Origin: Minisyncoccota bacterium
GTDB lineage: Bacteria; Actinomycetota; Actinomycetes; Nanopelagicales; Nanopelagicaceae
Reading direction: 5' to 3'
DNA length: 64,000 nucleotides
NCBI GenBank assembly: GCA_035530615.1
Contig: DATKUL010000002.1
Span: 948,322-1,012,321, forward strand
Of this stretch, positions 1 through 64,000 are shown piece by piece. Position numbers and translations under genes: made by a program. The first letter of the stretch is position 1; the number at the start of each line of letters is the position of its first letter. The notes below the pieces were generated by a model. The model ran no database searches. It was given only the letters and a program-made list of their open reading frames with translations, and was not told the origin of the DNA.

Positions 1-51
1 GTGAACGAGGATTTCTCGCTCACCCCACATATATCGAAGGAAAAGCAAAAC

Positions 52-255
52 ATGGCAACAGGCACAGTTAAGTGGTTCAACTCTGAAAAGGGTTTCGGTT
101 TCATTGCAGTTGATGGTGGCGGACAAGACGTATTTGTTCACTACTCAGCAATTCAAGGAAATGGTTACAAGTCCCTTGAAGAGGGTCAGTCAGTTTCGTT
201 CGAGGTCGTCCAGGGTCCAAAGGGTCCACAGGCCGACGCCGTAAACGCTAACTAA
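52..255 (+). CDS. cspA: Cold-shock protein, CspA family (single cold-shock domain)
   Basis: ATG at 52 is preceded by GAAGGA. The 67-aa product [18 protein letters not shown]...DVFVHYSAI carries the RNP1/RNP2-like motifs KGFGFI and VFVHY. The track ORF from 1 is only an in-frame upstream extension. A hairpin terminator follows. Confidence 0.95.
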
Positions 256-274
256 TATTCACCACTTTAAGTAG

Positions 275-302
275 AAAAGCCCCTGGGAGACCGGGGGCTT
301 TT
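275..302. terminator. Bidirectional intrinsic terminator between convergent cspA and the M23 peptidase gene
   Basis: AAAAGCCCC-TGGGAGACC-GGGGCTTTT: a GC stem flanked by an A-run on one side and a T-run on the other. Confidence 0.6.
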
Positions 303-329
303 CTCATTTCCAAACATTCACATAAAAGG

Positions 330-953
330 TCAATACCCAGATTGCTTAGGGATCACTCCCACTTTCTTCATCAATGTAGCTACTGATTTCGCCGGCGATA
401 AATCCTTTCCAACTTTCCAAGCATCTAAATATCTCCATGGGTACACCTCACCCCGACGTACCCACCAAATTCCTGCAGGTGTTGGCCACGAAATTCCATA
501 GTGAACATGTGATGCGGTTCCACGAGCATCGCCCGATGTGCCGATATATCCCAGCACATCACCCGCATTTACTCGGCGGCCCGGTTTAATACCTGGCGCA
601 ACTTTCCCCAGGTGCGACCCATAATACCGAACGCCATCGTCACCAATGATCGATACGAACAATCCCCCACGCTGCGCCCCTAAATTAGTCTTGCCATTCC
701 ACCTATCCACTCGATTGACTTCGTCAACGATCCCAGATGTCGTAGCCACAAAATGACATCCTTTTCTCGTCAAGATATCTGTCGCAGGATAATTGTGGTG
801 GGAGTGTGCATATTTAACGGCGCATCCGTCAATGGGAAACGCGTAAATCGGTGTGGCGTAGGCAGGCGGTAAAATACCCACGAACATCATTGAAGTGAGA
901 ATTAAAGAAAAAATGTGCTTCAAACGCATCTTTAGAGCATAGTGGCGCATCAC
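330..953 (-). CDS. Secreted M23/LytM-family metallopeptidase
   Basis: N-terminal signal-like segment (KHIFSLILTSMMFVGILPPAYA). M23 signatures HHNYPATD (HxxxD) and GYIGTSGDARGTASHVHYG (HxH). The track start is TTG at 959. GTG 953 or ATG 950 sit at better spacing from AGGAGA (961-966 on the minus strand). Confidence 0.8.
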   Translation of the reverse strand: MMRHYALKMRLKHIFSLILTSMMFVGILPPAYATPIYAFPIDGCAVKYAHSHHNYPATDILTRKGCHFVATTSGIVDEVNRVDRWNGKTNLGAQRGGLFVSIIGDDGVRYYGSHLGKVAPGIKPGRRVNAGDVLGYIGTSGDARGTASHVHYGISWPTPAGIWWVRRGEVYPWRYLDAWKVGKDLSPAKSVATLMKKVGVIPKQSGY

Positions 954-982
954 TTTCAATTCTCCTCTAAACTCCTCCCCAA

Positions 983-1056
983 GGGGCGGTAGCTCAGTTG
1001 GTTAGAGCCCGGAACTCATAATTCCGTCGTCGTCGGTTCGAGCCCGACTCGCCCCA
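983..1056 (+). tRNA. tRNA with CAT anticodon: elongator tRNA-Met, or tRNA-Ile2 if the C34 is lysidinylated
   Basis: Cloverleaf read by hand: acceptor GGGGCGG/TCGCCCC, D arm GCTC-AGTTGGTTA-GAGC, anticodon arm CGGAA-CTCATAA-TTCCG, variable loop TCGTC, T arm GTCGG-TTCGAGC-CCGAC, discriminator A. CCA is not encoded. G1-C72 is paired, so it is not an initiator. Confidence 0.9.
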
Positions 1057-1076
1057 CTGTAATGATCTAAGGTGAT

Positions 1077-1277
1077 TTATTGGCCGTCTTCGAAAATAAA
1101 TTCAAGATCAAAGGAATCTGCAGGAATTTCAAGCATCATCGAGACCACGTCGCGTGTCATGACATCAATCTCATCGAGGTTGCGAGCTTGAGTGAAGACA
1201 TTTTCCAGAGATGGAAGTTGAATAAACCAAAATGTGCCATCTTTGGTGACGTTGGCTCTATATGTAGTCTTAATCAT
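1077..1277 (-). CDS. hicB: HicB-like antitoxin (UPF0150/HicB N-terminal fold, no DNA-binding extension)
   Basis: The 66-aa product ...YRANVTKDGTFWFIQLPSLENVFTQARNLDEI... fits the HicB N-domain pattern. It overlaps the upstream hicA by 8 nt, in the typical toxin-then-antitoxin order. Confidence 0.6.
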   Translation of the reverse strand: MIKTTYRANVTKDGTFWFIQLPSLENVFTQARNLDEIDVMTRDVVSMMLEIPADSFDLEFIFEDGQ

Positions 1278-1488
1278 TGTGCCACCATCTTTCTCCGAGG
1301 ACTGGTTGGAATTGTTTCATGATTTGCATCGCAGGTAAATCACCTAACTCTTTATGCCGCGGTATTGGAATACCTAGGTTACTAATTGTCATAATTGAAT
1401 GGCTCCCGCCCTCACGCAGCGTTACATCTCTAATCCCTTGTCGCGCGGCTTGCCGATAAATTTTCTTCAGAAGTTCGCGCCTTTTCAC
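1270..1488 (-). CDS. hicA: HicA-family mRNA-interferase toxin
   Basis: GTG start. The 72-aa product MKRRELLKKI...REGGSHSIM...IPIPRHKELG fits the HicA/YcfA pattern (GSH motif, H-K/R-E-L). Confidence 0.65.
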   Translation of the reverse strand: MKRRELLKKIYRQAARQGIRDVTLREGGSHSIMTISNLGIPIPRHKELGDLPAMQIMKQFQPVLGERWWHND

Positions 1489-1570
1489 GTCGAGAATTAG
1501 AGTGGGTATTCGGTAACTGATGTTTTAGCATTGCATTACCTGTGGAAAAAGAAGCGCTGGAGGTATTACG

Positions 1571-1798
1571 GTGACACGATACAAACTTGAAATTTGTGAG
1601 GATGATCCAGGCTATTGGTCGGCAACATCCAATGTAATCATTGATGGAGAACCTACCCGTTATCTGGTTTTTGCCAACTCACTTAAACAATTGCGAGATC
1701 TGGTTCAAGAGGGTGTCGATGGGGCAATTGGTATTCCATGAATTGCATTTGAAGAAGTTTTCATTTCATCACAAAAGAATGGCGCGACAGTTCTCTAG
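1571..1798 (+). pseudogene. hicB-like antitoxin paralogue inactivated by a nonsense codon, preceded by a ~10-codon hicA 3' remnant at 1545-1574
   Basis: About nine-tenths identical by eye to 3601-3845. Codon 57 is TGA (1739-1741), where the paralogue has GGA. Homology (IAFEEVF vs ISFEEVF) continues past the stop. The upstream ...EKEALEVLR* is the tail of a hicA. Confidence 0.75.
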
Positions 1799-1867
1799 GT
1801 AAAGCAAATCGTCATCAGTAAATGGTAGCCTTCTGTTACACCGCTTGAGGTTTCGTCTTCAAGCCTA

Positions 1868-1891
1868 GGGCTCAACCGAGAGGTTGAGCCC
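1868..1891. terminator. Perfect 10-bp hairpin (GGGCTCAACC-GAGA-GGTTGAGCCC) between convergent hicB' and the NYN pseudogene
   Basis: Perfect inverted repeat with a GAGA tetraloop. It lies 3 nt beyond the NYN gene stop (1895-1897). A weak T-run (TTGTCATTT) follows on the plus strand. Confidence 0.5.
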
Positions 1892-1894
1892 TTG

Positions 1895-2396
1895 TCATTT
1901 CCGCGGATGCGATTTTGCCCAAGACCTAGGCTTTTGAATATTTCCTCCACTCGGCGTCAAATAACTGTCGGGGAATTGATTATTTCGAAGCAGTTCAACG
2001 TCTAAGCGAATAAGAGAACTCGCGGAAGATTTTAGAGATGCCGAATTTTGTCCATCTCCGGGAACTACTACGTGAACAGTTACTCCCTCAGACTTAGTAA
2101 AAAGTAATGGAAGCAAGGCGATGCCAACGAGCATCTTTTCGAAATTTGCCTCGAACTATTTTTACACCAGAATGTTCCAAAACTCGAAGATAAGTAGCTT
2201 GACGATCTGATGCCCGATCCCCTACAAAACGTGACTTAACAGGAGCTGTAAAATAAAATACCCTGCCCAAATTAGCATCGGGTTCGAGAGATTTACAGAG
2301 ACCGACAATATCTAACCATTTACATTCGGGGCGCCTCTCAAGTGAGCCTTTGTAAAGATTGAATCCATCAATATATGCATTAAATGTCGGTTTCAT
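1895..2396 (-). pseudogene. NYN-domain (PIN-like) nuclease gene, frameshifted
   Basis: The N-terminal part MKPTFNAYIDGFNLYKG (NYN hallmark IDGFNLY) runs from ATG 2396 to TAA 2094. The C-terminal part (EKMLVGIAL...VTVHVVVPGDGQNS) continues in the frame offset by 1 nt. That frame is open only below 2156, so a 1-nt indel lies at about 2135-2155, near an A-run. Confidence 0.6.
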
Positions 2397-2493
2397 AGTG
2401 CAATTCTGTCGCCTCAAGTTCAACTCTCTTTCATTATCCACAAGTTACTGAGCGCTAATAAGAAAGGCTTACATGGAATTCCACACTACGGGC

Positions 2494-2609
2494 ATGTCCA
2501 ATTTTCCAACAATGAAGTCTCGCGAATTACTTCGCATTTTGCAGGCAAAACCACTAAATTGTTAATTTATGTGGACAAGGGGAAGGAAGCTTTGGAGGTC
2601 TTACGATGA
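2494..2609 (+). pseudogene. hicA toxin remnant with an internal deletion
   Basis: MSNFPTMKSRELLRILQAKPLNC* (2494-2565) matches the N-terminus of the intact HicA at 3017 (MPKFPSMKAHELLQILLRKPLNY). ...GKEALEVLR* (ending 2609) matches its C-terminus. Roughly 40 central codons, including the GSH motif, are missing. Confidence 0.7.
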
Positions 2610-2824
2610 CACGATATAAATTGGAAATTGAACAAGACAGCACTGGAACATGGGTAGGCACGTCCAACTTGGAACTAGAAGAGGGCAAGACCGCTTACAT
2701 AGTTATCGGAGGCACTTTAGAAGAGTTACGCGAGTTAGTCCAAGAGGGAGTAGCTGGAGATCTCGATATCGAAGGAATTACATTTGAAGAGGTCTTCTTA
2801 ACTAGCTCCGAAGCAACTAAATAG
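2606..2824 (+). CDS. hicB: HicB-like antitoxin (orphaned; cognate toxin decayed)
   Basis: The 72-aa product MTRYKLEIEQDSTGTWVGTSNL...TLEELRELVQEGVAGDL is a paralogue of 3250-3495 and 3627-3845. It has an ATGA overlap with the hicA remnant. Confidence 0.6.
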   Translation: MTRYKLEIEQDSTGTWVGTSNLELEEGKTAYIVIGGTLEELRELVQEGVAGDLDIEGITFEEVFLTSSEATK

Positions 2825-2842
2825 GTAGGACCTTCTTTTTCA

Positions 2843-2866
2843 GGTCGAACCCGACTCGCCCCACTG
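2843..2866 (+). repeat. Partial direct copy of the tRNA-Met 3' end (att-like scar)
   Basis: CCCGACTCGCCCCACTG (2850-2866) is identical to 1043-1059. That includes 3 nt (CTG) beyond the mature tRNA 3' end. The preceding T-loop bases match with 2 mismatches. Confidence 0.7.
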
Positions 2867-3016
2867 CGTGCTGTATTACTCCACCCATTGAACGAGGAGC
2901 GAATCCTCTCAACATCACTCTCAGTAATTTCTTTCCCATAAATCCACGGCGTAATTCCACGCACAGACTACTCAGGGCGAGAAAAGTGAAATCTCGTTAC
3001 AGCAGAGACTTCGCAA

Positions 3017-3253
3017 GTGCCCAAATTCCCGTCCATGAAGGCTCACGAATTACTGCAGATACTTTTGCGAAAACCCCTCAACTACACAATAGTTAGAACT
3101 AATGGCTCTCATCGAACTCTCGTCGCCATGGGGAGGCCCGAGGTCCTCTTTACTTTTCATGCTTCCAGGGAACTTTCAACTCGGAAAGTTAAGGGAGTTT
3201 TAATGGGACAAGTTTATTTAACTCAAGTCGAAGCACTGGAGGTTATCAAGTGA
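3017..3253 (+). CDS. hicA: HicA-family toxin (only intact plus-strand copy)
   Basis: The 78-aa product ...ELLQILLRKPLNYTIVRTNGSHRTLV...FHASRELSTRKVKGVL carries the GSH motif and the HicA C-terminal pattern. It has a GTGA overlap with the downstream hicB. Confidence 0.7.
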   Translation: MPKFPSMKAHELLQILLRKPLNYTIVRTNGSHRTLVAMGRPEVLFTFHASRELSTRKVKGVLMGQVYLTQVEALEVIK

Positions 3254-3495
3254 CTGAATTCAAGTTGGAGATTCAAAATAATGAAGGTAACTGGTGGGCG
3301 TATTCTAATATCGGCACTTCGCAAGAACCTGTGCATTACAATATTTTCGCTAATTCATTAGAAGAGCTTCGTGAATTGTTACAAGAAGGAATCGATGGAG
3401 ATTTGGAGATCGAAGGAATCTCCTTCAAGGAAGTTTTTGTTGAATGTAACTCTTTTGAAATGGAATATCCTGGCAAGAACCTATCTCTCATCTGA
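3250..3495 (+). CDS. hicB: HicB-like antitoxin with a divergent C-terminal tail
   Basis: MTEFKLEIQNNEGNWWAYSNI...SLEELRELLQEGIDGDLEIEGISFKEVF is a paralogue of the other cassettes. Its last ~15 aa are unrelated to the paralogues and end 5 nt before a tRNA-like fragment. Confidence 0.6.
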   Translation: MTEFKLEIQNNEGNWWAYSNIGTSQEPVHYNIFANSLEELRELLQEGIDGDLEIEGISFKEVFVECNSFEMEYPGKNLSLI

Positions 3496-3499
3496 GTGA

Positions 3500-3521
3500 G
3501 TTCAATCCCATCTCGCCCCAC
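3500..3521 (+). repeat. Second, more diverged tRNA 3'-end-like fragment
   Basis: GTTCAATCCCATCTCGCCCCAC vs the tRNA GTTCGAGCCCGACTCGCCCCAC: 18 of 22 match. There is no 5' half, so it is not a functional tRNA. Confidence 0.5.
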
Positions 3522-3531
3522 CAAGTCGTCT

Positions 3532-3630
3532 AGATTTAGTGCGAAAGAACTTTCGGGACATCAGATTCGTGACGTTCTTATGGACGACCTAGGACTCGCT
3601 GAAAAAGAAGCACTGGAGGTATTACGGTGA
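3532..3630 (+). pseudogene. hicA 3' remnant (C-terminal ~30 codons only)
   Basis: ...FSAKELSGHQIRDVLMDDLGLAEKEALEVLR* aligns with HASRELSTRKVKGVLMGQVYLTQVEALEVIK* of the intact HicA. The 5' part is replaced by the tRNA-like fragment. Confidence 0.65.
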
Positions 3631-3845
3631 CACAACACAAACTTGAAATTTGTGAGGATGATCCAGGCTATTGGTCGGCAACATCCAATCTGATCATTGA
3701 CGGAGAGCCTACCCGTTACCTGGTTTTTGCCAACTCACTTAAGGAATTGCGGGAGTTAATTCAAGAGGGCGTCGATGGGGCAATTGGTATCCCAGGAATT
3801 TCTTTTGAAGAAGTTTTCTTAACTAAGTCCGAGGCAACTAGTTAG
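3627..3845 (+). CDS. hicB: HicB-like antitoxin (orphaned)
   Basis: The 72-aa product MTQHKLEICEDDPGYWSATSNL...SLKELRELIQEGVDGAIGIPGISFEEVF is the intact counterpart of pseudogene 1571-1798. GTGA overlap with the hicA remnant. Confidence 0.6.
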   Translation: MTQHKLEICEDDPGYWSATSNLIIDGEPTRYLVFANSLKELRELIQEGVDGAIGIPGISFEEVFLTKSEATS

Positions 3846-3855
3846 GTAGGACTTT

Positions 3856-4995
3856 CTACTTTTCATACTTATAGTCAACCAAACGTTGTTCCGCAGGGAC
3901 CTTGAACCCGTTGCACTCCCAAGGATAGGCAAGAACACCTTGCTCAAAGGTGGCATCAGGAGCAAAACATTTCCAATAGAAGAATGCATCTCCTTGAACC
4001 CAGTGCAAGTTTCTGTCTCCTGATTTAACAGTTGGATTCAAAGATTTATCTGGGACCTTCATCCTTATCGGTGCTTGCGAGTGAGTACCAACGCTTCCTG
4101 AATATGCAATGACAGCGCCTCGCTTTACTTCACGGCCAAGAAGTGCTTGGCAGGCGGCTGAGGTCGCATTACCGGCGTATGCGGAATCATTTTCTGTATA
4201 GAACTGCCAACCTTCCGCCCGTAGTGGTCCTGGCCATTCTTTGGCATTACTACACAAAGGATCCTTGTCTATTCCCAACAATAATGGGGAGTTTTGCAGG
4301 TGGTAGAAACAAATAATTAGCCCAGGCCAATCTGAACTTGTTGATTCAAAACATAATTCCAAATCGTTGAATGGGACTTGTAGCGTTCCATCCATTCCGT
4401 TTCTGAATTCAGAATTTCGATTATTGAAACCGATGAAACGGGCATCGACTGGTGCCAGGATTGGCTCACCATTACCTATTTCAAAGTTAACACCGCTTTT
4501 CCCATCGTAGTATCCCAACTCTGGTCGGCTTCCTGTTTTTGGTCCAAGTGTTACAAAAGCTGGGTCCATTCCGCCGCTGAAGAGAAAGTGCTGAACATTT
4601 ATTCCTTGCATATTGATTGGACGCTTCGTAATTGCGGAAACAGAATTTTCAGGTGGAAAAATTATGGACGTCCGTGCTGGACTTGGCGTTGGCCTCTGTT
4701 TCAATGGTGGTTTGGCAGTGGATGATGAGGAAGGTGAGGCAGTCGGAGTTGGAGTAGGAGTTTGGGTGGGAGTGGGAGTTGGGGTCGAAACCTTGACCCG
4801 AACGCCCTTATTCCAAATCAATTTCTTGCCAGACTTGACACAGGTAAATATCTTGCCGTGGTAGGTCACTTTTTGTTTGTATACCTTGCAGACGGCCCCT
4901 GCAGAGATTTTTGTAACTGAGAAAGCGGTAACAGGCAAGAGACTTAAAAGAAGTCCAATAAGAACTCCCTTTACTATGAGACTTATGACTCTCAT
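3856..4995 (-). CDS. Secreted protein with a Pro/Thr linker and a degenerate M23/LytM-like C-terminal domain
   Basis: Signal-like N-terminus (LIGLLLSLLPVTAFS). A small Cys-containing module (GAVCKVYKQKVTYHGKIFTCVKSGKKLIWNKG). A linker TPTPTPTQTPTPTPTASPSSSS. The C-terminal ...GEPILAPVDARFIG...GAVIAYSGSVGTHSQAPIRM resembles the M23 layout but lacks the HxH pair. Confidence 0.5.
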   Translation of the reverse strand: MRVISLIVKGVLIGLLLSLLPVTAFSVTKISAGAVCKVYKQKVTYHGKIFTCVKSGKKLIWNKGVRVKVSTPTPTPTQTPTPTPTASPSSSSTAKPPLKQRPTPSPARTSIIFPPENSVSAITKRPINMQGINVQHFLFSGGMDPAFVTLGPKTGSRPELGYYDGKSGVNFEIGNGEPILAPVDARFIGFNNRNSEFRNGMDGTLQVPFNDLELCFESTSSDWPGLIICFYHLQNSPLLLGIDKDPLCSNAKEWPGPLRAEGWQFYTENDSAYAGNATSAACQALLGREVKRGAVIAYSGSVGTHSQAPIRMKVPDKSLNPTVKSGDRNLHWVQGDAFFYWKCFAPDATFEQGVLAYPWECNGFKVPAEQRLVDYKYEK

Positions 4996-5018
4996 TTCTC
5001 GACTATAACACTTTGAAC

Positions 5019-5626
5019 TTAAACCACCAGTTTTAGGGCAACCGCATTCCGCATGAGAGTTTGCCGTGTTTGAGCTCTTGGGTAATGTATATAGACAGTG
5101 TCGGAAGTTCCATGCATCGAAATAACTTCGCCCATCATCGAATTTATGTCATATCCCACCATCAACCCACTTGCAGTCACCGTCGTAATAGGTTCGGACC
5201 AGAGCCTTTCTTAACATATGAAATAGAACGACGCTCATCGATGCTGTCATCATGGACGATATCAAATCCTGAAATGTCTCCCAACCAGTAGGCTCCTCCT
5301 CTGTCCAAACGGATATGTTCGACAAATTCCGAAGATGACAGGGCAACCGCACCTACACGCATGAGCGCCAGCGAAGTTTCATTCTTTGATGATGCAGAGG
5401 CATACGAAAAACCAGCGGAAACGAGAGCGATGGAAAGTATCGCGTCTAGGCTCAGCATGCCTATGCGGCGTGGGTGCTTTCGAATATATCGGACTGCCGT
5501 CGACTCTTTTTTTAGTAAAAAGTCATATATTGAGCGTATAAGTGAAATCATGAAAAGCACCTTTATGGAGAAGGGTTTAGTGGCGAGTTCTGCCTTTGGG
5601 TTCCCCAATGCCATTAGTACTCGCAT
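5019..5626 (-). pseudogene. Frameshifted member of an uncharacterised membrane-anchored protein family (paralogue of 34359-34976 and 35315-35956)
   Basis: Frame A (to TGA 5177-5179) gives ...RKHPRRIGMLSLDAILSIALVSAGFSY...GGAYWLGD...ISYVKKGSGPN. Homology continues in the frame offset by 1 nt (ITTVTASGLMVGYD...SDTVYIHYP...RNAVALKLVV*), ending at TAA 5019-5021. That frame is open only below 5211, so the indel lies within 5180-5210. Confidence 0.6.
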
Positions 5627-5744
5627 TCACGTCGTTACTTTTGTGTATGCTCGAACATGCTCGGGCAGAATTACTCGTGGTTATCGCCTAGAACTCGCTA
5701 CTTTTCTGGGTATAGGCTGAGGAAATCGCGAAGGGAAGTGGTTC

Positions 5745-6728
5745 ATGGAGTATGTGCGCAAAATCTCAAACCTGACAACTTTCCTGTATGAGACCAACCC
5801 GTCCTCGGATTCCATCGCACGTTTTCTTGTCTTAGATACTTTTTCACCATTCGAACCAAGCGGACTCCTCCTCGGGCTGCTTCAATCGAATGGATCGATT
5901 AAGGCCACAGGCAATTTCGGAGTTAGCGAAGGAATCCGGAATGAAGTTGTTGCAATCGCAAACGGGCCGTTGAGTCCATTCTCTCAATCTATGCAGAAGG
6001 ACAAAGTCCTGAGCCTGCACGGACTCGGTGATTTACTGCCGCACTCCTCCAAAGAGATAAGAATGGAGGGTCATCTTTCTGGTCTTGACTACTCACTGGC
6101 CTGGCCGATTCATTACTTAGGAGTTGGGCTCCTCTTTTTTAGTGAGGAAATCGCACTCGACTCTCTCGATGAACTTTTTTTCCGCTCGGTTGGTGGAATG
6201 CTCGCACTTCACCATACTTACACGAAGACACTGTCAGATTTCACTGAAGGAGTTGGATTAGCAGGTCCGGCGGGACCGCAAGGTACGACCGGTGCGGCGG
6301 GACCGCAAGGTACAACCGGCACAACCGGTGCGACCGGTGCGACCGGCACAACAGGTACAACCGGCGAGGCGGGACCGCAAGGTACAACGGGCGCGACGGG
6401 CACAACAGGTACAACCGGCGAGGCGGGACCGCAAGGCACAACCGGTACAACAGGTGCAGTTGGCACAACGGGTGCGACCGGTGCGACAGGACCCGCTGCA
6501 GTTTCAGCCAGCTCTAAAAATCAACCGCTAATGGCAGAAAGTAAGGAACTTACTTCTCGCCAAAAAATTATTCTCAGTGAGATACGTCGAGGTAAGACCA
6601 ATGAAACTATTGCGCTAAGCCTAAATTTCAGTTCCTCTTTAATACGACAAGAGACAATGGAAATCTACCGAAAGATGGGAGTGAGCGGCCGTAAAGAACT
6701 CATGGAAATGGACAATAATGAGGAATGA
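5745..6728 (+). CDS. LuxR/GerE-family regulator with an N-terminal sensor-like (possibly GAF-like) domain and a central collagen-like G-X-Y repeat
   Basis: ATG preceded by GAAGGGA. No signal peptide or TM segment. Residues 171-251 are 27 uninterrupted Gly-X-Y triplets ([22 protein letters not shown]...GATGATGPA). The C-terminus [51 protein letters not shown] fits the GerE HTH pattern. Confidence 0.8.
6255..6497 (+). repeat. In-frame 9-bp-periodic (GGN-ACN-ACN type) tandem repeat encoding the collagen-like tract
   Basis: 243 nt of GGx-xxx-xxx triplets. Longer imperfect units recur, e.g. GGCGAGGCGGGACCGCAAGG at about 6363 and 6417. The region is locally GC-rich and is open in several frames on both strands (track ORFs 6218-6466, 6241-6468, 6292-6531). 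Confidence 0.9.
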
Positions 6729-6767
6729 AAATGGCAGATAACTCATAACTCATGTAGCCTTTGAATT

Positions 6768-6865
6768 CACGGGAGTTCGGTAATACCGGACTGAGAGGAA
6801 GACTACGGAGTCTTCGACCGTCAAACCTGACATGGGTAATGCCAACGCAGGGAGACCGCTCTTAC
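6768..6865 (+). promoter_or_regulatory. TPP (THI-box) riboswitch
   Basis: The conserved elements appear in order: ACGGGAG...CTGAGA...ACCGT...AACCTGA...GGGTAATGCC..CGCAGGGA. It lies directly upstream of a thiamine-binding-protein gene. The downstream hairpin GTGCC-N14-GGCAC includes the GAAAGG Shine-Dalgarno before ATG 6899. Confidence 0.85.
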
Positions 6866-6898
6866 AACCCGTGCCTATTCATTACGAAAGGCACAGAA

Positions 6899-7882
6899 AT
6901 GAAACTTACGAGAAAGACGCTCATTCCCATCTCCATCGTTGCAATTGCAGCGCTATTGGTAATCGTCGTAAATAACACGGGCGGGACCAAGATCAAGGAC
7001 CTGACTCTGGCTACACATGACTCTTTCGTCATAAGTCCTGCCCAGATCAAGGACTTCAATGCAAAGAGTGGATACACACTCAAGTTAGTCAAGGTCGGAG
7101 ACGCTGGAACCCTCACCAACAAGTTGGTACTCACCAAAGATTCTCCCATCGCTGATGCAGTCTTTGGAATTGATAACTCCTTCGCCGGCGTTGCCACGAA
7201 AGCTGGAATTATTGATGGCGATCTAGTCGCAACCGATTATGGTGACGTCTGCTTCAACTACGACAGGACATGGTTTGAATCGCGCAAGATAGCGGCCCCC
7301 ACTTCTGTAAGAGACTTGGTAAAACCCCTTTATAAAGGACTCACGGTTGTAGAAAATCCAAATACCTCTTCAACAGGACTCTCTTTCTTGGCAGCCAGCG
7401 TAGAACTCTTCGGTCAGCAGAAGTGGCCGATGTTCTGGAAGAGCCTCAAAGCGAATGAGGTCAAAGTGGATGACGGCTGGGAAGCCGCCTACTACACAGA
7501 TTTCTCCGGCTCCAGTGGAAAGGGTGCCTACCCGATTGTTCTGAGTTACGCGACATCCCCCGCAGATGAAGTTCGGGCAGATGGTAAATCGCAAACCACA
7601 GCAATCACCGACGGTTGCTTTCGGCAGACCGAGTATGTCGGCGTCCTCAAGAAGGCAAAAAATCCACAGGGTGCAGAGAAGTTAATCGAATATCTCTTAT
7701 CTCCTGCTTTCCAGAAAACCTTCCCAACCTCGATGTATATGTATCCGGCTGTTACCGGAGTGGAAATTCCAGAGAGTTGGGCGACCTTTGCCGGCAAGGC
7801 CAATCGCACTTATGGTGACACGTTAGATATCAACGCAAATCGCAAGACCTGGCTCTCAACGTGGTCAGAAATCTTCGGTTAA
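6899..7882 (+). CDS. thiB: Thiamine/TPP ABC transporter substrate-binding protein
   Basis: The start is taken at MKLTRKTLIPISIVAIAALLVIV (membrane anchor/signal), just after the riboswitch. The upstream part of the track ORF overlaps the riboswitch. The fold-type pattern (..SYATSPADEV.., Fe3+/thiamine SBP family) and riboswitch linkage support the call. Confidence 0.8.
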   Translation: MKLTRKTLIPISIVAIAALLVIVVNNTGGTKIKDLTLATHDSFVISPAQIKDFNAKSGYTLKLVKVGDAGTLTNKLVLTKDSPIADAVFGIDNSFAGVATKAGIIDGDLVATDYGDVCFNYDRTWFESRKIAAPTSVRDLVKPLYKGLTVVENPNTSSTGLSFLAASVELFGQQKWPMFWKSLKANEVKVDDGWEAAYYTDFSGSSGKGAYPIVLSYATSPADEVRADGKSQTTAITDGCFRQTEYVGVLKKAKNPQGAEKLIEYLLSPAFQKTFPTSMYMYPAVTGVEIPESWATFAGKANRTYGDTLDINANRKTWLSTWSEIFG

Positions 7883-7931
7883 CATCAAAAGAAACAAAAT
7901 CCTGTGGGCAGCGCCCCTCCTCTTTATTGGG

Positions 7932-9479
7932 GTGCTGTTCTACTGGCCTTTAGGGAAAATACTTTCTCTCGGATTTTCAGGAAATTGGTTTGAGTCAATA
8001 GCCACTTCCCAAGTGCTAAATATTTTCTGGTTCACGATCTGGCAAGCCCTAATCTCCTCACTCATCTCCGTATCACTAGGGATCCCAGGCGCATACGTAC
8101 TCTACGCTCGACGACTTCGAGGACAGGAATTGATCAAGGCTTTCATTACGGTTCCGTTTGTCTTGCCGACGATCGTTGTTGCGATCGGCTTCACATCGTT
8201 TCGTCAACTGCCTGTATTCGCCTCACTCTTACAAGGCGGTTCCAACGTTCCGATCATCATTTTAGCGCACGTATTCATGAACTATTCGATTGCGGTTCGA
8301 ATAATTGGCAGCACCTGGCGAAATCTTGACTTCTCTCTTGAAGACGCCGCCTCACTGGATGGCGCAGGGCGTCTGCGGACTTTTTTGGAAGTCACCCTCC
8401 CCCTTCTCAAGACTTCCATCGCTTCGGCTTTTACCTTGATATTTCTTTATTGCGCAGCGAGTTTCGGGATAATTCTGGTTCTTGGCGGTGGAGCGATCAG
8501 GACAGTTGAAACAGAAATCTATGTAACGACGACTCAATATCTAGATCTAAACAAGAGCGCAGGATTAGTTTTTCTCCAATCCATCATTACCGCAATTGCT
8601 TTCTTTCTGTCCAGAGACAGGGGGGCGAGCGGACTCATCGAGAATCAGGCCCACGGACCTTCGCGTAAATTGGACAGGCGTGACTTGCCTGTTATTGCAA
8701 TAACCCTCACATTTGTCTCAATCTTCATCGCCTTGCCAATCCTTAAAATATTCATTAATGCATTCTTAGTTGAAGGTTCGCCTTCCATCCTAAACTTCTC
8801 CAATCTCACCGGGCACGGGGCACGGGAGCTGCTCAACATCTCAGTAACCCACGCAGCGCTCAATAGTCTGAGAAATGCAATTGTGGCGAGCGCGATAAGT
8901 ATCAGTATTGGACTGCTAGTGAGTTTCATAATCTCTAGACGCGAGAGGGGTTTTAACGCCCGTGTATCAAAGAACATCCTCGACCTAGCTTTCCAGGCAC
9001 CTATCGGTATCTCCAGTGTCGTTTTGGGTTTTGGCTATCTCATTACTTTTGGTTCGGGGATATTTCCGTTGAGATCAAGCTGGATAGTGACGCCTATCGT
9101 CGCTTCAATCCTGTCAACACCTCTCGTAATCCGACTGATCTACCCCGCGCTCATCTCCATTGACGAAGATCTGCTCGAATCCGCCGCAACCGATGGGGCT
9201 TCGGTCGAACAGACTTGGTGGCAGATCGAGGCACCCCTTATTCGGACTGTCATTCTTACCGCGCTCGGCTTTAGCGCTCTCATCTCAATCGGCGAATTTG
9301 GTGCCGCAAATTTTCTCGCCTACGGGGACCAAGGAACTCTTCCAATAATCCTTTATCAACTAATTTCCCGCCCCGGAACACAAAACTATGGAATGGCGAT
9401 GGCGGCAAGTTCTTTGCTTATCCTCTTTGTGACACTCGTCATGTATCTAATCACGCGGCTAGACACCTCAAAGAAATAG
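7932..9479 (+). CDS. thiP: Thiamine ABC transporter permease (duplicated MetI-like domain)
   Basis: 515 aa, about 12 TM segments, and two EAA-like loops (LEDAASLDGAGRLRTF and LLESAATDGASVEQTW). GTG 7932 is the first canonical start, but the true start is probably upstream (see findings). Confidence 0.8.
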   Translation: MLFYWPLGKILSLGFSGNWFESIATSQVLNIFWFTIWQALISSLISVSLGIPGAYVLYARRLRGQELIKAFITVPFVLPTIVVAIGFTSFRQLPVFASLLQGGSNVPIIILAHVFMNYSIAVRIIGSTWRNLDFSLEDAASLDGAGRLRTFLEVTLPLLKTSIASAFTLIFLYCAASFGIILVLGGGAIRTVETEIYVTTTQYLDLNKSAGLVFLQSIITAIAFFLSRDRGASGLIENQAHGPSRKLDRRDLPVIAITLTFVSIFIALPILKIFINAFLVEGSPSILNFSNLTGHGARELLNISVTHAALNSLRNAIVASAISISIGLLVSFIISRRERGFNARVSKNILDLAFQAPIGISSVVLGFGYLITFGSGIFPLRSSWIVTPIVASILSTPLVIRLIYPALISIDEDLLESAATDGASVEQTWWQIEAPLIRTVILTALGFSALISIGEFGAANFLAYGDQGTLPIILYQLISRPGTQNYGMAMAASSLLILFVTLVMYLITRLDTSKK

Positions 9480-9501
9480 AACAATCTCGCTTTTTTGAGA
9501 A

Positions 9502-10296
9502 TTACCAGATCGACCAACCACCATCGACAAGAATTTCTTGCCCCGTGATCCAGGCGCTTGCATCTGATGCAAGCAATGCTGCTGCACCTTTGACATCCTC
9601 AGCAAGACCTGTTCGCTGAAGTGCATTCATTTTTCTGAAAGTCTCCACCTGCGACTTATTGGTTTCGTCATTTGGAATCTGACCAGGAGAAATGCAGTTC
9701 ACACGAATTCCATGAGGTCCGAATTCTGCTGCTAATGCACGAGTGAGATTGAGTACCCCAGCCTTTGCGGCAATATAAGGAGGACCTGATCTCGTAAAGT
9801 CAGAATTGTATGATCGTGGATCCATCGCAAGGCGCGCCGCGATCGATCCGAGGGTGATAATTGCTCCGCTCTTATTTGGAAGCATCGCCTTCGCGGCTTC
9901 TTGAGCACAAATATATGTCGAAAGCATATTGAGTTCGAAAGAGGCTCTAAATTCGTCGATCTTCCCATATGGAGGATATGTCGTTGTGCGATGACCGCCT
10001 GCATTAGCAATAAGAACGTCGAGACGACCTGATTCGGAAACAACTCTCTCCACAAGGTGCCTCACCGCAATTTCATCAGTCGCATCGCAGCCTAATCCAG
10101 TCACTTTTAATCCTCGGCCGCGCATCTCTTCGGCTACCTTTTCGCAAAGTTCTGTGCGCCGTGAGGCGATATAGACATGAGCTCCTAGTTCGGCAAGCGC
10201 CTCGGCAAATGCGCTTCCAAGGTGTGTCCCACCTCCAGTCACAATCGCAACTTTGCCAGTCATATCGAGCATCTGGTAGATGGTTCTATTTGTCAC
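9502..10296 (-). CDS. Short-chain dehydrogenase/reductase (SDR) family oxidoreductase
   Basis: GTG start preceded by AGGAGG. TGGGTHLGSA (Rossmann), NAGG and YIAAKAG (YxxxK) motifs. Confidence 0.85.
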   Translation of the reverse strand: MTNRTIYQMLDMTGKVAIVTGGGTHLGSAFAEALAELGAHVYIASRRTELCEKVAEEMRGRGLKVTGLGCDATDEIAVRHLVERVVSESGRLDVLIANAGGHRTTTYPPYGKIDEFRASFELNMLSTYICAQEAAKAMLPNKSGAIITLGSIAARLAMDPRSYNSDFTRSGPPYIAAKAGVLNLTRALAAEFGPHGIRVNCISPGQIPNDETNKSQVETFRKMNALQRTGLAEDVKGAAALLASDASAWITGQEILVDGGWSIW

Positions 10297-10461
10297 AAAA
10301 TCCTCCTAAGGAAGTATTTTTCGAAATGAAAAATGCCACGCGCGACGAATTGGAGATTACCAATGGCTACCAGCACGTACAAGCATTTGGTTCGGCATGG
10401 ACTACCATCGCCTAGGCATCCAGATATTGAATCTCTCCATATGAGATTTAACGCGAATTAA

Positions 10462-11430
10462 GTGAGTGGGGGAAGTTTGTACGGATTACTGACACTCTTT
10501 GTTGGGGCTCTTACTTCCGTCCAATCACGAGCGAATGGCCAACTCTCGGTCGATGTTCATAGCGCCCTAGGTTCGGCAGTCATTTCAAATGCGGTGGGGT
10601 GGGCAATTCTCTGGGTCCTCGTTCTTGTCAGAAGAAGCGACCGACAAGGTTTCAAAGTTTTCCTGCAAGCTATAAGAAATCGTGAGATGCACTGGTGGGA
10701 ACTCATGGGTGGAGCCGGCGGTGCCTTCTTCCTTGCTATGCAGAGTTCTGCCGTTCCCGAAATTGGGGTCGCAGTTTTTACTATCTGCCTCGTAGGGGGC
10801 CAAACAGCCACATCGCTCCTTGTCGATAAAATTGGCTTCTCTGCCAATGGAAAACAATCGATCACCTGGCCACGGGTCTTTGCAGCAATCATGACGCTCG
10901 TTGCAGTGAGCATCGCGGTCTATCCCGACCTTGGAACAGTCAATTTCAAGGTTGTCACAATCGTTTTATGCCTAGCAGTAGGAGTAGTAGTCGCTTTTCA
11001 GCACGCGTTAAACAGTCGGATTAACCTAATCGCGAGAAATCCCATGGTCACCACATGGCTCAATTTCTCTGTTGGAATCTCATTCCTGATCATTGCCCTT
11101 GTTATTGATTTAATGCGGGGCGGGTCGATAGGTCCCCTGCCCCATAATTTTTGGGTATATATCGGTGGCCCGTGCGGATTGCTCTTCGTGGCGGTAGCCG
11201 CGTCGGCCGTTCGCACAATGGGAGTCCTTAACTTCATTCTCTTCAGTGTCACCGGACAGTTGGTGGGAGCCTTGTTGTTGGACTGGCTACTGCCTACAGA
11301 TGCAGGTGCACTAGATGGCTACCTCATCACCGGAACTGTTGTAACCCTTGGTTCGATTGCCTTCTCTCGCTTCTTTCACGCCAATCATCAGAAGAACCTC
11401 ATCCGGGAATCTGCCACAAGATCTATATGA
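10462..11430 (+). CDS. DMT-superfamily membrane protein (tandem DUF606/YdcZ-like halves)
   Basis: About 10 TM segments. Two internally similar halves each begin ..Q.R.NGQLS.. / ..QHALNSRIN.. as in YdcZ-type proteins. Confidence 0.55.
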   Translation: MSGGSLYGLLTLFVGALTSVQSRANGQLSVDVHSALGSAVISNAVGWAILWVLVLVRRSDRQGFKVFLQAIRNREMHWWELMGGAGGAFFLAMQSSAVPEIGVAVFTICLVGGQTATSLLVDKIGFSANGKQSITWPRVFAAIMTLVAVSIAVYPDLGTVNFKVVTIVLCLAVGVVVAFQHALNSRINLIARNPMVTTWLNFSVGISFLIIALVIDLMRGGSIGPLPHNFWVYIGGPCGLLFVAVAASAVRTMGVLNFILFSVTGQLVGALLLDWLLPTDAGALDGYLITGTVVTLGSIAFSRFFHANHQKNLIRESATRSI

Positions 11431-11562
11431 TCTCTTCGAGAGTCGAGCCACACTTTTCCAAAGCCTAGGAATTTTTATACGTGAAAACCCGTATCTCTCT
11501 ACAAGGAGAAGCGATATCGATCGCGTGGTGGTTAACGCCCTGTCACATAAGCAATAATGATT

Positions 11563-11577
11563 CTTACAATTTGTAAG
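11563..11577. promoter_or_regulatory. 7-1-7 palindrome CTTACAA-T-TTGTAAG abutting the response-regulator ORF start
   Basis: Perfect inverted repeat ending 1 nt before ATG 11579. A possible operator. If so, the real start codon of the regulator may be ATG 11609 or ATG 11621. Confidence 0.25.
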
Positions 11578-11578
11578 C

Positions 11579-12262
11579 ATGTCAGAGAAAGGCAGCCCTA
11601 GCGGATCAATGAACGTGTCAATGGATTTAATCCCCAGAATTCGCGTCTTGGTCGCAGATGACCACCCGATATACCGGGCTGGCTTGGTAGAGCGGCTCGA
11701 AGACGAAGAAGGCGAACTCACCGTTGTAGGCGAAGCATCAAATGGTCATGAAGCGGTTGAAATGACGCAGTCGCTACGCCCCGATGTTGTACTGATGGAT
11801 TTGCATATGCCCCTCATGACGGGAATTGAAGCCACCGCAAAGATCAAGGCAGACTTTCCAGGAATACAAGTCCTCATTCTTTCCGCAACTACTGCAGAGA
11901 CAGATTTACGCGACGCAATAATTGCTGGCGCCAGTGGATATCTAGTGAAGACTTCGAGTCCTGCCGAACTTCGACAAGCAATTATTACTTGCCTAGACGA
12001 AGAATCCGAAGGGATTCCATTACCTTTGACTCTTGACGATAGCGCCATGTTTGGCAACTCCAAGGGCTTGAGTAAGCGCGAATTGCAAATTCTTGAGTTA
12101 GTGGCCAAAGGCGAAACAAATAAAGCAATTGGGGTGCAGTTCAACTTGAGTAGTCGCACAATTGAAGTCCATATGCGTAACATATTTACAAAACTTGGTG
12201 TCTCCTCACGAACAGAAGCTGTTACCACCGCCATCCGTGATCAAGCGATTCAGTTGCCTTGA
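11579..12262 (+). CDS. NarL/LuxR-family two-component response regulator
   Basis: Receiver domain (IRVLVADDHPIY...DVVLMDLHMP...) plus C-terminal GerE HTH (LSKRELQILELVAKGETNKAIGVQFNLSSRTIEVHMRNIFTKLGV). Start uncertain (11579, 11609 or 11621). Confidence 0.9.
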   Translation: MSEKGSPSGSMNVSMDLIPRIRVLVADDHPIYRAGLVERLEDEEGELTVVGEASNGHEAVEMTQSLRPDVVLMDLHMPLMTGIEATAKIKADFPGIQVLILSATTAETDLRDAIIAGASGYLVKTSSPAELRQAIITCLDEESEGIPLPLTLDDSAMFGNSKGLSKRELQILELVAKGETNKAIGVQFNLSSRTIEVHMRNIFTKLGVSSRTEAVTTAIRDQAIQLP

Positions 12263-13326
12263 GGTTGCTTAAGAAAATCATCCACCAGTACCGCGACTAT
12301 CGACTCTGGGTCATTCTGGTGGTCACAGCTGCTGCATCTGCATCCACGGGTATCCAGATTCGCAACTATCGCACCGTGGAAAATCTGAACGACACACTAC
12401 AAAATTCGAGTCTAATTCAATTTTTTGTCTTTGTTTACCTTATTGCGACGATGGCCTCCGCATTACTTTTTGGACCAAAGGAGGTACTCGCCACAATACT
12501 TGCGGCTGCAATCTTCTTCCTCCCCAATGGCCTCCATTTATTAGATGCAAAGTATGGCGAGGTGATTTTGCTCCGACTCGGGGTGATAGCCCTTGCATCT
12601 ATCGGAACTGGATTTATTGTCAATCGCGAGAAGAGAGCACGCCAACGCCTTATTGCGCTAAACAATCAATTAAAAGAAACCATTCTCGAGAAAGAGCGCT
12701 ACATCAAATTTGCTGGAGAAGCCCAGGAGAACGAGCGCTTGCGTATTTCACGCGACCTGCACGATGACTCATTGCAATTATTGGCTGTCGCAACGATCAA
12801 CATCGACCAGGCGATTGAAGCCGCAAACCTGGAGGAAATTAGACATAACATGGTCCGCGCCAAGGAAACACTCATGCTTACATCTGAAACTATTCGACGC
12901 TATTGCGAAGAATTAAGACCAATTCTCCTTGAATCAATGGGTCTTATTTCAGCCGTGCAATGGCTAGGCAATGATCTCGAAACTCGGGCACAGATCTCTG
13001 TTGAGTTCGAGACCATTGGCGAAGGCTCGCAGATCAACGCACAGGACGAAATTCACCTGTTCCGCGTGATGCAAGAGGCTTTCCACAACATAGAACGCCA
13101 CTCACGAGCCACGAGTGTGGAATTACTCTGGCAATATCATCCCGACCATCTGGAGATTTCCGTCACCGATAACGGAGTCGGGATGTGGAATTTCGGTCCT
13201 TCTCCTGCCCGTTCCCTCGGCATCCAGGGCATGCACGAGCGCATCGAACTGCTCGGGGGAACCATCGCATTTGAGAGCAGACCAGGCTTCGGAACCAGAA
13301 TTCTCCTTACAATCCCAACTCTGTGA
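12259..13326 (+). CDS. Sensor histidine kinase, HisKA_3 (DesK/NarX-like) type, membrane-embedded N-terminus
   Basis: About 4 TM segments with no sizeable extracytoplasmic loop. H-box RISRDLHDDSLQLL. HATPase_c region (..HNIERHS..DNGVGM..GIQGMHERIELLGG). Overlaps the regulator gene by 4 nt. Confidence 0.9.
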   Translation: MRLLKKIIHQYRDYRLWVILVVTAAASASTGIQIRNYRTVENLNDTLQNSSLIQFFVFVYLIATMASALLFGPKEVLATILAAAIFFLPNGLHLLDAKYGEVILLRLGVIALASIGTGFIVNREKRARQRLIALNNQLKETILEKERYIKFAGEAQENERLRISRDLHDDSLQLLAVATINIDQAIEAANLEEIRHNMVRAKETLMLTSETIRRYCEELRPILLESMGLISAVQWLGNDLETRAQISVEFETIGEGSQINAQDEIHLFRVMQEAFHNIERHSRATSVELLWQYHPDHLEISVTDNGVGMWNFGPSPARSLGIQGMHERIELLGGTIAFESRPGFGTRILLTIPTL

Positions 13327-13438
13327 GCAATTAAAGCCCCGATCAGGTACTAGTCGGGCATCGGCTTTAGGGATATTTTATAAACCTGGCAACGAAAATG
13401 AACGTTCATCGGGCAATTTTGCGGGTTAGGAGACCGTG

Positions 13439-14689
13439 ATGGCACAGACGAAATGGATAGCCGATAAAGTTTCAACACTTTTCACTGAAGGTGTGCCTAT
13501 TAGATTTGCAGCTTTCGATGGAAGTGCGGCAGGAAACCTACAATCTGAGAATATTCTTGAAATCAAATCACCGCTGGCGCTGCGGTACATCCTGAGTCAT
13601 CCCGGGGATCTCGGACTTGCGCGCGCCTACATAACAAACCACTTAGACGTACGCGGAGATATCCATGCAACCTTGATGGCCCTCCGAACCTATGTGAAAT
13701 CCCCTATGCCAATCGATTCTCTGGCAAAACTCACTCTCGCAGTTGGTCCGAGCGCGTTAATCAGACCAGAGTTACCCATAGAAGAAGCACCGCCAAGATA
13801 TCGAAGGGGTCTCCTGCACTCTCTAACTCGCGACAGGTCGGCAATCGAGCATCACTACGATGTTTCCAACACCTTCTACTCATACATTCTGGGACCCACC
13901 ATGGTGTACTCCTGCGCAGTCTTTGACAACGAAAGCAGTTCGTTAGAGGAAGCCCAGAGAGAGAAAGTGGACCTTATCTGCAGAAAGTTGGATCTCAAAC
14001 CTGGCATGAAATTGCTCGATGTTGGCTGCGGTTGGGGCACATTAATTTTACATGCCGCAAAAGAGTACGGCGTCAAAGCAGTCGGCGTAACCTTAAGTAA
14101 GAACCAGGTGACGCTCGCACGAGAGAGAATAGTGAGAGCACATTTAGAGGAAAGTATCGATATTCGTCTGCAAGACTATCGCGAAGTTCAGGACAGTGAT
14201 TTCGACGCAATCTCCTCGGTGGGCATGAGCGAACACGTTGGCGATTCCAAATTAGACCTTTATTTCTCGCAGTTGCATCAGCGGATCAAGGAAAAGGGTC
14301 GTATTCTCAATCATTGCATTACCCGACCTCACTCTGAACTTAAAGCTCGCACGGGCGCATTTATTGATCGATACATCTTTCCAGATGGCGAGCTAACTGC
14401 GCCCAGTCGAGTGACTCAGGCATTGCATAATTCCGGATTCGAACTCAGGCACAGCGAGAACTTGCGCGAACACTATGCAAAAACGCTGGCCAAGTGGTGC
14501 GAAAACCTTGACGCAAATTGGGACGATGCCGTCAAGGAGGTGGGAGAGAATCGCGCCCGTATCTGGAACTTATATATGCAGTTGTGTCGGATTGGATTTG
14601 AGACGAACTCCATCCAAATTCACCAGTTTCTGGGAGTCGATAATGACCAATTTGGAAGAAACGAACTCCCACGTCGATTTAAGTTTTGA
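13439..14689 (+). CDS. cfa: Cyclopropane-fatty-acyl-phospholipid synthase family SAM-dependent methyltransferase
   Basis: SAM motif LLDVGCGWGTL and CMAS-family length and pattern (..HYDVSNTFY.., ..YIFPDGEL..). ATG 13439 is 6 nt after AGGAG. The track start GTG 13436 is too close to the SD. Confidence 0.85.
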   Translation: MAQTKWIADKVSTLFTEGVPIRFAAFDGSAAGNLQSENILEIKSPLALRYILSHPGDLGLARAYITNHLDVRGDIHATLMALRTYVKSPMPIDSLAKLTLAVGPSALIRPELPIEEAPPRYRRGLLHSLTRDRSAIEHHYDVSNTFYSYILGPTMVYSCAVFDNESSSLEEAQREKVDLICRKLDLKPGMKLLDVGCGWGTLILHAAKEYGVKAVGVTLSKNQVTLARERIVRAHLEESIDIRLQDYREVQDSDFDAISSVGMSEHVGDSKLDLYFSQLHQRIKEKGRILNHCITRPHSELKARTGAFIDRYIFPDGELTAPSRVTQALHNSGFELRHSENLREHYAKTLAKWCENLDANWDDAVKEVGENRARIWNLYMQLCRIGFETNSIQIHQFLGVDNDQFGRNELPRRFKF

Positions 14690-14692
14690 TAC

Positions 14693-14944
14693 CTACTCAA
14701 TCAATTTACGTGCTTGAGAGTATGTATCCGCATCAATTTCACCGGAAGCGAACCGTCTATCAAGAATCTGTCGGGGGGTTTCCATCTTGTCGACCACGCA
14801 CGCATGTTGTAACGGAGGGTTGTTATCCCTGCGTGTTATCCACGTGACGAGCCAAATTCCAAACCCAATTATGACGAGCCACATCAGCGCCATCAAGACA
14901 ATGCTGCCACCGTCCATCCCGTAACCATCCCTGTACCAATTCAT
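14693..14944 (-). CDS. SHOCT-domain membrane protein
   Basis: One TM segment (IVLMALMWLVIIGFGIWLV) and a C-terminal SHOCT pattern ILDRRFASGEIDADTYSQARKLI. Confidence 0.75.
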   Translation of the reverse strand: MNWYRDGYGMDGGSIVLMALMWLVIIGFGIWLVTWITRRDNNPPLQHACVVDKMETPRQILDRRFASGEIDADTYSQARKLIE

Positions 14945-15084
14945 GACGCTGCCCTTTCCTAGATATCTAATACATCCATGTTAAGCACGAATAATGTGGA
15001 AATACCCACCCTTGACAGAGAAATGTGGGAGAGCAATCGGCGTGCCTCAGTCGCATTTCCCTCTCCGTATGTCTAAATACGTAC

Positions 15085-15121
15085 GTGGGGCCCCTCGAAA
15101 TAGATGTTCGAGGGGCCCCAC
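15085..15121. other. Perfect 15-bp-stem hairpin in an otherwise unassigned ~530 bp intergenic region
   Basis: GTGGGGCCCCTCGAA-ATAGATG-TTCGAGGGGCCCCAC. There is no flanking U-tract on either strand. Confidence 0.6.
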
Positions 15122-15474
15122 AGCATCGTCACACCGTGTCAATGAGTATGTTCGCAAATAACGACCGACCGACGAAAGTCGATGAAAGTGCGTTTTTCGG
15201 TTTCCCGAAAACCCATTAGGTGCTGTACGACTCGAATCTGCCGTTTTCCCGACCCCCACGTCGTCGCCGTGTTGGCAATGACTTTCGCCATTCCAGAGTC
15301 GTTTCTCGATCCGATTCTCACTAATTCAGATCGTGACCTAAATCAATGAGACAACTCATTTATAGAACTATGGGATAAGAAAGTCAATGGAATTTGAGAA
15401 GATTGTCCATGGTGGAATTCCATATATTCAAACATTCAACTCTAGATTGAGACATATAGCCCATAGCTGGAAAC

Positions 15475-16350
15475 TCAGGTAGGAAAGAGTGTCGTCGCTC
15501 GCCCCCGAGGGCCAGGTTGGGCAATAAAAACCATGCCTGCTTGAGGAAAGTCGCGCAAGTCGGTCGATTGACTTGCACTCGTAATAACCAACTGATCAAG
15601 GTCCTTTCCACCAAAAACACAAGATGTAATGAGCGGAGCAGGACAGGGAATCTCATCAAGTACCTGCCCCGTATTGCCGTCGATGCAGCGGATTCGACTG
15701 CCTCCCCAGAACGCGATCCAAAGATTGCCATGCGCATCTATAGACATGCCATCAGCCAATCCCATGTCTTGCGTAAATGTGACATGACTTCGACGATTTC
15801 TAATCTCTCTTTCTTCCACATCAAAAATGTCAACACGGTTGAGTTGCGTATCTATGTAATACATCAGCCGACCATCAGCGCTCCACGCCATTCCATTACT
15901 GCACGTGACATCTCCAAAGAGACGACGCAAGTGCTTACCATCTCTTCTCAATTGATAAAAAGCCGCCGCATTCAATTCCGCGTCATATGCCATGGTGCCA
16001 AGGAATAGGTCACCGAACGGCGAAACTTTGGCATCATTCCATCGTATTTTCTTAGATGTCTTGAGGCCATCTGCATCTTCCCTTGTAGGAAGGTGGTGGA
16101 GAGTTCCATCCAAATCACGGAGCAATGGGCCATCTGCAACGCCGATTATTTCGCCGCCTCCTACCCGCGGAATTGCAAAACTCACATCATCTGAAGTCTC
16201 ATATTCGGAAATCTCCGACGTGAGCATGTTGCGGAATCGGACCTTCCTACCAGTTACATCAACCCAGTTGATGATTTCGTTCTCTACGCCAGATGAATTG
16301 GGCCCTTCCCCCAATACGTTTCGACGCTCATCAAAAATTTCTACTTTCAT
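15475..16350 (-). CDS. SMP-30/gluconolactonase/LRE-family protein
   Basis: Beta-propeller family pattern (..NVLGEGP.., ..RWNDAKVSPFGDLF.GTM.., ..SNGMAWS.DG..MYYIDT.., ..ADGMSIDAHGNLW.A..). ATG 16350 (MKVEIFDE) follows GGGAGGG and lies 4 nt after the upstream gene's stop. Confidence 0.85.
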   Translation of the reverse strand: MKVEIFDERRNVLGEGPNSSGVENEIINWVDVTGRKVRFRNMLTSEISEYETSDDVSFAIPRVGGGEIIGVADGPLLRDLDGTLHHLPTREDADGLKTSKKIRWNDAKVSPFGDLFLGTMAYDAELNAAAFYQLRRDGKHLRRLFGDVTCSNGMAWSADGRLMYYIDTQLNRVDIFDVEEREIRNRRSHVTFTQDMGLADGMSIDAHGNLWIAFWGGSRIRCIDGNTGQVLDEIPCPAPLITSCVFGGKDLDQLVITSASQSTDLRDFPQAGMVFIAQPGPRGRATTLFPT

Positions 16351-16354
16351 AAAC

Positions 16355-17320
16355 CTATTGATCCCTCCCTTGCGCAACTACGTTCTCCAAAGGTTGGCTT
16401 GCAGCCAGTCGGATCAATTGAGACTCGATTAATCGACGTGCGCGTGGTTCGAAGGCACTCGAATTACCTCCAACGTGTGGAGTAATAAAAACTCCTGCCT
16501 CTTTCCAGAGTGGATGATCTGGGGGTAATGGTTCGGGATCGGTGACATCTAACGCAACAGTAATCCTTCCAGTTCGCAGTTCTGCTAAAAGGGCGTCCGT
16601 ATCAATAATGGCTCCCCTAGCCACATTTATGAGTAGTGCGCCAGTTTTAAGCAGTGCGAATCTTCTAGCATCGAAGAAGCGATGACTCTCGTCATTGAGC
16701 GGCATAATTAAGATGACGACGTCCAGCGAAGGTAAATAGTCATCAAAATTCTTAATTTTGACTGCCCCATCCCGACCCGATCTGGAAAAACCGATAACCT
16801 CGACGTCGAAACCCGAAAGATTTCGAGCGATGGTTTGCCCAATTGCACCAAATCCAACAATCCCTATTTTTCTATCATTAATAGAACGAAATTGTGCGGG
16901 ATCCCACTTACCTTGACTCTGCGATAGAACAAATCTTGGAAATCCCCGTAAGGATGCAATGGCCATTCCTACCGCCAATTCAGCTGTTGAGTCATTGTGA
17001 ATTCCTCGTCCATTACAGAGAGTGAGCCCTGGCCGAAGATATTCCAATGCATCCTCATAGCCGGCGTTTGGCATCTGTAAAACTTTGAGGTTTGGCATTG
17101 ATTTCACGTACTCAAGTGCGCGACGGCCCTCCATATACGAAGGCACGTAAAAAGTGATCTTTGATAGATCGCTTATATCCAGAGGAGTGCTCGTTGGAGT
17201 GAGCCTCTCAATCCCGTCAGGAACCGCGATATCTTCCCACTGAGTCCAAACGGCATGCTTCACGCGGCCTCCAACAAATCGTAGACTTTGAGTGAAGCAA
17301 ATATACTCATCTAGACCCAA
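16355..17320 (-). CDS. D-isomer-specific 2-hydroxyacid dehydrogenase family, NAD-binding
   Basis: GIVGFGAIGQTIAR Rossmann motif, ...NVARG..ID, and a catalytic-region pattern ending ..TPHVGG. The start may be internal (e.g. GTG at 17263), since 17320 leaves only 17 nt to the divergent gene. Confidence 0.8.
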   Translation of the reverse strand: MGLDEYICFTQSLRFVGGRVKHAVWTQWEDIAVPDGIERLTPTSTPLDISDLSKITFYVPSYMEGRRALEYVKSMPNLKVLQMPNAGYEDALEYLRPGLTLCNGRGIHNDSTAELAVGMAIASLRGFPRFVLSQSQGKWDPAQFRSINDRKIGIVGFGAIGQTIARNLSGFDVEVIGFSRSGRDGAVKIKNFDDYLPSLDVVILIMPLNDESHRFFDARRFALLKTGALLINVARGAIIDTDALLAELRTGRITVALDVTDPEPLPPDHPLWKEAGVFITPHVGGNSSAFEPRARRLIESQLIRLAASQPLENVVAQGRDQ

Positions 17321-17337
17321 TATGAGCGGAAGTCATC

Positions 17338-18174
17338 ATGGAAAAGTTCAAGATATGGACGGAAGATGATGCCCGCCGTTGTATCGCGACCCCAAAGTCA
17401 ACTGACGATAAATACTCACGTGGAGTTCTGGGAGTGATTGCCGGATCTAGGCAATATCCAGGAGCGGCAGTACTGGCGTGCGAAGGAGCAATGCAGACCG
17501 GCGTAGGGATGGTTCGATATTCTGGTCCAAGAATTGCGCGAATGTTGGTACTTCGGCAAAGTCCAGAAGTGGTTATCCAATCCGGACAAGTTCAAGCATG
17601 GCTAATCGGACCAGGAATTGATTTCCATAGAATTGGACGCAGAAAAAGGCGATTCATTGAAAATGCACTAGATCAAAAAGTCCCCCTGATTTTGGATGCG
17701 GGTGCCATTTCGTTGACCTTGAGAGCCACCACTCCAACCCTCATCACGCCTCATTTTCGAGAACTCTCATCGCTCTTTGCTCTGTCAAATGTTGAGGTGA
17801 GCGCAACGGAGATTCAAGGTGCCCCCAAAAAGTGGGCTCTACTTGCAGCCAATAAATTCAATGTCTCCGTGCTTCTCAAGGGCACTCAAACTGTCGTCGC
17901 CTCGGGGCAGACTGCAATCGAATTGCCGTCGGCTCCGGCTTGGTTAGCAACTGCAGGAACTGGCGATGTTCTCAGTGGAATACTTGGGGCTCTACTTGCA
18001 ACACAATCCGATCTCATAAAAGCGCGACCCGAGTTTCTTGCCGAACTTGCCGCTACTGGCTCGTGGATACATTCTCATGCCGCCCTTCTCGCCTCAAGCG
18101 GCGGGCCAATAAACGCAATTAGTGTCTCAGCGGCTATACCTGAGGCAATCCGAAAACTACTCACTAGCATTTAA
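17338..18174 (+). CDS. nnrD: ADP-dependent NAD(P)H-hydrate dehydratase (YjeF C-terminal/carbohydrate-kinase domain)
   Basis: KYSRGVLGVIAGSRQYPGAAVLACEGAMQTGVGMV and GTGDVLSGILGALLA motifs. Confidence 0.8.
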   Translation: MEKFKIWTEDDARRCIATPKSTDDKYSRGVLGVIAGSRQYPGAAVLACEGAMQTGVGMVRYSGPRIARMLVLRQSPEVVIQSGQVQAWLIGPGIDFHRIGRRKRRFIENALDQKVPLILDAGAISLTLRATTPTLITPHFRELSSLFALSNVEVSATEIQGAPKKWALLAANKFNVSVLLKGTQTVVASGQTAIELPSAPAWLATAGTGDVLSGILGALLATQSDLIKARPEFLAELAATGSWIHSHAALLASSGGPINAISVSAAIPEAIRKLLTSI

Positions 18175-18226
18175 CTATCACCGTCAATGTGGGTTTATTC
18201 AAAGCGTAATTAATATACTTCGGCTC

Positions 18227-18895
18227 ATGACCCATCGTGCTCTGCTTATCAATGATGATGCATTCGAACTCACTACCTTGGCCGACGCAATGCGCTTGCG
18301 TGGGATAAATGTCGTCGGTGAAGCGCATACCCTCGTGGCCGCTCAAAATCTGTTCAGCACGCTAAGGCCCGACGTTGTTGTCATTGATGCACACTTTGAT
18401 GGATATGGTGGAATTAATTTGGCTCGGAAGATGCGAAAGAACAGAGAGGGGCTCGGAGTTGTCCTCACCACGGCCTGCCCCGATCTTCGGCTGCTGGGAC
18501 TTTTCGAGAAAGACATACCGACTGGAACCCAAGTCGTTCTTAAAAGGTCCCTATCTGATTTAAACATACTATGCATGGCTGTCTCGGCTTCGGTGGAGGC
18601 AATCTCAAAAAACGAAAAAACTCAGTGGGTTAATCGATTCATCTCACCAAATGGAAAATCATTTCTCACCGCTACTGCACTCTTGACAGATGTTCAAGCC
18701 GAAACATTCCGTCTCGTTGCTTCAGGCATGAGCAATAGTGAAATTGGTAGACAGCGTTTCGTAAGCGAAAAATCAGTTGAGCAGATTGTGGCTCGAATCG
18801 CCTCTCAATTGAGAATCTCTCCCGATCGAAGCCGTAACTTGCGGGTGCTATTGACGAATGAATACAACAAGTGGGTCGGTTCTCCGCGACACTGA
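18227..18895 (+). CDS. Orphan NarL/LuxR-family response regulator
   Basis: The start is taken at MTHRALLINDD. Receiver-like N-terminus (..DVVVIDAHF..). GerE HTH LTDVQAETFRLVASGMSNSEIGRQRFVSEKSVEQIVARIASQL. No kinase gene is adjacent. Confidence 0.75.
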   Translation: MTHRALLINDDAFELTTLADAMRLRGINVVGEAHTLVAAQNLFSTLRPDVVVIDAHFDGYGGINLARKMRKNREGLGVVLTTACPDLRLLGLFEKDIPTGTQVVLKRSLSDLNILCMAVSASVEAISKNEKTQWVNRFISPNGKSFLTATALLTDVQAETFRLVASGMSNSEIGRQRFVSEKSVEQIVARIASQLRISPDRSRNLRVLLTNEYNKWVGSPRH

Positions 18896-18978
18896 TCCAT
18901 GCCGTTTGATTGGCTTGAATTTGGCCGCAGCCAAGCGTATGTGGCGAATTCTAAGAATGTTCGGGTATCGTCACGAGT

Positions 18979-19236
18979 ATGAATCTTTCCCAGCTTCGCT
19001 CACAGTGGAGTAATGTCCTCAATCTTCTTGAGAAGGAAGACCGAATTGCTTGGTTAGCATTTTTTGATGCCAGGTTGGCGCGACTCGAGAATCAAACTCT
19101 CTACTTGGATTTTTCAGATAGCCGAAAATTTTCGGGAAGCCTCGAGTACGGACAGATTCGAGATAGCCATCGCATTGCATTGCAAGAAGCTATAAAAACC
19201 ACCCTCGGCGTGGCTCTAGAAGTTGTTGATCGGTGA
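18979..19236 (+). CDS. Small hypothetical protein resembling the extreme C-terminal domain of DnaX (tau)
   Basis: The 85-aa product LRSQWSNVLNLLEKEDRIAWLAFFDARLARLENQTLYLDFSD...ALQEAIKTTLGVALEV follows the pattern I recall for actinobacterial DnaX C-termini (W..VL......R.AW.....A....L....L.L.F ... LG....V). Its stop overlaps the start of the next gene (TGATG). Confidence 0.35.
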   Translation: MNLSQLRSQWSNVLNLLEKEDRIAWLAFFDARLARLENQTLYLDFSDSRKFSGSLEYGQIRDSHRIALQEAIKTTLGVALEVVDR

Positions 19237-20906
19237 TGAAATATCTTCCAAAATTCTTCCTCATCATGTCTATCGTCGTAGGCACGTTGAGTCCATTGCC
19301 AGCCCTGGCAACCTCTTCAAAACTCACTCTTTCGATTCGACAAACGCCTAGTGTCAGCGATCCCGTAATCACGCTGTACGGGCAACTCAAACCGGCAAGA
19401 AAGTCAGTGAAAATTAATGTTCAAGTGGAACTCTCTAATAAATGGCAGAACACACTCTTTTCAACTACCACAACTTCAAAAGGAACCTGGAAAATTGAAG
19501 CCGTAGCGACTGCCCTGGACGCTCAAGTTAAGTATCGCGCAATTGCAACTCTCGGAAGCAGCAAAACATTTTCATCTGCTCGCTCCATAAGAATTTCGCA
19601 AATACCCGAAATGAGTAACTACGATCCCTCATCACTCATCCTGGAAACAGGTCCAGGAGGGCGCATCCACGGCATGGACATAAGTCGCTGGCAACATCCA
19701 GGTGGTGCACCTATAGATTTCGAAAAAATGTACGCGGCCGGTGTTCGATTTGTCATGATTAAAGCGGCGGACTCTCATGATATTGCCGACGCAGAGGCAT
19801 TGAAATATCTAATCATGGATCGTAATGCCGCACAGGCCGTGGGCATTTACACTGGCTTCTACTATTACGCCACACTTCCCGATACAACTGATGAAGCGGT
19901 GATCATTGAGGATGCACAAGCGCAAGCACAAAAAGCCATCTGGAGATTAGCAAGCCTGGGAGGTTATACGGATCGAGACCTCTCATTTGCCCTAGATCTT
20001 GAGAATAATTGTGTGCGCAAGTCAACCAGCGGTTCCTGCACCAAGTACACCTCCCGAAGCGCGGTCACCCTGTGGGCAAAGACGTGGCTGGAAATATTTG
20101 CGGCGAAAACGAATCGCACACCGATTATTTACTCATACCCACAATTTCTCGAAAATGCGATGGTAAGGGACGCAAGTTTTGCAAGTTATCCATTGTGGAT
20201 CGCTCACTACTCACTTAATCCTTTTGACCCGTTGTCACAGCCTGGGTTGAAAACAGCGGGATGTTTTGTCACTCCTTGGACGACAGCAAATTGCTCGTCA
20301 CTTTGGGCGGTGTGGCAGTACACATCCTGCGGAATCGCAAAGAAATATGGAGTACCTGGAACGCGGGTAGATCTCAATGTATTCCGAGGAACGCCATCGA
20401 GCTTCCTCGATCTTGCAAAAGGTACGTGGGCCCCAGAGAGCGCCGATCTGATGCCGGTCCTTGAACCAACCCAAATGGTCGTTACTCCCCCAGTGGTCTC
20501 CAAGGCAAATAAACCGATTCTCTTCTCCATCGATGTGAATCGCCCAACAGGACTTCCGGTTGTCACTGGAACAGTGAAATTCGTGGCTGATAAAATTGTT
20601 CCGCCACTTGTTGGTTTTACGCAGAATGCAGTTCGCTCGTCAAGTGGTCGTTGGACATTAACCTTGAAGTCGGTGCCCGCTGGACTTTGGAGTGGACGAA
20701 TTATCTACAATGATCTTTCTGGTACGCATGCAAAGAGTACGAGTGCAGTAACTTTAGAAGTTAGCCCGGGACCTACCCCATCGCCGTCGCCAACCCCTTC
20801 AACATCTGAGACAGACAGCCCTACTCCCAGCCCTACGGCAAAGCCAAAACCAACTCCGACGAAAAGATCCACCATAGATTACTGCCGGTATCAGGTTAAG
20901 AATTAA
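19236..20906 (+). CDS. Secreted GH25-family muramidase (lysozyme) with flanking Ig-like regions and a Pro/Thr/Ser-rich tail
   Basis: Signal peptide MKYLPKFFLIMSIVVGTLSPLPALATS. GH25 signature GMDISRWQHPGGAPIDFEKMYAAGVRFVMIKAADS. C-terminal SPGPTPSPSPTPSTSETDSPTPSPTAKPKPTPT. An alternative GTG start lies at 19233. Confidence 0.8.
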   Translation: MKYLPKFFLIMSIVVGTLSPLPALATSSKLTLSIRQTPSVSDPVITLYGQLKPARKSVKINVQVELSNKWQNTLFSTTTTSKGTWKIEAVATALDAQVKYRAIATLGSSKTFSSARSIRISQIPEMSNYDPSSLILETGPGGRIHGMDISRWQHPGGAPIDFEKMYAAGVRFVMIKAADSHDIADAEALKYLIMDRNAAQAVGIYTGFYYYATLPDTTDEAVIIEDAQAQAQKAIWRLASLGGYTDRDLSFALDLENNCVRKSTSGSCTKYTSRSAVTLWAKTWLEIFAAKTNRTPIIYSYPQFLENAMVRDASFASYPLWIAHYSLNPFDPLSQPGLKTAGCFVTPWTTANCSSLWAVWQYTSCGIAKKYGVPGTRVDLNVFRGTPSSFLDLAKGTWAPESADLMPVLEPTQMVVTPPVVSKANKPILFSIDVNRPTGLPVVTGTVKFVADKIVPPLVGFTQNAVRSSSGRWTLTLKSVPAGLWSGRIIYNDLSGTHAKSTSAVTLEVSPGPTPSPSPTPSTSETDSPTPSPTAKPKPTPTKRSTIDYCRYQVKN

Positions 20907-22563
20907 TCTGCTTTTCTAGTAATTCGGTAGTTGCCTGGCGCTCTTGTCGATATATCTCACGATAACGTTCGATTGACTGAACTCGTTCTATCCGATTCCA
21001 TCCCAGAATCGGAGCGATAATTTTTGCAATCTCATCAAGAAGTTCTACTGAGTTCTCTCGCGATTCGAAAGAAATTCGAGTTCGCCGAGACACGACATCA
21101 TCGACCGATCGAGCTCCTTCATGGCTGGCAGCATAATGAATTTCGGCACGTAAATATGGAAGATCGTTTGCAAGTGGTTCGGCCAGAGAAGAATCCTCGG
21201 TTATAAGATCCAAAATCTCACTTATGAGTGATCCATAACGATTCAGGAGATGAAGTACCTGGCTTTCGGCCAGCCCGGTCTCGGCGGATATTAGGGTTAC
21301 TTGTTGCACCAGCGCGATGTAGCCGTCGGCTCCAACGATAGGTAATTTTGATGTAATCGAGTTGGAGACTTCCTCGTTTAACTCCTTAGCTGCAAGGTCA
21401 ATAACGTCCTGCGCCATCACTCGGTAAGTCGTGTACTTCCCGCCAGCAATGCTTACAAACCCCGGAGCGGGCCGATCGACAGTGTGCTCACGAGATAATT
21501 TTGTCGTGAGAGCATCGGCCTTCTTGGAAACCAGAGGTCGCAGTCCGGCATAGACGCCAATTATGTCTTCAGAGCGGATTACTGGTTCGAGGATCCTGTT
21601 TGCCTGAGCCAGTATGTAATCGACATCTTCACGGTTGGCAAGAGGTTCGTTGCGGTCTCCGGTGTACTCCGTATCGGTAGTACCAACAATCCACTTATCT
21701 TCCCAGGGGATGACAAAGAGTACCGAAACCGGCGTTTTCAATATAATTCCAGCCTCAGATTTAATTGCGGATCCGGGCAGAACAATGTGGGCACCTTTAC
21801 TCATCCTGACTTCATACCCAGGTTTTAGTCCGAATTTCTCGTGTAGATCGTCACTCCAAACGCCTGCACACATAACCGTGACACCCGCCTGAACTTCGAC
21901 CAGTTGATCATTTTCTAGATTACGAACTACTGCGCCCGTTACTTGTTGACCTTCACGAATCAGCGATTCACATGCCACCCCAGTTGCGATTACTGCTCCA
22001 TGTCGGGCGGCAGTACGAGCCACCATCATTGTGTATCGGGCATCGTCGACTTGAGCATCAAAATATTTGATTGCCCCGGTGACAATGTCCTGGCGAAGTG
22101 AGGGAGCAATCTGCGCGATATTTTTCTGGCTTAGGTGTTTGTGCCACGGCAGTGCCCTTTGGAATCCGCGCAGAACGTCATAGAGCGCAAGTCCTGCACC
22201 GACATAGGTTCTGTCCTTCAACTTCTCGTGGAGCGGATAAAGAAATGCCACCGGTTTAACTAGGTGTGGGGCCAGCGATGTGACCATGGACTCCCGTTCT
22301 TGCAATGCTTCGCGAACTAAGCGGAAGTCATACTGTTCTAGATACCGCAGTCCGCCATGAATGAGCTTGCTTGACCTACTTGACGTACCGGAGGCGAGGT
22401 CATGTGCCTCGATGAGTGCCACCCGCAATCCACGGGACGCGGCATCTAGGGCGGCGCCAACTCCGGTTATGCCACCACCAATGACCAGGACATCAAATTT
22501 CTCGTTCGATAGAGCCACCAGGGCGTCGCGATGTTGATCTGGGTCTAATCGCGAGTCAAACAT
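20896..22563 (-). CDS. glpD: FAD-dependent glycerol-3-phosphate dehydrogenase
   Basis: FDVLVIGGGITGVGAALDAASRGL dinucleotide-binding motif. Length and C-terminal GlpD-type domain. Divergent from glpK. Confidence 0.9.
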   Translation of the reverse strand: MFDSRLDPDQHRDALVALSNEKFDVLVIGGGITGVGAALDAASRGLRVALIEAHDLASGTSSRSSKLIHGGLRYLEQYDFRLVREALQERESMVTSLAPHLVKPVAFLYPLHEKLKDRTYVGAGLALYDVLRGFQRALPWHKHLSQKNIAQIAPSLRQDIVTGAIKYFDAQVDDARYTMMVARTAARHGAVIATGVACESLIREGQQVTGAVVRNLENDQLVEVQAGVTVMCAGVWSDDLHEKFGLKPGYEVRMSKGAHIVLPGSAIKSEAGIILKTPVSVLFVIPWEDKWIVGTTDTEYTGDRNEPLANREDVDYILAQANRILEPVIRSEDIIGVYAGLRPLVSKKADALTTKLSREHTVDRPAPGFVSIAGGKYTTYRVMAQDVIDLAAKELNEEVSNSITSKLPIVGADGYIALVQQVTLISAETGLAESQVLHLLNRYGSLISEILDLITEDSSLAEPLANDLPYLRAEIHYAASHEGARSVDDVVSRRTRISFESRENSVELLDEIAKIIAPILGWNRIERVQSIERYREIYRQERQATTELLEKQINS

Positions 22564-22625
22564 CCCTGCTCCATATCCGTCGCTACTAGAGTTGAGTCTA
22601 ATGCACTAAGAAAGAGGAGCGCGCG

Positions 22626-24137
22626 ATGTCGGTTATTGGGTCTTACATGGGGAGTTTAGACCAAGGCACTAGTAGCACGCGTTTTATGATTTTCGACCAT
22701 GCAAGCAATGTGATCGCATCCCACCAAGTGGAACACCGCCAGATTGTAAGTCAGCCAGGGTGGGTCGAACATGACGCCAGTGAAATCTGGTCTAAAGCGC
22801 AAGAAGTCATCCGCGCGACATTGACGAAGGCTAATCTCATCGGGTCCGACCTCCTTGGAATTGGCATCACCAATCAGCGTGAAACTGCACTTATTTGGGA
22901 CATCACCACCGGTAAACCATTGGCAAACGCCATCGTTTGGCAGGACACAAGAACTCAAGAGTCGCTTGCTTCTCTCCCGCCGCGCGTAAGTGAGCTGATC
23001 CGCGAGCGCACTGGATTACCAGTTGCTTCTTATTTTTCGGCGAGTAAATTTCGCTGGCTCATGGAGAATAGTGAGCCAGTAAGGAATGCACTCAAGGACG
23101 GCCGCGCGCGCGCCGGCACCATTGACTCGTGGTTGCTCTGGAATCTGACGGGCGGTATCGATGGTGGAGTGCACGCGACCGATGTAACCAATGCAAGTAG
23201 GACGCTTCTGATGAATCTCAAAACTCTTGATTGGGACCAGGAATTACTGGACATTTTCAACATCCCACGGATCCTGTTGCCAAAGATTCGCTCTTCATCG
23301 GAAAGATACGGTGACACCGATCCATCAGGGCCATTTGGCGTGTCAATACCCGTTGCGGGTATTTTAGGTGATCAACAATCCGCCCTCGTTGGTCAAACTT
23401 GCTTCAACCGCGGCGAGTCCAAGACAACTTATGGCACGGGCAATTTCGCGCTTCTCAACACAGGAACAGAGATAGTCAGATCCAATTCCGGGCTGCTCAC
23501 CACCGTGGCATTCAAAATGGGAAACGCGCCAGTTCACTATGCACTTGAAGGTTCGGTAGCGGTGACAGGCGCAGCAATCCAATGGTTACGCGATCAAATT
23601 GGTCTGATTGAAAAAGCCAGCGATGTAGAAGCCCTCGCTGCCAGCGTTTCGGACACCGGAGATCTCTATTTCGTTCCGGCGTTCTCCGGGTTATTTGCGC
23701 CGTACTGGCACAGTAGCGCGAGGGGCCTGATGATCGGACTAACTCTTGCAACAACAAGGGCACATATTGCTCGTGCCGCCCTTGAGTCAATCTGCTACCA
23801 AACCAAGGAGATTCTGGATGCAATGATTGTCGACAGTCAAGTGCCTATGCAGGAGATGAAAGTTGATGGTGGCATTACCGCCAATGAACTTTGTATGCAA
23901 TTGCAGGCCGACATTATGGGCATCAGTGTTATACGACCAGAAGTTCGCGAAACAACAGCACTAGGTGCTGCATACAGTGCTGGATTGGCCCTGGGATTTT
24001 GGAAAGATCTAGATGAGATCCGCTCTCAGGCGAAAGCATCTAAAACCTGGAAACCTCAAAGTTCGGAAGAAGCGCGTGCGCAGGGTTATGCGCGATGGAA
24101 AAATGCGGTCGAGCGGACTTTTAATTGGGCGCAATAA
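22626..24137 (+). CDS. glpK: Glycerol kinase
   Basis: LDQGTSSTRFMIFD, GITNQRETALIWD and FGTGNF-type (YGTGNFALLNTG) FGGY-family motifs. 503 aa. AGAGGAG SD. Confidence 0.95.
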   Translation: MSVIGSYMGSLDQGTSSTRFMIFDHASNVIASHQVEHRQIVSQPGWVEHDASEIWSKAQEVIRATLTKANLIGSDLLGIGITNQRETALIWDITTGKPLANAIVWQDTRTQESLASLPPRVSELIRERTGLPVASYFSASKFRWLMENSEPVRNALKDGRARAGTIDSWLLWNLTGGIDGGVHATDVTNASRTLLMNLKTLDWDQELLDIFNIPRILLPKIRSSSERYGDTDPSGPFGVSIPVAGILGDQQSALVGQTCFNRGESKTTYGTGNFALLNTGTEIVRSNSGLLTTVAFKMGNAPVHYALEGSVAVTGAAIQWLRDQIGLIEKASDVEALAASVSDTGDLYFVPAFSGLFAPYWHSSARGLMIGLTLATTRAHIARAALESICYQTKEILDAMIVDSQVPMQEMKVDGGITANELCMQLQADIMGISVIRPEVRETTALGAAYSAGLALGFWKDLDEIRSQAKASKTWKPQSSEEARAQGYARWKNAVERTFNWAQ

Positions 24138-24151
24138 TTATTAGACAGGGA

Positions 24152-24391
24152 TTATTCGACTGGTATAACCCGCAGGACTTCCACACCTCCAATATCACCC
24201 AAAATATTTAACAGATCTGTTGGATCACTTCCAGGAATTGCCACGGTTATATCGTCGTAGCCGCGCCCTGCTTCACTCTTCATAACAACCAGGCCGCGAA
24301 TATCACCGCCTGCGAAGCCGATAGCCGAAGCAACTGCTCCAAGAGAACCCGGGCGGTCAGGAAGTGAGACGTGGAGCCGAAAAATCGCCAT
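24152..24391 (-). CDS. Stand-alone ACT-domain protein
   Basis: The 79-aa product ...LHVSLPDRPGSLGAVASAIGFAGGDI fits the ACT beta-alpha-beta-beta-alpha-beta pattern. Confidence 0.7.
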   Translation of the reverse strand: MAIFRLHVSLPDRPGSLGAVASAIGFAGGDIRGLVVMKSEAGRGYDDITVAIPGSDPTDLLNILGDIGGVEVLRVIPVE

Positions 24392-24444
24392 GTCTCACCT
24401 TATCCCGAGCGCTCTTAAACCTGGACTAGGACATCGCCCAAAGT

Positions 24445-25587
24445 TCACCGAGAGGGCGTAGATCCAAGAGTGACTTTGAAAGTCTTCGAGGGTCCCGTTG
24501 GAAGATCGACTGTCACTGAGATGACCTCACCGGGTGCGTACGAAAGGATTCTGGCAATAGCGGAAACTGAATCTGCAATTCGCAGCCCATTGATGGAGCG
24601 CACGACAGATCCATTTGGGATCCCTGCCTTTTCTGCGCCTCCTCCTGGCGTAATCGCATTAATAAGCGCGCCAATGCCCTGATAAGAATTATTGAAAGAA
24701 ACGCCTAAGAGTGGCCTAGTGGATGCACCCGTTGTTATAAGTTCATTGGCAATTCTCTTTGCTTCATTTATCGGAATGGAGAAGCCTAAGCCTATGCTGC
24801 CGCTTGTGCCACCAGAGGAGAGTGTGGCAATGGCTGCATTCACTCCAACCATCCTTCCCTGTCCATCCAGAAGCGCCCCGCCTGAATTGCCAGGATTAAT
24901 TGCCGCATCGGTCTGAATCGCATCGATGTACGTTTCGACTCCAGTGTCCCCCGCAATTATCGCTCGATTGAGTGCTGAAACAATTCCACTCGTCACCGTA
25001 CTTGCCAATCCCAAAGGCGAACCGATCGCCACTACAGGATCTCCAATGCTCAACTTAGATGAATCACCGAAGGGAATCACAGGGAGATTTCCTACAGCAA
25101 CCTTGAGGACCGCTAAATCATAAATTGGATCTTGCCCCACAACGCTCGCAGAATAAGTGTCACCATTATGAAGCTCCACGTTGATACCGCCAGCGGAGGT
25201 TGCCCCATCAACAACGTGGTTGTTAGTAAGAATGTAACTTGAACTTGAGTCAGTGCGGATGATGGATCCAGAACCTGTTCCGTTTCCCGATGCCGTCGTC
25301 ACGTAGATCGAAACTACGCTAGGGGTGGCAGCCGCAGCAATTGCCTTGACACTGAAACTACCGGTGCCAAGATCTACCGCGGTGCGAGTCTTCGCGCACT
25401 TACCGTCAGCGGAGTAGTACAACACTGCCGTCCTATTATCAACACAAGCTTTGATCACCGGCGAAGACGGCGTCACAGCAGTTGCCACACCGCCAGCAAT
25501 CGTGACTCCCAGAAGAAAACCAACCCCAATTTTCACTCCAGCTGATCGACTTAACGTGGTCTTCAGATTCTTCAGCATCGCAGGCAT
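24445..25587 (-). CDS. HtrA/DegP-like trypsin-type serine protease with a C-terminal PDZ domain, membrane-anchored
   Basis: N-terminal TM segment. Catalytic motifs TNNHVV (His), DLAVLKV (Asp) and GNSGGALLD (Ser). PDZ-like tail. Confidence 0.9.
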   Translation of the reverse strand: MPAMLKNLKTTLSRSAGVKIGVGFLLGVTIAGGVATAVTPSSPVIKACVDNRTAVLYYSADGKCAKTRTAVDLGTGSFSVKAIAAAATPSVVSIYVTTASGNGTGSGSIIRTDSSSSYILTNNHVVDGATSAGGINVELHNGDTYSASVVGQDPIYDLAVLKVAVGNLPVIPFGDSSKLSIGDPVVAIGSPLGLASTVTSGIVSALNRAIIAGDTGVETYIDAIQTDAAINPGNSGGALLDGQGRMVGVNAAIATLSSGGTSGSIGLGFSIPINEAKRIANELITTGASTRPLLGVSFNNSYQGIGALINAITPGGGAEKAGIPNGSVVRSINGLRIADSVSAIARILSYAPGEVISVTVDLPTGPSKTFKVTLGSTPSR

Positions 25588-25717
25588 ATTTCTTAACCTT
25601 TCAGAAGAGTTCTATGTGAGCAATTTAGCCAATTGGAGGGAAATGTGACCAAAAAAAGGCTGATAACTTAGTGAGAGTCTACTCAAGCGACCCCTCTGCC
25701 GAATGAGTTGGCGTTGA

Positions 25718-26608
25718 CTATGCCTGAACTATCCAGTCACCTTCTATCGCCACTTTGACCTGGGGGACAGGCGAAGGGGCTGGGCCACTGATAACTTTGG
25801 CATTGTTAAATGGATCATAGGTAGTTCCGTGGCAAGGACAGACCAATAATTTATCAGCAGGCGAATAACTGACTGTGCATCCCTGGTGCGTACATATCTC
25901 AGAATATGCAAATACACCATTGGTCGTCCGGAAAAGTATCGAAGGATTTCCATTCAGCGACACAAATTCGTGAGTCTGGCCGACTCCAAGTTTGCTCAAC
26001 TTAATAACGCGCCTGGGATCGGTGGTCGACACCACTTGCGAACCTACTTCAGTTTTAGTTCTAGAGAAAAAATGCACCAGGCCCGCTGCACCTACCGCCA
26101 CTACACCAATGGCGCCGACCCTCATCGCTCCACGCCTGTCGAGAGAGACATCCACTCGTCTGCGCCTGCCCACGAGCGTGAGCAAATAAGCAAGCCATAA
26201 AACTGCATAAGCACTGTCGCTTCCCAAGAAATACGGTTTTACGTGCCAGGTGGCCGCGATCCACAATCCAATGGACTGTGAAAAACCCGCGAGCGCTGCC
26301 AGCGTAGGGGCGACCCAGAAGAGGGTGGCCAGACCGATGGCGAATTCAGCGACCATGATGAAGGAGCCCACCGCAGTGGCATGTTCGATCATCCGTCTGA
26401 AGATAAAACCCAAGGGTGAAGTTGTGGCGTAGCCAGTTAATTGTCGTCCGATGTATGTCGCACCATTTGTCTGCAGAAAACCGGGATCTCTGGCCTTGTC
26501 CCATCCGGCATAAATCCACGTTACGCCTAACCAGAGGCGAATCACGCGGATTGCCGGACTTTGATTACGCCACGAAGAACGAATCGCACGAAGATTTGAT
26601 CGGGGCAT
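25718..26608 (-). CDS. Membrane (DoxX-like) domain fused to a Rieske [2Fe-2S] domain
   Basis: About 4-5 TM segments, followed by CTHQGCTV...CPCHGTTYD Rieske cluster ligands. Confidence 0.8.
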   Translation of the reverse strand: MPRSNLRAIRSSWRNQSPAIRVIRLWLGVTWIYAGWDKARDPGFLQTNGATYIGRQLTGYATTSPLGFIFRRMIEHATAVGSFIMVAEFAIGLATLFWVAPTLAALAGFSQSIGLWIAATWHVKPYFLGSDSAYAVLWLAYLLTLVGRRRRVDVSLDRRGAMRVGAIGVVAVGAAGLVHFFSRTKTEVGSQVVSTTDPRRVIKLSKLGVGQTHEFVSLNGNPSILFRTTNGVFAYSEICTHQGCTVSYSPADKLLVCPCHGTTYDPFNNAKVISGPAPSPVPQVKVAIEGDWIVQA

Positions 26609-26640
26609 TAACTAAGCGTAGGGGTCAATTAAGTGTTTTG

Positions 26641-26713
26641 CTCCCTGACTTGGACTCGAACCAAGAACCTGCCGGTTAACAGCCGGCTGCTCTGCCAATT
26701 GAGCTATCAGGGA
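26641..26713 (-). tRNA. tRNA-Asn (GTT)
   Basis: The reverse complement is TCCCTGATAGCTCAATTGGCAGAGCAGCCGGCTGTTAACCGGCAGGTTCTTGGTTCGAGTCCAAGTCAGGGAG. Anticodon loop CTGTTAA. Acceptor TCCCTGA/TCAGGGA. No encoded CCA. Confidence 0.9.
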
Positions 26714-26829
26714 CTACTGCAATGAATCTGGTTGGCAGTCGCAAACTCTAGCGCACCCTTACGAGTCCGCTAAATTAGCGACATTTCTCCCTATTTTTCA
26801 CACGTTAATCCTGGTTTTTATGGTGGGAA

Positions 26830-28659
26830 TTACAGATCGCCAATCGCCAAATCGTGCTGGGATCGACGAGCGGCCTCAAGGCCCACAAGTTCGGTGAAAA
26901 GTTCGGTGTATTGAGCCTCATGTGTAACGGGGTTGAGCCGTTGCAGAGTGGATTTTACCTCGGCTATTTTCCGGCTCATTGCCACCTCCCGGAGTCTGGC
27001 CACAATGCTCTCAACGTATCTCTGAGAAATCTCGCCATCAGTCCTGATGGGCTCCACCGACAATTCAGCAATCAATGCCTTCATGTATACGTCCTCTATC
27101 TGATCGAGACGTAGATCCGAATCCCCGTGCACATCAATGACATCTCTTAACTGCCGATAGAAAGGATGAGTGAATGCATCCTTCTCAATTTCTTTCCACC
27201 CTCTCACAAGGTCGGGCATTTGCAAGCGTGCCTTCAGGACTTCTCGCTCCAACGCCAATCGTGGCTCGTTTGGATCGGGTCTCCAATTTAGTTCCGGAAT
27301 TTGTTCGACAGTTTCCTTGGAAGGTGCCCGGACTCCCCGACCGACTGCGGCACTTACGGTCTCCACTTCGATCCCAAGCCATCCCGCGAGCAATCGGATA
27401 TATTCAGGTCGCAAGGATCTGTCGCGGATCTGCCCAATGAGCGGAGCGGCGGCATTGAGCGCATTAACGCGACCTTCTGCGGACTCTAAGTTGTGTTGCC
27501 TGAGTTCTGTTCGTATCGCGAATTCAAAAAGTGGAACTCTCCGAGCAATAAGATCACGAAGTGCAAGATCCCCTTTCTGTTGTCGCAGTTCGCTTGGGTC
27601 AAGCCCACTAGGTTCGACGGCAACAAAAGTTTGAGTAACAAACTTTTGATCGTCATTAAATGCTCGAAGTGCCGCTTTTTGTCCGGCCGCATCTCCATCA
27701 AAAGTGAAAATTACTTCGCCACGAAAAGCATCATCATCCATAAGTAACCGTCTCAAAATTCGGATGTGATCGGCACCAAAAGCCGTACCGCAAGTCGCGA
27801 TCGCGGTGGGAATTCCGGCCAGGTGTGCCGCCATGACATCGGTGTACCCCTCAACAATTACTACTTGTCTTTTCTTGGCAATCTCTTTCTTAGCCTTATC
27901 CAACCCGTAAAGGACTTGACTCTTCTTGTAAATGGCGGTTTCGGGGGTATTGAGATACTTGGGACCATTATCGACTTCGTCACTGGCCAACTTGCGGGCG
28001 CCAAACCCAACCACATCCCCCGAAATATCGCGGATGGGCCACATCAGCCGATTGCGAAAACGATCAATGGGACCTCGCTGCCCCATTTTCGAAAGGCCGG
28101 CCGCTTCGAGCTCGTCGATCGAATATCCCTGCGCGCGCAGATACTTAGTGAGCACATCCCAATCATCGGGTGCATATCCCACTTCAAAAGTCGCACACGC
28201 GCCCTGATCAAACCCTCTCTTTGTGAGAAGGTCTCGCCCGAACTGGGCAAGGGGTGATTCGTTTAACTGTTGTTGATAAAACTTGGCGGCGGCGGCATTG
28301 GCTGCAATCAGGCGTGAACGCTGTCCCGCGGGAGCACTTTTAACACCGCTGCCCTCGTCGTAGCGAAGCGCATATCCGATTCGATCCGCCAGTCTCTCGA
28401 CCGTCTCGGTAAATGAGAGATGATCCATCTTCATGACAAAAGCAATGACGTCACCACCAACTTGGCAGCCGAAACAGTGGAAATACCCTTTGCTGGGAGT
28501 GACGTGGAAGGAGGGGGATTTCTCATCGTGGAAAGGGCAGAGACCCTTTTTCTGACCTCCGCCGGCATTCTTTAATTGGATGTAATCCCCGACAATTTCA
28601 TCAATGGGCGCGCGATCGCGGATGTATGCAACATCCTCATCCTTTATCCGCCCGCTCAT
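26830..28659 (-). CDS. dnaG: DNA primase
   Basis: Zinc-ribbon CPFHDEKSPSFHV...FHCFGCQVGGD, TOPRIM (VIVEGYTDV..) and a C-terminal DnaB-interaction region. 609 aa. Confidence 0.95.
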   Translation of the reverse strand: MSGRIKDEDVAYIRDRAPIDEIVGDYIQLKNAGGGQKKGLCPFHDEKSPSFHVTPSKGYFHCFGCQVGGDVIAFVMKMDHLSFTETVERLADRIGYALRYDEGSGVKSAPAGQRSRLIAANAAAAKFYQQQLNESPLAQFGRDLLTKRGFDQGACATFEVGYAPDDWDVLTKYLRAQGYSIDELEAAGLSKMGQRGPIDRFRNRLMWPIRDISGDVVGFGARKLASDEVDNGPKYLNTPETAIYKKSQVLYGLDKAKKEIAKKRQVVIVEGYTDVMAAHLAGIPTAIATCGTAFGADHIRILRRLLMDDDAFRGEVIFTFDGDAAGQKAALRAFNDDQKFVTQTFVAVEPSGLDPSELRQQKGDLALRDLIARRVPLFEFAIRTELRQHNLESAEGRVNALNAAAPLIGQIRDRSLRPEYIRLLAGWLGIEVETVSAAVGRGVRAPSKETVEQIPELNWRPDPNEPRLALEREVLKARLQMPDLVRGWKEIEKDAFTHPFYRQLRDVIDVHGDSDLRLDQIEDVYMKALIAELSVEPIRTDGEISQRYVESIVARLREVAMSRKIAEVKSTLQRLNPVTHEAQYTELFTELVGLEAARRSQHDLAIGDL

Positions 28660-28661
28660 GC

Positions 28662-29888
28662 CTATGATTCTATCTGCGAGGAGAGACGAGCATGCAGGGT
28701 GTACGCACCTGGATCCGTAAGGGATGCAACCTGATCAACAATAACTCGCAGACGCTCATCATCATCTCCGGCCTTTCCCCAATCCGCCAAGAATATAGAG
28801 TCAAGGCTCGCTGGCGCACTTGCCAAAAGCATTTCCACCAGGTCGGAAATGACTACTCTCTGTTTGGCGTAACGCTCCTTCGCAATCGGCGTGCCGATGA
28901 GATAAAGACCCGCAACGGATTTGAGCAAACCTACTTCGATTATCTGATCGCGCGGAACTTCGAGATTCGCGTTATATCGAACCAGAGCACTGGTTCCATG
29001 TATTTGACGCGTTTCAAGTTCGGCGGCCAAGACAAAGCGTCCGATTAATTGACTGGTTAAATCCTTGATTCGTGCGAGTCCCGCATGGGTGCCATCGTAA
29101 AAAGTTGGCCAACAGGATAATTTCTGTAAGCGGTGGAGCGCGGCTTCAAATTCTGCTTCACTCGCATCTCCCGCATAATCATGAATCATCACTTCGAACA
29201 AGAGGTGCAGGTCGTTATCGAAATCAGCAACACTGACTTGACCCGCAACTAAGGCATCCTCAAGGTCATGAACGGAGTATGAAACATCGTCAGACCAATC
29301 CATGATCTGTGCCTCGATACAGCGTTGAAAGCCGGGCGCTCCTTCGCGCATCCACTTGAATATCTCCAGATCCTCTTTGTAGACGCCATATTTTGGCGAA
29401 CTTACTTCGCCAGACCAGGGATATTTGGTGACGGCATCAAGTGAAGCACGCGTGAGGTTAACACCGACAGAATTTCCAACTAGATCTAGGCTCTTTGCTT
29501 CCAGGCGGGTAAGCAAACGGAAACTCTGCGCATTCCCCTCAAAGCCACCCGCGCTCTGTGCGATGTGCGCAAGCGCGGCCTCGCCATTGTGCCCAAATGG
29601 TGGATGACCCAGGTCGTGGGCCAGACAAGCGGTATCGAGTAGATCAGGATCCGCACCAAGGGAGTCGCCTAATTCACGGCCAATCTGCGCAACTTCTAAC
29701 GAATGCGAAAGTCGAGTTCGTTGGAAATCATTCTCCCAAGGCACAGCTACCTGCGTCTTCGCTCCCAGCCTGCGAAGGGAAGCCGAGTGGATGACTCTCG
29801 CGCGATCGCGCATGAACTCAGTGCGTCCGGACCGCTTAGCAGGCTCGGAAATAAAGCGCTCCAGGTCATGACCACTGTAGGCACTCAT
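28662..29888 (-). CDS. dgt: dGTPase-like deoxynucleoside triphosphate triphosphohydrolase (HD domain)
   Basis: RTRLSHSLEVAQIGR...AHDLGHPPFGH HD motif. Conserved dgt-dnaG adjacency. Confidence 0.9.
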   Translation of the reverse strand: MSAYSGHDLERFISEPAKRSGRTEFMRDRARVIHSASLRRLGAKTQVAVPWENDFQRTRLSHSLEVAQIGRELGDSLGADPDLLDTACLAHDLGHPPFGHNGEAALAHIAQSAGGFEGNAQSFRLLTRLEAKSLDLVGNSVGVNLTRASLDAVTKYPWSGEVSSPKYGVYKEDLEIFKWMREGAPGFQRCIEAQIMDWSDDVSYSVHDLEDALVAGQVSVADFDNDLHLLFEVMIHDYAGDASEAEFEAALHRLQKLSCWPTFYDGTHAGLARIKDLTSQLIGRFVLAAELETRQIHGTSALVRYNANLEVPRDQIIEVGLLKSVAGLYLIGTPIAKERYAKQRVVISDLVEMLLASAPASLDSIFLADWGKAGDDDERLRVIVDQVASLTDPGAYTLHARLSSQIES

Positions 29889-29901
29889 AAAGGGAACTCT
29901 A

Positions 29902-30528
29902 TTACCGACTCAGGTGATCGCTCAGGTGAATCCCCCGTCGCCCAAGGGTGACGTAGGCAAGATAAGCCCCAGTTTCGCGGATGAGATAGTGGAGATTGAA
30001 ATGTGCCAGGGAATTTGCTCCGGTTCGCACGGGCGAACAACTGGGTTCTGCTCCCAGATCAGTCGCCATCGTCATAGCTCTTAAGCAATGGTACGGGTCA
30101 GTCACAATGATGACGGTGTGAATTTTCTGCTTCTTCATTTCGGCGATATATGCGCGAGTACTGACAAAGGTATCCCTACCTTTTTCGGTTGCGACGATTG
30201 TCCTTTTGGGGACGCCATGATTTTCGAGCCAGAACTCTGCAGATGCCGCTTCTGTCGTGCGATCGCCAGGAGCGCCTCCTCCGACGGTGATAATTGATGG
30301 AGCAAAGCCCAAGTCATAAATTCTCTTGGCCTCAACGAGTCGCGCAAGCAGCGCACCGCTGGGTCGTCCATCAAATTGAGCCGCGCCAAGCACAACAATT
30401 ACCTCTCCTGTTCGAGTTTTCGAATTGTGGGCAGCCATCCACACTCTCCCAAGTGTAAAAAGTGGGATTACCAAAGCAAGAAGAATGAGCGCGCTCAACA
30501 CCCTGCGAATTAGACGAAATCCGAACAT
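29902..30528 (-). CDS. YdcF/ElyC/SanA (DUF218) family membrane-anchored protein
   Basis: TM anchor followed by VIVVLGAAQFDGRPSGALLARL...ITVGGG, typical of DUF218. ATG 30528 lies 1 nt after the dus stop. Alternative starts at 30549 and 30561 overlap dus. Confidence 0.7.
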   Translation of the reverse strand: MFGFRLIRRVLSALILLALVIPLFTLGRVWMAAHNSKTRTGEVIVVLGAAQFDGRPSGALLARLVEAKRIYDLGFAPSIITVGGGAPGDRTTEAASAEFWLENHGVPKRTIVATEKGRDTFVSTRAYIAEMKKQKIHTVIIVTDPYHCLRAMTMATDLGAEPSCSPVRTGANSLAHFNLHYLIRETGAYLAYVTLGRRGIHLSDHLSR

Positions 30529-30529
30529 G

Positions 30530-31696
30530 TCACCCGCCCGAAAACGCATCTTCGAGTTCAATATGAACTAACTCATCAGGATCTTTAAGCCAACCATCTG
30601 GAAGTGTTACAGGTCGGCCGTGACTCGTGCGCCCGCGCGGCAGATTGCCAACATCAATTGGGTAAGGCTGATCGGTGAGTTGATGAAGTAGCGATCGCAG
30701 CTCCTCCAGCGAGGAGACCATTCCAAACTGACGGCGCAAATCACTTGGAACTCTAAAGCCTTTTAGATACCAGGCCATGTGCTTGCGCAAATCGCGGCAT
30801 CCCCGCTCCTCTGATTGGAAGTATTCAACAATCAATTCTGCGTGACGATACATCACCACTCGAACTTCAAAGAGTGTAGGCAAGTGACGATCCTCTTGTC
30901 CGTTAAATGCATTGACGAGATCGCGAAATAGCCACGGCCGGCCCAGACACCCTCGACCGACAACAACTCCGGCGCAACCCGTCTGCTCCATCATTGCGAT
31001 TCCGTCTGCTCCACTCCAAATATCGCCATTGCCGAGAACCGGAACGCCATCTGGCTTGAGGTGTTCGACCAAGCGACTAATTGCGCTCCAATCAGATTTA
31101 CCTTCATACATCTGCTCGGCAGTTCTTGCATGAAGGGCAACCCAATTCACTCCAAGATCGGCAGCAGACTTGGCAGCCTCCAAATATGTGTGGTGGTCTG
31201 TATCAATACCAATTCGCATCTTGACCGTGACTGGTATACCGAACGGGGTCGCTGCTTCGACTGCAGCTCCAACAATCGCGGAGAAAAGTCTGCGCTTGTA
31301 TGGAAGTGCCGCCCCGCCACCTTTTCGGGTTACTTTTGGGACAGGGCAACCGAAATTCATATCAATATGATCGGCTAGATCTTCTTTGCCAATCATTGTT
31401 ACGGCAGCACCCATCACATCGGGATCCACGCTATAGAGTTGAACTGATCGCGGCCATTCGTCTTCGCCTGGGGCGATCATTCTTAATGTTTCAGGGCGGC
31501 GCTCAATGAGCGCACGTGCCGTCACCATTTCGGAGACAAAAAGTCCAGCACCTTGTTCTCGGCAGAGTGTTCTAAAGGGCGCATTTGTTATTCCGGCCAT
31601 GGGCGCTAAAACAACTGGCGGATTTATTTCATAATCCCCGCTAGATAGTTTGAGCGTGAGAGGGGTTATGCCCCTAGCAGTCGTGGCGCTAGCCAT
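30530..31696 (-). CDS. dus: tRNA-dihydrouridine synthase
   Basis: [15 protein letters not shown], the FMN-binding TIM-barrel pattern ..[12 protein letters not shown].. and ..VKMRIG.. Confidence 0.9.
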
Positions 31697-33042
31697 GCCT
31701 CTACCTGATCGAGGGAAATACGCTCCTGCGCCATGGTGTCGCGATGGCGAATTGTCACTGCTTGATCAGCAAGGGTTTCAAAGTCAACCGTGATGCAAAA
31801 CGGTGTCCCGATTTCATCTTGTCGACGATAACGACGGCCAATCGCCCCTGCATCATCAAAATCGATATTCCAGATCTTCCGCAGTTGGGTTGCTAGATCT
31901 CGGGCCTTTGGCGAGAGATCTGCATTGCGCGACAGAGGAAGTACCGCGACTTTAACTGGTGCAAGCCGGTAGTCGATCTTAAGAACCGAGCGCTTCTCCA
32001 TTTCGCCCTTTGCATTGGGTGCCTCATCTTCGGTAAATGCATCCATTAAGAATGTCAAGGTTGCCCGGTCTACACCCAGCGCCGGTTCGATTACGAATGG
32101 AGTCCATCGCTCATTCTTCTCTTGATCAAACCACGAGAGATCTTTCCCCGAACTAGCAGAATGAGCTTTCAAGTCAAAATCTGTGCGGTTGGCAATACCC
32201 TCGAGTTCGCCCCATTCGGTACCGGCAAATTCAAATTTGTATTCGATGTCAACGGTCCGTTTGGAATAGTGTGACAATTTTTCTTTCGGGTGTTCGTAGA
32301 GCCTGAGTCGATCAGGATTTATTCCAAGGTCTGTGTGCCATGCATAACGCGTGTCCAACCAGTATTGGTACCAATCCTCGTCAGTGCCTGGTACAACAAA
32401 GAATTCCATTTCCATCTGCTCAAACTCACGGGTACGGAAAATGAAATTGCCTGGAGTAATCTCGTTGCGGAAAGATTTACCAATCTGGCCGATACCAAAT
32501 GGCGGCTTCTTCCGTGAAGTCGTTGCGACATTGTCAAAGTTGATAAAAATGCCCTGCGCAGTTTCTGGTCGCAAGTACGCGAGCCCGGACTCGTCTTCAA
32601 CTGGACCTAGGTAAGTTTTCAAAAGTCCGGAGAATTGTTTGGGCGCGGTGAATTGGCCTTTGTTGCCACACGCCGGGCAATTGATTTCGGCTAGGGATTG
32701 CGGGGCGCGTTTGTTCTTGGCTTCGAATGCCTCTTCAAGGTGATCAGCTCGATAGCGTTTATGACAGGCAGTACATTCAGTGAGCGGATCAGAGAAGGTC
32801 GCGACGTGTCCCGATGCTTCCCAGACTTCTTTCGCCAAGATCACGGATGAGTCCAGACCGACGACATCGTCGCGTCCAGTCACCATGGACTTCCACCATT
32901 GTCGTTTCACGTTGTTCTTGAGCTCTACTCCGAGAGGGCCATAATCCCAGGCCGCTCGTAGGCCTCCATAGATCTCACTGGAGGGGTAGACAAAACCCCG
33001 GCGCTTGGCCAGGCTCACTATTGTTTCTAAGCGATCGGCCAT
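31666..33042 (-). CDS. glyQS: Glycine--tRNA ligase (alpha2 dimeric class II type)
   Basis: [14 protein letters not shown]...WDYGPLG and class II motifs. ATG 33042 is 6 nt after GGAG. The track start 33054 supplies that SD. Confidence 0.95.
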
Positions 33043-33162
33043 GGCGATCTCCATTCCGGCTGGCTGTCGGCGGTAAGCAACCGATTTAGTTGCATCCTGT
33101 AGCCAAACTTTACTTGCTCACGGCGCTCTCACAATGCACCCGCTCGGCCCGCCCTTCTTTGG

Positions 33163-33183
33163 AAATGACAATCATTTTCATTT
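33163..33183. promoter_or_regulatory. Zur box (Zn-uptake-regulator operator)
   Basis: AAATGACAATCATTTTCATTT is an AT-rich palindrome of the TGAnAATnATTnTCA type, 17 nt upstream of the ZIP transporter ATG. The operon ends with a Fur-family (zur) gene. Confidence 0.7.
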
Positions 33184-33199
33184 CTGATACCCTTACCTC

Positions 33200-33946
33200 A
33201 TGAATCTTTCGATTGCTCTGGCAGCTGTGACTGCCCTTGCAACTGCCCTCGGTGGCTCCCTTGCACTTCGATCGCGGGATCGCCTTCATCTCACGCTGGG
33301 CTTAGCTGCCGGCCTCCTCCTTGGCCTTGTTGCCTTCGACCTAATGCCCGAGGTTTTTGCCATCAATACCGACACTTTTGGCAATGTTCCAGTGGTCTCC
33401 ATTGCCTTTGTAGCGGGATTCTTAGCACTCCACTTTACTGAGCAACTCTTTGGCTCTCACGAACCACTTGAGTCTGAGTACGGCCATGAGCACCAGCACA
33501 GCGCCAATGTCGCCGGAACCTTAGGCGCATTTGCGATGGGCGGTCATGTCTTCCTGGACGGCATCGCCCTTGGCTTCGCCTTTCACATTGGAAATCCGTT
33601 GGGTTTCGCAGTCTTTGTGGCGATCCTGGCACATGCATTTAGCGACGGATTAAATACCGTCTCATTTCTCATCAAAGGTGGTCGCTGGAGTCGAAAAGCA
33701 ACCTATCTGCTGAGCGTGGATGCGATCATGCGAATAGCCGGTGCCGCCCTCGGTAGTTACATCACGATCAGCCTTCCCTTTCTCGGTATCTACCTGGCAC
33801 TTTTCGCAGGGTTCGTGATCTATCTGGCGACATCCCACATCCTGCCCGAGGCTCACTCTCGACATCCCTCTCGATTGACCATGCTGGCCACAGTGTTGGG
33901 AGTCCTCATTATGTGGGCGGTTGTTGGGCTTGTAGGCCGAGTATGA
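33200..33946 (+). CDS. zupT: ZIP-family divalent metal (Zn2+) transporter
   Basis: About 8 TM segments, a His-rich loop SEYGHEHQH, and HVFLDGIALG / HAFSDGL ZIP signature helices. Confidence 0.8.
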   Translation: MNLSIALAAVTALATALGGSLALRSRDRLHLTLGLAAGLLLGLVAFDLMPEVFAINTDTFGNVPVVSIAFVAGFLALHFTEQLFGSHEPLESEYGHEHQHSANVAGTLGAFAMGGHVFLDGIALGFAFHIGNPLGFAVFVAILAHAFSDGLNTVSFLIKGGRWSRKATYLLSVDAIMRIAGAALGSYITISLPFLGIYLALFAGFVIYLATSHILPEAHSRHPSRLTMLATVLGVLIMWAVVGLVGRV

Positions 33947-34308
33947 GCAAATCATCAGGCCGAGTACTCACCACCTTGAAACGTGCAGGTGGTTTTGCAA
34001 GCGCTCAGGAGGTCCATCAACTGATGACCCGAGAAGGTGAACGGATCGGCCTGACCACAATTTATAGAGCACTGCAGCATTTGCTCGATGAGAAGACTGT
34101 GGATCTCCTTCACAGAGAAGGCGGTGAAGCGATCTATCGACTCTGCGGTGAAGAGCACCATCACCACTTGGTCTGTAAGAATTGTGGTCGCACTGTAGAA
34201 ATAGCCGATAGCTCAATCGAAAAATGGGCAACAAAAGTTGCAGACGAACATGGGTTTCGCGACGTGGCTCATACCGCTGAACTTTTTGGAATCTGTTCAA
34301 CGTGTTAA
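33943..34308 (+). CDS. zur: Fur-family zinc uptake regulator
   Basis: The start at MSKSSGRVLT overlaps the zupT stop (ATGA). Winged-helix N-terminus, HHHHLVCKNCG...CSTC metal sites. Zur box upstream of the operon. Confidence 0.85.
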   Translation: MSKSSGRVLTTLKRAGGFASAQEVHQLMTREGERIGLTTIYRALQHLLDEKTVDLLHREGGEAIYRLCGEEHHHHLVCKNCGRTVEIADSSIEKWATKVADEHGFRDVAHTAELFGICSTC

Positions 34309-34358
34309 TTCCCGACTATCCAGAATAGTCAATTTCTGGAATTAAGTATTTTGGATAA

Positions 34359-34976
34359 CTATTTAATCTTCTGAACTTGTCCTCGCATGATTGCTGCAGC
34401 GAGAGCCTGATCTGGTCGAGGGTCAAAAATTTCTACTTGAATATCTTGACCTTTAATTCCTAGATAGACGTTCTTTGGATCCCGCGCATCGTAATAGACC
34501 GCGTTGCCATCCACGTTTACGAACCCAACTCCATTTGGAAGCGAGCCCGCTTTCTGTGTCACAGCGAATGCATTCGCTGAAACAAATGTCCCTACCTCTC
34601 GGTAGGAAAGTTGTAGATCGCTTGCAGATACTCCTGCAGGCACATATCGGAGTGAAATACTGGTTAAAACGGCTGCGTTGAGAACGTACTTAGCACCACT
34701 TTCTGGACCAACCCAATAGACATTGAGATGGTTGGTGCGAACAACCTCCCGGAGTTGTTGCGCATCTACTGCTTTGCCGCCATGCAGAATAAGGAGCACC
34801 TCCTCAGAGGCACTACGTTTGGAATTAAAATAATATTCCGCGCCAAAACTAACCGTGGAAAAGAGCAGGGCAGTAACAACGTAAGGTACAACGCGACGAA
34901 ATCTCGCCTTCTTCACGGGTTCGTAAATACCCGTGACTTCCCGTATGCCGCTGTCGAGCATTGGGTCCTCCCCCAC
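34359..34976 (-). CDS. Uncharacterised membrane-anchored protein (family P, copy 1)
   Basis: Short cytoplasmic tail ending RFRRVVP, one TM segment, and a ~150-aa extracytoplasmic domain. It is clearly paralogous to 35315-35956 (..VYW.GP..GA.Y.L....T....RY.P.G......Y...GT......A..VT......N.V.F.N.DGNAVYY....PN.VY.G..G.D.QVEIFDP). Confidence 0.7.
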   Translation of the reverse strand: MGEDPMLDSGIREVTGIYEPVKKARFRRVVPYVVTALLFSTVSFGAEYYFNSKRSASEEVLLILHGGKAVDAQQLREVVRTNHLNVYWVGPESGAKYVLNAAVLTSISLRYVPAGVSASDLQLSYREVGTFVSANAFAVTQKAGSLPNGVGFVNVDGNAVYYDARDPKNVYLGIKGQDIQVEIFDPRPDQALAAAIMRGQVQKIK

Positions 34977-35314
34977 CTTAAACTTGATGTTTCGCCCCCT
35001 CCTTCCCTTTTTCGCGGACGGGTTTAGTTAGTAGGAACTCACGGTTTCTCCACTGCAATCGAACATGCATACTCATCTACCCAAGATAAGGGACGTACGC
35101 GATTGGCGAGAAATCCGATTCCGTCACCTTGCTCGTGGACAAGCGGAAGAAGCCATCTCCCCAACGTGTGATGGACTTATCAGATCCAACACATATAGTG
35201 CTCATAGCATACCAAAGCGAATGAAATCATTACTAGATAGTAAACCACATTCGGGACCGATCAAGGACTAAGCGTTATAGAAACTTTACAAATGGTAAAG
35301 TTTAAGATGACATA

Positions 35315-35956
35315 TTAAGAAATCCTTTGGAGGAGTCTGGGCGTTCGCGCTGCAATCAGGGCAAGTCCGGAGTTGGGATCAAAAATCTCAACTTGAGAGT
35401 CTGTTCCGCTTACGCCTACATAAACGCTATTTGGGTTGAGCGTGCCGTAATACACAGCGTTTCCATCCTCATTGGTGAAGGCCACAGAATTAGCTTTCTT
35501 GGCATTACTCAAAGTGACCGAGTATGCATCCTTTGTCTGGTACGTGCCGATGACGCGATAATTGGCAGCGGTGTCATCTAGACCGTTGCCATTTGGAAGA
35601 TAGCGCACGTAGTTTTGCGCAGTGCTCACCGAATCGAGTGCGTAGAGTGCGCCTTCCCGCGGGCCCAACCAATAGACAACAAGTCCTTCACCTGCGACAA
35701 CATCTCGAAGTTGGGCTTCACTTAACGCAACTTTTCCATTTGTTGCCAGTAGCGCAAATTTCAAATCTAAACGCGGAGGCTCGAGATAACTAAAAAGTCC
35801 AAAGGTGAGCGCGGAAGACAGCACCACAGTAATTACATATGGCACGAACCGACGATATCTTCTCAAGTTAGGTGAAATTCGCGGCGCGTCACTGTCGGAT
35901 TGTTCGACGTAAAAGACATCGGCCTCGACCTTATGTGCGGTTTTTTCGACTTTCAT
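35315..35956 (-). CDS. Uncharacterised membrane-anchored protein (family P, copy 2)
   Basis: Same architecture as copy 1 (RRYRRFVPYVITVVLSSALTFGLF TM anchor). Tandem paralogue, separated from copy 1 by 338 bp. Confidence 0.7.
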   Translation of the reverse strand: MKVEKTAHKVEADVFYVEQSDSDAPRISPNLRRYRRFVPYVITVVLSSALTFGLFSYLEPPRLDLKFALLATNGKVALSEAQLRDVVAGEGLVVYWLGPREGALYALDSVSTAQNYVRYLPNGNGLDDTAANYRVIGTYQTKDAYSVTLSNAKKANSVAFTNEDGNAVYYGTLNPNSVYVGVSGTDSQVEIFDPNSGLALIAARTPRLLQRIS

Positions 35957-36017
35957 CCATGCCCTTTCGAAATTGGATCCGCGCTTAGGATAACCTCATT
36001 TGAAGTGGACGAGGCCA

Positions 36018-36773
36018 CTAGGCGCTTCCAAAACGTCGATTTCGGCGGCCATACTCCTCGACCGCCCTCCAGAGTGCTCGCCTATCCACATCGGGCCAGA
36101 GAGTGTCCATGAAAATCATCTCGGCATAGACGGACTGCCACGGGAGAAAATTGCTAGTCCGCATTTCACCGGAAAAACGGAGGAAGAGATCGACATCGCG
36201 CATTTCTGGTTCATCCAAATAACTCTTAAAAACTTTCTCATTAATTGAATCGAGGTCTATATTTCCGCCCGCAACGTCACGAACGATCGCAATCGCTGCA
36301 TCCACAATTTCGGCACGACCGCCATAGTTCACGCACATATTTAGCGTAAGGACTTTATTGTCAGCCGTGAGTTGTTCTGCTATTTCTAGTTCCTTAATGA
36401 CACTCTTCCAGAGCTTCTTCGGTCGCCCTACCCAACGAACCCGGACTCCGAGTTCGTTCATCTCATCTCGTCGTCGACGGATGACATCTCTGTTGAACCC
36501 CATCAGAAATTTCACTTCCTCTGGAGATCGTCGCCAATTCTCCGTTGAGAATGCAAAGGCACTTATTTCTTTTATTCCAATTTCTATCGCACCTTCAATC
36601 ACATCAAAGAGTGCGGCTTCACCTGCCTCATGCCCTGCAGTGCGCGGAAGGCCACGATCAGTTGCCCACCTCCCATTCCCGTCCATCACAATAGCAACAT
36701 GCGCGGGAATCATTCCTGGCGAAAATGTAGGCGCACTCACACCTGATCTGTGAGCCTTTGGTCTCTTTGTCAT
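36018..36773 (-). CDS. uppS: Isoprenyl transferase (undecaprenyl-diphosphate synthase family)
   Basis: [13 protein letters not shown] motif and ..[10 protein letters not shown].. ATG 36773 overlaps the recO stop (ATGA). The track start 36821 would overlap recO by 52 nt. Confidence 0.9.
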
Positions 36774-37501
36774 GCGCGTTCGACCATTGGCAAACTGCGC
36801 AGTCCCCGCTCTAGGTGCCATTGGAGATAAGCAGCTATCAATCCGCTTGCCTCCCTTCGGTTTCTTCCTTCGCTCGAATCAGCCATTTCCCAATTTCCTG
36901 CTAACAGGGCTGACATCAATTCTAAAGTCTCAACTGCGGGAGTGGCACACGCAGAAGGACGGCAATCCGCACAAACGCTACCGCCTCCTACCAGCGAGAA
37001 ATAGCGGTGTGGTCCAGGTTTTTCGCAACGCGAGCAAATGGTCATTGAAGGTGCATATCCTCCGATCGCCAATGATCGAAGGAGAAAAGCGTCGAGGACA
37101 AGAGAGGGGTCATGGCCATTATCAGTAAGCGCCTTCAATCCCCCAACTACGAGTAGATACTCTTGAAGCGCAGGCTCGTGCTCCTGCGAAGTGAACCTTT
37201 CTGCCGTCTCCAATATCGCAGATGCGATTGTCCAGCGTTGGTAATCTCGCGAAACAAAGTCTCCATAATTTTCAATCGCCTCTACTTGAGTTACGGTGTC
37301 GAAGGTCTTTCCTACAAAAAGTTGGATATCGACATGGCTACCAGGCTCAAGGCGTGCACCAAATTTTGACTTGGTGCGGCGCACGCCCTTTGCCACGCCC
37401 CGAATTCTTCCGTGTTCACGGGTGAGCATCGTGATGATCCGATCAGCTTCCCCTAATTTCTGGGTGCGGAGCACGACCGCTTGATCTCGGTACAGACTCA
37501 T
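36770..37501 (-). CDS. recO: DNA repair protein RecO
   Basis: N-terminal OB-fold pattern ([38 protein letters not shown]) and a Cys4 zinc motif (CSRC...CADC). recO-uppS synteny. Confidence 0.9.
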
Positions 37502-37524
37502 AGACTTACCGTAATGGCATTCCC

Positions 37525-39315
<1,791 letters not shown>

Positions 39316-39363
39316 TTAAAGGGCCCCGCCACGGCAGCGAAGGAGGAGGCTGCGTAATTTCAT
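39316..39363 (-). promoter_or_regulatory. Candidate leuA leader peptide (MKLRSLLLRCRGGAL)
   Basis: A 15-codon ORF about 75 nt upstream of leuA with three consecutive Leu codons (CTC CTC CTT) plus two more Leu. There is no SD. A TACCCT (TANNNT) hexamer ends 6 nt before the ATG, compatible with a leaderless transcript. I could not draw a convincing terminator/antiterminator pair. Confidence 0.35.
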
Positions 39364-39441
39364 GGCTACAGGGTAGCCGTGAGGTGAGAGAATCGGCAAA
39401 TTATGCGTTGGATTCTGCCCCCCCGAAACCAGAGGATAGAC

Positions 39442-39924
39442 GTGAGTATTAGAAAAGCGGTCATGAGCGATGTACCAGAGATCCTGGCACTTATCCATCA
39501 ATTGGCAGAGTATGAAAAAGCACCTGAACAGGTAGTTGCCACCGAGGAAGACATCAAAAGATCCTTCTTTGGTGAAAATCCGCAAGTCTTCTGCCATGTT
39601 GCCACCCACAACGAGCAAGTTGTGGGAATTGCTATCTGGTTCCTAAATTATTCAACCTGGCTTGGTAAGCATGGTATCTACTTGGAGGACCTATTCGTCA
39701 TTCCGGAGGCACGCGGACAGGGCCATGGGATTGCTCTACTTAAAACGTTAGTAAAAATCTGTGTTGAAAATGATTATGAACGTTTTCAATGGTGGGTGTT
39801 GGATTGGAATGCGCCTTCCATTAAATTCTATGAATCAATAGGGGCAGTGGCTATGGACGAATGGACCATTTTCAGAATCACAGGTGAACCATTAAGTAGA
39901 CTTGCGGGTGAATCGATTCGATAA
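39442..39924 (+). CDS. GNAT-family N-acetyltransferase (diamine/SSAT-like)
   Basis: GTG 39442 follows AGAGGA. IRKAVMSDVPEILALIHQLAEYEK... and the acetyl-CoA motif ..EARGQGHGIALLK.. Confidence 0.8.
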   Translation: MSIRKAVMSDVPEILALIHQLAEYEKAPEQVVATEEDIKRSFFGENPQVFCHVATHNEQVVGIAIWFLNYSTWLGKHGIYLEDLFVIPEARGQGHGIALLKTLVKICVENDYERFQWWVLDWNAPSIKFYESIGAVAMDEWTIFRITGEPLSRLAGESIR

Positions 39925-39939
39925 CCCAACTTGCAGGGT

Positions 39940-40758
39940 CTAAAAAGAGATATCGCGTCTGCGAAAAACAAAGATGCTTGCAGCATATATAGCGAGCGTG
40001 ACAAGAATCGAGCGGGTTGTATAAACAAAATCGAGCCCAGTAAGTAGTGCATTTTTGCCCAGTGCCCACTGAAACGGATTCAAGCCCAGAACTCTGTCAA
40101 AAGTGTGCACGAGTGGTGCCAGCGAGTAAAAGAGAAAACTAGCAAATGCTAGGGCGATCGCACCTCCGAGAGCGATGGATTTTTTTCCGAAGATCGAACC
40201 GAAGAGAGTCGCAACAGCATTAAAGATTATGCCAAGTAACGAACACGAGAAAGAAGCCGCCAGAATCTTTGCGGGGGCGATGGAGATGTCAACAAAACGA
40301 ATCCCAATGAAAAGATTGAGGAAGATAATGAATACAAGTGTGGTCTGTGCGGTAATCGCAGAGAGAATTTTCGTGAATAGCACTCCTGTGCGCGATATTG
40401 GAAGAGTGAGAAGAACATCTGCAGTGCGACGCTCCTCCTCTTGTGCGATGGCATTCGCGCCCCAAGCCGCACCTACAGCGATAAACACCAGAGGAAGCAT
40501 GAAACTAAATAGTTCTGCCGAAAGATAACCCGTGCCGGATGTGTAATCTTCCATTCGGAATATCTTCTGAAGAGCTTCGGGATAATTCTCAATAAAGGTG
40601 TTTAGCCCTGCTGCTGAAGATCTGACAGTTGGAAAGACGGACAGCTGGATACTAATAATTGCCATTGCACCGATGCACCACCCGATGAATCCACGGCGCT
40701 GATCCTTCAACGTCTTAAGAAAGAGTGGCATTGCCATCATTTTCACCTCCTTCGACAA
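39940..40758 (-). CDS. ABC-2-type exporter permease
   Basis: 6 TM segments and no other domains. It overlaps the upstream ABC ATPase gene. Start ambiguous (40731-40758). Confidence 0.7.
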   Translation of the reverse strand: MSKEVKMMAMPLFLKTLKDQRRGFIGWCIGAMAIISIQLSVFPTVRSSAAGLNTFIENYPEALQKIFRMEDYTSGTGYLSAELFSFMLPLVFIAVGAAWGANAIAQEEERRTADVLLTLPISRTGVLFTKILSAITAQTTLVFIIFLNLFIGIRFVDISIAPAKILAASFSCSLLGIIFNAVATLFGSIFGKKSIALGGAIALAFASFLFYSLAPLVHTFDRVLGLNPFQWALGKNALLTGLDFVYTTRSILVTLAIYAASIFVFRRRDISF

Positions 40759-41632
40759 TTGAGAAGAAGATTTCGTCTAGGTTGGATTCGTGAGTTTGAA
40801 CGCTATCCAACCCGTTCTCCACAGCGACTCTTAAGAGTTCTGCCTCCGCGCCGATAACCGTGCATGTGACTCGATTGCCAGATGCCTGTACATCTTTAAT
40901 CCCGTGCACTTCGCTAAAGACATTGGCAGCAATCGGAGAACTGAAGAAAAGATCTATTGTTCTGAGGGTCCGTCTCTTCAAATTCGAAATCTCATCCACC
41001 AGCAGCTGCTTACCAGAATTGATAATCACAACACGATCTGCCAGATGTTCTACTTCGCTCAAAACGTGCGAGGACAGAAGGATGGCCGCGCCTCGAGACT
41101 GAGTTTCGTCAACGAGAGTGCCGAACTCCCTCTGCACAATCGGGTCAAGGCCAGCAGTCGGCTCATCCAGAATCAAGACCGATGGCTTGTGCATGAAAGC
41201 TTGAATTACGCCCACCTTCTGTTGATTCCCCTTCGAAAGTTCCCTTATCTTCCGATCAAGGTCAAGATCAAACCTTTGCGCCATTGACCTAATCTCTTGC
41301 GTGCAATCTTGTCCTCGCATTTTTGCCAGAAAATCCAAATGATCCCAACCCGATAAATTCTCATACAGAGTCGGCGAACCAGGAAGGTAGCCAATCTCTT
41401 TTCGCATCTGGTGTGAGTAGATGCTGACTTCCTCACCCCGTATATGAGCTTGCCCGGATGACAACTTCAAGAGCCCGACAAGCGCCCGCATCGTTGTCGT
41501 TTTTCCTGCCCCATTGGGTCCCAAGAAGCCCATAACTTCACCAGGAAATACCTCAAAGGTAACGTCCATGACACCAAGATCACGACCGTAATACTTGGTT
41601 AAACCCTTGAGAGAAATTGCCGATACTGGCAT
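40715..41632 (-). CDS. ABC transporter ATP-binding protein (ABC-2/DrrA-like)
   Basis: Walker A GPNGAGKTT, signature LSKGNQQKV, Walker B VLILDEPTAGLD. Confidence 0.9.
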   Translation of the reverse strand: MPVSAISLKGLTKYYGRDLGVMDVTFEVFPGEVMGFLGPNGAGKTTTMRALVGLLKLSSGQAHIRGEEVSIYSHQMRKEIGYLPGSPTLYENLSGWDHLDFLAKMRGQDCTQEIRSMAQRFDLDLDRKIRELSKGNQQKVGVIQAFMHKPSVLILDEPTAGLDPIVQREFGTLVDETQSRGAAILLSSHVLSEVEHLADRVVIINSGKQLLVDEISNLKRRTLRTIDLFFSSPIAANVFSEVHGIKDVQASGNRVTCTVIGAEAELLRVAVENGLDSVQTHESNLDEIFFSIVEGGENDGNATLS

Positions 41633-41672
41633 ACCTTCATATTACGTGAGCGATAGGTAATGCGGAAGAGAA

Positions 41673-42551
41673 CTAGAGCCAGTAATCCGTGATGTACTTC
41701 TCGCCTTCATCACAGAAGAAAGTAACGACGTTCTCAACTCCGTACTTCTCTTGAAGTCGCTTCGCAGCGATGAGGTGAGCACCTGAGGATGGCCCGACAA
41801 AGATTCCATGCTCGTTGGCCAGTCGACGCATCTCAACGATTGATTCTTCAGAATGAACGTCCACAAACCCATCGATCACATCTCGATGGCGCTCGATGAT
41901 TCCTGGCACGAATCCATCTGCAATTCCTTCAATAAGATGTTTGGCAATCTCTCCACAAAGAATCGTGCATGACTCTGCAGGTTCCAGCGCAATGACTTTA
42001 CATGCGGGGTTTGCTGCTTTGAGTGCCTGCCCCACTCCGATGATAGTTCCGCCAGTGCCAATGCCTCCAATGACCAAGTCAGGCTTTACGGGCATCTGGC
42101 GGAGTATCTCTTGGCCCAACCACTCACGGTTCTCGTCAACGTTCCACTCGTTATCAAATTGCTGTGGAGCAAAAAAACCAGGGAGCTGACCTACGCGTCT
42201 TGCCTCAGCGAGTGCATCGTTGACGTGGAAATCTCCCATCATGTGAACTTCCGCGCCGAAGGCACGCGAGATGGCGGTTCTCTCTGGACTCATTCCATCA
42301 GGCATGACGACAATCATTTTGTAACCCTTTACAGCAGCAACCATGCTCATCGCGTTTCCCGTATTGCCACTTGATGCCTCAATGATTGTGTCCCCTGGCT
42401 TAAGCAAACCTTCGGTTTCGGCTCGCTCAATAATGTACTTGGCTATACGCGCCTTGATAGAGCCAGAAGGATTGAGGTATTCCATCTTCACCCATATGCC
42501 CTCAATCTGAATGAGCGGTGTATCACCAATAGCATCCAAAATATTTTTCAC
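41673..42551 (-). CDS. PLP-dependent cysteine synthase-family enzyme (second CysK/CysM-like paralogue)
   Basis: NPSGSIKAR (PLP lysine), SSGNTGNAMSMVAA and GIGTGGTIIGVG motifs. GTG 42551 follows AGAGGAA. The track start 42593 is also possible. Confidence 0.8.
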   Translation of the reverse strand: MKNILDAIGDTPLIQIEGIWVKMEYLNPSGSIKARIAKYIIERAETEGLLKPGDTIIEASSGNTGNAMSMVAAVKGYKMIVVMPDGMSPERTAISRAFGAEVHMMGDFHVNDALAEARRVGQLPGFFAPQQFDNEWNVDENREWLGQEILRQMPVKPDLVIGGIGTGGTIIGVGQALKAANPACKVIALEPAESCTILCGEIAKHLIEGIADGFVPGIIERHRDVIDGFVDVHSEESIVEMRRLANEHGIFVGPSSGAHLIAAKRLQEKYGVENVVTFFCDEGEKYITDYWL

Positions 42552-42612
42552 GCAAGGTTCCTCTGTTCTATGTGCATCCCGTGAGAGGAGCAAATCCTAA
42601 GGGCTAACCCAG

Positions 42613-43830
42613 CTATTGAGAAGGAACGCGATTACGCACAGATTTCAGCATGGCCGTGAGTACAAGAAACAGGAAGGCGCCTAGAGAGATCGCAACCATC
42701 GCCCGACCTATATTTACGAAGAGATCATTGAAAAACATGAGGAGGGATGCCGGAGGAAGAAGTAAAAGCCTCCATTTCCATCCTCTGCTCAAAATCGTTT
42801 CTAACTCTCGGTTGAGCGCTGGACCGCGTCCGAGCACGACGGGCAATAAGTAGGTAAGCGCGCCTAATAGTGTTGGGAATAGGAATAAGGTGAAAAGTAA
42901 GAGTATGTGTCCTTCAAGCGCGACGAGTACCTTCTCGGGAGATTTATACGAGAATTGGAGCGCAATATCGACAAGTAGCAAAACTCCTAATCCAACTGCG
43001 CCCGTCAAAAGCATCCATGACCCAGGACGATCAGGCTGCTTCTTCTGCATCGTGAGAATTGCTGGCGTAAGCGTGATGGATGCACCGATCAAGTAAATCG
43101 CTAGCGAAATTCCAAAGAGGATCTGCCAATTTTCAATTGCTGCGAGTATCGACAGACTGGTGCCCATCAGAATAAATCTCAAACCGATGACTGCGGCTCG
43201 AATCGCCCGCTCATGCATCGGAGTCCGCAAGACGGTTGGCCAGAGTGTGACGAGAGTTCCGATAACAGTGATTCCCACCCAACCAAGAAGATTGGCATGA
43301 AGGTGAGCCAGTGCCAATCTCGGTTGCATCAAATCTTCATCAGACTTGAAAGAGTCGATGACTCCCAGGGTAATACCAACCAAAAGGAATAGGGCAGCAA
43401 ATTGATAATACCTAAGCAAGTCAATGAATCGCTTATTGAGGGATCTCTTTATCGCGATCGAAATCCCCTGCAGGAAATAGATTACTGTGCAGACCATTAG
43501 TGAGGCAAAAAATAGAATGAGCCACTTCGCATGAGCCGATACTGAAATCAAAACTCCCACAATTGAAATGTTGAGTAAGAGAATGATTGCCATCTGGCGA
43601 TTGTGATTTTGCGATCGCGTCCAAAGAAGCGCGCGAATGAAGTGATCGCTCCAGGTTATGATCGCGTTTGTCACGGCACCCAACAAAAGTAAGTGCACGG
43701 TCAGCCACGGAGGCTGACCGTTATGTTCACCGCGCTGGACAGCTCCCGAAATTAGAGCTGCCACAAGATAGAGAACAACGGAAGCGTTCGCACGTAAGTG
43801 CCAATCTGCTCGACCAATGCCTGAGGCCAT
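42613..43830 (-). CDS. Polytopic (~12 TM) membrane protein of unknown function
   Basis: A continuous 405-aa ORF starting 3 nt after the glnA stop, strongly hydrophobic throughout. It contains LAHLHANLLGW. I cannot assign a family. Confidence 0.6.
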   Translation of the reverse strand: MASGIGRADWHLRANASVVLYLVAALISGAVQRGEHNGQPPWLTVHLLLLGAVTNAIITWSDHFIRALLWTRSQNHNRQMAIILLLNISIVGVLISVSAHAKWLILFFASLMVCTVIYFLQGISIAIKRSLNKRFIDLLRYYQFAALFLLVGITLGVIDSFKSDEDLMQPRLALAHLHANLLGWVGITVIGTLVTLWPTVLRTPMHERAIRAAVIGLRFILMGTSLSILAAIENWQILFGISLAIYLIGASITLTPAILTMQKKQPDRPGSWMLLTGAVGLGVLLLVDIALQFSYKSPEKVLVALEGHILLLFTLFLFPTLLGALTYLLPVVLGRGPALNRELETILSRGWKWRLLLLPPASLLMFFNDLFVNIGRAMVAISLGAFLFLVLTAMLKSVRNRVPSQ

Positions 43831-43833
43831 GCC

Positions 43834-45150
43834 TTAAAGTATCGGAAGGTACCTGTCTAACTCGTATGCGCTTACCTGGTGTCGGTAGTCATCCCACTCC
43901 GCCCGCTTATTTCGCAGCACATATTCAAATACATGCTCGCCCAGAGTTTCACGGACTAATTCACTCCGCTCCATGGCAATAATCGCCTCATTTAGATCGC
44001 TGGGAAGGGCCGGAGAATTATCAGACTCAGAGAGCTCGTAGCCTTCAGCAACTCCTTTCAACCCCGCCGAGAGCATGACGGCGTAGGCCAAATATGGATT
44101 ACAGGCAGAGTCAGGGGAACGAAATTCAATTCTTGTCGAGTTTTCTTTCTTGGGTTTGTACATGGGAACTCGGACTAGAGCACCTCGACTACTACGTCCC
44201 CAGTTTGCGAGCGCCGGGGCTTCTCCACCTCCATGCAGACGTTTATAAGAGTTAACCCACTGATTAGTGATCGCGGTTATTTCAGATGCATGCTTGAGAA
44301 GGCCGGCTATAAATGATCGGCCGACTTTGGACAAATTGTATTCGTCCTGCGGATCATAAAATGCGTTGTTCTCTCCCTCGAAAAGTGAAACGTGAGTATG
44401 CATTCCAGAGCCTGGGTGGTCAGTAAATGGTTTTGGCATAAAAGACGCATGGAATCCGTGATCCAACGCAACTTCCTTAACAACGTGACGAAATGTCATG
44501 ATGTTGTCTGCGGTGCTCAAGGCATCTGCATAGCGCAAATCAATTTCCTGTTGGCCAGGTGCCCCTTCATGATGGCTGAATTCGACGCTGATTCCCATCG
44601 ACTCCAGCATCGTGATCGCTTGCCGTCGAAAATCATGGCCAATAACTGCCGGGGTCTGATCGAAATATCCCCCCGAATCAATTGGAACTGGACGCTTGCC
44701 AGGTTCGGGGAGTTCTTTGAACAAGAAGAATTCAATTTCTGGGTGGGTGTAACACGTGTACCCCATCGACGCTGCTTTGTTGAGAGTCCGACGAAGGACG
44801 TGGCGCGGATCGGCAAGAGATGGAGAACCATCCGGCATCACAATGTCACAGAACATTCGGGCGGCACCGGGCACTTCAGTTCGCCACGGAAGAATTGCAA
44901 AAGTGCTCGGATCCGGCTTTGCGAGCATGTCGGACTCGCTTACCCGTGCAAAGCCTTCGATTGCAGAGCCGTCGAATCCAATCCCCTCTTCAAATGCGTT
45001 CTCAATTTCGGCTGGAGCGATGGCCACAGATTTTAGAAATCCCAGCACGTCGGTAAACCAGAGACGGACGAAACGGGTATTACGTTCTTCAAGGGTACGA
45101 AGAACAAATTCCTCTTGCTTGGTGACTTGGGCATCACTACTCATAAGCAC
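43834..45150 (-). CDS. glnA: Glutamine synthetase, GlnA2 type (GSI-alpha-like)
   Basis: The N-terminus EEFVLRTLEERNTRFVRLWFTDVLGFLKSVAIAPAEIENAFEEGIGFDGSAIEGFARVSESD closely follows the actinobacterial GlnA2 pattern. MPKPF...GSGMHTHVSLF catalytic region. Confidence 0.9.
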   Translation of the reverse strand: MLMSSDAQVTKQEEFVLRTLEERNTRFVRLWFTDVLGFLKSVAIAPAEIENAFEEGIGFDGSAIEGFARVSESDMLAKPDPSTFAILPWRTEVPGAARMFCDIVMPDGSPSLADPRHVLRRTLNKAASMGYTCYTHPEIEFFLFKELPEPGKRPVPIDSGGYFDQTPAVIGHDFRRQAITMLESMGISVEFSHHEGAPGQQEIDLRYADALSTADNIMTFRHVVKEVALDHGFHASFMPKPFTDHPGSGMHTHVSLFEGENNAFYDPQDEYNLSKVGRSFIAGLLKHASEITAITNQWVNSYKRLHGGGEAPALANWGRSSRGALVRVPMYKPKKENSTRIEFRSPDSACNPYLAYAVMLSAGLKGVAEGYELSESDNSPALPSDLNEAIIAMERSELVRETLGEHVFEYVLRNKRAEWDDYRHQVSAYELDRYLPIL

Positions 45151-45178
45151 ATAGTTTCAATACTGCGTTACGGCTGTG

Positions 45179-45685
45179 TTAAATAACAAAAAACTCCGAG
45201 GTGTCCATGTTGGTCCGATCCCGCACATCCTTGGTAATGACCATATTTGCCCCAATCACAGCCCCGCTACCAATGCTCACATCGCCTAGGACACGGGCGC
45301 CAGCCCCAATAGTGACGCTATCTCCGAGTGTGGGATGGCGCTTACCTTTCCTATAGGAGCGCGCTCCCAGGGTGACATCGTGATAAAGCATGACATCATT
45401 GCCAATAATCGTCGTCTCGCCGATGACAACGCCCATGCCGTGGTCTATGAAGAAGCGACGCCCGATTGTTGCGCCAGGATGGATTTCAATTCCCGTCGCA
45501 CTTCGGGTCAGGTTTGACCAGATTCGCGCGATTGTTTTGAGGTCATGAGTCCAGAGCCAGTGAGCCATACGGTGTCCCCAGATCGCATGCAGACCCGGAT
45601 AGGCAACAAAAACCTCAAACTTATTGCGAGCAGCAGGATCGCGCGCCATAGCAGTCGCAATATCTTCTCGAATGTTTAGACCCAT
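45179..45685 (-). CDS. cysE: Serine O-acetyltransferase
   Basis: [15 protein letters not shown]-terminus and left-handed beta-helix hexapeptide repeats ([20 protein letters not shown]). Lies 3 nt downstream of cysK. Confidence 0.9.
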
Positions 45686-45688
45686 GAA

Positions 45689-46618
45689 TTACTCTGCCAG
45701 ATCTTGGTAGAGAGGGGTTGAAAGGTATCGCTCGCCGAATGAGGGCAAAATGACGACAATGATCTTGCCGGCAAACTCAGGACGTTTGGCAACTTGCGCT
45801 GCCGCCCACAGTGCTGCACCTGAAGATATTCCAGCGAGAATCCCCTCTTCGGCACCTGCGCGGCGCGCATAGGCAAATGCGTCTTCGGCAGAAACATCGA
45901 AGACTTCGTCGTAGATAGATCGGTCCAGATTGTTGGGGATGAAGTTCGCACCGATTCCTTGAATAGGGTGGCCGCTCGCGCTTCCACCGGTAAGCAGTGG
46001 CGAAGCCGCTGGCTCTACCGCAAAAATTTTGATGTCAGGATTTCTCTCTTTGAGAACTTGGCCGATACCCGTAATCGTTCCACCAGTGCCAACTCCCGCA
46101 ACAACCGCCGCCACGGTGCCATCGGTATCACGCCAAATTTCCTCAGCCGTTGTCTTACGGTGAATTTCTGGGTTTGCGTCGTTGTCGAATTGACGCATGA
46201 TGACAGCATCTTCTCCAACTCCCAATTCTTCAGCCTTCGCAATCGCACCACGCATGCCTTCGGCAGCAGGAGTCAATACGAGTTCGGCCCCAAAAGCGCG
46301 CAGGAGCATGCGTCGCTCCTTTGACATTGAATCGGGCATAGTCAAAATGACTTTGTAACCGCGAGCGGCGCCGACCATAGCAAGTGCGATTCCAGTATTT
46401 CCGGATGTCGCTTCCACAATCGTTCCACCAGGCTTTAGTGCGCCTTTTTGCTCAGCCGCATCAACCATCGAAATTCCAATACGATCCTTGACCGAAGCAG
46501 TCGGGTTATAGAACTCAAGTTTGGCGTAGACGTCTGCCGCCGCGCCATCTGTAATACGGTTGAGACGGACAAGAGGTGTGTTACCGACGACCTCAGTGAT
46601 GTTCTTGTAAACCTTCAT
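45689..46618 (-). CDS. cysK: Cysteine synthase A (O-acetylserine sulfhydrylase)
   Basis: [11 protein letters not shown] (PLP Lys), [14 protein letters not shown] and [12 protein letters not shown]. Confidence 0.95.
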
Positions 46619-46861
46619 GATTTCTCCAATGCCATAGATATGTCATATTCAAGTTAAATATTTTTTGTTAGAGGATTGTGCTAAAAGTTAAAATTTAAAA
46701 AGGCGAAGAAAGCAATTAAGAACGGCAGGCGCAGGTACTTGCGCGCCCAAAATCAATTACGCGTCTACGCGTAAAGAGCCAATTGCTTATTTCTTGCATG
46801 GGACAATGTTAGCAATGTAATACGAATACGCCACTTGCGAACGGCTCGCATCAAGGGCCGA

Positions 46862-48580
46862 TTAATAACCTTGCTCGAACCATCTTGATGTAATTGGCAA
46901 GCGACGATCCTTACCAAATGCCCTGGTAGAGACCTTTGTGCCCGGTGGATACTGGCGGCGCTTGTACTCCGCACGATCCACCAGCGAAATAACGCGCGAA
47001 ACTAGTGCAGGATCAAAGCCAGCAGCAATCAACGAGGATCCGCTTTCATCGCCCTCGACATAGCGAAGCAAAATGGAATCAAGTAGGTGGTATTCGGGTA
47101 GCGAATCAGAGTCCTTCTGTCCGGGTCGCAATTCCGCACTCGGCTCCTTCGCGATGGAGTTGCTGGGAATCGGAGCAATCTCTCCACGCACGAGAGCCTG
47201 CTCATTTCGCCACTTTGAAAGTGCCCATACATCCGTCTTGTAAATATCCTTAATGGGTGCGAAGGCACCAACTGCATCGCCATAGAGCGTGGAATATCCA
47301 ACCGCTAGCTCGCTCTTATTTCCCGTAGCAAGAACGAGGTGACCTTCCTGGTTGGAAAGACCCATCAATACAACGCCGCGGACTCTTGCCTGCAGATTCT
47401 CTTGCGCGATGCCCTCAAGTTTGACTGACTCGAGAAAAGCACTAACCATAGGTTCGATTTCAATAACTCGAAAGTGGAGCCCAGTGTTCTGGGCTATGGC
47501 ATGAGCATCATTCAGGGAGTGATCGGAAGAGTACTTACTGGGGAGCCCGACGCCATAAACATTCTCCGCGCCAATCGCATCAACTGCGATAGCTGCAACC
47601 AGGGCTGAATCTATCCCGCCCGAGAGGGCGATGATCACTGTCTTGAAATTATTCTTATGCACGTAATCGCGAACTCCAACTACCAGTGCTTGCCAGACTT
47701 CGGCGAGATCATCCAATCGAGGGGCGATCTCATTCAAAGATGTACTGCGACCTTGGATAACTTCATTGTGAATAACCAGATCAGGCTTTGAGGTATGGGG
47801 CTCCAATCCCAGATCAACGATGAGCAGATGATCTACAAAACGTGGTGCTCGTGCCAGAACCTTCCCGTGGTGGTCTACAACAATACTGTCGCCATCAAAG
47901 ACCAGATCATCCTGGCCGCCAGTCATATTCACATACGCCAGAGGAGCCCCGACCTCAATCGCCCGCTGCTTCACAAGAGCGAGTCGGACGTCATCCTTAT
48001 TCCGCTCGAATGGGCTTCCGTTTGGAACTACTAGAAGTCCAGGAGTTCGTGAAGCTAATTCCGCGACTGGGCCACCCTCTTGCCAGATGTCCTCGCAGAT
48101 CGCAATACCAACGTCAATTCCGTGCACGCGAACCACAAGAGATGAATCGCCAGGAACAAAATTCCGAAACTCATCAAAAACGCCGTAGTTAGGGAGATGG
48201 TGTTTTACATATCGAGCGCGGACTTTTCCACCCTGAATGATTGCCACCGCATTTTGTGGCGCACCCTCAGGTTGCCCCAATCGATTCGCCGCATTCGTCG
48301 CCTCATCTAGGTAGCCAAGAATGAGAGTTAAATCCTCGAACCCCTCATCTGCGCATTTCTGAGCGATCTCATCAATAACTCTCTTGCTCGCTGCTCGGAA
48401 TGCTGGCCGCAACGCTAGATCTTCCACTGGGTATCCAGTCACGGTCATCTCAGGGAAAACGACAACGTCGGCTCCGGATTGGTGGGCTCGGCCGACGTAA
48501 TTCAGTACCAGATCGGAATTGCCACTCAAGTCCCCCACAGTGGGATTAATCTGCGCAAGTGCCAATCTGAGTTGGGACAT
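46862..48580 (-). CDS. nadE: Glutamine-dependent NAD+ synthetase
   Basis: N-terminal CN-hydrolase domain (..VVFPEM..., ..ICEDIW..) plus the NAD synthase P-loop ALSGGIDSA. Confidence 0.95.
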   Translation of the reverse strand: MSQLRLALAQINPTVGDLSGNSDLVLNYVGRAHQSGADVVVFPEMTVTGYPVEDLALRPAFRAASKRVIDEIAQKCADEGFEDLTLILGYLDEATNAANRLGQPEGAPQNAVAIIQGGKVRARYVKHHLPNYGVFDEFRNFVPGDSSLVVRVHGIDVGIAICEDIWQEGGPVAELASRTPGLLVVPNGSPFERNKDDVRLALVKQRAIEVGAPLAYVNMTGGQDDLVFDGDSIVVDHHGKVLARAPRFVDHLLIVDLGLEPHTSKPDLVIHNEVIQGRSTSLNEIAPRLDDLAEVWQALVVGVRDYVHKNNFKTVIIALSGGIDSALVAAIAVDAIGAENVYGVGLPSKYSSDHSLNDAHAIAQNTGLHFRVIEIEPMVSAFLESVKLEGIAQENLQARVRGVVLMGLSNQEGHLVLATGNKSELAVGYSTLYGDAVGAFAPIKDIYKTDVWALSKWRNEQALVRGEIAPIPSNSIAKEPSAELRPGQKDSDSLPEYHLLDSILLRYVEGDESGSSLIAAGFDPALVSRVISLVDRAEYKRRQYPPGTKVSTRAFGKDRRLPITSRWFEQGY

Positions 48581-48661
48581 GACTTAAGAGTAACGGTGGC
48601 GATAGAGTAAACCTGAATTCCCAGGGACCTGATTCGCAGGCCTTGAGGTAGGAGGTCTCAT

Positions 48662-49480
48662 ATGTCTAATCAGAACCGCGTATTCGGAGATGGATCCCGT
48701 CGCATCACCATCCGAGATCTGGCAGAGGCAAAAAAATGCGGCAAAAAATGGCCAATGCTCACCGCCTACGAACAGATGAGCGCCGATATCTTTGATGAGG
48801 CGGGAATTCCGGTACTCCTTGTCGGAGATAGCGCAGGCAATAACTTTCTGGGTGAAGAGAACACCATCCCGGTTACCGTTGATGAAATGATTCCCCTCGT
48901 ACGGGCGGTGGTCCGAGCCTCACGTCGAGCCCTCGTTATTGCCGATCTCCCCTTTGGATCCTATGAGGCATCTCCCGAGCAGGCGCTTGCAACATCGGTG
49001 CGATTTTTTAAAGAGGGCGGCGCACATGCGGTGAAATTGGAAGGCGCTCAAATAGAACAAATTGCCAAACTCACCCAATCTGGGATTCCAGTAATGGGCC
49101 ACTTGGGACTAACGCCACAGTCTCTCCATCAACTTGGCGGATACCGAGTCCAGGGACGCGATGATGGAGAAACCATTCTTGAAGCAGCTCTTGCGCTCCA
49201 AAATGCGGGTGCATTTGCCATCGTCCTAGAACTGATCCCGGCGGATCTTGCAACCAGAATCACAAAAGCTCTCTCGATTCCAACGATTGGGATCGGAGCA
49301 GGAAATACTTGTGATGCGCAAGTACTCGTGTGGACGGATCTGATGGGACTCACAAAGAAACCACCTCGCCTTGCAAAGGCATACCTCAATTTGCGGGAAG
49401 AAATGCTGGCGGCAACTCGGGAGTGGGCTAATGACGTCATTCATGGAACTTTCCCGGGTCCCGAGCAGACATTCCTTTAA
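48662..49480 (+). CDS. panB: 3-methyl-2-oxobutanoate hydroxymethyltransferase
   Basis: AGGAGG SD. ..KWPMLTAYEQMSADIFDEAGIPVLLVGDSAGN.. and ..HAVKLEGA.. patterns. Confidence 0.95.
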   Translation: MSNQNRVFGDGSRRITIRDLAEAKKCGKKWPMLTAYEQMSADIFDEAGIPVLLVGDSAGNNFLGEENTIPVTVDEMIPLVRAVVRASRRALVIADLPFGSYEASPEQALATSVRFFKEGGAHAVKLEGAQIEQIAKLTQSGIPVMGHLGLTPQSLHQLGGYRVQGRDDGETILEAALALQNAGAFAIVLELIPADLATRITKALSIPTIGIGAGNTCDAQVLVWTDLMGLTKKPPRLAKAYLNLREEMLAATREWANDVIHGTFPGPEQTFL

Positions 49481-49761
49481 AGGAGATGACTCACTCCTAC
49501 CTGGCTGTGCTGTGCATGCCATCCAAGAAATAGAGAAGTGAAAATTCGAGAAATAAATGCACTAATCCGACAAAAGATTTCCGTAGGATCTACAAAAATG
49601 AAATCGAATATTTTCCGTGAAAGCACAAAAAAGTAAAAAAGTAATTCGCGACACGCACTTAAATATTTCTCACACAATGCTGGCAATATGCACCAACTAC
49701 TGACACGCTTATCCCTGAACAGGTCCGGTGACGGATCGGACCATTCCGATTGGAGAAGTAC

Positions 49762-50175
49762 GTGGCTGCAGCTAAGAAATCTGCTCCAAAGCGCAAGAAG
49801 GCCGCTGTGAAAGTAGCAGCGCCAAAGCGTCGCAAGAAGGCCGCTGCTAAGAAAGTAGCAGCACCAAAGCGCAAGAAGGCCGCCGTTAAGAAGGCAGCAC
49901 CAAAGCGCAAGAAGGCCGCTGCTAAGAAGGTTGTTGCCAAGAAGGCAGCACCAAAGCGCAAGAAGGCCGCTAAGAAGGTTGTTGCCAAGAAGGCAGCACC
50001 AAAGCGCAAGAAGGCCGCTAAGAAGGCTGTTGCCAAGAAGGCAGCACCAAAGCGCAAGAAGGCTGTTGCCAAGAAGGCAGCACCAAAGCGCAAGAAGGCC
50101 GCTAAGAAGGCTGTTGCTGCTCCTGCAGCTGCACCAAAGAAGCGTCGTCGCAAGAAGGCAGTTGCTGCCAAGTAA
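49762..50175 (+). CDS. Lys/Ala-rich histone-H1/AlgP-like repeat protein (putative nucleoid-associated)
   Basis: GTG 49762 is 5 nt after GGAGA (track start TTG 49750). The product is almost entirely AAPKRKKAA(A/V)KK(V)VAKK repeats (8 PKRKK units plus a PKKRRRKK variant). A strong terminator follows. Confidence 0.75.
   Translation: MAAAKKSAPKRKKAAVKVAAPKRRKKAAAKKVAAPKRKKAAVKKAAPKRKKAAAKKVVAKKAAPKRKKAAKKVVAKKAAPKRKKAAKKAVAKKAAPKRKKAVAKKAAPKRKKAAKKAVAAPAAAPKKRRRKKAVAAK
49780..50160 (+). repeat. Coding tandem repeat (39-48 bp units) of the Lys/Ala-rich gene
   Basis: For example, the 48-bp unit GTTGTTGCCAAGAAGGCAGCACCAAAGCGCAAGAAGGCCGCTAAGAAG occurs twice in direct succession (about 49930-50025), flanked by shorter variants. 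Confidence 0.9.
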
Positions 50176-50182
50176 CGACATT

Positions 50183-50217
50183 AAAAAAGACCCGCCACTT
50201 GTGGCGGGTCTTTTTTT
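50183..50217. terminator. Bidirectional intrinsic terminator
   Basis: AAAAAA-GACCCGCCA-CTTG-TGGCGGGTC-TTTTTTT, between the convergent histone-like gene and marR. Confidence 0.85.
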
Positions 50218-50251
50218 GTCTACTTTTTTGTCGGTCTATCTCGTAATATTT

Positions 50252-50737
50252 TTACTCTTCTGGATTTGCCCGCAGGGCAATCCCAACCTTTTCAAATATT
50301 TGGGCCAGGGCAATTTGATCGGCTTTGGTTAGGTGGTCAACGAACCGAGTACGGACACTTTCGACATGATCTGGAGCCGCCGCAACTATGGCTTTCCATC
50401 CTTTCGGGGTCATGACTGCGAAATATCCTCGTCTATCGGCGGGACAAGCTTCGCGCCTTATCCACCCGGCCTGCTCCATCACCTTCATGCGATGAGAAAG
50501 GCGAGAGCGAGAGAGCATGGCGATATCGGCCAATTCACTCATCCGCATTTTTCGCCCCGGCGCATCGCTGAGTTGGGCGAGGATTTCATAGTCGGGCAAA
50601 GATAGGTCGTGGCCGGCAAGATCGATATCTAGGGCTTCCAGAAGTCGTCGACTAGCGACGATGTAACTCCGCCACGCTCTCATTTCGACTGGATTGAGCC
50701 AGCGAGGAGGCGTTGACGTAGCGTTTTGACGTACCAT
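50252..50737 (-). CDS. MarR-family transcriptional regulator
   Basis: Winged-HTH pattern ...LPDYEILAQLSDAPGRKMRMSELADIAMLSRSRLSHRMKVMEQAGWIRRE.CPADRRG. The start is taken at MVRQNATS (50737). The track start is 50770. Confidence 0.85.
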   Translation of the reverse strand: MVRQNATSTPPRWLNPVEMRAWRSYIVASRRLLEALDIDLAGHDLSLPDYEILAQLSDAPGRKMRMSELADIAMLSRSRLSHRMKVMEQAGWIRREACPADRRGYFAVMTPKGWKAIVAAAPDHVESVRTRFVDHLTKADQIALAQIFEKVGIALRANPEE

Positions 50738-50756
50738 GTGGCAAGTGTAGCAAATA

Positions 50757-50772
50757 AGTTGAAATTTCAACT
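50757..50772. promoter_or_regulatory. Perfect 16-bp palindrome AGTTGAAATTTCAACT in the marR / M13-peptidase divergent region (candidate MarR operator)
   Basis: Perfect inverted repeat 20 nt upstream of the marR ATG and about 65 nt upstream of the peptidase start. Confidence 0.5.
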
Positions 50773-50837
50773 AGTTTTCTTCAAGATATGCGCGAGCCCT
50801 GCTGACCTATTAGTGACTTAAGTTTGACGAAAGAGAT

Positions 50838-52784
50838 GTGTTCATGAAAAGTGGAATTGATACCGCCTTTGTAGATTCAACCGTCCGGGTTCAAGATGAT
50901 CTTTTCCGTCATCTCAACGGCACCTGGCTCAAAACGCATGAGATACCAGATGATCGTGCATCAGATGGAGTCGGGTACAAACTCTACGAAGAGGCTGAAG
51001 CGCACGTTCGAGCAATTATTGAAGGTCCTGCCAGCGGAACTGATAGCCAGAAAATTAGCGACCTTTATTCCAGTTTCATAAATGCCGAACGTATCGAATC
51101 ACTAGGCGCATCCCCCATCGCTTCCTACCTAGCAAAGGTCGATCAAATCGAATCGTGCTCGGATTTTCTACGGACTCTGGGTGAGTTAGAACTGGATGGT
51201 TTCGGGGGTATCTTCGCCGCCGAAATTTCGACTGACCATATGGACTCTCTTTCAAACATTATCTATCTAAGTCAAGGCGGTCTCAGTCTGCCGGATGAGG
51301 CCTACTACCGAGAGGATCAATACGAACCAATCCGAGTCGCCTTCCTCGATCACGTAACGAAGATGTTTGGACTGATCGGAATAGAGAACGGACAGGAGCA
51401 CGCGAACCGAATCCTTGCCCTGGAAACCGAAATCGCACGTCACCACTGGGACCAGGTGCGAGATCGTGATGCCACCCTTACCTATAACAAATTCACTCGC
51501 TCCGAACTGGACTCCCTCTCCCCTGGGTTCGACTGGAAAGTTTGGATGGATGGCTGTGAAATGCCAACCTCCGGATTTGAAACCACGATTGTCCGAGAGC
51601 CAGATTTCTTTACCGGAATCGGTCAGCTGCTCTCCGTTTTCGACCGCGAATCCTGGTGCTCCTGGCTCAAGTGGCAAGTGATCAGCGGAGCTGCTCCCTA
51701 TTTGCACGATTGCCTCGTTCAACAAAATTTCTCGTTCTACGGAACCACCCTCTCTGGAACAGTTCAGATCCGTGCTCGATGGAAGCGGGCAGTCTCTGTC
51801 GTCGAAAGTGCTTTAGGTGATGGCGTTGGTCGGATCTATGTGGAACGCCACTTCCCACCGCAAGCAAAAACCGAAATGGAGGCCCTGGTCGCCAACTTAG
51901 TGATCGCATATAGCGAAAGCATCACCAACCTTTCCTGGATGAGTGAACCCACCAAGAAAAAGGCGCTGGAAAAGCTGGCCAAGTTCACTCCCAAAATCGG
52001 ATACCCGGAGAAATGGCGCGATTACGCGAAGTTGGTTATCTCCCCCGTTGATCTCATGGGGAATATGGCACGGATTGCTAGGTTCGCGCGCGATTACGAG
52101 TTGGCAAAAATCGGGGCACCAGTAGATCGGACCGAGTGGTACATGACCCCTCAAACGGTCAACGCCTATTACAACCCAGGAATGAATGAGATTGTCTTCC
52201 CTGCCGCCATTTTGCAGCCGCCATTTTTCGATATGGATGCGGATGATGCAGTCAATTACGGCGGAATAGGTGCAGTGATTGGCCACGAAATCGGACATGG
52301 CTTCGATGACCAGGGCTCTAAATACGACGGCGATGGGAATCTCAATGACTGGTGGACGCAGGCTGATCGAGATGAATTCGAAAAGCGGGCAAACGTATTA
52401 ATTGCTCAATACAACGCATTAGCGCCCGCAGAGGCCCCTGATATAACCGTAAATGGGGCTCTCACGGTAGGAGAGAACATCGGTGACCTCGGAGGGCTCA
52501 GCATCGCCTATAAAGCCTACAAATTGGCTTTAAAGGGTGAACCAGCCCCAGTGTTAGACGGATTCACAGGTGATCAACGCTTTTTTCTTGCCTGGGCACA
52601 AGCATGGAGAGGTAAAACTCGACCTGAGGCAGTTCGGCGGGAGATCGCTACAGATCCCCACTCTCCCCATGAATTCCGGACCAATCAGATCGTGCGAAAT
52701 ATGGCCGAGTTCTACACCGCATTTGGGGTTGTTGAAGGCGATGCTCTCTATTTAGCTCCACACGAAAGAGTGCAAATCTGGTAA
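50838..52784 (+). CDS. pepO: M13-family zinc metallopeptidase (PepO/neprilysin-like)
   Basis: VIGHEIGHGFDDQG (HExxH), ..GENIGDLGG.. (ExxxD region) and N-terminal M13 domain. An alternative ATG lies at 50844. Confidence 0.9.
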   Translation: MFMKSGIDTAFVDSTVRVQDDLFRHLNGTWLKTHEIPDDRASDGVGYKLYEEAEAHVRAIIEGPASGTDSQKISDLYSSFINAERIESLGASPIASYLAKVDQIESCSDFLRTLGELELDGFGGIFAAEISTDHMDSLSNIIYLSQGGLSLPDEAYYREDQYEPIRVAFLDHVTKMFGLIGIENGQEHANRILALETEIARHHWDQVRDRDATLTYNKFTRSELDSLSPGFDWKVWMDGCEMPTSGFETTIVREPDFFTGIGQLLSVFDRESWCSWLKWQVISGAAPYLHDCLVQQNFSFYGTTLSGTVQIRARWKRAVSVVESALGDGVGRIYVERHFPPQAKTEMEALVANLVIAYSESITNLSWMSEPTKKKALEKLAKFTPKIGYPEKWRDYAKLVISPVDLMGNMARIARFARDYELAKIGAPVDRTEWYMTPQTVNAYYNPGMNEIVFPAAILQPPFFDMDADDAVNYGGIGAVIGHEIGHGFDDQGSKYDGDGNLNDWWTQADRDEFEKRANVLIAQYNALAPAEAPDITVNGALTVGENIGDLGGLSIAYKAYKLALKGEPAPVLDGFTGDQRFFLAWAQAWRGKTRPEAVRREIATDPHSPHEFRTNQIVRNMAEFYTAFGVVEGDALYLAPHERVQIW

Positions 52785-52896
52785 AGGGAGTTGCCGCTAT
52801 TCGCTGTTAAGATTTATACATTCGCAATGCCCGACCCATTCCACAATAGAAGCCAGACGAGACCGAAAAACGGTCGGAAGAACTAAAGGAGTTTGT

Positions 52897-53406
52897 ATGA
52901 ATAAGACCCTGATCGCGGTCACTGTGATCGCCGGCCTCGCCCTGACCGGTTGCGGCAATACATCTGAACCAGTCGCCACCCCGACCGAGAGCGCCACTCC
53001 CTCTGCTACTCCCACAGTAAGCAACGCCTTTGGGTCCCCAATCACAGTAGGCGAGGGAATAACGGTAACCATTTCTAAGCCAACAACTTTTGTTCCGGGC
53101 ACGTTCGCCTCAAATTACCTCCCCGGCCAAGCCGCGAATGTCTTCACTGCGACCTTGAAAAACGAGAGTGGGTCAGAAATTGATCCATCAACCTTCTCAC
53201 TCGTTGCCAGTTCAGGAGCAAATACCTGTACTGACGTACTCGACGGAGATAACGGCATTAGCGGTGCGCCTACTGAGCCGATCGCCACTGCCAGTGAGGT
53301 TAGCTTCAAGTTTGCCATCGGCTGTGATGCAAAAAGTGGTCAACCTCTGCATATTGATGTCACCATCGGCTCCAACACCGCTGCTCTAGATGGGACAGTC
53401 GCCTAA
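52897..53406 (+). CDS. Lipoprotein (DUF4352-like Ig-fold)
   Basis: AAGGAG SD and the lipobox LALTGC. A Thr/Pro/Ser linker followed by a beta-rich domain. Confidence 0.7.
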   Translation: MNKTLIAVTVIAGLALTGCGNTSEPVATPTESATPSATPTVSNAFGSPITVGEGITVTISKPTTFVPGTFASNYLPGQAANVFTATLKNESGSEIDPSTFSLVASSGANTCTDVLDGDNGISGAPTEPIATASEVSFKFAIGCDAKSGQPLHIDVTIGSNTAALDGTVA

Positions 53407-53420
53407 ATCTAAGTAGTAAA

Positions 53421-53451
53421 AAGCCGGCCCTGGAAAATCCAGGGCCGGCTT
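53421..53451. terminator. Bidirectional intrinsic terminator (13-bp stem)
   Basis: AAGCCGGCCCTGG-AAAAT-CCAGGGCCGGCTT, with a flanking A-run and T-run, between convergent genes. Confidence 0.85.
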
Positions 53452-53471
53452 TTATATTGAATTAGAAATTA

Positions 53472-54455
53472 TTATGCGGGTTCAGGAAAGTGACAGGCCA
53501 GGCGATGATTTGGTGCGATCTGAATGAGGGCGGGGACTTCTGTGCGGCACTTGTCCTGAACTTTCCAGCAGCGGGTGTTAAAGACGCACCCGGAGGGCGG
53601 ATTCATCGGGCTGGGCAAATCGCCAGAAAGAATAATCCGCTCTCGCGAGCGACCCTTAATCGGATCCGGCACCGGAACGGCAGAGAGCAATGCCTTTGTA
53701 TACGGGTGACGCGGACTTAAGAAGAGATCTTTCTTATCCGCTTGCTCCATCACCTTGCCTAAATACATAACGACTACTCGATCTGAAATGTGCTGCACAA
53801 CCGATAGATCATGGGCAACGAAGAGGTACGCCAACCCAAATTCTTCCTGCAGGTCATCAAGGAGATTTACCACTTGCGCCTGAATCGAAACATCCAAGGC
53901 CGAAACGGGTTCGTCAGCCACGATTAATTTCGGCTTGAGGGCGATGGCGCGCGCGACTCCAATGCGCTGGCGTTGTCCACCCGAAAACTCATGCGGATAG
54001 CGGTTGACGTGTTCTGGGTTGAGACCCACTCGCTCCATGAGGCGCTCGACTTCTTTTTTGACACCCCCTGCAGGTTTAATTCCTTGAATATCAAAAGTGG
54101 CACCGATCAGAGTGCCCACTGTTTGACGCGGGTTGAGGGAGGCAAAGGGGTCCTGGAAAATCATCTGCATCTGCGCGCGCAGCGGTTTCATCTGCCGTCG
54201 GCTCAGATTGGTGATGTCCTGACCCTGGAAAATGATCTTTCCTTCGGTTGGTTCGTACAATTTAAGAACAGTTCGTCCTGCCGTCGTTTTGCCGCAGCCG
54301 GACTCGCCAACCAGGCCCACAGTCTCACCGGGGAGAATCTCCAGATCAATGCCGTCAACCGCCTTGACAGTGCCTTTCTTCTTATTAAAAAATCCACCAG
54401 AGGTAGAGTCGAAGTGCTTTTTCAAACCTTCTAGTTTGAGAATTGGCTCGGTCAC
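53472..54455 (-). CDS. Opp/Dpp-type peptide ABC transporter ATP-binding protein (F-type)
   Basis: Walker [18 protein letters not shown]-type signature ([14 protein letters not shown]), and the C-terminal oligopeptide-ATPase extension with Cys residues. GTG 54455 overlaps the upstream stop (GTGA). Confidence 0.9.
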
Positions 54456-55483
54456 CCTTGGCCTCCCGCGGAAGTACGCGCCTTCACTAATTGCGCTTCG
54501 GTTAAGTGGCAACGGGAGAAATGTCCCGAAAGCTTCTCATCTAGGTCTGGCACCTGCGTCGCACACTTATTGTTGGGGACAAGTTCTGAATAGGTACAGC
54601 GCGTGCGGAAAGCACAACCGCGTGGAAGGGAAATCAATGATGGCGGTTGACCGGGAATCGCTTGTAAGCGCTTGCCCTCCAACTGATCGACACGAGGAAT
54701 CGAATTGAGCAGTCCGATTGTGTACGGGTGATCAGGCAGGTAATAAATATCGTCAATGGCGGATTGCTCGACAATCTTTCCTGCATACATAACACAGGCG
54801 CGATCGGCGACTTCTGCCACCACTCCTAAGTCGTGCGTAATCAGAATGACCGCCATATTGAACTCTGCTTGCATATCCTTGAGAAGTTTGAGGATCTGCG
54901 ATTGAACGGTCACATCAAGGGCGGTTGTTGGCTCATCCGCAATGAGCAAAGACGGATTATTAACCAGAGCCATTGCGATCATGACCCTCTGACGCATACC
55001 TCCCGAGAATTGATGCGGGAATTCTTTGACTCGCTTTGCGGCTCCCGGGATTCCGACCAAATCAAGCATCTCTACTGCTCGCTTGATTCCATCGGCTTTC
55101 GAGCCTTCATTATAAAGACCCCAGGCCTCGGCAATCTGATCGCCAATGGAGTAGTAAGGGTGAAGCGCCGACATGGGATCTTGGAAAATCATTGCCATCG
55201 ACTTGCCACGAAGTTTACGAACAACTTCCGGATTGGCAGAAATCGTGTCGATGGGTCCGGTCTCTAAATTCAAAATCGCCTGCCCTGAAATGTTGGTTGC
55301 ATTGCGGTTGTGCAGTCCCATGACCGCCAAACTAGTCACCGACTTACCGGATCCGGATTCACCGACAACTGCCAGTGTCTCACCGCGGGCCACGGTGAAC
55401 GAGATGTCGTTGGAGGCTTTGACCAAGCCATCCTGGGTCGGAAAGGAGACGGAGAGATTCTTTACCTCTAGAAAGGGCTTCAT
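54452..55483 (-). CDS. Opp/Dpp-type peptide ABC transporter ATP-binding protein (D-type)
   Basis: [35 protein letters not shown]. Confidence 0.9.
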
Positions 55484-56484
55484 CCAACACGCACCCTGGG
55501 GTCGATGTATGCGTATAAAATATCAACTACTAAGTTCATAACGACGACGAAAGTCGCCGCCAAAATTGTGGTCGAGACGATCACCGGCAGGTCATAATCA
55601 ATGAGCACGGCACGAAGTGAGAGCCGACCAAGGCCAGGAAGGTTGAAGATCTGCTCGGTAATGATCGCACCGCCAAGAAGTCCAGCGAAGTCCAGCCCAG
55701 CGATTGTCACAATTGGTGCCAGTGCGGCACGGAGTGTGTGCTTACGAAGGATCACCTTCTCGCTCAATCCTTTGGCACGTGCGGTGCGGATGTAATCTTC
55801 ACTTGAGGTTTCAATGACATTAGAACGAGTAAACCGCGTATAAGTGGCGGCAAATGCGAGAGCCAGAACGATCCACGGGAGATAGAAATTCTTGACCCAG
55901 CCGATCGGGTTGGTGAAGGGCGATACCCAACGCCCAGACTCAATTGGATTAATCATGCCCAGTCGTAGCGCTAGCAGGTAAATCAAAAGACCTGAGATAA
56001 AGGTTGGCAGTGAAATGCCGACGAGAACAAAAACAGTGCTTGCCTTGTCCTGCCATTTTCCCTGCCGCCGCGCCGCCAGAACACCAAGCGAGATTCCAAG
56101 TAAAAGCCAGAGAACAAATGCCCCAATAGCAAGACTGAAAGTGACTGGGAATGCCGACCTAATTAATGTCGTGACGCACTCATGCTTGTTAAACGAATAT
56201 CCAAAAGCTGGCGCCGAACATTCAATCTTGGCCGCACCATCTCCATATTCCCGCCCCACAAAAAGGCCCTTGACAAATCGACCGTACTGAACTTGCACCG
56301 GAACATCTAAGCCCAGGCGATGGCGATTGGCCTCAACGACGGGAACGGAGCAACCCTTTCCGCAGGTTAAACGGGCGGGGTCCATCGGGAGAAAAGCGAA
56401 AATTAAGAATACCGACATACTCACGAGAGTGATGACGACGACGGTTGCCGTCAATCGCTTAAGTACGAATTTAAACATTCTCAC
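55480..56484 (-). CDS. Opp/Dpp-type ABC transporter permease (B-type)
   Basis: 6 TM segments and an EAA loop (..YIRTARAKGLSEKVILRKHTLR..). Confidence 0.9.
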   Translation of the reverse strand: MRMFKFVLKRLTATVVVITLVSMSVFLIFAFLPMDPARLTCGKGCSVPVVEANRHRLGLDVPVQVQYGRFVKGLFVGREYGDGAAKIECSAPAFGYSFNKHECVTTLIRSAFPVTFSLAIGAFVLWLLLGISLGVLAARRQGKWQDKASTVFVLVGISLPTFISGLLIYLLALRLGMINPIESGRWVSPFTNPIGWVKNFYLPWIVLALAFAATYTRFTRSNVIETSSEDYIRTARAKGLSEKVILRKHTLRAALAPIVTIAGLDFAGLLGGAIITEQIFNLPGLGRLSLRAVLIDYDLPVIVSTTILAATFVVVMNLVVDILYAYIDPRVRVG

Positions 56485-56527
56485 CCTCTCGCTTAACCGT
56501 AGAACTTCTCAATAATACTTTGGCGTA

Positions 56528-56561
56528 GTTGAGGGTGGCTCTTAATGGAGCCACCCTCAAC
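56528..56561 (-). other. Intra-operon 14-bp perfect hairpin just downstream of the substrate-binding-protein gene
   Basis: GTTGAGGGTGGCTC-TTAATG-GAGCCACCCTCAAC lies between the SBP stop (56594) and the permease start (56484). A likely mRNA-stabilising or partial-terminator structure. Confidence 0.6.
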
Positions 56562-56593
56562 CAACGTTACCTAACTTTTCCTAACGATCCGAC

Positions 56594-58363
56594 TTAGGCC
56601 TTTACGAAGAGAGAGCCGAACCCGAAGGTTCCCTGTGGCTCCCAGTAGAAGACGCCGCCAACTTCAGAGCCCCATACACCCTGGCCCTTACCGAATACTG
56701 GACGGATAATCCAATACTGGTCCATTGCGTACTGCGCGAGCTCTTTCCACATCGCAGCTTGCTTAGCGCGGTTGGTCTCATTCAAAGCCTTATCTGACTT
56801 GGCCTTAAATGCTGCGTAGGCAGGATCATCCCAGTTCTGCGACAAGTTAAATCCTGCATCCTTGACGAAGAGCGGAGGAATAACCGTTGACGCATTTGCC
56901 CAGTCAGCACCCCAGCCACCATAGGAAAGGTCATTCTGCTTGGTGATGTCCATGACTGTGGAGTAGTACTGACCAGATGGGATGAAGTTGAACTTCATCA
57001 CAATTCCGGCCGCGTCCATAGCAGTCTTGATTAGAACGGAAGCTTTCTCGTTGGTTGCTGTTTTGGGAAGGTCATAAACTAGTCCCTTGGCCGGATTTGT
57101 TGCTCTGTCATAAGCGGCCGGGCAAGAACTCTTGGCTGTGGCCAGAAGTGCTTTTGCCTTGGCTGGAGCTCCGTTGATGTTCCAGGCTGGGTCATGGATA
57201 TTTCCCTTGGTCTTGGCATAGTCAAGACCAAGTACTGGCTTGACTGGACTATCTCCTGGAACGCCGTAGAAAACGGTGCCACCGGAGAGGTCAATGAGTG
57301 CCTGCGAGTCGAAGGCAAAGAAGACAGCTTTACGTATGTCAAGGCAATCCAACTTGCCAGCAGAGACGTTGGCCGCTGCATAGCGAACATATGGATCAAA
57401 TACGTTGTAGCGCTGTTTTGCCTTTGATGAGTCAGCAAAGAATGCCCGCAAGTTGGTTGGCTGTAGAGCATCTAGATCGACAGTGTTTGGAATGCTGTCG
57501 TCCAACATGATCTGGTCAGCAACGTCCTGTGAAAGTCCAAAGCGGACGACAATATTATCTGGATAAGGAGTACGTACCTTGTCGCTGGATTGCTTCCACT
57601 TTGCGTTACGGACCAATTCCATAGTGTCGCCGATCTTGTAACGGGCAATCTTGTATGGTCCGTCTGAATATGGACGCAGGTCGTACTTGTCACCGGTGTC
57701 CTTTGAAGCCTTCACTGGCGCACCTGCTGGATAAGTAAGTGCGTAGTTGAAGTCAGCAAATGAGCGGTTCAAATTGAATGTGACAGTCTTTCCCTTACAG
57801 GTAACTGCCTTGTTGTACAGAGCCTGTCCGGTCTTCTTGTATGGACCCTTGTATACAGAACTTCCATCGGCTGCCTTAGGAATCCGCAAGGCGCCTACCA
57901 AGTACTGCGGGCCATCTGTGATGACGTCAGAAGCAAAGGCTCGCGAAACGCCGTATTTCACATCGGCACAAGTAACTGCAGAGCCATCTTCCCAGGTGCT
58001 GCCCTCACGCAAAGTGAACTTCCAGGTCTTTGCGTTATTGCTAGGCACACCAGTATTGGTCGCTAGGTCGGCTACAAGTGATGAGCCTGCCGCACCCGGA
58101 ACTGGCTTATATGAAACCAGGTTGCGATATAGGTATGAGTTGAAGAACGCGATGTCGCGACCAGTATAAATACGGGCTGGATCTACGTGATCAAACTGTT
58201 CTGCGTGGGTAATGAAGTACAGAGTGCCACCTTTTTTGGATGTAGCAGCGCTCGCACTAGTCGTCGTTCCTACTAGCGCGACGGCAGCGATTAATGCAGT
58301 GGCTGCGGTCGTAGCTATGAGGCGACGGTTTAAATGGCGCTTTGCCATTTTTGAACCGGACAT
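56594..58363 (-). CDS. Peptide/nickel ABC transporter substrate-binding protein (family 5)
   Basis: ATG 58363 is preceded by AAGGAGG. Signal-like region (RRLIATTAATALIAAVALVGTTTSASA), with family-5 SBP length and pattern. Confidence 0.85.
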   Translation of the reverse strand: MSGSKMAKRHLNRRLIATTAATALIAAVALVGTTTSASAATSKKGGTLYFITHAEQFDHVDPARIYTGRDIAFFNSYLYRNLVSYKPVPGAAGSSLVADLATNTGVPSNNAKTWKFTLREGSTWEDGSAVTCADVKYGVSRAFASDVITDGPQYLVGALRIPKAADGSSVYKGPYKKTGQALYNKAVTCKGKTVTFNLNRSFADFNYALTYPAGAPVKASKDTGDKYDLRPYSDGPYKIARYKIGDTMELVRNAKWKQSSDKVRTPYPDNIVVRFGLSQDVADQIMLDDSIPNTVDLDALQPTNLRAFFADSSKAKQRYNVFDPYVRYAAANVSAGKLDCLDIRKAVFFAFDSQALIDLSGGTVFYGVPGDSPVKPVLGLDYAKTKGNIHDPAWNINGAPAKAKALLATAKSSCPAAYDRATNPAKGLVYDLPKTATNEKASVLIKTAMDAAGIVMKFNFIPSGQYYSTVMDITKQNDLSYGGWGADWANASTVIPPLFVKDAGFNLSQNWDDPAYAAFKAKSDKALNETNRAKQAAMWKELAQYAMDQYWIIRPVFGKGQGVWGSEVGGVFYWEPQGTFGFGSLFVKA

Positions 58364-58505
58364 GTGTCCTCCTTGTGGATAGTTCATTCCAGTTCGCGGC
58401 CGCGGACTGGACTTTTGCCCAATAACTGCGAAGTTGGTGAACTACTGCGCAGAGGTAGATATGGGTCATTACTTCCCGTATCGCTACGGAAACCTGGTTT
58501 TCTTA

Positions 58506-59495
58506 TCATGACGGACCCGCTTTCGGGTCAAGCGCATCACGCAGCGCATCACCAAATAAGTTAAGCGAGAGCACAATAGTTACGAGATAAAGCGAGGGAA
58601 TGATGAGATAGGCAGGATCGCTGCGCCAGTAAGTCACTGCATCAGCCAGAACTAGACCGAAGGTCGAAGCCGGCGCCTGCACGCCTACCCCTAGAAATGA
58701 GTAGACCGCTTCGGCTGCTAGATATCCGGGCAACGAGATCGACAAGAAAACAATGGCCGTGGGCCATAAATTTGGAAGTAATTCCTTGGTGATAATTCGG
58801 AAACTGGAAGCCCCTAGTGCCTGTGCCGCCATCACGAAGTCGCGCTCACGCATGCTAAATGCTTGCGACCGGATCAAGCGAGCAAAGCCCATCCAGCCAA
58901 AAAATAGAAAGAAGAGAATCAGAACCACGATTCGAGCGCCGTTATCTTTAGCAATTCCTAGTGCCTCAATCCGTTGAGTCATGGGAAGAATCAGCGCAAG
59001 AATCATGAAGGTGGCAGGGAAAGAGAGCATGAAGTCTGAAATGCGACCAACAATTGCATCGACCTTGCCACGGAAATATCCAGTCGATATTCCAATCAAC
59101 ATTCCCAAGCCGATGGAAGCCACACTCGTGATAATCGCAACGGTAAATGAAATGCGAGAGCCATAGAGCATGAGTGAAAGAAGGTCGCGTCCTGCTCCCG
59201 GCTCGACACCAAGTGGGTGTGCCAGTGAGATGCCACCTGAAGCACCGATTGGCATGGCAAACTCGTTAAGAGTTTCTGGATAAGTTTTTGTGTTACTTAG
59301 ACTAAGAATGCGGGTAATGACAGGCGCAAGGTAGGCGATGAGAATGAAAAATAAAGCGACGCTTGCAGCGACCACGCCGACTTTGTTCTTCTTAAATCTC
59401 ATCCATGCGATCTGGCGGGGCGTGCGTTGGATAATGGGCGCATCAATCAACAGATCATCAATGATGGCTTCATCTAGGAGGGCTTCTTCTGACAT
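58506..59495 (-). CDS. Opp/Dpp-type ABC transporter permease (C-type)
   Basis: N-terminal extension plus 6 TM segments. EAA loop (..FVMAAQALGASSFRIITKELLPN..). Confidence 0.9.
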   Translation of the reverse strand: MSEEALLDEAIIDDLLIDAPIIQRTPRQIAWMRFKKNKVGVVAASVALFFILIAYLAPVITRILSLSNTKTYPETLNEFAMPIGASGGISLAHPLGVEPGAGRDLLSLMLYGSRISFTVAIITSVASIGLGMLIGISTGYFRGKVDAIVGRISDFMLSFPATFMILALILPMTQRIEALGIAKDNGARIVVLILFFLFFGWMGFARLIRSQAFSMRERDFVMAAQALGASSFRIITKELLPNLWPTAIVFLSISLPGYLAAEAVYSFLGVGVQAPASTFGLVLADAVTYWRSDPAYLIIPSLYLVTIVLSLNLFGDALRDALDPKAGPS

Positions 59496-59633
59496 CGCCG
59501 TTACCTCCGTTCCACACGCGTATGAGGCCCATCAAAAAATGAAGAGCCTGGATTAGTACCGAACGGTAGCCAAGATAGAGCCAAATGAAAACCCCATTCG
59601 TACCTTTTAAGCCTTTTCACCAACATGGCCTTT

Positions 59634-63187
<3,554 letters not shown>

Positions 63188-63188
63188 T

Positions 63189-64000
63189 TCATGAATCCTT
63201 TTGTGGTGACTCATTGTGTCCGCCAAATTGATATCTCATCGCGCTCAATACTCGGTTAGAAAAGTCGTCATTACCGCGTGAGGCAAACCTAGAGAAGAGT
63301 GACGTTGCTAGAACTGGCGCAGGTACGCCCAATTCAATTGCAGCGTTTACTGTCCACCGCCCTTCGCCACTATCACTTACATTTGTCGAATACTCAGTGA
63401 GTGCAGGGTCCTGGTGCAGCGCCTGCGCGGTTAAGTCCAGTAGCCAAGAAGCAACCACGCTACCTCGACGCCAAACTTCCGCTATTTCTGCCACATCCAG
63501 GTCGTAAGAAGGTGTCCCGCTCTTGGACGCATCAAAAATCGCCAGACCCTCAGCAAGGGCCGCCATCATCCCGTACTCGATTCCGTTATGAATCATTTTC
63601 ACGTAATGGCCCGCTCCTACTGGACCACAATGTAGATACCCCATTTCGCTGGAACTCGGCTGACCGGAGCGCCCTGCAGTCCGCGCCGCCGTCTCAACGC
63701 CAGGAGCAAGCGCTTTAAAAATCGGTTCAAGCATCTGCACAACGGCGTCTTCGCCACCAATCATCAGGCTATATCCGCGCTCAAGACCATAAACACCGCC
63801 ACTCGTTCCAACATCGACGAATTTGACCCCTTGAAGCGCAAGGTGGTCAGCGATTACGAGATCGTTCCTGTAAAAACTATTACCCCCATCGATGATTGTG
63901 TCCCCAGGAGATAAATACTCCGCGATAGATTTAATCGTTGAACCTGTGACGCTCGCAGGCACCATCACCCAGATAATGCGCGGGGTCGAAAGTTTATTGG
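63189..64000 (-). CDS. gnd: 6-phosphogluconate dehydrogenase (short, decarboxylating Gnd-like); 5' end lies outside the window
   Basis: ..IIDGGNS.., ..GTSGG..G...G.SLMIGG.., ..HYVKMIHNGIEYG.. The reading frame stays open to position 64000 (..PRIIWVMVPA..), so the N-terminal Rossmann part is missing from the window. Confidence 0.85.
   Translation of the reverse strand, partial: NKLSTPRIIWVMVPASVTGSTIKSIAEYLSPGDTIIDGGNSFYRNDLVIADHLALQGVKFVDVGTSGGVYGLERGYSLMIGGEDAVVQMLEPIFKALAPGVETAARTAGRSGQPSSSEMGYLHCGPVGAGHYVKMIHNGIEYGMMAALAEGLAIFDASKSGTPSYDLDVAEIAEVWRRGSVVASWLLDLTAQALHQDPALTEYSTNVSDSGEGRWTVNAAIELGVPAPVLATSLFSRFASRGNDDFSNRVLSAMRYQFGGHNESPQKDS

Follow-up and report, generated by a model that had tools for sequence, protein, structure and literature searches.

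The 64-kb stretch of DNA analyzed here (the window) belongs to a freshwater actinobacterium of the "Ca. Nanopelagicaceae" type and contains a gene whose product joins a sensor domain, a collagen-like repeat tract, and a helix-turn-helix (HTH) domain (Table 1). The open reading frame (ORF) starts with ATG and runs without interruption. An exact database look-up identified its product as NCBI entry HUW88270.1, annotated there only as a "helix-turn-helix transcriptional regulator." Judged by its sequence, the product is a cytoplasmic one-component regulator in which a GAF sensor is joined to a GerE/LuxR-type HTH, for which DNA binding is predicted.

Table 1. Features of the regulator locus, with positions in the window
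Feature	Position	Strand	Basis
Whole gene, GAF / collagen-like / GerE-LuxR regulator, 327 aa	5745..6728	+	ORF list and translation
N-terminal sensor domain with predicted GAF fold, aa 1-170	5745..6254	+	AF2, Foldseek
Collagen-like tract, 27 uninterrupted Gly-X-Y triplets, aa 171-251	6255..6497	+	Translation, PF01391
Short non-collagen spacer between tract and HTH, 16 aa, aa 252-267	6498..6545	+	Alignment, AF2
GerE/LuxR-type four-helix HTH DNA-binding domain (predicted), aa 268-322	6546..6710	+	PF00196, AF2
Conserved 20-bp box TGCTCGAACATGCTCGGGCA, candidate operator	5648..5667	+	Upstream alignment of 11 loci, pattern search
Conserved CTGGGTATAGGCTGAGG element directly upstream of the gene	5706..5722	+	Conserved alignment columns
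Divergent conserved neighbor, ~205-aa protein	5019..5626	-	BLASTP

The three-part architecture proposed in the initial annotation is real. Two of the parts score above their Pfam cut-offs, the tract against Collagen (PF01391; 52.1 bits, cut-off 27.2) and the HTH against GerE (PF00196; 29.9 bits, cut-off 23.5). The family profile of the HTH also matches the C-terminal domains of ComA, NarL, GerE, and VraR in the PDB, and AF2 predicts four helices with pLDDT >90. The N-terminal region of the 327-aa protein gave no Pfam match and no GAF match at E values up to 1. It is predicted with a pLDDT of about 85 to 94 across most of aa 1 to 165, and its top Foldseek matches in the PDB are all GAF domains (E values of 8e-6 to 1e-4; TM scores of 0.6 to 0.7, normalized to the target). 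In the wider family, Pfam detects GAF_2 in 22 of 80 members (best E value, 1.4e-8) and GAF in 6 of 80, so that the region first described only as sensor-like can be assigned to the GAF fold. As initially annotated, the protein has no signal peptide, membrane segment, or LPXTG motif; it also contains no Cys. Since the highest mean in a 19-residue Kyte-Doolittle window is just 1.22, neither a membrane segment nor a signal-peptide h-region is indicated.

The tract consists of perfect triplets in the order first listed, ending in GAT GPA, and is composed of 33% G, 33% T, 16% A, 7.4% P, 4.9% Q, and 2.5% E. Its 81 residues include 6 Pro, found at X only, and 2 charged residues; Gln occurs at Y only, and no K-G-E/D motif is present. 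It is the only run of at least five G-X-Y triplets in the six frames of the window, where 0.05 such runs would be expected in shuffled sequence. The DNA of the tract has a GC content of 0.68, against 0.46 in the remainder of the gene, and is built partly from tandem repeats of 9, 18, 27, and 54 bp. Reverse-strand ORFs within the tract (PVVP repeats) only mirror the repeat and were disregarded. In the AF2 monomer model, both the tract and the 16-aa spacer have pLDDT <50, and the spacer is partially conserved in the alignment of close relatives. No recognized trimerization or nucleation domain lies beside the tract, which is flanked by the GAF fold on one side and by the spacer and then the HTH on the other.

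The reading frame of the tract is secure, as conserved domains flank it on both sides. Across different samples, no fewer than 12 independent assemblies show an in-frame tract at the same site, between the same two conserved domains. The exact count of 27 triplets is assembly dependent, because the 54-bp units match one another at 96% and the only two further close relatives found in a metagenome scan lie on JGI contigs that both end inside the tract.

Upstream of the gene, an alignment of 11 regions, from loci with and without a tract, revealed the conserved box TGCTCGAACATGCTCGGGCA, made up of two 10-bp direct repeats (TGYTCGRNCA twice) that also form an imperfect palindrome. A degenerate pattern of the box matches this site on both strands and no other site in the window, and inspection by eye found no third 10-bp repeat adjoining it. 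We infer that the box, which lies in the divergent promoter region, is a candidate operator. The conserved element CTGGGTATAGGCTGAGG is probably a core promoter or -10 region, as predicted from the alignment; a simple consensus scan for promoters and terminators returned nothing above chance.

The product of the divergent neighbor matches no Pfam model, has a single hydrophobic segment that probably spans the membrane, and is 31 to 63% identical (BLASTP) to its counterparts at loci L010, L014, and L011. In the window the gene is split by a frameshift into ORFs at 5177-5626 and 5019-5180, the C-terminal part being in another frame. This neighbor is possibly a regulatory target of the GAF-LuxR protein. 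Synteny among orthologues comprises the divergent neighbor upstream and DMT_YdcZ, a response regulator/histidine kinase pair, and CMAS downstream. A downstream ABC transporter is unlikely to be a target, because its operon has its own TPP riboswitch and is absent at the locus of a tract-less orthologue.

The GAF-LuxR family is small, with members of about 240 aa from freshwater Actinobacteria ("Ca. Nanopelagicaceae"). A word-indexed search of 5.8 billion proteins returned only 22 homologues, every one of them from an actinobacterial MAG of a lake or groundwater, and an exhaustive search collected about 150 full-length representatives, only 9 of which carry a tract of at least eight triplets. 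None of the orthologues splits the GAF, tract, and HTH parts into separate genes, a possibility that the initial annotation had raised as a check. The usual member has a linker of about 25 aa between its two domains; this linker is probably disordered, because AlphaFold confidence there is very low (pLDDT <50 in the tract-less P0007). Family members other than the tract-bearers have ordinary disordered linkers of the Ser/Pro/charged type.

In a neighbor-joining tree, the tract-bearers form one clade that spans down to 27% GAF identity, with losses nested within it. This pattern suggests that the tract probably had a single origin in the ancestor of the clade and that three or more lineages, although they retained the gene, probably lost the tract or let it decay. 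Decay follows the loss of glycine, as in P0001 (GAF domain 86% identical), whose linker reads GLP DSA EPP GTT QVK ELT GMS DLA. The position of the tract is constant across bearers, and its length ranges from 8 to 31 triplets and changes fast, by in-frame tandem duplication or deletion in multiples of 9 bp; two near-identical relatives (92% identity in the GAF domain and 98% in the HTH) carry 11 and 31 triplets. Such lengths fit poorly with the rigid ruler between sensor and DNA-binding domains that was first considered.

Clear tandem repeats in the DNA, as in the tracts of this locus and of L002, raise the issue of whether the Gly-X-Y pattern is anything more than a product of slippage. The tracts of P0012 and P0020 are informative here, as each has 13 perfect triplets and no detectable tandem DNA repeat. 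Compared without gaps, they differ synonymously at 8 of 13 Gly codons, and their residues differ at 8 of 13 X positions and at all 13 Y positions. Across the family tracts, K occurs 28 times at Y and once at X, E or D 27 times at X and 6 times at Y, Q at Y only, and L mostly at X. K-G-E/D motifs, described as triple-helix "clamps" and enriched in collagens from all domains of life (PMC11923368), number 15, against an expectation of 4.75 ± 1.69 from within-tract permutations (n = 5,000), none of which reached 15; these position and motif counts pool related sequences, which are not independent. P0012, P0036, and P0041 are particularly rich in K-G-E. Thr at Y and Pro at X are likewise the bacterial collagen pattern (PMC8968730). 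In triplet-aligned pairs, substitutions fell on 2 of 77 Gly positions and on 51 of 154 X/Y positions, a statistic that is partly circular, because only perfect G-X-Y runs were counted as tracts, and that does not serve as primary evidence. As the nonrepetitive tracts keep their glycines, and given the X/Y preferences and the excess of K-G-E/D, selection for a triple helix may be at work beyond slippage, and sequence evolution favors a collagen-type structural constraint on the tract.

We therefore put forward, at about even chances, the hypothesis that selection has kept the tract because it can form a collagen-type triple helix, which would bundle three chains as an accessory stalk. The stalk would be up to about 23 nm long for 81 residues, with the GAF sensors clustered at one end and three HTH domains on flexible tethers at the opposite end. 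Such clustering would raise the local concentration of HTH domains and their cooperativity at the candidate operator, with its two half-sites, in the divergent promoter of the regulator itself. The helix would probably be only marginally stable (Thr/Ala rich, with 7% Pro), and the core function of the regulator would not need the stalk.

GAF domains and GerE HTHs usually work as dimers. An obligatory trimeric mode of DNA binding is disfavored on several grounds, since syntenic orthologues exist with no tract or a decayed one and have an HTH almost identical to that of the tract-bearers, the upstream box has two half-sites rather than three, and the 27-triplet tract contains few Pro or charged residues. 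The tract-less syntenic orthologues, the two-half-site box, and the low content of Pro and charge also count against the stalk itself, as do the absence of K-G-E/D at this locus, the low pLDDT of the tract in the monomer model, and the lack of a recognized trimerization or nucleation domain beside it. From the literature, Ac-(Gly-Pro-Thr)10 adopts a random-coil form when it is not glycosylated (PMC11923368), which speaks against a stable helix; collagen-like trimers can fold in the bacterial cytoplasm, and gp12 of phage SPP1 is listed as such a case (PMC7602432).

A serious alternative, which we regard as possible though somewhat doubtful, is that the tract forms no triple helix and is a flexible low-complexity tether in a protein that would be dimeric like its tract-less orthologues, with G-X-Y arising as a by-product of 9-bp slippage. 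The linker would then tolerate almost any length, and any effect of the tract would be limited to adjusting how far the HTH can reach. This reading gains from the site of the tract, which is that of the probably disordered linker in tract-less orthologues, from the hypervariable length between near-identical proteins, from the repetitive DNA of this locus and L002, and from the lineages that lost the tract and kept the gene; the paucity of Pro and charge and the two half-sites of the candidate operator also accord with it. Against it stand the nonrepetitive tracts of P0012 and P0020, in which every third residue is still Gly despite saturated X/Y divergence, and neither the X-versus-Y asymmetry nor the K-G-E/D excess has a rationale in a random coil. 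The persistence of the tract down to 27% GAF identity is a further difficulty. Moreover, G-X-Y is not needed for mere flexibility, because other members manage with ordinary disordered linkers.

Rather unlikely, in our judgment, is a weak triple helix that acts as a switch, in which temperature or protein concentration sets the equilibrium between trimer and monomer and the tract length of each strain sets the set-point. This reading is a special case of the triple-helical stalk. A low stability is predicted from the composition (Thr-rich triplets; PMC11923368), and tract length differs strongly between close relatives whose lakes change in temperature with the seasons. A collagen-like phage protein is called a "temperature-dependent reversible binder" in the title of a paper cited in PMC7602432 and PMC11923368 (Zairi et al. 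2014). Against the switch, tract-less orthologues live in similar habitats.

It is very improbable that the tract or fused ORF is an assembly artifact or chimera, or that the protein is a secreted surface collagen-like adhesin: the breaks of relatives' short-read contigs within the tract make its copy number assembly sensitive, and weak local NCBIfam matches to the adhesins Scl1, Scl2, and Lcl exist, but the independent assemblies agree on an in-frame tract at one position, the adhesin matches reach 49 to 54 bits against cut-offs of 325 to 500 (NF038330, NF038329, and NF046116) and cover the repeats only, and the tract lies between a GAF domain and an HTH in a protein devoid of export or anchoring signals.

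Like the tract of the regulator, Scl1 and Scl2 of Streptococcus pyogenes and BclA of the Bacillus anthracis exosporium contain uninterrupted (Gly-X-Y)n recognized by PF01391, with Thr dominant at Y, Pro at X, no hydroxyproline, and length polymorphism through in-frame repeat changes (PMC8968730). Those proteins, however, are secreted and surface anchored, whereas the regulator has no export signal or anchor and scores far below the cut-offs of the NCBIfam Scl and Lcl models. Further, Scl trimerizes by its V domain and BclA by a C-terminal globular domain, whereas the tract of the regulator is flanked by the GAF sensor and the HTH. SPP1 gp12 and phage tail-fiber collagens have short G-X-Y tracts that fold without secretion or hydroxylation, as is proposed for the regulator, and phages of Nanopelagicales carry collagen-like genes within hypervariable islands (PMC10202952); phage collagen-like proteins are virion structural or decoration proteins, whereas the tract protein is a regulator. 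A phage origin of the tract is unsupported by searches of phage sequences. No homologue of the protein was found by tblastn against 50,697 phage records, in which the low-complexity filter probably masks the repeats, and blastn of the tract against phages gave one weak generic match (83 nt, 75% identity) in a Streptomyces phage tail fiber.

The actinobacterial GAF-LuxR/GerE (CsgD-like) one-component regulators share domain order, size, HTH sequence, synteny, and the upstream box with the tract clade; where these have a short low-confidence linker, the tract clade has 8 to 31 collagen-like triplets instead. Collectins, C1q, and class A scavenger receptors gain avidity from a collagen stalk that holds three recognition heads together. 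The proposed stalk would be alike in principle, although these proteins are extracellular, hydroxylated, nucleated by coiled-coil or C1q domains, and do not bind DNA, and they share no homology with the regulator beyond the G-X-Y repeats.

The GAF / collagen-like / GerE architecture is thus real, apparently undescribed, and assembled from known parts. The literature searched, with incomplete coverage, describes no collagen-like repeat combined with a LuxR/GerE or other transcriptional regulator, in agreement with the initial annotation; the bacterial collagen-like proteins in it are surface or spore adhesins or phage fibers. A selected collagen segment in a cytoplasmic DNA-binding regulator would, if confirmed, widen the use of the triple helix to intracellular oligomerization or spacing, possibly in a thermolabile form, and would provide a natural system in which changes in repeat number reshape the architecture of a transcription factor. 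It is conceivable but improbable that a marginally stable helix serves as a reversible trimer switch, dependent on temperature or concentration, with its set-point tuned by repeat number; if true, a collagen triple helix would for the first time have a regulatory function within bacterial cells. Even more speculatively, the tract might form mixed trimers with the collagen-like proteins of infecting phages. Should the tract not be triple helical, it would still be a useful case, indicating that strict G-X-Y periodicity and a collagen-like X/Y bias can persist without such a helix. The order Nanopelagicales has been described as the most abundant lineage of freshwater bacterioplankton (PMC12817590), and its high microdiversity is poorly explained (PMC10202952); a hypervariable regulator may therefore be relevant to the biology of this lineage.

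The regulator gene encodes 327 aa in one ORF, and the order proposed in the initial annotation, a sensor-like globular N-terminus, 27 perfect Gly-X-Y triplets (residues 171 to 251), and a GerE/LuxR helix-turn-helix (HTH), held throughout. The tract (G, 33%; T, 33%; A, 16%; P, 7.4%; Q, 4.9%; E, 2.5%) contains six Pro residues, all in X, two Glu, no Lys, and no K-G-E/D motifs (Lys in Y, Gly, then Glu or Asp in X). No other stretch of at least five G-X-Y triplets occurs in a six-frame translation of the 64-kb window, and shuffled sequence yields 0.05 such runs. Both anticipated Pfam families were matched above their cut-offs, Collagen (PF01391) at 52.1 bits (cut-off, 27.2) and GerE (PF00196; aa 268 to 322) at 29.9 bits (cut-off, 23.5); matches to the NCBIfam Scl1, Scl2, and Lcl models were confined to the repeats and fell far under the cut-offs. 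With an alignment of 22 family sequences as input, AlphaFold2 gave a globular domain at aa 1 to 165 (pLDDT mostly 85 to 94), a C-terminal four-helix domain (pLDDT of >90), and pLDDT values of <50 for residues 168 to 264. The Pfam GAF family had no match in the window protein itself. When the N-terminal part was compared with PDB structures by Foldseek, the top matches were all GAF domains (E values from 8e-6; target-normalized TM-scores of 0.6 to 0.7); among 80 wider-family members, 22 matched GAF_2 and 6 matched GAF. The family profile also matched the DNA-binding domains of ComA, NarL, GerE, and VraR. With a GAF-fold N-terminus and a GerE-type DNA-binding domain, the protein is classed as a one-component regulator of GAF-linker-LuxR/GerE type. 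It is predicted to be cytoplasmic from its peak 19-residue Kyte-Doolittle mean of only 1.22 and its lack of an LPXTG motif, in agreement with the earlier reading that it has no membrane segment or sortase motif. The identical NCBI entry, HUW88270.1, is annotated merely as a "helix-turn-helix transcriptional regulator" and is silent on the collagen-like segment.

Searches of 5.8 billion proteins with the N-terminal domain returned 12 matches (single sequence) or 22 (profile). When 1.84 billion representatives were searched exhaustively with a profile, 59 proteins were returned at E values up to 1e-30, and about 150 matches were full-length, nearly all of 230 to 260 aa. Among all proteins collected, tracts of at least eight triplets were limited to one group: besides the window protein, the database relatives P0041 (23 triplets), P0015 (18), P0036 and P0019 (17 each), P0012 and P0020 (13 each), P0009 (11), and P0005 (8), and the GTDB loci L002 (31), L001 (18), and L003 (20 to 21, a break, and 6 more). 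Its site is always the same: the long helix that ends the GAF domain leads straight into the tract, and about 16 residues separate the tract from the HTH. In most crown-group members the tract starts with G(L/P)xGP(A/T)GP(Q/P)G. Linkers of other family members are low-complexity and Ser/Pro/charged; in the tract-less orthologue P0007 the matching 26 residues were modeled at a pLDDT of <50, which suggests a disordered linker.

In a neighbor-joining tree built from nonlinker columns only, all tract-bearers fell into one clade, with L003 and P0041 (just 27% GAF identity to the window protein) basal and the outgroups lacking a tract. Nested within this clade are tract-less members, namely, P0001, P0010 plus P0011, and a 249-aa group sister to P0005, and the simplest history is a single gain with at least three later losses. 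The P0001 GAF domain is 86% identical to that of the window protein, and its linker (GLP DSA EPP GTT QVK ELT GMS DLA), with D, E, and Q in place of glycines, shows tract decay directly. Tract length changes fast: P0009 and L002, with 11 versus 31 triplets, share 92% GAF and 98% HTH identity outside the tract. Recent DNA tandem duplications are obvious in the window, L001, L002, and L003 tracts, the first being partly repetitive with periods of 9, 18, 27, and 54 bp (two 54-bp units are 96% matched). No tandem repeat was detectable in the P0012 and P0020 tracts, whose 9-base units all differ, and despite this each has 13 uninterrupted triplets. Aligned without gaps, the two keep 13/13 glycines, with synonymously different Gly codons at 8/13, whereas X residues differ at 8/13 and Y residues at 13/13, a pattern that replication slippage alone does not explain. 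These comparisons document the architecture and evolutionary pattern of the tract.

Residues in the family tracts are distributed asymmetrically between X and Y (K, 1 versus 28; E/D, 27 versus 6; Q, 0 versus 21; L, 21 versus 0). K-G-E/D motifs, which make interchain salt bridges, numbered 15, versus 4.75 ± 1.69 when X and Y residues were shuffled within each tract (0/5,000 shuffles reached 15), although residue and motif counts are not independent, given related sequences and some motifs inside recent repeats. A partly circular substitution test in triplet register gave 2/77 for Gly versus 51/154 for X plus Y. K-G-E/D motifs are reported to occur at anomalously high frequency in collagens and similar proteins across all domains of life (PMC11923368), and the pattern reported for bacterial collagens has Thr at Y and Pro at X (PMC8968730). 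These features are understandable in a triple helix and lack an evident rationale in a random coil. We consider the chances of triple-helix formation by the tract to be about even. If it does, at a rise of about 0.286 nm per residue, its 81 residues would form a rod about 23 nm long, capped at one end by three GAF domains and carrying three HTH domains on loose tethers at its other end, resembling a small intracellular version of a collectin; bundling would raise the local HTH concentration at a candidate operator. The helix would probably be just marginally stable at lake temperatures.

Several observations argue against an obligatory trimer. The window's tract belongs to a Thr/Ala-rich crown group and is low in Pro and charge, and without glycosylation of its threonines, Ac-(Gly-Pro-Thr)10 is a random coil (PMC11923368). 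No recognized trimerization module was found beside the tract in the predicted structure or by Foldseek, and orthologues whose recognition helix is almost unchanged do without a tract. Dimers are the usual functional form of GAF and GerE domains. Further, the putative operator, a box upstream of the gene that is conserved whether or not a locus has the tract and is the sole window site fitting the degenerate pattern (both strands match), can be read as two direct repeats and also as an imperfect palindrome and thus offers two half-sites, not three. The main rival to the triple helix, a flexible, length-tolerant tether that is never helical, is possible but in our view somewhat doubtful. The initial annotation also raised an assembly artifact, which is effectively excluded by at least 12 independent assemblies with an in-frame tract at the same site. 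Exact copy number is uncertain because short-read contigs of relatives break within the tract, and tract lengths read from public assemblies (27 triplets in the window) are provisional; contigs of two close relatives, L017 and L018 (JGI Ga0255338_1012815 and Ga0172380_10089108), stop inside it. A secreted adhesin is likewise effectively excluded, as export signals are absent.

The source MAG is labeled Candidatus Paceibacterota by NCBI (HUW88270.1, 1.09-Mb contig). This label is probably wrong, because the window shares 81% DNA identity and synteny across 7 kb with L002 (Ca. Nanopelagicaceae MAG, JBAZYI010000009) and every relative traces to a MAG from Nanopelagicaceae or from an uncultured freshwater actinobacterium. 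Gene order is the same in orthologues with and without the tract: a divergent neighbor upstream, and DMT_YdcZ, a response regulator/histidine kinase pair, and a CMAS methyltransferase downstream. The neighbor had no Pfam match, and its split in the window means either that the gene is a frameshifted pseudogene or that the sequence contains an error. Upstream of the regulator orthologue in locus L014, at a distance of about 1.8 kb, is an IS481-type transposase (rve domain; 40-1236, +), with two paralogous neighbor copies between them. The TPP (thiamine pyrophosphate) riboswitch scored slightly under the Rfam gathering score and was hence missed in the default scan; the pair following it is probably a thiamine-related ABC importer, the listed TTG start (6761) falls inside the riboswitch, and the ATG near 6896 is the more likely true start. 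The toxin-antitoxin-like island appears to have been inserted, or to have expanded, at a tRNA; in L002, just about 0.9 kb separates the same flanking genes. The 379-aa protein at its edge had no Pfam match and is probably secreted, judging from its hydrophobic leader and Thr/Pro/Ser-rich linker.

Coordinates of features within the window
Feature	Position	Strand	Remarks
tRNA	983-1056		beside island
Island of small toxin-antitoxin-like genes	1077-3845		
HicB-like ORF	1077-1277	-	judged by eye
HicA-like ORF	1270-1488	-	judged by eye
HicA-like ORF	3017-3253	+	judged by eye
Four paralogous ORFs, 56-81 aa	1571, 2606, 3250, 3627	+	N-terminus MT(R/Q/E)xKLEI; by eye
379-aa protein	3856-4995	-	hydrophobic N-terminal leader; long linker TPTPTPTQTPTPTPTASPSSSS
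Divergent neighbor, ~205 aa	5019-5626	-	conserved; one hydrophobic segment, probably membrane-spanning; overlapping ORFs 5177-5626 and 5019-5180 in different frames
Upstream box (candidate operator)	5648-5667		TGCTCGAACATGCTCGGGCA; two 10-bp repeats
Regulator gene	5745-6728	+	ATG start
Collagen-like tract	6255-6497	+	27 consecutive triplets
TPP riboswitch	6759-6870	+	52.1 bits, E 8e-9; gathering score 54.3
Solute-binding protein and permease pair	6761/6896-9479		

Every part of the regulator is already of a known kind. The initial annotation knew of no precedent for their arrangement, and the literature searched likewise yielded no cytoplasmic GAF-LuxR regulator whose domains are joined by a collagen-like linker. 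The value of the finding lies in the evolutionary evidence of constraint on the tract and in a question that is open to simple experiments.
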